Source of the DNA: Asterionella formosa
Lineage: Eukaryota
DNA length: 36,158 bases
Direction of reading: 5' to 3'
Assembly: GCA_002256025.1 (NCBI GenBank)
Contig: NKIB01015397.1
Location: 1 to 36,158, forward strand
The position numbers and the translations under genes are program-made. Below are positions 1-36,158 of this stretch, piece by piece. Within the stretch, counting starts at the first letter, position 1. Every line of letters starts with the position of its first letter. The notes under the pieces were generated by a model, which saw only the letters and a program-made list of their open reading frames with translations, did not search any database and was not told the DNA's origin.

Positions 1-61
1 ATTTCCTTCTCACACTTATCTTGACAACAGGATCGTTTTTGTCCCTGTTTACTGATCCACC

Positions 62-1389
62 ATGTTCTCCATCCTTTCCCGTCGTGCTCTCTCCAATCCT
101 ACGGCTTTGGTCTTCACGTTCCGCACTTTTTCTGCGGTTCCGTCCACTATGAAGGTAAGTTAAGCACGCTGCTTGGTTGACTCCTCGTACAACTCGAATG
201 CTCGGTTTTCACGTGAGTACGTCATCCGATGCCAGAAAGTGCGCAGTGCCACTACCGCCAGTACAGGACAATCAAATATCCTAGCTTCATATGCGTACCG
301 GTAGAGATCAAAAGATTTGCGCAATATTTATTATTCTCTCATGACCTCAAACAAATTTTATGGATCACTTCCACAACACAATCATAGGCTGCTGTTGTCA
401 GAGAGGTCGGAGATGCCAGTGCGTTGAAGGTCGAAACCGACTATCCCACCCCAACATTGAAACCTGGCCAGGTTATCGTCAAGAATCAGTTCGCAGGCAT
501 TAACTTTATTGATACATACCATCGCAAGGGAATGTACCCTCGTGACCTTCCCTTTATTGGAGGCCAAGAGGGCGGTGGCACTGTCGCCGCAGTCAGTGAT
601 GAAGCGTCCGCCAGTGGCATCAAGGTTGGAGATCGTGTTGCCTACTCTGTTTTCGGTTCCTATGCTGAATACACCGCTGTACCTGCTGACAAGCTCTTGC
701 CTGTCCCTGATGGCGTTGGTCTGGATGTTGCCACCAGCTGTGTTGTCCAAGGATTGACTGCTCATTACTTGACATCGACGTGTCACGCCGACTTGATCAA
801 AGAAGGCGAATGGTGCTTGATTCACGGCGTTGGTGGTGGAACTTGCCAGTGGGCAGCACAAATGGCAAAGCTGCGTGGGTTCAAGGTCATTGGAACTGTC
901 AGTAAGGGAAAGTCTGAAGCCGCTTCGAAGTTGGGATGTGATGAATTGATTGTTTTAGATGAAGTTCCAGGAGCATCTTTTGAGGACTACGAATCGGTTG
1001 ACGTTGTAAAGAGGGTCATGGAAATCACTGACCACAAGGGCTGCAAGGCTGTCATCGATGGTATTGGAAAATCCACCATGGATATTTCCATCAATTCCTT
1101 GGCACACCGTGGTATTTTTATATCGTTCGGAAATGCCTCTGGAGCCGTTCCTGCCTTTCCGGTCTTGCGCTTGATTGGCAAGTCGGCGTATGTGACCAGA
1201 CCCAAGCTGCTGGATTACACCACTACCAGAGAGGAGTTGGTTTCGCGAGCAGACGAAATCTTTGGCTGGCTGCAAGATGGAAAACTCAGTGTCTGTGTTG
1301 ACACAGTCTTTCCTCTGGAACAGGCTGCCGAGGGTCACGTTTATTTGGAAGCCGGAAAGAGCAAGGGCAAGGTCCTTTACTCAATTTAA
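62..1389 (+). CDS. qor: NADPH:quinone oxidoreductase (zeta-crystallin/Qor-like, MDR family) with a probable mitochondrial presequence; 2 exons, 364 aa
   Basis: Exon 1 is 62-154 (MFSILSRRALSNPTALVFTFRTFSAVPSTMK). The intron 155-387 reads GTAAGT...TAG. Exon 2 (388-1389) is in frame with the 424-1389 ORF. Qor motifs: AGINFIDTYHRKGMYP, GQEGGGTV, GSYAEY, GLTAHYL, FGNASG, HVYLEAGKSKGKVL. Confidence 0.93.
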
Positions 1390-2469
1390 TTGAACGAGTT
1401 GAGTCTTACCTAGATACATGTGGTTACACCATTGTGGCAATATTTGTATCGTGCTCTTGATGACCTTTGTCAGTCAAGAAAGATATACCACAAAGGGTTT
1501 TGGAATCAAGCTTCCACACTACTTTGTCAAGGTGCTGCAACTGATACTATGCATAGTAGCTGACTTTCTCACTCTGCACTGCTGTTCATCCCNNNNNNNN
1601 NNNNNNNNNNNNNNNNNNNNNNNNNNNNNNNNNNNNNNNNNNNNNNNNNNNNNNNNNNNNNNNNNNNNNNNNNNNNNNNNNNNNNNNNNNNNNNNNNNNN
1701 NNNNNNNNNNNNNNNNNNNNNNNNNNNNNNNNNNNNNNNNNNNNNNNNNNNNNNNNNNNNNNNNNNNNNNNNNNNNNNNNNNNNNNNNNNNNNNNNNNNN
1801 NNNNNNNNNNNNNNNNNNNNNNNNNNNNNNNNNNNNNNNNNNNNNNNNNNNNNNNNNNNNNNNNNNNNNNNNNNNNNNNNNNNNNNNNNNNNNNNNNNNN
1901 NNNNNNNNNNNNNNNNNNNNNNNNNNNNNNNNNNNNNNNNNNNNNNNNNNNNNNNNNNNNNNNNNNNNNNNNNNNNNNNNNNNNNNNNNNNNNNNNNNNN
2001 NNNNNNNNNNNNNNNNNNNNNNNNNNNNNNNNNNNNNNNNNNNNNNNNNNNNNNNNNNNNNNNNNNNNNNNNNNNNNNGCAGGTACTACCGGTATACCGG
2101 TATCTTTGCTATTATTTGTAGCTATCTTTGTATTCTATTTATGCATGCTATTTGCTTGTACTCCTACCACGTAATGAAATACGTACTATAGGGTACCTGG
2201 TACTCCACCACGTAACCGTCGCTCACAGGTGAAGAAGGTCCAGAAAACACGGTTCGTACTTAAGAAAAGATTAAGCTAAAACTCTCGATTACCGGTACCG
2301 GACCTTCCACAGGAGGAGAGGTCGTCGCAACGACGAGGCGAGACTGAGCCGAACTGAACAATACTATGACCAAGGCAAAAATGAGTATTAATTTTTTAAT
2401 ATTGTGAGCATCAAAACATTGATTGAGCAGCCTGGACGCCTTCCCCCAGTCCTTCTATTATTGAACAAA

Positions 2470-3999
2470 ATGGCTATAAGAGCACGAAAAGTTGATCAGC
2501 CTCGTAATGAGGAGAGAATTCGAGCATTAAAGCGAGGACGGAATAAGCCCGTTGACACCAATGCGGACGAACCCATTTCCGCGAGAACTGCTGTATGCGT
2601 CTTCCTCTTTGTTTGTCTAGTCTGTGGATTTTTGGATTATCGACGCGTCAAGTCAAGAGCTGTTGTGGATACAATGAGGAGCAGCCTTCGGACCGGTGGG
2701 ATGCTAGACAAACCAAAGCCTCACGAAGTTGTCGTGGCCATCAACTCTTTGCTGACACCCGAAGAAGATGTGGCTCTCGAAATGCATTCCGATGGCACTC
2801 GTTATCATTTAATTTTCAGCACGGATTGCTCCCCTTATCAACATTGGCAGTCCTACTTAGTCTATTTCACAGCCATGCGAGTAAAGCAGCCAGGCCATGT
2901 CACTCGAATTGCTTCCGGATGTTCCGCTGACGAAGAAAAGGCCATGAAACAATGGTTCAACACACACATTCAGGGGCTGTCGAATCGATTCCATTTACAT
3001 CTCACTCCATACTTTTCTGGAGTAAAGAATGATTCTGGAGAAACTGTGGGGAACTACAAGTTTTTCAACAAGCCCTTTGGTCTCAAGCATTGGATGGAAC
3101 ATGCTGAACACTTTTCCTTGTCCCAATCAGACGACATTGTTATTTTGATTGACCCTGACATGGCATTGTTGAGACCCATTACTGGGGACTTTTCTCAAAG
3201 CAAAGAGGTAGTCTTTGGAAAAGGGCGAAAAGGTCATGAATTGGGAACCAAAGTCGCTCATGGTCTACCTTTCGCTCAAGCATATGGGATGGGGACTCAG
3301 TGGGAGAAATTTGATTTGGACAAAATTGCAGGAGTAGATTCTCCAGCAAAGAAAGTGAACCAAAATGATGGCTTCTACTTTTTTCCTGCAGGGCCTCCTT
3401 ACTTGGCCACATCAAAAGATATGTATGCAATCGCCCAAAAATGGACCGAGTTTGTCCCTCGAGTGCATGCACAATATCCTCATCTCTTGGCGGAGATGTT
3501 TGCATTTTGTATTGCTGCTGCACACTTGGAGCTAAAACACCAGTTGATAGATTCTTTAATGATTTCGGAGAAAAACGCTGGAGGCGAAGGCTGGCCTTTG
3601 ATTGACCTGATCCCACCAGAAGAAATGTGTGTGTTCGCTGCAAATCTAGACCACTCAAAGTATGCCCTCCCTAATGTAGTCCACATGTGTCACGGATACG
3701 TTGTCGGTGATGAGTGGATCTTTGGAAAGCATAGAGTACCAACCGATATCTATGCCTGCGACAAGCCGCTCTTGGCAGTACCTCCTGCTGATCTCGCAAC
3801 AAGATTCACTTATCAGAAATTTCCGGATCAGAAGGACAAAGTTGACCTTAGCCCTATGTTGATAAATAGAGAGGCTTTCATGGTTTGCTCACTTCTTTCA
3901 GTGTTGAACGATGCTGCATCATACTACAAGACAAACGCTTGCCCAGTTGGCACAGCGAACCTGGAAAAATCACTGAAACTGGTCAATGTGCACAAATGA
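2470..3999 (+). CDS. Type II membrane glycosyltransferase, peptidyl-serine alpha-galactosyltransferase (SERGT1/GT96) or hydroxyproline O-arabinosyltransferase-like
   Basis: First ATG at 2470. A basic cytosolic tail precedes one TM helix (AVCVFLFVCLVCGFL). Family-like motifs: HLIFSTDCSPYQHWQ, KQPGHVTRIASGC, FNKPFGLKHWM, DxD motif (IDPDM), LLAEMFAFCIAAA. Confidence 0.75.
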   Translation: MAIRARKVDQPRNEERIRALKRGRNKPVDTNADEPISARTAVCVFLFVCLVCGFLDYRRVKSRAVVDTMRSSLRTGGMLDKPKPHEVVVAINSLLTPEEDVALEMHSDGTRYHLIFSTDCSPYQHWQSYLVYFTAMRVKQPGHVTRIASGCSADEEKAMKQWFNTHIQGLSNRFHLHLTPYFSGVKNDSGETVGNYKFFNKPFGLKHWMEHAEHFSLSQSDDIVILIDPDMALLRPITGDFSQSKEVVFGKGRKGHELGTKVAHGLPFAQAYGMGTQWEKFDLDKIAGVDSPAKKVNQNDGFYFFPAGPPYLATSKDMYAIAQKWTEFVPRVHAQYPHLLAEMFAFCIAAAHLELKHQLIDSLMISEKNAGGEGWPLIDLIPPEEMCVFAANLDHSKYALPNVVHMCHGYVVGDEWIFGKHRVPTDIYACDKPLLAVPPADLATRFTYQKFPDQKDKVDLSPMLINREAFMVCSLLSVLNDAASYYKTNACPVGTANLEKSLKLVNVHK

Positions 4000-4058
4000 T
4001 TGTGGTAAACGATGGTTTTAATGTTCTGATATGACTATATAACACCGTTCAATTTTTG

Positions 4059-5234
4059 TCACTGAGTTGCTGTGTCGTCGCTTTCTGCACATGGATCAGA
4101 TCCCCAATTCTGCAATAGGAGGTTGAAGTGATCACGATTCGCAACTGCCACATCCTCGCTAAGTAAGAACGCCTCTCGAATCCAGTTTGAGCTTTGTAGG
4201 CCTTGCGTGATGAGCAGGTCCCGTAGAGGCTTGAAGTTCGGCGAGCAAATATTGATAGTTTCTCCATAGGCTGCTTGATCAATAAAGTGATTGATGTTCT
4301 CGTGACCCATTGGTTTAAGTGGTTGCTTCAAGCCCAGAAAGGTCGACAATTCATTTCGAAAACCGCCTGCCCTGTTTTCGTCTGGATCATCCATTTGCTC
4401 GAGAGTGTACAAGAATATCTTGAAGTTGTTGGGCTGGACACCCATATGCGGACGACCAACAAGCTGGCTGAGATCTGTCGTTGACATATTTGTCTTTCCA
4501 AGTTGCATAAGGGATAGTTCAAAACGAGCAGAGTCCGTTGAAACCCCTCTCCAATCAGTAAGACCAACAAGGCTATCTATGGAAGGGATGGCTTCCTTCC
4601 AGTTCTTGTTATAGTGCTCTGTAATTCGATAATTGTAGTAACTTTGGAGGAAGAAAACAGGATGGCGCACTCCAATAATGACTTTTGCTTGTGGAGAATG
4701 CATGTGAAGGCGTTCGATGGAGTCGGTATTTTTGATTCCAGTTGGACACTTCATTCCACGCTTCATGTCGGGAGACTGGTTAAGTTCTAAAAGGGATTCC
4801 ATGTACATTCGCTGGACTGCCCTACTGTCAGAAATTTGAGGGCTCGTGAATGCACACTTTTCCTTTGAACCAACATCTGTTTCTTCGTGGTCTCTAAATG
4901 CATACACCAGTGTTGTCGTTCCACATTTCGGAAACCCTGCAATCACGAAATCCAAAGACATACTGGCATTTGTAACTCTCGTAGATGATGGTCGTGCAAA
5001 CCGGAGGGTGATGTTTGATCTTTTTCTAAGGGAAAATGAATGTTCTTCAGTGAGTGATCGTCTGGCATGAACCATTCCGGAATAGTTTGATTGAATGCAG
5101 GCATGGAAGTTTTCCATGTTTACGACGAGTAATGTTGAAAGAGCGATAAAGATGAACAATCGAAGGGTACAAAGGAACATCGACTGCTGGACTAATCGAC
5201 AAGGAGCTGAACTTTGTTTTCGGATGATTTTCAT
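4059..5234 (-). CDS. PAPS-dependent sulfotransferase, Golgi type II membrane, heparan-sulfate 3-O/N-sulfotransferase-like fold
   Basis: ATG at 5234 (MKIIRKQ) with an N-terminal TM anchor. 5'-PSB loop DFVIAGFPKCGTTTL and 3'-PB motif KVIIGVRHPVFFLQSYYNY. Confidence 0.85.
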   Translation of the reverse strand: MKIIRKQSSAPCRLVQQSMFLCTLRLFIFIALSTLLVVNMENFHACIQSNYSGMVHARRSLTEEHSFSLRKRSNITLRFARPSSTRVTNASMSLDFVIAGFPKCGTTTLVYAFRDHEETDVGSKEKCAFTSPQISDSRAVQRMYMESLLELNQSPDMKRGMKCPTGIKNTDSIERLHMHSPQAKVIIGVRHPVFFLQSYYNYRITEHYNKNWKEAIPSIDSLVGLTDWRGVSTDSARFELSLMQLGKTNMSTTDLSQLVGRPHMGVQPNNFKIFLYTLEQMDDPDENRAGGFRNELSTFLGLKQPLKPMGHENINHFIDQAAYGETINICSPNFKPLRDLLITQGLQSSNWIREAFLLSEDVAVANRDHFNLLLQNWGSDPCAESDDTATQ

Positions 5235-6169
5235 TATGGATTCGAAAGGCAAAGGTCGTCAGATGTGTGGTTTTATCGCAATTATTGGCGCTGGATGAAC
5301 TTTCGTTTTAATTTGTGAGCATAAGTGCTCCACCATTTTGGACTTGTGCATCAATGCATTAAAAAATATCAATTTCGAAATCAATGCAAGGCGTAACGGT
5401 TTTTTGGGCAAATCTTGATTCCATAAATGAATAGCAATGCACACTCAATGCGTGGTTTGAGATTATTCTGAGTTGATCAACAAGTTTCGAACGATGCATT
5501 GTTGCCGACACCACTTGACTTTACGCAACTTGAGCCTGTAGAGGCTTCGTTCGGCACATCACTTTTCGGATGACTACCGGTATACATGGAAGTATTGTTT
5601 GAGAAGATGCAAAGTTTTTTTAATTGGACTACCGGTAGTACCATTCATAAGCTCGTTCATGGCATACCGGTATCAGTCACAAATTTCGAAATCAGCCATT
5701 TATGATGTTACTATGATAAAGTGTNNNNNNNNNNNNNNNNNNNNNNNNNNNNNNNNNNNNNNNNNNNNNNNNNNNNNNNNNNNNNNNNNNNNNNNNNNNN
5801 NNNNNNNNNNNNNNNNNNNNNNNNNNNNNNNNNNNNNNNNNNNNNNNNNNNNNNNNNNNNNNNNNNNNNNNNNNNNNNNNNNNNNNNNNNNNNNNNNNNN
5901 NNNNNNNNNNNNNNNNNNNNNNNNNNNNNNNNNNNNNNNNNNNNNNNNNNNNNNNNNNNNNNNNNNNNNNNNNNNNNNNNNNNNNNNNNNNNNNNNNNNN
6001 NNNNNNNNNNNNNNNNNNNNNNNNNNNNNNNNNNNNNNNNNNNNNNNNNNNNNNNNNNNNNNNNNNNNNNNNNNNNNNNNNNNNNNNNNNNNNNNNNNNN
6101 NNNNNNNNNNNNNNNNNNNNNNNNNNNNNNNNNNNNNNNNNNNNNNNNNNNNNNNNNNNNNNNNNNNTA

Positions 6170-7660
6170 ATAGTCATCATTGTCATCCAAGGCAGAGACG
6201 ATGATGATCTGTACAAATCGCTAGGCATGCATCTCATCGCCTCCCTTGAATTCAAAGGAATGGACGACATGATACGAAAGTCCAAGAAAAGGGCAGACAA
6301 CAGCGCTGAAATAGCAGCAATAGTTGCCCATGAGAGCTTGGACAAGGGCGATCCTAGCAAGACCAAGGCGCGACGTCCAGATCTGAACGCCCAAAAGGGG
6401 ATCATAGTAGTGACGGTTCTGGCCGCTACTGTATTCGGTCACCTTATCTGGAAAAAATGTGCTGGAAAGCCCGCAAATTGGTGGCTTCTGCTGGCAGTCG
6501 TTCTGATTCCAATCGTATTGGCCGTTTCCGTCGCCGCGTCCAGCCAGACCGCGCCTCATCAACGACTGATCGCTCTTGCTGCGGTCAGTGCCATATTTGG
6601 AAATCTATTCCCGAAGTTCATCAGTGTGTTGTTTGTCTGTTCAGGGATTGTATGGTTTAGTCTGTCAACTCGGCCAGCACAGTGCAACAAACTCAACAAA
6701 GGATTCTATCGAGGACAAACCTTGACTGCAATTGCTGCAATCGCCATGACAATATCATTACTGCTAGAGAACTTCTGCATATGGGTGGTATCGGCCACGT
6801 ACTATCCAAGTCACAAAGGATTCCCCGAGCCGCTGCAAGACAACGGGCGTTTGGTGCAGAATTACTTGCTGGAGAGTATCATGAATTTGAACCGTCGCGA
6901 CGTTGTGCAGATTCGAGCATTGATAAATGTTCAATGGGCTCTGGTTGCCGCAGCATTCATGTCATTTATCGTTTCTGAACTGCAATTGCTGAAGAATAGA
7001 ACACTTTCGGGTTTGGCCTTGAGAGCTCTGACCACGTTTGGCACGGTTAGAATGATTCGAACAATAAGCTTCCTAATGACAGTCTTGCCAAGTCAGAACC
7101 CACGTTGCTATCTACAACATTTCCCATTGCCCCCAGAAGACTGGGTATCGTGGATACTAGTAGGTATGCACCCTCAGACTCACGGTGGTTGCAATGATCT
7201 CATTATAAGTGGACACGCGTGTGTCACGTCAACTTTGGCTTGCTTGGCAACTTCTGCTGCCGGTAACACTCGCTTTTCGATAGCCTTGTGGGCCCTCTTA
7301 ATCGTTGACTTTTCCATCGAAGTATACGAAGGGTTTCATTACTCTGTCGACATGTGGATGGGCGGACTCATTACTTCATTATTATGGCGAAGTTTCGCTA
7401 CGCTGGAAGACGAAGCGGTTTCAGGCCACCGAGAACTGCTACCACTTTCCTCGGCAACAAAAGAGGAGTGGGTCCTCTTTGCTTTACCAGCATTTATTGT
7501 CTACATTGTTGTTGTTGCTCTCCCAGAAGTAACCTACAACTACTTCGTTATTGGGTTTGTTATCTTCTCTGGTGGATACGTTGTCCACAAGGGATTTAGC
7601 CACTTTATCCAGCATGTCTTACTTTGCTTGCTGTTTATGGCACTTGCCGCCTTTTTGTAA
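6170..7660 (+). CDS. Sphingomyelin/inositol-phosphorylceramide synthase-like multi-pass protein (PAP2_C domain); 5' end may lie in the gap
   Basis: SMS-family motifs D3-like GGCNDLIISGHA and D4-like HYSVDMW give the His/His/Asp triad; PLQDNG and MTVLPS are also present, with many TM helices. The frame is open from the gap edge (6170) through the ATG at 6227. Confidence 0.78.
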   Translation: MVIIVIQGRDDDDLYKSLGMHLIASLEFKGMDDMIRKSKKRADNSAEIAAIVAHESLDKGDPSKTKARRPDLNAQKGIIVVTVLAATVFGHLIWKKCAGKPANWWLLLAVVLIPIVLAVSVAASSQTAPHQRLIALAAVSAIFGNLFPKFISVLFVCSGIVWFSLSTRPAQCNKLNKGFYRGQTLTAIAAIAMTISLLLENFCIWVVSATYYPSHKGFPEPLQDNGRLVQNYLLESIMNLNRRDVVQIRALINVQWALVAAAFMSFIVSELQLLKNRTLSGLALRALTTFGTVRMIRTISFLMTVLPSQNPRCYLQHFPLPPEDWVSWILVGMHPQTHGGCNDLIISGHACVTSTLACLATSAAGNTRFSIALWALLIVDFSIEVYEGFHYSVDMWMGGLITSLLWRSFATLEDEAVSGHRELLPLSSATKEEWVLFALPAFIVYIVVVALPEVTYNYFVIGFVIFSGGYVVHKGFSHFIQHVLLCLLFMALAAFL

Positions 7661-7784
7661 GACAGTTGGATTATTCAGGGCGGTACCGCTAGAGAAATGG
7701 TAATTCGTTATCAAGAAGCATGTCAAGAGTCCCATCATGACTATAAAAATGAAACCGAGGCCTGTATAATGGTGTCCTCGTTCA

Positions 7785-9104
7785 TTAATGCTTCTTTAGG
7801 AAATGATCTATCCAAGGGGTTCGTGCTTGACCACATCCATCGACAGCAAAGGTAATCGGGAAGAAGCTTTCATCTACTTGAGTTGATTTGTATCTTTTGT
7901 ACCGCCCATAAATGTAACTTGTGTTACCCCAGGGTGTGCAGGACGTTGAATCTGTAAGCGACAATAAATACAATGAGTCAAAGCGACACTCAAAATGGGG
8001 TCGTTGATAAAAGTTCTCACCTCCATTGCCACGGAATTCTATATCACCTCTAATATAGTGTCCAACTAACGCCCTCCGATGTTTCGTTGCTGACTGATTG
8101 GGTCCGGATCCATGCCATACATCTTGATGATGAAAAATCGCATATCCTTCTTTGACGGGGACTGGTTCAGCATTAGCTCCTTCATTGTTGGGCAATGAGT
8201 GTCTGTAGGTTTCTGCATCACATGTATGGAAGACTGCACTTTCTTTCATGATAACCCCCTCGTTGGTTACTGAGGATTGCTGCGAGCATTCCATAGTTAG
8301 TGACGCCAACCAATCAATTATTGTCATTAGCAGCCAATCCGATAGCTATAGCTAGTTATCACACACGTACCCTCTCCAAGTGCTTTAATGGCCTCCATTG
8401 ATGAGACCCCGCCACATACTCCACACACCCTGTTTCCACGTCAGCATCATCTAGTGCAATCCATACTGTTACTGAGTTATTCTCGTAGGGTTCGAATTGA
8501 GACGAAATATATGCTGAATCTTGGTGAAAACCAACGACTGTTTTGGGTTGACATGGTGGTTTCCAAATCAAGTCATCTTGGGCTATCCGAACAGATGGCC
8601 ATCCCATCACGTTGCCAACGAGTTGGCCCAAATGTTCCGAGAGAATAATGGATGCAATGAGTCGATCCGATTTCCATGTATTGCACATTTCTCTAGTAAC
8701 GTCTTCTCGACCCATGCCTTGTCTGTATGAAGGGGGGGGGACACAAAACAATTGTCATTATAAATGTATATTTATATACCGGTATATAGAATATGTGTGA
8801 GTATTTCTCAAGTTGGGCTCCATCATTCACCTTACCTCCAATGCCACTCATCTGGGTAGATGCCAGTTTCAAAATCTCCATGAAACAGAGCAGGCATTCG
8901 ATCCTTAACGTCTTGGCATGTTATAAAAGAAAGAATTTGATTTGGAGAGACCACAAAGCCTCGTTCTTGGAGTTGTTGCTTCATTCCCAAACATTCTTGA
9001 CTGTTCTTTTCATGGAATGGTGGGAGTATGGTGGTTGATGATACTGAGAACTTTCGATGAAGCGATTGATGGTGGTGGATAAAAGCTGTCAATGAACGTT
9101 TCAT
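7785..9104 (-). CDS. Phytanoyl-CoA dioxygenase (PhyH)-family Fe(II)/2-oxoglutarate dioxygenase; 4 exons, about 348 aa
   Basis: Exons 9104-8836, 8722-8371, 8279-8021 and 7951-7785, joined by GT-AG introns, total 1047 nt in one frame. Motifs: GFHQDSAY (HxD), VTVWIALDDADVETGCVEYVAGSH, WHGSGPN...RRALV. The N-terminus resembles a mitochondrial presequence. Confidence 0.85.
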
Positions 9105-9324
9105 GATCAACAGTGACAAGAGCCAAAGGATTGATGATGGTGTCTGAGAAGATGGGCTTTGGTATTTGTGATGTCTGTGTGGTCGCAAGCACAAATCGAG
9201 AAGAAAAAAGGTGACAGGGAAAGCATCAAAAACAGTAAATCTTTTCTTTTCATAAAATCTAAAAAATAGGAGTGGATTGTTAAATCCTTAAAAATTCAAT
9301 TAAATAAATACTTTATAAGGTTAT

Positions 9325-10049
9325 TTACTCTTCCTCAGCTTCTTCATCACCTCCAGACATTTGGAAGTAACGAAGCTCGTAGGTGCCCTTGGAAGCGGCA
9401 ACTACTCGCAAATAATCACGCAATTGCTGCTTCTTCAAGTATCTCTTGGACAGGTATTTCAATTGACGCTTGGAGAAGTTAAGTTCTGCGGGAGATGCAA
9501 TCGTTAACTTGGTGCGATCACGAGTAATGACAACATTGTTGGCGGCCAAAGCACCAGTCTTGGAGCCGATTTTGATGCGATCGTGAAGGTACTTCTCGAA
9601 GGAAGCAACATCAAGAACCTTATCCTCAACGGGTGCTGTGCAGTCAATGACGAACTTGACGGTTGACTTTTTCGATTTAGGAGCCTGGAAGAGGATGAGA
9701 TAGTAACATTAGATATATATAAATAAGTTAATATTGTCTGACACCAAATTCAATACTGCGGCCAGGCATTGATTGGTCCAGGATCCTTCTTTGCCGACTT
9801 GCAATCGAAAACGATTGAACGCACTCGTCAAGACGGGAAGGGAATGGAGAAGTCATGATTTTTATTGGAGCGTCCGACGAATTCATTTTGAAAATAAATT
9901 GAGCCGCATGCAACTAGTGAATTAAATCATTCTCATTTTCCTTAAGGCTGACTGACGGCGCCGACGGCTAAGAAGGCCCCCGGACCAACAGGATCTACAG
10001 TATGTAGATTCTCGGCCGGAAAGGCGGATCACTGGAGATCTCTTACCAT
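9325..10049 (-). CDS. RPL22: 60S ribosomal protein L22 (eL22); 2 exons, 120 aa
   Basis: Coding exon 1 is only ATG (10049-10047), followed by GTAAG. Intron 10046-9685 ends TTCCAG. Exon 2 (9684-9325) reads APKSKKSTVKFVIDCTAPVEDKVLDVASFEKYLHDRIK...FSKRQLKYLSKRYLKKQQLRDYLRVVA...YELRYF. Confidence 0.95.
9732..9858 (-). ncRNA. Candidate intronic box H/ACA snoRNA in the RPL22 intron
   Basis: On the RPL22 sense strand: a 5' hairpin closed by UGACUU/AAGUCG, an H box AAAGAA (9792-9787), a 3' hairpin (CUGGACCAA-UCAAUGC / GUAUUGA-AU-UUGGUGUCAG), then ACA (9737-9735) plus 3 nt. Length is about 127 nt. Confidence 0.55.
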
Positions 10050-10406
10050 CTTGGATAGTTTACTTCGGGGAAATATGCAAAAGAAACGATGGTGGAGTAT
10101 ATATTTGATGTACAGTAGTAGACTACCTGGTACCAGGTTAGTGAAACGGAAACATTGATTTTATCGGTACCGGGTAGAACGTTGAAAATAGTAAGAGGTA
10201 ACCCATGAAGCAGGTATTCGAAGAAGTCAAACGTTTGCCTAACCACCCGGACATAATGACATGTCCCACGAAGAACAATCATGATTGTCAGTCAAGTCAA
10301 GAGTGACGGATATCATGAAAACGCTAATAGTCGTAGGTATCCGTATGCGTACACATACGACCAGTGATGTACAACAAATAGACAAGTGTTCTCCATCATC
10401 ATAACC

Positions 10407-11045
10407 ATGACAAACAAACTTGTCCTCAACTACAACGATGCAGTCCTTTATTCTTCCGATGTGGCCCTCCTCGAATCAGACAGAGCTTGGCTGAACGATT
10501 CCTGCATCAATTTCTACCTGACAGTTCTTCAGCAGCGCCATGATCCGGCTGCCATCAAATTCATGGATCCCGCCGTAATTTCCTTCCTCATGCATCAGTG
10601 CGACCACGACGATCTGGAAGACTATATCCATGAATTCACAATGCCAACCGACAAGATTATTATTCCTATAAGCGATGGATACACACCGTCGGCAGTGTGG
10701 CCTGGCCGTGGCTCTCATTGGTCGCTCTTGATTATATCAATGCCTCAACAATGTTGTTGGCACTTGGACTCGGTACAGGGGTCATCAAATCACGCATCGG
10801 CATGCGCCGTGATGGACAAATTTGACCTAATCTTGAAGGTTACTCTTTCACTTATCGAGGTCGTGACGCCACAGCAATGCAATGGGTACGATTGTGGACT
10901 GCATGTCTTGTGTGCTGCAGAAGAATTGCCGCTGTGCCAAAATGTCGCCACGGTGGAAGCCATATTGCAACAGCGCGTGGGAACGGGCTTTGGAACTGAT
11001 ATGCGACAAAGAGTATTGAAACAAGTCAGACTATGCATCCAATAG
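10407..11045 (+). CDS. SENP8: NEDD8-specific protease (SENP8/DEN1/NEDP1), Ulp1/C48 peptidase
   Basis: N-terminus LVLNYNDAVLYSSDVALL...WLNDSCINFY matches DEN1. Catalytic motifs GSHWSLL, HLDS and QQCNGYDCGLHV. Single-domain size, 212 aa. Confidence 0.88.
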   Translation: MTNKLVLNYNDAVLYSSDVALLESDRAWLNDSCINFYLTVLQQRHDPAAIKFMDPAVISFLMHQCDHDDLEDYIHEFTMPTDKIIIPISDGYTPSAVWPGRGSHWSLLIISMPQQCCWHLDSVQGSSNHASACAVMDKFDLILKVTLSLIEVVTPQQCNGYDCGLHVLCAAEELPLCQNVATVEAILQQRVGTGFGTDMRQRVLKQVRLCIQ

Positions 11046-11432
11046 TACAAGAAAATTCTAGCTCGAGATATCGACTGAATTGCAATTGGCAGTATAAATG
11101 ATTTCTTCTTGTGGAAAGAAAGCACCTACTCCATCGTTCGATACAAAAATTGGAATCGAACAGGCGCATTGAAGGCAGACTGACTATCTCACATGGAAAC
11201 GCCAGAACAGCAATGTGGTTTTACTAGATGCTGATCTTTCACGGGACCCCTCTCTACTGATAACTGAGAAACTTCAAGTTGCTCGTTAGGCAAAGTGTTG
11301 TGTTGAACCAAGAAATGCTTAGATTCAAGGCAGATAATGCATCGCCTGGAACCCAGGAGGCACGAAGATGGCAGGAATTCATATTCAGTTCTTTTGTCTT
11401 GAGTGAAGGAAACCAATTCCAAAATAGAAGGG

Positions 11433-11990
11433 TCAAGACTCTTCCATTTTATCTTTCCATTGTTTGAGTCTAGAAAGAAGTTCTTTAAATCCAGCCGCAA
11501 AACTGAACGTCACATAGGCCAGGAACGACCACTTGCCAGCTTTTGTATAGAGAGATGACGATGCATCGTCATTATTTGGTCTTTTCTCGATCACTGCAGA
11601 CAGGGCGAAGGAGTTAGCAGCATTATTGACCTCGGATCGAAAGTTGACTGTTTGGGATTTGACCAGTGCTTCGTCCTTTCGTGTCAGAATTTGCTGGACC
11701 TCTACTTTGTTTGTATTCTTCATTGCAACATCCGGAATTACAGTAGCTTGAGCACTTGTTGCCAGCCCCATCCAGAAAGTAGCAGCAATCAGATTGCAGG
11801 GAGCATTTGGGTTTCTAACCAATGTACATGCATCGTCACCTGGGATTATATACCCAAGAGATTTGCAGGCACACGCAATGGGAGATTGAAGTGTAGTGGA
11901 TTTCTTTGTTGATGCCATTTCAATTGCATCGACCAGACTGAAAAAAGGAATTAACCATAGCAAGTATTTATTTGGCCATTTAAACACCAT
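11433..11990 (-). CDS. Hypothetical protein with signal peptide and a C-terminal hydrophobic segment
   Basis: 185-aa ATG ORF. Hydrophobic N-terminus (YLLWLIPFFSLVDA) and C-terminal WSFLAYVTFSFAAGF followed by basic residues. No family recognised. Confidence 0.5.
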   Translation of the reverse strand: MVFKWPNKYLLWLIPFFSLVDAIEMASTKKSTTLQSPIACACKSLGYIIPGDDACTLVRNPNAPCNLIAATFWMGLATSAQATVIPDVAMKNTNKVEVQQILTRKDEALVKSQTVNFRSEVNNAANSFALSAVIEKRPNNDDASSSLYTKAGKWSFLAYVTFSFAAGFKELLSRLKQWKDKMEES

Positions 11991-13084
11991 GATTGATTTT
12001 TATTGTAGTTCTAAATGAAGAAGAAAACAACGAGAGCCGAGGAGTCGTGAACAGTTTTCAATTGATTGCAACGCAATGGCATATATATGTGTGTGTGTGT
12101 AATGAAGTACGTTTAATGTTTTTTCAAATCTTGATGATACTAGAATTACATAGCAATGGACCGGTACACTGATGGCCGCCTGCGATGGCCATCGCTCACT
12201 TGTGCGTCTCGTGATGCATGAGCCAATGGCTAAATCCCCCAACGAACATGACACTGCCACTGGTATGATGCCGTACTTATTTAAAATGTACCGTAGTGTA
12301 CCAGATACCCTGGTACTGCCCATGCACGGTATTCACAAAGTGTGTACCTGGTACTGGTATATTGAAATTATTACTGATGTATGGCAGACGTCGAAGTCGT
12401 AATTCTTATGTGCGACAAAGCAAAAGTTCGCTCCGAAATCATGACGTCAGTGTCACCACACCACCTCACAAAGACATGATGTCGTCATCGTCTGCGGCCA
12501 TTTTGAAAACTAACAATCCGGGTACTCCCAGGTACCGGNNNNNNNNNNNNNNNNNNNNNNNNNNNNNNNNNNNNNNNNNNNNNNNNNNNNNNNNNNNNNN
12601 NNNNNNNNNNNNNNNNNNNNNNNNNNNNNNNNNNNNNNNNNNNNNNNNNNNNNNNNNNNNNNNNNNNNNNNNNNNNNNNNNNNNNNNNNNNNNNNNNNNN
12701 NNNNNNNNNNNNNNNNNNNNNNNNNNNNNNNNNNNNNNNNNNNNNNNNNNNNNNNNNNNNNNNNNNNNNNNNNNNNNNNNNNNNNNNNNNNNNNNNNNNN
12801 NNNNNNNNNNNNNNNNNNNNNNNNNNNNNNNNNNNNNNNNNNNNNNNNNNNNNNNNNNNNNNNNNNNNNNNNNNNNNNNNNNNNNNNNNNNNNNNNNNNN
12901 NNNNNNNNNNNNNNNNNNNNNNNNNNNNNNNNNNNNNNNNNNNNNNNNNNNNNNNNNNNNNNNNNNNNNNNNNNNNNNNNNNNNNNNNNNNNNNNNNNNN
13001 NNNNNNNNNNNNNNNNNNNNNNNNNNNNNNNNNNNNNNNNNNNNNNNNNNNNNNNNNNNNNNNNNNNNNNNNNNNNNNNNNNNN

Positions 13085-13357
13085 GGCACAAACGATGCCT
13101 CAGCTTTCACTTCACAAGGTCGACCTGCCTTGATTAACCTTGCATTACAAGCGTCACAATTTCGCCAGGATGAACTCCCTTGGTTCGAGTTGCCAGCACC
13201 AAGAAAGCCAAAGTCCTCTTTTACTGAGAGCCTCCCATCAGTGGAGACTGTTGTCGGGCGTGTTGCAATGATTGGTGCCTTGGGCTTCATTTTCGGAGAA
13301 CTAACGACCGGTGAAAGCGTATCGGAACAAATAGCTTGTGCAATTACACGATTGTAA
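13085..13357 (+). CDS. Plastid-targeted light-harvesting-like (LIL; HLIP/OHP/SEP-type) single-helix protein; 5' end in the gap
   Basis: DASAFTS cleavage motif (ASAF at 13097-13108), then a transit-like segment, then the chlorophyll-binding helix ETVVGRVAMIGALGFIFGELTTGESVSEQI. Confidence 0.78.
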   Translation, partial: GTNDASAFTSQGRPALINLALQASQFRQDELPWFELPAPRKPKSSFTESLPSVETVVGRVAMIGALGFIFGELTTGESVSEQIACAITRL

Positions 13358-13788
13358 AAAAGCTCCGTCACTTCTTCGAGTTTTTTGTGGTGCGTAGTCG
13401 CACCAAGTCTGTTGCAAGTTCTTCAATTCTTCGAATGGTGATTGAGAAACAAGTTCTCTACACCTCTTGCCATTGAATAGGTAATGTACATAAACAAGAA
13501 TCATTTTCTTTCCATTGTTTACTACAAGTAGAAGGTTGTGACAAAGAATGGTTTTGAAATGCGCGACAATATCCACATGCCAAACGTCATTGTTTTCTAA
13601 AAAATACACTTCTGTAAACAACATATGTGATAAAAAGGTGCGAAGGGTATAGCTAGAGTTACTCGAAAAGCGTCGTCTTACGTAGCTGCTGTGCATATTA
13701 ATTATTTTGCTGATACGATAGGAAAAAAACAAAGCAAGAATGTTGTCGTCGAACCCCACTTGGGCCTCGACAGCTCAAATCTTCCTCT

Positions 13789-15408
13789 CTACTTTCGTCT
13801 TACAATGACCTGAAAGACAATTGCAGCCGCGGCAACAATAGCAGCACCCAAAACAGCATTCTTCAAAGCCTTTTGTGACAAGACCCTGCTCTGTTCATTA
13901 GCAACACGATCTTCAATGCGCTGGATCATGAAAGCCTGCACTGTCTTGAGGTCATTTGGGCATTCACTACGTCGAGTCTTGAGCTTCGCCAAGAGTGCCA
14001 GTTCCTTGGGAGGAGTAGGCAATGGATCCACTGCCATGCGAACTGCATCAGGAAATTTGGCTTCGTGGGCGGTTGCCAATGCGACAGTTGCTGCATTGAC
14101 CATATTCAACTGATGAATAGCATTAACACCAATAGCAGAATGGGGACACAAGACATAGTTGTACTTGTCTCGGTATTCCTTAATTGTCGCCAAGGTCATT
14201 TTTGTATCAGCTCGTGCACTCAAAAAGTCAGATTGAGCTTGTTGCAAGATCGCTCCAGTCAAGGACAATTTCTTTGTCGATTCAAAGTCTTCCATCCACT
14301 TGGCTAGCTTGGTTGAGTCGTGTCCCGCTAAATGAAAGAGGTATCTTTCAAAGTTGGATGACACACATATATCCATGGAGGGACTAATGGTCTCCTCAAT
14401 ATTCAATCGGTGGTACTCACCGCTGGTGAAGAAACGGTGCAAAATGTCATTTTCGTTTGTGGCCACAATCAACTTGCCAACAGGCAACCCCATTTGCTTG
14501 GCATAGTATCCAGCCAAAATATCTCCAAAGTTCCCAGTAGGAACTGAATAGTTGATAGTCGCTAGATGGGGATATTTCTCCGTCATGCGTAGATGTGACC
14601 AAAAGTAATAGGTGGTCTGCGCCAAGACGCGGCACCAGTTGATCGAGTTGACAGCCCCAAGGTTAACAAAATCTCTAAAGACCGGGTCATTAAAGGATGC
14701 CTTCACCAAGTCTTGGCAATCATCGAACGTTCCATCAATAGCGACACAGTGAATGTTGGCATCAGGTACAGTCGTCATTTGACGCTCCTGTATTTCCGAG
14801 ACACGACCATTTGGAAAGAGAATGATACAGTCAATTCCCTTCTTTCCTCGAAGTCCGTAAATGGCAGCGGACCCCGTGTCCCCCGAGGTCGCTCCCAGCA
14901 CTGCCAAACGTCCTCCATTCGACCCAGTTTGTAGGAAATACTCGAAAAAGTTGCCCAACATTTGCAAAGCCACATCCTTGAAGGCAAAGGTAGGCCCATG
15001 GAAGAGTTCCTAAAGATCGACATGGATAGTGAGGTTGTGCTTCGATTCAACTGAATAGCGATTTCCCTGCACTGTTCCATAACTTACCAATACAGCATGT
15101 CCTCCAACCTCAATAATTGGAGTAACATCAGGCGACCGAAATGAATCGCAGGAGCGTCCCACAATATCCACCAGGTTGTCAAGAGGAACCTGGTCGTCCT
15201 TGACAAACTTGCGAATGACCTGCACGGCCAGGTCTTTGAAGGAAAGCGCCTGCCATGCCGCCAACTCCTCTGCAGATACGGTCGGATAGTAATCGGGAAC
15301 GAACAGACCCTTGTCATGGGCCAATCCCGTCATTACGACAGTTCGAAAGTCGAGGTTCTTCTGCCCACCGCGGGTGGACGAGTACGTTACGGATGCTTCC
15401 CCAGACAT
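13789..15408 (-). CDS. THR4: Threonine synthase (fungal/proteobacterial class); 2 exons, 513 aa
   Basis: Exon 1 is 15408-15088 (YSSTRGG...GLAHDKGLFVP), the GT-AG intron is 15087-15010, and exon 2 is 15009-13789. PLP-lysine motif ELFHGPTFAFKD, plus ATSGDTGSAA, NSINWCR, VPTGNFGD and SPSMDICVSSNFER. Confidence 0.96.
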
Positions 15409-17389
15409 GATAAAGACGCGAGTGTATGTGATGTCTCAATGGCAGAGGCAAGGGACTGGATTCAAAGATAGCTTCACTCGTTGTTGTGGTGCTTTTCGTT
15501 CTTGTTCAAGGTGTGGCTGAGTGAAACGAGACGTTTGCTTATTTTTAAGTCACCACAGATTCGATTCTAATGGTAACAGGTCCTACATGCACATAAGCTA
15601 ATACGGAGTCGTACATAAAAAAATGATAGGCGGAGGAATGACCACAAAATGCCTTCGTATGTGTGGCTGAACGCTTCACGGGTACCGGTACTACCGCCCG
15701 GTATATCAGAAATGCCTACCGTACCGGTATGTAGGATGTGGACAAGCGACATCAAATAACATCAAATACAAATAATAGTACCGGTAGTGGCTAGACATTT
15801 TCCAAATATGTACTAAAATAAGGAGAAGCAAGAATGATCAGCCAGGAGTCATGTCATCCTATATATACCGTATTTGTAGGTTTCATTCATAGATAGTTGC
15901 TGTCTTGTTGCGTGGCTGAAAACTCCCTCCTCCGTCATCTGGATGCCGTAGGCGAAGATTCGACATTTGTCAGGCTTGTCAGACTGTGTCTGTTAGGCTG
16001 TTGATGTTGACAGGTGTCCGAAGACTAGATGAAGTCTGAGGAATGTCTAAATGGAATTCAAAATCAGTGGCTCGAAATAATGATTGATTTATAATTCTTG
16101 ATTTATCTGTTTACAATAGGCATATCATCTTTGTCATGATGTTGCCACTACTATCAGTACCGGCAAACACCATGTTCCAAGAACATGCATGCTTATATAT
16201 CGACACATAAAAACCATTCACAAGTAAAGTAAATTTTATCAGTTCAGTAAACAAACAGGATTACATGATGCTATGAATAGTAAAGATGTGTTCTGGAATG
16301 TAGACAAGGATGAGTATGTATATTCTAAATAGATGTGGCTCCCAGATAGACACTGCAGATTGGAATGGACAAAGTGGCTAGTTCCAACAGCAATGCAGCA
16401 ACAAAACTGGGAAGATGCCAAAAATAAGCATCTGATTACAAAAGGATCAAAGAAGCTCAGAGAGTTGAGGCAAAGGTTGGGGTAGTTGACACTCAGAATC
16501 ATTAATGGAATAAAAATTACACATCCCAACAAAGACACTTTGGAAATAATCCCAGAGTAGAAAAAATTTCAACACACCGAAACATCTCGACACAGCCAAC
16601 TCTGTTTAAGTTCGACTTTGAAATCGTCTGCAAATGAAAACCTATATATTCCTATGACACATCATAGGATTATGATCATCTGATCATTATTATTCGTTAT
16701 ATCATCTATTAACTTTGATAAATGCCCTTGTAATTTAAAAAGTAACCCTATCAACACTGTATATTTGATTATATTATGTATTGTTTCTATTAAGTTCCTT
16801 AATTTAAATTTCTTGGTAGGATAATGTACCAGCCAGCTGAAGCAATGTGGTTTGGTTCATCATCTTCTTCAGTCCTCACTCCGATTCTTGCAACAACGAC
16901 AAACAGCCATGTCGAGAGGAACGAGTGTTTGTGATAAAATCTTCATTTGTCATTCAAGTCAGCCATCAGATGTCCTCAATTAATCATCATCTACAGTGCA
17001 CGGAATGTTCGTATGCAATCTTTTAAGAGCTTGAAAAGAAATACAATGAAAAAGAAATGGCTCATCACACAAGACGAATATTTCCGGTCTATCAGCCACT
17101 GCTGGAGCATCGATCAGTGTTACAACCTCAATCATAGTAAACAAGCAACAGCAATTATAGAACAGCAAAATCTACTTATTTGTTACCTCTACAACGCCGA
17201 TTACTGGTACAGCTGCAAGAAAAAAAGGCTAGTCAAATATGATCACCCAAATTAATTATTTTGGTGGCTCAATATGATGAATTTGGCTACATACATAATT
17301 TAAGGGTATGATATCACATATTAAATGTGATACATCACATAATATATATGTTAAGAGTGAACTAAAATAGTTTTGACAACTTCCATAGT

Positions 17390-17602
17390 TATTTTAGAAA
17401 CCCACATAATTATTGGTTTGATCACATAATTATTCGATAAATGAAGTAAATTTTGTTTGAGAACACATGAATTTTGGTTTGACCCAAATAAATTCCAAAA
17501 AAGTAGCATAAGTTTTTAGAAAAGTAGCATAAATACGTCACTTTAGACATAAATTTGAAAAAGTGACGTAAACGGCGTCTTAGACGTACATTGTCTCTCT
17601 AA
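17390..17602. repeat. Degenerate ~20-21 bp tandem array with an 11-bp inverted repeat; possible DNA-transposon subterminal relic
   Basis: Recurrent units such as GGTTTGATCACATAATTATT, GGTTTGACCCAAATAAATT and AAAAGTAGCATAA (twice). TACGTCACTTT (17534-17544) pairs with AAAGTGACGTA (17560-17570). Confidence 0.45.
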
Positions 17603-19259
17603 CGAGAACATAATACATCTAGAATTGAAACACAGCATAGCAGGCAATACGCACAAAGAAGCAAGAGACTGTCTATGCATAGTAAAAGACCGCTACATCA
17701 GATTTACTTTGTCATCATACTAGTTCCTTGCCTTTGACAACAGGAGCATATTCTTTGATGATGTATCTGTAATGGTTCAATGGATGGCAGCAGTTGGGTT
17801 TAGACACAAAACTCGACAAAAGCACTACTTCGTAGATGTTCATGAAAGGCCAGACACTTTGGCCTGTCGACCACCAGCCAATCTATATTGCGAAAATGCA
17901 CATTTTTTAGATTCAAGTTTCAGTAGTAGTGCAATGTGAAATATTAGAAACCGGAATTCACGTTTTATCTAATCACAGCATTCATTTAACTAGCTAGTAT
18001 TGATTGAGAGGACGCAATAATAGAATGACAAACAAGCGGGGGCAAACACAGAGGAGCCTAATTTTTGTCCCAAATGATCCCAGACCCTCTTGGATGTCAC
18101 TTGCTACAGAAAATGTATAACAGCCGCCATTATCTGTTGACTGTTGCTGTATGGTGCCACTGACCAACACCGCCTCCAGAAATCTCAATGAGTTGCTTGT
18201 TTCTTGACTTGAATGCTCAAGGGATCAAAACCAGTGGAAAAAGCAACAGGAAACTAGCATCATCAAACTATGTACAAGCCTGAGACACCTGACATCAATA
18301 TAGCTACCTTGACTTCATCAATGAAGAAAGTATGATAAGCGGAGCATGTAAGAAAAAATCGGGGTTGAGGTGAGCCATTTTCTTGATGCCAACGTGCTTG
18401 GATGAACTTGCAGGTGAAGGCATTGAGTAACCTTGGCCTGTGCGGCCAAAGGATAAAGAAAGGTCTATGACAAGGGTGGTGAGATATTGTCTAGAAGCAA
18501 AAGTTATCATAGCTAAACACAGTCGAAAATTCGGATGGACAATATATGATGACATACCATGGCTGCTCTTGGCTGACAGTTGCCAAGTCGGTGTAAAAAC
18601 ACAACAAGGGTGCACAAAAGGCAGTCCCATTTTAATCGACTGGCTGATACATAGTTTGAGACTCAGCCACCATTCTGCAATAGGTTGGAATTCGATCATT
18701 GCTTTGTTTGAAGCACAATCAATTCGAATTCTGTCCAGTGAAACAGCCAATGAAAACAATTGTGGCGAAAAAGCGCAGAACAGATCAAGAGATTACAAAA
18801 GAAATTAAAATAACAGGGCATATATGATGCACTGCTCCTTGTGTAGACTAGCTATATTTGATCATTTCCATATTTCATACTAGTATACAGGTGCATGGAT
18901 GACTCCTCCCGCCCTTTCATTAGATATGCAGCCATGTTGCGATAATTCTACAAGACCTATAGGATTGGTATCTGGTGGTCATCATTTCCGCATCAAAATT
19001 TATTTTTAGGAATTCGGATAAAAAGATCTTAAAAATATGATCAAATGATCCTTAACACATGAGCATATTCAGTTTTCCGCTGCACTATTATGGTACTACC
19101 GCCCATGATAAAAGTAATATCCAGAAAGTATACAGTACTACCAGCAGCCAGGCCATATGATTTTTTCGAATGTATATGGTCAATATGTCTATATTCATAA
19201 ATGTATGATTTAGACCATTTGAAAAATTGGTGATTACTCCCGTTTATTAAGGGGCTTAA

Positions 19260-19701
19260 TTAAATCAGCCACTGACTTGTAGGTACAAAAATTGACACAA
19301 AACAAACTGAAAAAATTCAACAGGTTGTGGAAAACTATGAACTCATCATGCATTGTATATATTTGAATTATGTATAATCAAAATTGTTGTTAGTATACAC
19401 AGGATGTTCAATATAATGAGCGTGTTTAAAACTATGCAAATGTTCAACTATATATACATTTTAACTTACAAATCTTTTTATTAAATCAGCCACTGACTTG
19501 TAGGTACAAGCATTGACACAAAACACACTGAAAAAATTCAACAGGTCGTGGAAAACTATGAACTCATCATTCATTGTATATATTTGAATTATGTATAATC
19601 AAAATTGTTTTTAGTATACACAGGATTTGCAATATAATGAGCGTGTTCAAAACTATGCAAATGTTCAACTATCTATACTTTTAAACTTACAAATCTTTTT
19701 A
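19260..19701. repeat. Head-to-tail tandem duplication of a 221-bp AT-rich unit
   Basis: Copy 1 is 19260-19480 and copy 2 is 19481-19701. Both start TTAAATCAGCCACTGACTTGTAGGTACAA. About 12 substitutions by hand alignment (~95% identity). Confidence 0.97.
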
Positions 19702-19738
19702 TGAATGTATTCATGGCTGAAACATTTGAAATCATGTT

Positions 19739-19953
19739 TTCATGTTCCTTGTCATGCATTCACTTTGCTCCTGAAATGAAGGATCATCACACATAATGAC
19801 GCGGATAACGAAAGTGATAACAATACAACACAATGATACTTGTGACAGGCTTAGAAGGAGTGACTACGGAGAAGGGCGGAATTAATTGATGGTAAGTCAA
19901 GAGCAAATGCCCTTCATGTTCCTTGTCATGCATACACTTCCTGAAATGAAGGA
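19739..19953. repeat. Short direct repeat of about 42-45 bp, two copies
   Basis: TTCATGTTCCTTGTCATGCAT...CCTGAAATGAAGGA occurs at ~19739-19783 and ~19913-19953. Confidence 0.85.
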
Positions 19954-20387
19954 GCTTATTGTACGATACCCTTGATCCAATATGCATGATGGTTTTTATT
20001 TGCAGACGATGGGAAGAGAGCATGGGAAACGTATCCCCCCCCCAGGAAGTTGCCCTGTGATTTGATGAATCATCAAAGTCTTTGTATATCATGTGAAGCA
20101 GAGATTAATGTGTAGGCAGACAAATTAGCTACCAATTTGTTGAAGGTACCAGGCCGGTCTGGTAAAACATATTTTTATATAAGAAAAGATTAACAAGCTA
20201 ATCTCGATTACTTGACCTTCCAACAGGAATTCGTTGCAGTATGTACCTGTTGCCGCCATGGCCGGTAGTTTTACAGCCTGACGATCAAATCAATGCACTC
20301 CCACCTTTTCGTCTTACCTGGTACTGTAACAGGGTACCAGGTAACAGCTACCTTTACAAATGAGCGATCATGTGGATCATGTGCTCA

Positions 20388-20810
20388 CACCACAGGAGAG
20401 TGACGTGGATTTCTAAGTCCACTTTCACGTTGTTCTGACAGCGACATGACAGAATCCTGACGTAGGTGCTCTATTCAATTACCGGCTAACAACTTCTGGT
20501 ACCTGGTACTCAGTACCAGTTGCTATTTTAAACCTGATTTGCATAACCACACAAGACAGGGGAGTGACGTGGATATCAAAATCCATTTCACGTAGTTCTG
20601 ACAGAGACCTGACGTAGGCACCCGGTTCACTATTCAATCAAACAAGTGGTGGGACTGTGATTGAAGTAACTTTAACATACATGAAAGAAAAAGAAACATA
20701 GGAAGACCTAACAATTCCTGGTACTGGTACCAGGTAACGGGCGACGGTACTGAAACGGCGAAATGTGTCGTCCCAGTAATGATTCTTTCAGTTCCTGCTG
20801 CTTGACGTCA
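20388..20810 (+). promoter_or_regulatory. Duplicated promoter module with clustered TGACGT (bZIP/aureochrome-type) boxes upstream of the repeat-protein gene
   Basis: TGACGT at 20401, 20458, 20565, 20610 and 20803 (the last is palindromic TGACGTCA). A ~90-bp module is repeated at ~20388-20480 and ~20547-20640. Confidence 0.7.
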
Positions 20811-20919
20811 CCACGTCGGACGAATTGGTTTTTTGGTACCGTAATAAATAAGATGTTTCTCCACATGATTTGCTCACAAACTAACATCAAGCAAACATTA
20901 AAACGAACAAAATACAACA

Positions 20920-21483
20920 ATGAAAACTTCCATCGTCCTTGTCTTTCTCCTCCCTATGGCCACGTCTGCCTTGCAGGTTGGTAAATATCTGAATGGTCTG
21001 CCCGGCAAGACCTTCACCGTTCCAATTTTCACAGCTCCTGCACCAACACCTGTCGCGACTTCAGGTAGTGCATCTGGCTTCGGCGCAGGCTACCTCAGTT
21101 CCTTGCCAGGCAAGACCTTCACTACTCCGGTTGTCGCAACAACCCCTGCTCCTCCCAGTGGAGCTGGCTTTGGTACCAACTATCTTAGTTCTTTGCCTGG
21201 AAAGATTCATTCTACTCCTAATATTGCTGTCAAGCCAGCACCAACTGTTGTTGCTGTTTCTGGCTTTGGTTCTTCGTACCTCAGCTCCCTGCCAGGAAAG
21301 ACCTTCAGTTCTCCTGTCGTGACGGGTACACCAACTCCTTCTGCTGCATCCCCTGCTGCTGGATCTGCCTTCGGTGCTAGCTATCTCAGTTCGTTACCAG
21401 GAAAGACCCATACTACTCCTGTGTTTGCCAAGGCTCCTGCTCCTTCTCGCGGCGCATTCGGTGGTTACCTCAGTGGACTTTAA
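20920..21483 (+). CDS. Signal-peptide low-complexity repeat protein with six (FG)xxYLSSLPGK-type motifs; possibly plastid-targeted
   Basis: Intronless 187-aa ORF after an A/C-rich leader (AAAATACAACA-ATG). Signal peptide MKTSIVLVFLLPMATSA|LQ. Repeats are conserved as protein while codons vary synonymously, which indicates coding selection. Confidence 0.85.
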   Translation: MKTSIVLVFLLPMATSALQVGKYLNGLPGKTFTVPIFTAPAPTPVATSGSASGFGAGYLSSLPGKTFTTPVVATTPAPPSGAGFGTNYLSSLPGKIHSTPNIAVKPAPTVVAVSGFGSSYLSSLPGKTFSSPVVTGTPTPSAASPAAGSAFGASYLSSLPGKTHTTPVFAKAPAPSRGAFGGYLSGL

Positions 21484-23006
21484 ATGTGTCCAGTAAGATT
21501 GAAGTAGTTCATTTGTACAGCTAAAAGTTGAGTGAAGATTCTATTTTTTGTAACTTTCGCTTTTATACCTAGATTGAAGTAACAATGTCGTACTGTACTG
21601 GTGAAAGATCGCTTTCTTGGCAGTCTTTAGGCTTCTTTAGAGATAATCATTGAATTTAATTAGTTCTTGACCGTGTTGTCAACATTACTATCCTTGCCGC
21701 GAAAATTTGAAGTGCATATTTGTCGTCTCAATGAACAACGATGTATGGCTATGTTACAACAAATCTGGAGTAGACGCGGGATCGCAATTTAAATTAGGAG
21801 GAAGAAGTGCTTTTTCACTATGCAAATGGAGTTCACAATGTCAGTGTGGATTAATTGAGATGAAATGACAACAATGAGAATTTGAATATTACCAAGAATT
21901 CTCGCCATGAGACTAGCAAAAGTCACAGAGGTTCCACAACCCATGAATCTGGGCCTTGTAGGCGACACTAAGAAATACCTCCAACACAGCTCTCGATGAT
22001 TCCTATCTAATATTTGTTCACATCAAATTTCCAATATTAGGGATGATGCGTGCTATGTGCATCTTCGTCAAATAGGTGGCTAATATGAGATAGAACCTTT
22101 ACCATTGCAGCCCAATTGATCATGATGAAAAAACCAAGGATGGTGATCACCAATGAGTTGTTGATGACAGTAAGTTCATCCAATGTTCCAGATATAACCT
22201 CAAAACATGTTCATCTATAACTTTCTCCTAAATGAATTAAGACAAAACACTATGAAAACTCACATAAACGTACAGTCAAACACATATCATTGCATCATCA
22301 TGCGTCATCCTCTGGTCATGTTTGTAGTGGTGCAGCACATGGTTCCAGCATTGTTACGATATTCTGTCAAAGGTAAGTGTTGAATTGGGACAGAGAAATA
22401 TCTGATTGGCTGATCACGCTTGTGGCATAGATGAAAAAGACTCCCTGGTACTTCGTACCTGGTAAAGTCTAGTGTCTCATAACTAGACCAGATGTGCTGG
22501 TATGTTCATAGTCTAGATATATGATGTAGTATTGCAAAAAGTGAGTGCAATATGATACCTGGTACTCCGAGTAACACTGCAGTAGACCAGTAGGAGTGGT
22601 TGGATGATTAAAAATGACCCAATTCTTTGACAAACCATTTTAGCTCTATTGTTATTAGCCCATCACGGCAAAAATGATCCATGCAGCGGCGTTTTACTTG
22701 ATCAACTGCTTCCTTCATGCTTTTAGTTACTCCATCATCCATTGCTTCGTTCATCCCAAGTTTCGTGACTTGTGCTCCCATGGGACCATCAATTTGATCT
22801 CCTAGTGATGATGTTGATAGAATTCTTCCAAAACAATGGAACTATCCCACAGTGCTGACAAAGCCCTCTCATTTCAGGGCGACGAGAAATTTGCCTAGTA
22901 CCGTCAGCGAGGCAGCAGATTTGCATATACATATTATGTTGCATTTCAAAAAAGCCACAATATATACATATATACACGCAGCGTTCGTTTCCCACACAGT
23001 CCCCCA

Positions 23007-23426
23007 TCACTGAATGTGTTGGTGAATTTCAGGAAGTGGGTCTACTTTCAAATCATCCTGCCAATCCTTGGCATCTCCAATTAGGGCAACATTATCTCCT
23101 CGAATCAAATAAAGGCCCAGTGATACCTGCTCTACGTCGTCTTGTATACTGTAAACTCGCTCATGTGCTTCATTCAAAATCAAGTTTTGTACCTGATCAT
23201 GTCCCACTAGTGTCCCAATAATGATACGGCCGTCACAGGTAATGACTGTGATTTCTTCTGTAATTCATCAACATGAGTGTTTGTTAGATATGGCGGTGGT
23301 GTTGGTGGAATTAAAGTAATGGTCATGACGAATCAAGGTTGCTGTTGTTGTGCTTGGCGGAAGATACAGAAATGGTTGGGATTTGCCAGACTTACTCAGC
23401 TTCCATTCCGTCAACGTAGAAGCCAT
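23007..23426 (-). CDS. LSM8: U6 snRNA-associated Sm-like protein LSm8; 2 exons, 93 aa
   Basis: Exon 1 is 23426-23396, intron 23395-23258 (GTAAGT...TACAG), exon 2 is 23257-23007. Protein: MASTLTEWKLKEITVITCDGRIIIGTLVGHDQVQNLILNEAHERVYS...LGLYLIRGDNVALIG. Confidence 0.94.
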
Positions 23427-24123
23427 TTTGTATATGATGACTTATCTACAGAGTCACTAGTGGATTACTGATGACAGAGAAGGCGAATGGTTACCGGTGT
23501 TGAAGGATAAGAAAGGGAAGCAATCGTCATGAATGAGGATCATCAGAAATTATCTGCTCCATCCAGTGCAGTGGTGACAGTGGTACCAGANNNNNNNNNN
23601 NNNNNNNNNNNNNNNNNNNNNNNNNNNNNNNNNNNNNNNNNNNNNNNNNNNNNNNNNNNNNNNNNNNNNNNNNNNNNNNNNNNNNNNNNNNNNNNNNNNN
23701 NNNNNNNNNNNNNNNNNNNNNNNNNNNNNNNNNNNNNNNNNNNNNNNNNNNNNNNNNNNNNNNNNNNNNNNNNNNNNNNNNNNNNNNNNNNNNNNNNNNN
23801 NNNNNNNNNNNNNNNNNNNNNNNNNNNNNNNNNNNNNNNNNNNNNNNNNNNNNNNNNNNNNNNNNNNNNNNNNNNNNNNNNNNNNNNNNNNNNNNNNNNN
23901 NNNNNNNNNNNNNNNNNNNNNNNNNNNNNNNNNNNNNNNNNNNNNNNNNNNNNNNNNNNNNNNNNNNNNNTACCGGTACCAGGTATCATATGCCAGTACG
24001 TAATCTACCAACTCCATTGGCGGTATCCGATACCGGTATTTTGATTCACAATTTCTTCGCTCTCCTGCCTGCCTGCCCAGCCCTGCCCATCCTCACATTG
24101 CCCATTTGCCACTCGGCGCTGCC

Positions 24124-24924
24124 ATGTCGCTTGTTGGCCGTCGCATCATTGACAACTTGAAACGAAAAATCGGTCGCTACTACATCCTACCAGTACCTCC
24201 ATATGGAAGTATACACTATTGGGAGAAAGTGTATAAGCAACTGTCCCCACAAGATGTGTTTGAATGGGGACAAATTCATGCGGAGGATTTGGATCCACAT
24301 GACTTTCGAGTGATTCAATTTGGAGGCAAACCTGTAAACAGCGCACCCACTCGGACAACGTCACTGGGGTCTGCTTTGGATATTAATACACAAGATTCGC
24401 AGACATGTACCATTGTGCTTGGTTGTGGAATAAGCACTGTGGGCGAAGAGTTGGTTCGATACCATGGTTGGTCAGGAAGAATATCTCAAGTCGATTTTGT
24501 CAACAAGGTTATTGAGGAATTAAAGGTCAAATTGCAAGATTTGCCTAATGCAGAAGCTATTCTAGATGATGCAACTACACTTTCTACGTTTGAGGATTGC
24601 TCCGTGGATGCGGTCATGGACAAGGGCTTGATAGATACCATTTTCTGCGCCGATGAATACGAAAAGGTTGACGATATCATGAAAAGTGTACATCGAGTAT
24701 TGAAACCAGGAGGGGTATTTTGTGTATTTTCTTTTTCGAGACCAGAATTCATTCTCCCAAGGATGGAGAAGGTGGATTTACAACAGTTTGATCGGATGTG
24801 GAATGCGGTAGAAGTGAGAGAGTGCTTTCAGAAAATAATTATGTACCGGTTCAGAAAGGTGGCTGAGGATTTATCCAGGTTAAAGAAAGGAAGAAGAAAG
24901 GAGGGAATCAAAGTGCCACGGTGA
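24124..24924 (+). CDS. Class I SAM-dependent methyltransferase, EEF1AKMT4/METTL13-N-like
   Basis: ATG at 24124. Motifs: YGSIHYWEKVY, motif I VLGCG, VDF, VDAVMDKGLIDTI, VHRVLKPGG. Confidence 0.82.
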   Translation: MSLVGRRIIDNLKRKIGRYYILPVPPYGSIHYWEKVYKQLSPQDVFEWGQIHAEDLDPHDFRVIQFGGKPVNSAPTRTTSLGSALDINTQDSQTCTIVLGCGISTVGEELVRYHGWSGRISQVDFVNKVIEELKVKLQDLPNAEAILDDATTLSTFEDCSVDAVMDKGLIDTIFCADEYEKVDDIMKSVHRVLKPGGVFCVFSFSRPEFILPRMEKVDLQQFDRMWNAVEVRECFQKIIMYRFRKVAEDLSRLKKGRRKEGIKVPR

Positions 24925-25413
24925 AACTTTCGCAATCATTCAGTGAGTGGAGCTAAGTCACCTTGAATGTAATTTGATCAAGTCGTTGGTACCAAGCGTC
25001 GGCCTTGCCTCTCATGCAGTACAGTTTTCTACCCGCCCAAATAGCTCCTACCAATGGCGAGTACAACAGCTTATATGTTGTACATGTGAACATAAACACC
25101 TGACGCAATAGAGCCGCTTGCTTGTATAGAGAGTTGCTATCTACTATCTTGATAATAAAACCTCTTATAATTAATTGAGGGTCTTTGCCCCTTTTGGTCA
25201 CATCCCCATTGTAATTCCTGGATGTGCGAAGTGATTTAGTGTGCCATGAATACTCCCACCAGCACATGATCCATGAAAGACAAATACCGGTAATCAATTC
25301 TATCTGGGCATTGCATGGGAGTGCTATTTACGCATTGACTTGTCAACATTTCAATTGTTTCACGTACTAACCATACCCATCCCCTGATTCTCGCTGCTAT
25401 CAAATGATTTTGT

Positions 25414-25441
25414 CGCTCAACGCTCAACGCTCAACGCACAA
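25414..25441. repeat. Heptamer microsatellite
   Basis: (CGCTCAA)x3 followed by CGCACAA. Confidence 0.8.
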
Positions 25442-25988
25442 CCACACCATAATTTCTTCGACTCGAGTAGCTACCGAAATTTACCGGTTTAATAGTATCG
25501 GTTACATTGCTTGGAGTGGCTAATAAATAATAACCATAATTATAATTACGAAATGATGACGACATGAAGAATATATACCTGGCGGCCTCATGAAGATTTG
25601 CTGGTATACATTCTCAAATATAAAAATATTCCTGTATGATAGTTATAACCAAGTTTGGATTCGTATGATTGACTAATTGTCTAAATAAAAAAATACAGAA
25701 AAGGACTTTCTATTGCTTCATGATGTACCGGTAAACTTGTTGGGGTTGCCTTGTCAAAAGAAATCATCAGCAAGCTGCTTCCATCCCGTCGACGCCGGAT
25801 GTCTTAAACACGAGAACTATTTGGAAAATCGGTAATTGTTATTCGTCGTTCCGTTACGAACCATTCAATTCCTTTGCGACACCCTGATTGGTCGGTGCAA
25901 ATAGCGGTGGCAATAAAACGCTTTGGAAAATATACAAGCTTCTCCTAGTCGACTGAAGATTCTCAAATTTTAATGGTCCAATTGACGA

Positions 25989-26615
25989 ATGTCGAACAGG
26001 AGCATCAGCATCAGCAGTATTCTGCTAGACAATCTAGACAGCGAACTCGAGGAGGATTACCCCATTGCAGACGAAGCTACTCGAGACATTGTAGTAATCC
26101 CCAAAGCCACTTACGATGAATGGGCCCACGCACTGAAGTCTGTCGTTTCCAGCCTCCTGGACGTGACAAGTGACTGGATATACTACTTTGCAGTCTTGAA
26201 GATACCCTCTCTCCATCGATTCGTGTTTGGTCTATACATCATCTGTATTGTCAGCACACTTTCGTCTATCTCTGTCATGTTGATGGAGTATAAACGGCTA
26301 CGAAACCCAGAAAGCAAAACGCTGTGTGGCATTCGATTCAAATATTTCAATGCATTTGAGATATTATTCGAGGATACCCCCCAAATCATACTGACAGGAT
26401 GGATTCACATGGATCAAAACGGATTTTCAACCGAGGGTGTTTTCAATCTGATGTCGTCAGCGTACAATTCGTTTCATGGGTTTCTCGATCTAATGAGACC
26501 GGACCAAAGAGAGCCTAACCCGAAACCAATCGCAGTTCCCACTGAAGAGTTGAAAGGTATGCCAAGAACGCAAAAAGTTGAAACATCTGCTTCACAGCAA
26601 CGTTTGCTCTGGTAA
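25989..26615 (+). CDS. Multi-pass membrane protein with an XK-related-like ED(T)PQ motif
   Basis: 208-aa ORF with 3-4 hydrophobic segments. LDVTSDWIYY and EILFEDTPQIILT resemble the D..D and ExxPQ motifs of XK-like proteins. Confidence 0.6.
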   Translation: MSNRSISISSILLDNLDSELEEDYPIADEATRDIVVIPKATYDEWAHALKSVVSSLLDVTSDWIYYFAVLKIPSLHRFVFGLYIICIVSTLSSISVMLMEYKRLRNPESKTLCGIRFKYFNAFEILFEDTPQIILTGWIHMDQNGFSTEGVFNLMSSAYNSFHGFLDLMRPDQREPNPKPIAVPTEELKGMPRTQKVETSASQQRLLW

Positions 26616-28084
26616 ACCTTGAAAATGTTGCACTTCAGCTGCCATCTAGGCAACACCGAGTGAATTTGAATGTTTTCTCCATTCAAAAACAATCCAGGAA
26701 CCGTCAAATCCAGCAATGCGGAATAACAATAACTTTTGAAGTCTAAATAATTCATTTTGTCAACAATGTTAAATACTATTTGCGTAGGAAGATTCGGGAT
26801 CACGTTGAATGTCGTGACCCTTGTGCATTTACAGCTAATGACCAGTGCTGTTGATAACGCTAATCAGGTTGTACCCCTGGTACTCATCTCTCAATGTTCA
26901 GCGAGTGACCTCAGAGAATGATTCCATTTTGGTTCAAATGCACGGAAGAACCCCTTACGATCACTGCCGTGATGTGCACAAACAAATGGACGACTATGCA
27001 ACTGATCCTCATCGCTGTCACTATTTAAAGTATCAACATCAATCGTCATCAATACTCCGATGTATTCGAAGCTAGATAGGCGACTTGAAGTAGTTCTTTT
27101 CTACTTTGCAATCCTAATTTATCTACAAGTAAGGAGCTAAATATTCGACTTGTTTTACTCCTACCCTTGACTGTACTAGCTCAATGCCTTCCTGTTGACT
27201 TCAAGATGTGACTTCCGGTAGTACTGCGTAGCTGGCAGTTGCATTACGTCACGCAATCCAGTTTTGCTGGAACACCCTCGTTATGAGTCAATGTGTTACA
27301 TCCACTTAGAATCCAGAGCAACGATCTAGAGAACTAAGGAAGTAAAAATTTCTGAAACATTGAGCTATTCCTCCCCCGAGTACCATGCAGAACCATTGTT
27401 CTCCGTTTACTGGAGTACTTTTCACCTACAAGCAAGTGCCTCTGGCTAAAACGAGTACTCCCAGAGTAATAAACTCGAGCCAGTATAAACTAAATAGTGA
27501 TTGCACGCTCCTCGGCGTTTGCGAACATCAAACACTACCAATATCTTTCACCTTGATATGCCATGCCTTCCAGGGAAAGCCAGAATGGAATCGTCTACTA
27601 AGTTCCAGCAGTCTACTGGCATGTTCTCGCGTTAGCGAGCTGGGGAATTGTGCACATCGGTGGTACTCCAACAAATTGTGGAAACTATTTGCGTTTTTCT
27701 CGGTGTGCAGCATCCTAGCTAGTGATCTCTTACCAGTTTGCTCGTTAAGATTATGACTTTGATACTCCGACGAGTTTAAGTAGCTCCCCGGTGGTCTGGC
27801 GTGCGATTTTGCCGCTCCAGGGACTGAAAAGTCGAGTTCCAAAACATGGAGTCTTTCCCCTTGAGCCAACAAGGTTTGCATGCTTGCATTCGACTCCGCA
27901 TGGCAATCGCCCCAGACTGTGTAACTCTCTACATATCGGTAAGTAGTTGATAGACAACGCGACTAGCTACATAAATAGTGTCTTAATTCATTTGATTCTT
28001 AATGTCTGCACTGTGCATCCGGCGGCGCTCAGCAATCATTACTTTAGTAGCTAGCTAGGTATATAATAAACAAGGAGCAACTGA

Positions 28085-28900
28085 TTACCGGTACCAGTAC
28101 CAGGTAGCTTATGAATCGGTTCTCTACTGGGTTGGAGGAGTACCTGGTAACCAGGTTACCTGATATTAGGGTTCCAGCAAGCGTGTGGTAACCTATTATA
28201 GTATCAATGAGTCGTATGATATTTGTTTCCAAGTCACTAGTATCAAATCTCACTTCGAACAACGTACAGTACCAGTACTACCGATAATGCAAACCTTGAA
28301 AAATGAAGTATATAGAAATAGTCTTGGATTCCTCGACCAAAGCCCAGTCCTAAAATTAACAATTCAGCGGGACATCATTTTGTTGAGAGGTCTACAAATC
28401 CAGTGATGTGTTGGCGACAGTACAGAAAAGGCATCACCACTACTACCGGTATCTGTAGACGGTACCAGGTATGGGTACTGGTACCGGACCTGGTGCCAGT
28501 AATATTTATTTGACTCGGTACTGGCAAGTACCGTACAAGGTACCAGGTATGCACTACAATTTCGTTAACAACTATTCCTGAGTTTTTTATATGGTACCTT
28601 TTTCTTTATTATGTGCGTAGTGGTTGTTGTATTGGCGAGGAAAATTTAAGAAAGAACTTATTATACATAACGGTATTCTTTGGAGGAACAGTACCAGGTA
28701 CCCTGGTACCGGTAGACGAAGTCGAAAACCACAACCTATACCTCGCTACCAGGTGATACCAAAACGATGGGACGCGCATATGGTATCATTTGTTTCAAAG
28801 TACTGGTACAACATACAATTATAGACTATGGGTTAAAATATTAGCAGGACGCTCGTCCAATACGTGCAGTATAGATCCTGGTATCATACCGGTACACATG
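28085..28900. repeat. Low-complexity intergenic tract of short palindromes (GGTACC, ACCGGT, CCWGG, AGTACT)
   Basis: At least seven GGTACC between 28090 and 28710, interleaved with CCAGG/CCTGG and ACCGGT. Confidence 0.8.
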
Positions 28901-29385
28901 TATGATAGGAGAGACTTGTTAACTATCTTGGAAACAAGAAGCTTTTTGATTGCTTTCAAGCTCGAATTTTTAGGTTGGATGTAACATGAAAATGATGCGT
29001 CGGTTAGCATAAACGACTGGAATTTTGTCATCAGGTATGAATATCCTGCATCACTTATATATTGTTGATCAACGAATAAACCAATTGAATAAATGATTTA
29101 AGCTTCGATGGTGCGCGCGCGCCCAAAGTTAGAGTTCAAATGTCGTGCAGCCTCTCACGAATTTAACTCAGCTCGCGAATATATTCATGTCTATATGCAG
29201 CATAGGGCTGACAACAGCGCTTTATGGAGTCTTTGCTTCTTGTCAAGCGTACCTGAACTCATCGGTATTATTCCACGACAAAGTCCTCGTGATAGCTTAC
29301 GAAACGTAGTGGCGTGCTGATAGTTTGCTCGATCGTCGAGTGGCTTCGTTGGTGGTGTTGTCGTTTTCTGCTTTGGAAGCAGGGA

Positions 29386-32300
29386 ATGATGACATTGAAC
29401 CCCAGCACCATTAGTTCAGATAAAAACAGCGGCAAAACAATGGTGTCGAATCCCTCCGCGTTGCGAAGGCGGAAACCAAAAGGGACAAATGCTGCCTTTG
29501 GTCAAAGCAGCGTCGAGTCCAATGATAGACCAGACGAAGGTTCCACGACGTCAAGCACTGTATCAACTCTAGGTCCGGCAATGCAGAGAAAGAACCAGCC
29601 TCAACATCGTTCAACCGGCTCATCGTCAGATATAGCGATAAAGAACAATCCATCGCATTCTGCGCGCTTAGCTTTGGTGTGCTGTCAGAACGTCTTGCAT
29701 TACAAAACGCAAACGCAATTAAGTCTCTGCCCACCTGGACATAATCGAAGAACTTTGCAAGGCGCCATTCGAACAAGACAGCGTCGAACCATTTCGCCGA
29801 GGAATCCCCCGAAGCAGGAAGGAACCGATGAAGTCTTCTACGGGCTTGACAAGCTTCTGGGGGTTGAGGAGCTGGCAGGATATTTAAAAAATGACGATGA
29901 ATACTTGTTAACGACTAATACATTTGATTTGGAAAGCGATGAAGAAGCCAGTTCAGGAGATGACGATGATCTGGCTGATTTGGAGGATGTCTTGGGCTGG
30001 GAGTATCCAGCAACTCTTTCCTCCGCGGCTGGAAAATGTATAGAAGAAAAGTACTCATCGTTGAGAGAACCCTTGTTTACATCGCCAGGATCGGATCCTC
30101 CCAACAAAGGACAAGCTACTTCTGGGACCGCCGCAAAGTTGCCATTTCATCATCGCAAGATTCGTCTCTTTGATCAAGTCTCATCTCAAGACCGAGCAAC
30201 TGCGAGGGTTTACCTCAGAGAGCAACTCAGAAAAGGAAAGAAACGAGATGGAAAATTTCTTTTTCTTCACTTGAAACAAATGCAACTACAGGAAAAGAGA
30301 CGACTTCAAGTTGAACGCGGAGAAATTTCTGACACTGTATCAGACGAGGACAATATGGACGTAGACGATCTTGTTGAGGAAGGTATGTCGAGTTTTGAAG
30401 GTTTTATGACACCCAGCATTTCTGTGGCCCTCTTGTTAGAGAGTTTAGCTATGAATCCTTTGGAATCTATAGAGGGCATGTCCAAGTGTTACGATGGAAT
30501 TGTGGCTGCTGGGGTCGCATTGCTAGACGCTTCTATCAGAAATGAGCGACCCACTCGGTCAGAAGTTATCGCTGCTCTTGCACCTCTACTTATTACATCT
30601 CTAGAGCAAGCATCTGGGGACGTCATTTTACAGTTGTCGAGGATGCGAAGAATGTGTGGTACCACTAGATATCAGCGACGATTCGTCCAGCGAATTGCTC
30701 CGATTTTGGTACGACCAGTAAGAGGTGCAATCTGGTGTTTAAAGCATCAAAATGACATGGAACCAATTCTTGCGGCTACGGAGCTCATTTTCGACAGTGC
30801 AGGTGATGTGTTCAGCAAGGGTTGGCATGACCGAGGTCAGCAAATCTTGGCTGATTCGGCGCGCAAGTTGACATTGAACACCGCTGCAGAGCAGTTGCGG
30901 AATTTGAGTTCTGATGCGGAGGGTGGGCTTGGACTTCACAAATGGAGACAGACGCGAATGATAAGTGGTTCCACACAAGCGAAGGATGTCGGGAGAGCCG
31001 AGCCATTGGCAGAATGGGAAGTTATTGCTGTGGATCGTCAAATTAGGATTTCCATCGGTAACATCCTTTCCATGGACTGGTCCAGGGTGGCTGAACCCAA
31101 CTACACTGAGTTAATCTCATCAAAGAGGAACAAATCGACGGGATCCTTGTCTCACTCTGGAATCAGAGCCGGTCGAAGTGGAGAAAATACCAAGGCTGCC
31201 GGACCGAGAAGCCCCTTGCGACAAATGGCAAAATCACCCTACACTCCTGCATCATATCATCCTGTGATGGCTCCTCCACCAGCTCCAGATATTGTTGAAT
31301 CAGTTTTCGGGAGCTCCTTTTTGAGTCAGCCAATGAACTCACTTGTCATAGGTCGAAGCTTAAGCCCAGACGTTTCCATGTCTCCTGGGGCCTTGTCTAG
31401 CTCGCCAAATAACTGGGTTTCTAGGAAGATAGGATCACCGCATACACCGAAGTCCAACTACTCTGACGCGGTACCCAGTACTCCTCCGCGATCGCCACCC
31501 ACTACTTCTGCGTTTCAGCCACTTCCTTCAATGACACGCTTGGAGCTTTTAAGTCCACATCAACCTCTCAGCATAGAGGCTCCTATGGGTGTGAAGTCGC
31601 CACCTTCTGGTGTTGATCGAGCACCCTTGTCACCATCGGCTTCAGTATCATCCGCTGATTTTGTACCGCATGCTCGCCTCATGAGTTCCAATTCTTCAGG
31701 TGCCTCTGTTGGGTCTTCAACCGCTCAACCAGCTCACTATCGCACCCTAACGTCGACTGCTGCCGAGCGAAAACGGACTGTTGCCGCATGTCGTGCATTG
31801 AGGTCGCAGATTCAAAGATTTGAAGAAGCCTTCATGCAATTGCATGGTAGACCCCCTAAGGGTACATCCGAACGATCACCTTTAGCAACGACCTATGCGC
31901 AATACCGCGAATGGAAACGAGCCATTCGAGCAGATGCAGCTTGCAGGATACAAGCACTCTTCCGCGGGGCGACGACAAGGTGGTCACTTCTTCGAAGCAG
32001 TAGCCCGCGCCTTTCCCGAGTTGTCATGATTCGGACGGGCAGACCTGGAGGAGCAGAAGCGATGCTTCTAGGGAAACTGCAGTCAGATAACGTTCTCAAA
32101 CGACTCAGTATTCCGGTTGAAATTGGGAGCGAATCCGACCGTGGACGTGGATTATCACCAATTGTTAGCAGTTTGGTGGCTGCATCGCATACCTCGGTCC
32201 CGAATCAGACTCAAGGCGATAATATGGGAGTCGAGGTATTCATCAATCCAATGCATGGAAGCCCTACGGTCTCGACTTCATCACCGTCGCCAACATGGAC

Positions 32301-33057
32301 TCCCCTTCCCCATAGGCTTGCCCAGCGATCTGGCAGTCTGGAGCGCGATGCGTTTTCTCCCAAAACACCACCCCAATCTTCGTCCCCTGGTGGATCGCCT
32401 ACTGCAGTAATGATTGCTGAGATGGCTGCCATGACCCTTCCTGAGCTGCAAGCGCATAAAAGAGATCTTAAGCAGCAACTGAAGCAATACGACATGGAGT
32501 TTGCAAGGAAAAACGGTAGAATGCCGGTCAAAGCCGAGAAGGAACCGATTCGCCATTTGTACGAGAACTATAATACTCTGAAAAGTGAAATTACTCGAAT
32601 TGAAAAAGAAGGAGCAGGGTATCATCGGAAGACTCCTCCTCCATCATTGCAACAGCCGCTGATTGGTGGTGGACGACCGCAGCGGTCACCGTCACCTCCA
32701 CTTGCAAGAAGCACCAGTGGTAGTGGTCATGACAGTAGTAGTGAGTCTGACAATGCTACAGATTCTGTTCCGACGATTCGATCGAGTCGAAAGTCCAGTT
32801 CAGCTCCAACTGCCTTGGTTGTCGAAGCTATCCCAAGCACACCGACTGGAGCTCCTTCCCAGGACTTGTCCGCTCTCAAAGCTGAAAAGGGCAAACTTCA
32901 TCAAATGCTTCGATCGTACGAAAAAGATTTTTTCAAGGAGCACAAACGTCAAGTGTCAAGTTTTGCTGACATTAAGCCTGTGGCAAGTCAGTATCGACGA
33001 TACAAAGAAATAAAAAAGGCAATTGCTGCACTTCATAAAGGAGGCGGAGGAAAATAG
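29386..33057 (+). CDS. Large Ser/Pro-rich protein with three FAM13A-C-terminal-like helical repeats and an IQ motif
   Basis: First ATG at 29386. Repeats at ~31783-31929, ~32443-32592 and ~32872-33024 share the pattern L..L..FE..F....GR.P......P....Y..Y...K. IQ motif AACRIQALFRGATTR at ~31936-31980. Confidence 0.75.
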   Translation: MMTLNPSTISSDKNSGKTMVSNPSALRRRKPKGTNAAFGQSSVESNDRPDEGSTTSSTVSTLGPAMQRKNQPQHRSTGSSSDIAIKNNPSHSARLALVCCQNVLHYKTQTQLSLCPPGHNRRTLQGAIRTRQRRTISPRNPPKQEGTDEVFYGLDKLLGVEELAGYLKNDDEYLLTTNTFDLESDEEASSGDDDDLADLEDVLGWEYPATLSSAAGKCIEEKYSSLREPLFTSPGSDPPNKGQATSGTAAKLPFHHRKIRLFDQVSSQDRATARVYLREQLRKGKKRDGKFLFLHLKQMQLQEKRRLQVERGEISDTVSDEDNMDVDDLVEEGMSSFEGFMTPSISVALLLESLAMNPLESIEGMSKCYDGIVAAGVALLDASIRNERPTRSEVIAALAPLLITSLEQASGDVILQLSRMRRMCGTTRYQRRFVQRIAPILVRPVRGAIWCLKHQNDMEPILAATELIFDSAGDVFSKGWHDRGQQILADSARKLTLNTAAEQLRNLSSDAEGGLGLHKWRQTRMISGSTQAKDVGRAEPLAEWEVIAVDRQIRISIGNILSMDWSRVAEPNYTELISSKRNKSTGSLSHSGIRAGRSGENTKAAGPRSPLRQMAKSPYTPASYHPVMAPPPAPDIVESVFGSSFLSQPMNSLVIGRSLSPDVSMSPGALSSSPNNWVSRKIGSPHTPKSNYSDAVPSTPPRSPPTTSAFQPLPSMTRLELLSPHQPLSIEAPMGVKSPPSGVDRAPLSPSASVSSADFVPHARLMSSNSSGASVGSSTAQPAHYRTLTSTAAERKRTVAACRALRSQIQRFEEAFMQLHGRPPKGTSERSPLATTYAQYREWKRAIRADAACRIQALFRGATTRWSLLRSSSPRLSRVVMIRTGRPGGAEAMLLGKLQSDNVLKRLSIPVEIGSESDRGRGLSPIVSSLVAASHTSVPNQTQGDNMGVEVFINPMHGSPTVSTSSPSPTWTPLPHRLAQRSGSLERDAFSPKTPPQSSSPGGSPTAVMIAEMAAMTLPELQAHKRDLKQQLKQYDMEFARKNGRMPVKAEKEPIRHLYENYNTLKSEITRIEKEGAGYHRKTPPPSLQQPLIGGGRPQRSPSPPLARSTSGSGHDSSSESDNATDSVPTIRSSRKSSSAPTALVVEAIPSTPTGAPSQDLSALKAEKGKLHQMLRSYEKDFFKEHKRQVSSFADIKPVASQYRRYKEIKKAIAALHKGGGGK

Positions 33058-33635
33058 GATGATGAATGTTTCCTTTTGGAAGTCAATCATATAGCCCATA
33101 TAACAGTATTAACACAAAGCGAGTCACATGTATATTTGCTGAGTACCGGTGCCTGGTACTGACGATGGGAGTGGTGTCATCGTGGAACATTCGAGTAACA
33201 CCAGAATAACAAAACACAAAACGACAAATACTAGGTACCTATTTCCTATATGTACTCCGCCGTCCTCTAGAAGTGATGACTTCAATGGAGGTGACGAAAC
33301 AAGCAAGCATTAAGGACATGAGAGGTAGGCCACATATTGTGTATCATGCACCCAGCAAAGAATAGCGCATGAAAACTCCCAAGCAAGCTTACCGGTAGTC
33401 CAGGCATTTAGCACACGTTGGCAGTGGCGCTGTCCATGAGGGGTACATTGCCACACAAGTAGTTCCAATGATAAACTAGAATGGAGAACTAAAGATTAGA
33501 AGAATGTGACGATATGGCCTTCTAAGTTGTCATCCACAACGTATCAGTTTTTCCAGTGCAACAACCTATGTTACACATATAAATATATAGCAGTGACGAT
33601 TTGCGTAAATTTCATTTCCTCAAACTTTTTTGTTT

Positions 33636-34511
33636 TTAAAACTTCATGTTGTGTGGCTTATCACTGGCGGTCAAGGTGAATCGAGCTGCCAAGTATCCTT
33701 CCAACATTTCTGTCGCCGCCACAATCTTCAAAAGAGCACCATCCACTTTTGCTTGGTCTGCCTTGCGCGCGTCGCTGACAACAGCCTGTTTAGGGGCATC
33801 ACCCTTGAAAAACGCATCTTCTCCTTCCTTGGGGGCATCATTCTTTCGGCTAAAGTATTCGTCGTCGAGGGACGCAACATCAACAGAGGCAATATCGAGC
33901 TTGAGAGATGTGGCAATGACATAAGCAGGGTTCACTCTGCGAAGGGGGACGCCATTGATTTTGTAAGGACCACTAACGAGAATGAGGCCAGAAGGCAGAG
34001 TCTTCAGGCAAACAACTCGCTTTCCACGGAATCGGCCGGCCAGGAGGATCAAGACGGTTCCCGGTGTGATGGATGCACGAATACGGGGAGGCTGAGATAT
34101 GAATTGGTTAGCAAGCGGGATGTGCTGTACAGGTGAAGGGTGTCAGGAAAGTCCTGGATAAACTTACATTCTGCTTGACCAAGTACTTGGCCTCTACTTT
34201 GACATCCTCAGCAGGGTAATACCGAGTGCTTTTGGTTGCAGTCTTCTTCTGCAACATGGTGAGCGAAGGAGAAGGAGAACGAAGGGTGAGCTATGCTATC
34301 GTATTTGCTTTGATGACAATTTGCTATTGCCTCCTGCTAGGCGGAGGCCAGACCAGGCGAACGACAAGCCAGTGGAGTGATGTTGATTTTGTAATCTCTT
34401 TCCTTCCACTCTCCTACAGAACCATGGGCACATAGCCGTCGTAGTCGAAGCGCTCTAACATCCACTTGAGTGCACCGCTACGTCAACGAAATGACTTACA
34501 GCGGCCGTCAT
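33636..34511 (-). CDS. RPL6: 60S ribosomal protein L6 (eL6); 3 exons, 182 aa
   Basis: Exons 34511-34500 (MTAA), 34248-34168 (KKTATKSTRYYPAEDV...) and 34091-33636 (PPRIRASITPGTVLILLAGRFRGKRVV...GPYKINGVPLRRVN...PHNMKF). Both introns are GT-AG. Confidence 0.96.
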
Positions 34512-34982
34512 CTTGAATCGATACAGGAAATCGAGGTGATTTGGCGCTAGAGAGCAGAGCGACCCGTCGAAAAGTTGATGAGAGAGAATACCACCGTAGG
34601 AATTCAACTATGGTTTTAGTACGATGAAGTAAAAGGTAAGAGGGGGACTGAACCAGTTTCTATTTTGTTAGCCATTGTTTAGTCACGAAAGGAACTTCGG
34701 GACTTACAGGGATATGGAATGTAGAATGTTGCCGATGGGTTCCAGAGCCAATACACGCACGATACAAAAGTACTGTACCAGGTAAGGTACTCAGTTTCTT
34801 GTTCGACTGCTGCAGAATTGGTGTACCGGTTCATGAGAAAACTTGACGAAACTCACACCCGTAATTCTTGAGCCCATCCCATTTCATTGTACTGCACTCA
34901 GCTCGCTGACCTCCTCACTGGTCTCTCACCACTTCCTCTTCTTCCTCAAGTAGACCCATTTATGCCATAATATCAAAAGCCC

Positions 34983-35324
34983 ATGTCCTCAAATCCTCGC
35001 AAACGCCCGACGAAATCCACCGCCGACGAGGCTCGCTCCATCACAACGTCACTTCAACGAACCCAAAATCTATTGCAAATGGAGCTGGAGCGAGTGTCGC
35101 ACGTAACGGAAGCCATTGACCACGATGGGCGGATACTGTCAGATACCAAGGTGCATCAACGCGAAATGAAAGACACGGTCAAGGGAGCGAATGCAGCATT
35201 GAGAAATTTGCAGTTGCAGCAACGAAAGGAAGCGTGGGTCTTGACTGCATCGATTGCTTTCTTTTTCACAGTCGTCCTGTACATTGCGTGGACTAGAATA
35301 CGAATTCCCTTTCTGTTGTGGTGA
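34983..35324 (+). CDS. SEC20: Sec20/BNIP1-like Qb-SNARE, minimal (113 aa), tail-anchored
   Basis: SITTSLQRTQNLLQMELERV matches the start of the Sec20 SNARE motif. C-terminal TM is VLTASIAFFFTVVLYIAWTRI. Confidence 0.75.
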   Translation: MSSNPRKRPTKSTADEARSITTSLQRTQNLLQMELERVSHVTEAIDHDGRILSDTKVHQREMKDTVKGANAALRNLQLQQRKEAWVLTASIAFFFTVVLYIAWTRIRIPFLLW

Positions 35325-35393
35325 TAGGCTACTGCAGTCTAGAGCAATGTTTGGCTTCTTGTCAACTACAGGCTATTGTCGTGTGCGTCGATC

Positions 35394-35651
35394 TTAAATA
35401 TCATACTTTGGAAACGTAACATTGGGGTGATCTGCATCGTATTGGTTGGTGGGAAGCTTTAAGGCTCGTCGAATGGGAACGGCAATCAGCGGATACACGA
35501 TGCCAGTGCCGAAAAGTACGACGGATGCTGCAGCAATTGGTTCTTTATGGAAAAACATTTTCATCCACCCTTTGCCCAAATGAGAATTTGCGATTTGAAG
35601 ACAACCAGTAATTGTTCCAAAAATGGCGATTTCGTGACCGTCCCAAGGCAT
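35394..35651 (-). CDS. Small single-TM protein, probable mitochondrial complex I accessory subunit (NDUFA3/B9/NI9M-like)
   Basis: ATG at 35651 gives 85 aa. FFHKEPIAAASVVLFGTGIVYPLIAVPIRRALKLP resembles the HEKP...S...G......VPPIRR pattern of the fungal 9.5-kDa subunit. The start codon is uncertain. Confidence 0.55.
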   Translation of the reverse strand: MPWDGHEIAIFGTITGCLQIANSHLGKGWMKMFFHKEPIAAASVVLFGTGIVYPLIAVPIRRALKLPTNQYDADHPNVTFPKYDI

Positions 35652-36158
35652 GATAAAATAGATGAATTCAATAACGTTCTGCGATTCTGTATGTTGTGAG
35701 GCTGGCAAGGATAATGGACACTGTATAAGTAGGTGTGAGCACAAATGGTGTAGGTAATACATTTATAGGGATGGTTGCAAAGATCGAACCTCCGGGTTGT
35801 TCGCGCTTAGACGTCGTTGCCTCGCAGTTCATCGCGTGCAGGTAAGGGCAGGTCGCCACTTGTTGCCAATCTTATCGCTCTAAATATGCCCACTCATGAA
35901 CTCACAATGAAAATGGAAGTGGAAGTGAATGAAAGGAAGGAAGGACGAGACTACAAATGACCAGCGAATTGCGTTGCACTTTGGTAACGACGTTGCTTGC
36001 TGTGATGATTTCTAGCTTGCGACGACAAAAAGCATCAACCAGGTAGGTACTAGTACATACGTAGTAAGTACAGTATGGTAATCCATATTCATGGTGTTGT
36101 CTTCAAATGGGTGTGCAGTGCCAAGCACAGCCAACGATTCAGTTTTGTAAACTGTATG

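Follow-up and report, generated by a model that had tools for sequence, protein, structure and literature searches.

What kind of protein is encoded at positions 20920..21483 of this DNA, and where in the cell would it work? The window (the whole stretch of DNA analysed, 36,158 nucleotides) holds at this place an open reading frame for a chain of six short motifs, which an earlier note had read as a candidate for a new kind of multivalent linker or condensate scaffold of the plastid with an acidic partner. Diatom pyrenoids are credited with about a fifth of global CO2 fixation (bioRxiv 10.1101/2023.10.26.564148).

The reading frame is a real gene, because contigs from four RNA libraries (four studies, one poly-A selected) span 20892-21536 colinearly and without joints, and because the leader lacks any ATG of its own and is closed in frame by a stop codon at 20899-20901 (Table 1). 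Contigs of related variants part from the window sequence directly past the stop codon, with loose ends at 21484. The flanks (20300-20848 and 21581-21885) are uncovered in the four contig sets, a type of data that cannot prove absence, and contig depths (summed word depth to about 6e5 in library X13) are unable to rank expression. Cover of 3x in library X11 starts at 21886.

Table 1. Coordinates of the features of the locus within the window.
Feature	Position	Strand	Basis or remarks
Coding sequence	20920..21483	+	187 codons + TAA, ATG start, intron-free; RNA-library contigs colinear, no joints
5' UTR to limit of RNA-library contigs	20892..20919	+	in-frame TAA 20899-20901, upstream ATG absent
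3' UTR to limit of one RNA-library contig	21484..21536	+	contig ends there
Two copies of ~95-nt unit, ~160 bp apart	20386-20480, 20550-20640 (span 20386..20640)	+	repeat families D3, D4, D5, D13
Palindrome TGACGTCA, CRE-like, CCRE-type	20803..20810	.	110-117 nt upstream of ATG; element per PMC11142338
Signal-peptide-like N-terminus MKTSIVLVFLLPMATSA, Leu at +1 past presumed cleavage	20920..20970	+	sequence; relatives align with SA|F, SA|L
Sticker 1, GKYLNGLPGK (aa 21-30)	20980..21009	+	sequence
Sticker 2, GFGAGYLSSLPGK (aa 53-65)	21076..21114	+	sequence
Sticker 3, GFGTNYLSSLPGK (aa 83-95)	21166..21204	+	sequence
Sticker 4, GFGSSYLSSLPGK (aa 115-127)	21262..21300	+	sequence
Sticker 5, AFGASYLSSLPGK (aa 150-162)	21367..21405	+	sequence
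Sticker 6, AFGGYLSGL-COOH, C-terminal (aa 179-187)	21454..21480	+	alignment of relatives

The repeats are present at the protein level only. When the DNA was searched for a tandem repeat matching the 30-aa units, TRF reported just a 15-nt microrepeat of 1.9 copies; the 81-nt units (family D1) are mutually 60-75% identical, and the same conserved residues are encoded by different synonymous codons from repeat to repeat. Across the six frames of the window, no further copy of the sticker motif was found. A search against Rfam gave no RNA family in the window. The RNA contigs yielded 39 listed variant sites, 24 synonymous and 15 non-synonymous. Within the 70 motif residues there are 6 synonymous sites against 1 non-synonymous site, the latter at a variable x position, while the spacers hold 18 synonymous and 14 non-synonymous sites. 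Because of this difference between the two splits, we conclude that selection acts on the stickers, which are better conserved than the spacers.

The encoded protein (P0001) has the composition S26 P24 A23 G23 T22 L16 V14 F11 K9 Y6 I4 N3 M2 H2 Q1 R1, with Asp, Glu, Trp and Cys all absent. At a typical Asp plus Glu content of 11.5%, the chance of an acid-free run of 170 residues is about 1e-9. The pI is 10.17, the mature chain would have a mass of about 16.5 kDa, and the Lys and Arg residues (positions 2, 22, 30, 65, 95, 105, 127, 162, 172 and 177) are nowhere adjacent. Six copies of a sticker of the form G-x-G-x-x-Y-L-[SN]-[SG]-L-P are separated by Pro/Thr/Ala/Ser spacers of ~20 residues, and the sticker tyrosines (residues 23, 58, 88, 120, 155 and 183) lie 35, 30, 32, 35 and 28 aa apart. 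AF2, run on a five-sequence alignment, returned a mean pLDDT of 40.5 and a pTM of 0.11, with 175 of the 187 residues below a pLDDT of 50; the helices in the model are short and of low confidence (residues 17-24 and 86-89, and 59-61 in the DSSP string), and none of the stickers contains a confident one. With pLDDT taken as a proxy for disorder, the protein is predicted to be intrinsically disordered and to lack a folded domain. The anatomy given in the earlier note was thereby recovered as listed: six motifs about 30 aa apart (28-35 aa), a count of zero for both Asp and Glu, and no folded domain in the model.

Database searches indicate that the protein is not an orphan and that the basic sub-family around it is rare. 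A sequence search returned 4 matches among 5.8e9 clustered proteins, and a profile search of 1.84e9 representatives returned 13 at E<=1e-3; two metagenome loci also carry homologues (proteins L001 and L002), and homologues in other assemblies are 46-73% identical. Common to all members of the sub-family is the motif G-x-G-S-Y-L-[DSN]-[GS]-L-P-G-K-T-F-[TS]-T-P, in 4, 5, 6, 6, 7, 9 or 18 copies spaced mostly 28-41 aa apart in proteins of pI 9.6-10.2. Their C-terminus always reads F-G-x-Y-[LI]-x-G-L, with F180, G181, Y183, G186 and L187 invariant. Sister proteins have Asp within the sticker (YLDGL), and the acid-free state is limited to the lineage of the window protein, where Ser replaces the motif Asp in every copy of the internal stickers (YLSSL). 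A transit-peptide-like stretch of ~35 residues and the first YLDSLS motif, kept by every other member, are missing in the window protein and in P0002 (alignment columns 33-71). The RNA-library contigs are colinear across this N-terminal region, and the deletion of both is therefore real.

In P0011, P0013, P0024 and P0035 the sticker precedes a C-terminal domain that is conserved and helical/hydrophobic, and a further profile match, P0012 (1289 aa, coiled-coil rich), has the motif without a signal-peptide-like start. The AF2 model of the longer relatives with this domain (alignment A2) reached a mean pLDDT of 32.7, too poor for a fold search; the domain has no Pfam match, and when the L002 protein (632 aa) served as query for homologues, the one match, to P0024, was weak. 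In the ESM Atlas the best score was 0.78, to arthropod GYR/YLP clusters and below the useful range, and sequence searches of the PDB with P0024, P0019 and the sub-family profile gave nothing meaningful (best E 0.012, a heliorhodopsin). Two of the 13 profile matches, P0014 (974 aa, repeats of the NQISGFATESSLSSLNGKV type) and P0016 (Cys-containing CFYLDGQPGKRD repeats), were rejected as family members, since both seem to be other repeat proteins matched by chance.

The relatives lead to DPC2 (Diatom Pyrenoid Component 2; Pfam PF25195), described as an abundant pyrenoid-matrix protein of Thalassiosira pseudonana that is found solely in the pyrenoid, interacts with Rubisco and acts as a network hub (bioRxiv 10.1101/2023.10.26.564148). 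The closest relatives give matches to this already described family that are significant yet lie below its cut-off. The window protein itself scores E 0.21 (12.4 bits) and does not reach the curated cut-off of 70 bits; P0003, P0004 and P0005 score E 3e-11, 8e-12 and 3e-10 (41-46 bits), and no member of the basic sub-family passes. The sub-family profile recovers P0010 at E 9e-9, a protein with 66.6 bits on PF25195 whose relatives include bona fide DPC2 (P0019 at 224.2 bits and P0021 at 84.8 bits). Compared directly with P0019 by hhalign, the sub-family aligns over 35 columns with 93.7% probability and E 1.8e-7. The 84 motif instances of 8 DPC2-like proteins yield G-[AP]-G-[MI]-x-S-Y-L-D-[AS]-[LV]-P, and arrays of the core G-x-G-Φ-x-S-Y-L-D-x-Φ-P likewise make up the PF25195 proteins. 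At the level of the motif, these sequence comparisons demonstrate a relation between the sub-family and DPC2. Because the proteins are connected by no more than 12 motif residues set in sequence of low complexity, the link may reflect convergence on the sticker core instead of common descent.

The window protein and DPC2 share many copies of the core G-x-G-Φ-x-(S)-Y-L-(D/S)-x-Φ-P, low-complexity Ala/Ser/Pro/Thr spacers, and a signal-peptide start with F or L behind it. They differ in charge (pI 10.17 against 4.05, net -25, for P0019), in sticker spacing (28-35 aa against mostly 18-26 aa) and in length (187 aa against 365-967 aa). Moreover, the motif Asp of DPC2 is Ser or Asn in the window protein, and the stickers of the basic sub-family are extended by G-K-T-F-T-T-P, whereas DPC2-type arrays lack the G-K. 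Because charge and spacing contrast in this way (pI 10.2 versus 4.05; 28-35 versus 18-20 aa), the two proteins may play different, even opposite, roles. The family also bears on two earlier claims. The motif no longer stands alone, as its core is that of an existing Pfam family. Nor does an acidic partner follow from the family, in which sister stickers hold Asp: the inference fails because the acid-free character is limited to the window lineage and bona fide DPC2 is itself strongly acidic.

Does the protein reach the plastid? At the presumed cleavage site, TSA|LQ, the sequence places a hydrophobic core at residues 5-14 and small residues at -3 and -1, and a reading of the sequence alone thus supports the signal-peptide start proposed earlier. 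Under the ASAFind rule, F, W, Y or L is accepted at +1 and the length of the transit peptide is not critical; hydroxylated residues, few acids and a net positive charge are expected past the cleavage (PMC4329603). Read against these rules, the N-terminus MKTSIVLVFLLPMATSA|LQVGKYLNGLPGKTFTVP... fits, the expected residues and charge coming immediately behind TSA|L, while the distinct transit-like stretch that the relatives have is missing. The relatives have presumed sites at VSA|FS, SLA|FQ, ASA|LQ and VSA|LQ, with F or L at +1; the nearest of them have a full bipartite presequence with a basic, acid-free transit-like stretch, and in DPC2-like proteins F or L follows the hydrophobic start in eight of eight. 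Since the transit-like stretch is lost and the +1 residue is Leu, not Phe, plastid import appears less certain for the window protein than for its relatives.

Upstream of the gene, each of the duplicated ~95-nt units holds two TGACGT elements (20401 and 20458; 20565 and 20610). In total, the 540 bp upstream contain 6 TGACG[TC] sites, TGACGTCA included, which is the densest such stretch of the 36 kb and was matched in 0 of 200 shuffles, with 4 of the 6 stemming from the one duplicated unit. TGACGT/C is the bZIP11-bound CO2/cAMP element of the low-CO2-induced genes PtCA1 and PtBST1 (PMC11142338). TGACGT is also a generic bZIP site.

With our confidence evenly poised, we suggest that the product is a plastid-targeted multivalent pyrenoid scaffold that carries the DPC2 sticker core and would most likely dock Rubisco. 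The gene, nuclear and from an alga of the freshwater diatom type, encodes a small, strongly basic protein, predicted to be disordered, that would enter the secretory route via its signal peptide and then probably pass onward into the complex plastid. Each sticker would dock the same site on a multimeric partner in the pyrenoid, with Rubisco (L8S8) as the likeliest one, so that one chain could bridge several partner particles and help to condense or organise the pyrenoid matrix, by analogy with EPYC1, CsLinker, SUPA1 and PYCO1, which use unrelated motifs. In relatives with one to many stickers before a C-terminal domain, the sticker may act as the tag that directs them to this compartment too. 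Besides the family link and the linker filters, the presequences of the relatives, the reuse of the sticker ahead of a C-terminal domain and the upstream TGACG[TC] cluster count in favour of this reading. Counting against it are the low PF25195 score of the window protein, its contrast with DPC2 in charge and spacing, the lost transit-like stretch, the lack of a confident helix in the stickers, the start of P0012, the generic nature of TGACGT and the negative outcome of the published search for a linker in T. pseudonana. What stands of the earlier proposal is a multivalent plastid or pyrenoid linker, favoured by the sub-threshold PF25195 matches of the relatives, the shared motif core and values within the filters used for linkers; its acidic-partner basis does not stand.

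The same family evidence (PF25195, hhalign and the motif core) would apply equally to a plastid or pyrenoid protein whose stickers bind something other than Rubisco, be it acidic DPC2 as the opposite number of a basic protein, the thylakoid that penetrates the pyrenoid, the lattice of the PyShell or the domain at the C-terminus of the longer relatives, and to a protein that stays in the periplastidial compartment. The charge contrast (sub-family pI about 10, bona fide DPC2 about 4), the presence of the sticker on proteins with a conserved C-terminal domain and the lost transit-like stretch speak for this reading. We nevertheless consider this unlikely: T. pseudonana DPC2 was identified via its interaction with Rubisco (bioRxiv 10.1101/2023.10.26.564148), the basic, disordered pyrenoid repeat proteins characterised in four sources all bind Rubisco (PMC13655443, bioRxiv 10.64898/2026.07.16.738900, PMC11570498, PMC10288592), and the ASAFind rule allows import into the stroma with Leu at +1 (PMC4329603).

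It is quite improbable, in our judgement, that the protein is a secreted or cell-surface glycoprotein of the Pro/Thr/Ser-rich hydroxyproline type, or a mucilage or adhesive, with repeats that act as modules for glycosylation or Tyr cross-linking. Such a fate would suit a signal-peptide-like start that, unlike that of the relatives, has no separate transit-peptide stretch, Leu instead of Phe at +1, and the content of Pro (24/187) and of Ser or Thr (48/187). The organism would also have the glycan chemistry, because the window encodes a domain of the hydroxyproline O-arabinosyltransferase family (2470-3996, E 1.2e-8) and, at 4062-5234, one of a sulfotransferase; these genes, however, lie 16-18 kb off with several unrelated genes between. 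Hydroxyproline-rich and arabinogalactan proteins are marked by glycomodules, which are either contiguous Ser-Pro(n) or clusters of Ala-Pro, Ser-Pro and Thr-Pro, and in many cases by a hydrophobic tail of the GPI type, whereas here a Ser-Pro-Pro block is absent, AP, TP and SP dipeptides are scattered, and the C-terminus (...RGAFGGYLSGL) is not the hydrophobic tail of a GPI protein. The presequences of the nearest relatives (bipartite, F/L at +1, basic acid-free transit-like stretch) and the sticker core, shared with DPC2, which has been imaged in the pyrenoid, argue further against secretion. The five P-G-K copies at regular intervals behind a signal peptide had also suggested a precursor of repeated small peptides, cut after Lys and with Gly converted to a C-terminal amide (...YLSSLP-NH2). 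Precursors of the amidated neuropeptide type have Gly and then dibasic cleavage sites flanking each peptide; KK, KR, RK and RR are all absent here, Gly is followed by just one Lys, and the conserved stretch continues beyond G-K into T-F-[TS]-T-P. As the final copy lacks G-K in every member, DPC2-type arrays lack it throughout and the relatives have plastid-type presequences, this alternative from the earlier note is weak and very improbable. Finally, low-complexity composition and an overlapping 109-aa ORF in the +2 frame could point to a chance ORF or non-functional repeat DNA; with RNA-library contigs from four studies, variants skewed to synonymous, a motif kept in the protein despite codon divergence and homologues in other assemblies, its probability is practically nil.

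For the pyrenoid scaffold, a broader proposition can be framed, which we hold tentatively and regard as doubtful. In this view, diatoms would have in the core G-x-G-Φ-x-S-Y-L-[D/S]-x-Φ-P a general pyrenoid address and Rubisco-binding sticker, equivalent to the Rubisco-binding motif of Chlamydomonas and present in acidic DPC2, in tethers with a C-terminal domain and in the basic sub-family, which would be the missing linker outside Phaeodactylum; the change from Asp to Ser (YLSSL) would place affinity under phosphorylation control. Independently of this proposition, the analysis points to a single short motif that runs through three architectures, the DPC2 hub, the basic sub-family of 4-18 copies and the C-terminal-domain proteins. 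Through it, the packing of Rubisco outside Phaeodactylum becomes open to direct experiment, and the window protein offers a compact candidate linker of form-ID Rubisco for engineering. If the protein is secreted, the finding reduces to an ordinary repeat protein.

Filters built to find Rubisco linkers give a frame for comparison. FLIPPer selects largely disordered proteins with repeats 20-120 residues apart (PMC11570498), and its application to Ulva used at least 3 repeats and a pI >8 (bioRxiv 10.64898/2026.07.16.738900); the window protein, with 6 repeats at 28-35 aa, a pI of 10.17 and a mean pLDDT of 40.5, falls within these bounds. Repeating helical elements are a further mark of the class, for which the AF2 model offers the short, low-confidence helices named above. 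Nam et al. report that none of the proteins in their T. pseudonana pyrenoid set had repeats at the ~60-aa interval that a linker would lead one to expect, that a functional counterpart of EPYC1 or PYCO1 was not found, and that PYCO1 is absent in centric diatoms (bioRxiv 10.1101/2023.10.26.564148); likewise, a BLAST search of other sequenced algae is reported to have turned up no homologue of PYCO1 (PMC10288592). The accessible text of the preprint by Shimakawa et al. contains nothing on the sticker motif.

Among known systems, PYCO1 of Phaeodactylum tricornutum resembles the window protein in being a disordered diatom protein with multivalent repeats and aromatic sticker residues, and its second sticker, GTGYNP, also contains G-x-G-Y (PMC10288592, PMC13655443). 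Its Rubisco-binding sticker, KWSPRGGS, has an essential Trp (PMC10288592, PMC13655443), whereas the window protein is free of Trp, contains neither the KWSPRGGS nor the GTGYNP string and has no sequence relation to PYCO1, which bears out the earlier statement that its sticker is not the KWSP motif. EPYC1 of Chlamydomonas, CsLinker of Chlorella and SUPA1 of Ulva are similar in their 5-6 stickers, disordered spacers and basic pI. They differ in their unrelated motifs and lineages, being proteins of green plastids with form IB Rubisco, and in stickers that become helical on binding and lie ~60 aa apart, compared with about 32 aa and no confident helix in the window protein. The Chlamydomonas Rubisco-binding motif offers a further likeness, as a single motif there serves both a soluble linker and proteins that have other domains.

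The product of the sticker-repeat gene has a hydrophobic N-terminus, MKTSIVLVFLLPMATSA, followed by six copies of a Y-L-x-x-L motif (the sticker). The sticker tyrosines lie at residues 23, 58, 88, 120, 155 and 183, with spacings of 35, 30, 32, 35 and 28 aa. The first copy reads GKYLNGLPGK, the four internal full copies [GA]-F-G-x-x-Y-L-S-S-L-P-G-K, and the chain ends with the last copy, AFGGYLSGL. Counting its composition found no Asp, Glu, Trp or Cys, and Ser, Pro, Ala, Gly and Thr together account for 118 of the 187 residues; the protein has a computed pI of 10.17 and carries a net charge of approximately +9.7 at pH 7. An AlphaFold2 model (alignment of five sequences) had a mean pLDDT of 40.5 and a pTM of 0.11, with no segment reaching a pLDDT of 70. 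The earlier note had described six motifs about 30 aa apart behind a signal-peptide-like start, no acidic residues in 187 aa and no folded domain; wherever this description could be checked, it was right. The signal-peptide cleavage site is our own reading of the sequence rather than the output of a predictor.

RNA-library contigs from four libraries (four studies; one library poly-A selected) are colinear with positions 20892-21536 without a single joint; no intron is spliced out, and the N-terminal region matches the genome. One of these contigs carries at its end at 20892 what we take to be Illumina adapter, and no ATG occurs between 20892 and 20920. Among the contigs are variants that share 90-99% identity with the window, and by translation the 39 variant sites as listed comprise 24 synonymous and 15 non-synonymous changes. 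Within the six motifs (70 residues) the ratio is 6 synonymous to 1 non-synonymous, the latter falling on a variable position, and outside the motifs it is 18 to 14. The 81-nt DNA units of the repeats are 60-75% identical to each other, Tandem Repeats Finder does not detect them, and identical residues are encoded by differing codons from copy to copy, indicating that the repeats are old at the DNA level. Taken together, the RNA contigs, variant bias and codon divergence establish a genuine gene whose conservation is concentrated in the stickers.

Features of the window discussed in the text
Feature	Position	Strand	Remarks
Sticker-repeat ORF	20920-21483	+	187 codons, uninterrupted
In-frame TAA	20899-20901	+	5' of ORF start
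TGACG[TC] sites	20401, 20458, 20565, 20610		upstream of sticker-repeat gene
Perfect palindrome TGACGTCA	20803-20810		110 nt upstream of ATG
Duplicated ~95-nt promoter unit	20386-20640		copies ~160 bp apart; two TGACGT per copy
Hydroxyproline O-arabinosyltransferase-family domain gene	2470-3996	+	E 1.2e-8
Sulfotransferase domain gene	4062-5234	-	E 2e-5; adjoins 2470-3996 gene
Runs of N (four, 380-546 nt)	1593-2078, 5725-6167, 12539-13084, 23591-23970		

Six TGACG[TC] sites, palindrome included, fall within 540 bp upstream of the ATG, a higher density than anywhere else in the 36 kb; a count of six was never attained in 200 shuffles, and four of the six lie in the duplicated promoter unit. TGACGT/C is described as the CO2/cAMP-responsive element that bZIP11 binds in PtCA1 and PtBST1, genes induced at low CO2 (PMC11142338). 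The cluster may point to CCM-type regulation of the sticker-repeat gene, as a lead and not a proof. The original paper on the element is said to be Ohno et al. 2012.

Neighbouring genes are of the usual eukaryotic nuclear kind (zinc-type dehydrogenase, HPAT-family, sulfotransferase, PAP2_C, PhyH, Ulp1 protease, threonine synthase, methyltransferase and Sld2-like protein), and no second sticker gene was found elsewhere in the window. The sticker-repeat gene is isolated, with gene-poor stretches on either side; stop-to-stop ORFs in 15500-20900 (~5.4 kb upstream) do not exceed 162 codons. Long ORFs seemingly crossing the N runs are artefactual, N having been translated as X.

Searching 5.8 billion clusters with the window protein gave 4 matches among 1241 candidates. 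A profile of the protein and these relatives gave 13 matches (E<=1e-3) against 1.84 billion representatives, from which P0014 and P0016 were dropped, as both look like other repeat proteins. A metagenome scan yielded two loci, L001 and L002. By these searches, the window protein is rare in public data. Its close sub-family comprises P0001 (the window protein), P0002-P0005, P0008, L001 and L002. The consensus of 28 motif instances from P0001-P0005 is G-x-G-S-Y-L-[D17/S7/N4]-[G/S]-L-P-G-K-T-F-[T/S]-T-P, and every member is basic (pI 9.6-10.2) and ends in F-G-x-Y-[LI]-x-G-L. Stickers number 4 in P0002, 5-7 in P0003-P0005, 6 in the window protein, 9 in L001 and 18 in the 632-aa protein of L002. 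Asp is present in 17 of the 18 motifs of P0003-P0005, at a position occupied by Ser or Asn in the window protein, P0002, L001 and L002. Freedom from acidic residues, which the earlier note had emphasised, holds for the window protein but fails as a family trait, and is limited to the protein's own lineage. L001, the closest long relative (64% identity), has a full presequence with Phe at +1; its frame is intact except for a single mid-frame TGA (440-442), which may stem from a sequencing error, represent a nonsense allele or mark a pseudogene.

Against the Pfam family of Diatom Pyrenoid Component 2 (DPC2, PF25195; cut-off 70 bits), the window protein was not significant (E 0.21, 12.4 bits). 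P0003, P0004 and P0005 matched at E 3e-11, 8e-12 and 3e-10, in two or three stretches apiece and at a sub-threshold 41-46 bits. The sub-family profile also recovered P0010 (E 9e-9), a DPC2-type protein just below the cut-off at 66.6 bits. All seven relatives of P0010 matched PF25195, two of them above the cut-off (P0019, 224.2 bits; P0021, 84.8 bits); P0023, another, is listed under a source name of Cylindrotheca closterium, a pennate diatom. Eight proteins provide 84 instances of an arrayed DPC2-type motif, G-[AP]-G-[MI]-x-S-Y-L-D-[AS]-[LV]-P, and hhalign aligned the sub-family with P0019, a bona fide DPC2, over 35 columns (93.7% probability, E 1.8e-7). On the sub-threshold links, profile alignment and motif arrays, the window protein shares the DPC2 sticker core, yet by Pfam's criterion it is no DPC2. 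In some DPC2-type proteins (P0021, P0017, P0023) I29 (cathepsin-propeptide-inhibitor) domains precede the sticker array, with two copies over the cut-off in P0021 (36 bits) and a match under it in P0017 (19 bits).

The preprint of Nam et al. (bioRxiv 10.1101/2023.10.26.564148; later Cell 2024) places T. pseudonana DPC2 in the pyrenoid only, predominantly in the matrix, and describes it as a relatively abundant Rubisco interactor and interaction-network hub of unknown function. According to its authors, repeats spaced by the expected ~60 aa were absent from all of their pyrenoid proteins, and they found neither homologues nor functional analogues of EPYC1 and PYCO1. BLAST is reported to have identified no PYCO1 homologue among the other algal species sequenced (PMC10288592), and the PYCO1 stickers are given as KWSPRGGS and GTGYNP (PMC10288592; PMC13655443). 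Literature searches with our sticker motif strings returned two unrelated papers only, "DPC2" with "pyrenoid" returned Nam et al. alone, and broader searches gave no description of the motif; it is undescribed within the literature searched.

The relatives' presequence consists of a signal peptide, F or L, and a basic acid-free stretch of ~20 residues that closes with a first Y-L-[DN]-S-[LI]-S motif; in DPC2-type proteins F or L also directly follows the hydrophobic start. Alignment indicates that ~35 residues, this transit-like stretch and first motif, were lost in the window protein and P0002. In the window protein TSA is followed by L (cleavage read from sequence) and immediately by hydroxylated, acid-poor, net-positive sequence. 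As described for ASAFind, F, W, Y or L is allowed at +1, such sequence is decisive and transit-peptide length carries little weight (PMC4329603). The homology-independent FLIPPer is described as selecting proteins that are for the most part disordered and carry repeated elements at intervals of 20-120 residues (PMC11570498), and its application to Ulva as using at least three repeats, disorder and a pI above 8 (bioRxiv 10.64898/2026.07.16.738900). The window protein lies within these ranges of disorder, spacing and pI (6 repeats, 28-35 aa, pI 10.17, mean pLDDT 40.5); structured helical stickers, also required of linkers, do not appear with confidence in its AlphaFold2 model.

The reading we consider most likely, at an even chance, is that the window protein would be a pyrenoid-matrix scaffold, targeted to the plastid and built as a multivalent sticker-spacer chain, related to DPC2 by motif, with Rubisco as the most probable putative partner. 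It is unlikely, although worth considering, that the protein occupies the same compartment with a different putative partner or is retained in the periplastidial space. Somewhat less likely again is a secreted Pro/Thr/Ser-rich protein, a reading kept alive mainly by the loss of the transit-like stretch. A peptide precursor seems highly improbable. The arabinosyltransferase-family and sulfotransferase genes do belong to the chemistry by which secreted peptides and glycoproteins are modified; with 16-18 kb between them and the repeat gene, the link is probably coincidental. That the ORF is not a gene at all we practically dismiss, given the colinear RNA contigs and the synonymous bias within the motifs.

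The main interest of the finding is that Rubisco condensation in diatoms other than Phaeodactylum becomes directly testable. The DPC2 family was known already; what is new is a basic, differently spaced sub-family with an extended sticker. The window protein has a pI of 10.2 compared with 4.05 for DPC2 (P0019), its stickers are 28-35 aa apart whereas those of DPC2-type proteins are mostly 18-26 aa apart, and the G-K-T-F-T-T-P extension sets it further apart.

The sticker also occurs in other contexts. P0011, P0013, P0024 and P0035 have one to many stickers ahead of a conserved C-terminal helical/hydrophobic domain (~200 aa), in which a Gly/Ala-rich hydrophobic segment, ATVEFTAGV.GGVAGFA.AGP, is followed by long helices. 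Pfam and PDB searches with this domain gave no match and AlphaFold2 a poor fold of low confidence; it may serve as an anchor, either in a membrane or for assembly. Members of the P0011 and P0024 clusters lie on contigs of the same sizes (23345, 22567 and 9998 nt), so the two types of paralogue are probably neighbours on shared contigs. Proteins joining stickers to a C-terminal domain recall Chlamydomonas, where, as the preprint relates, the Rubisco-binding motif is reused on tether proteins (10.1101/2023.10.26.564148).
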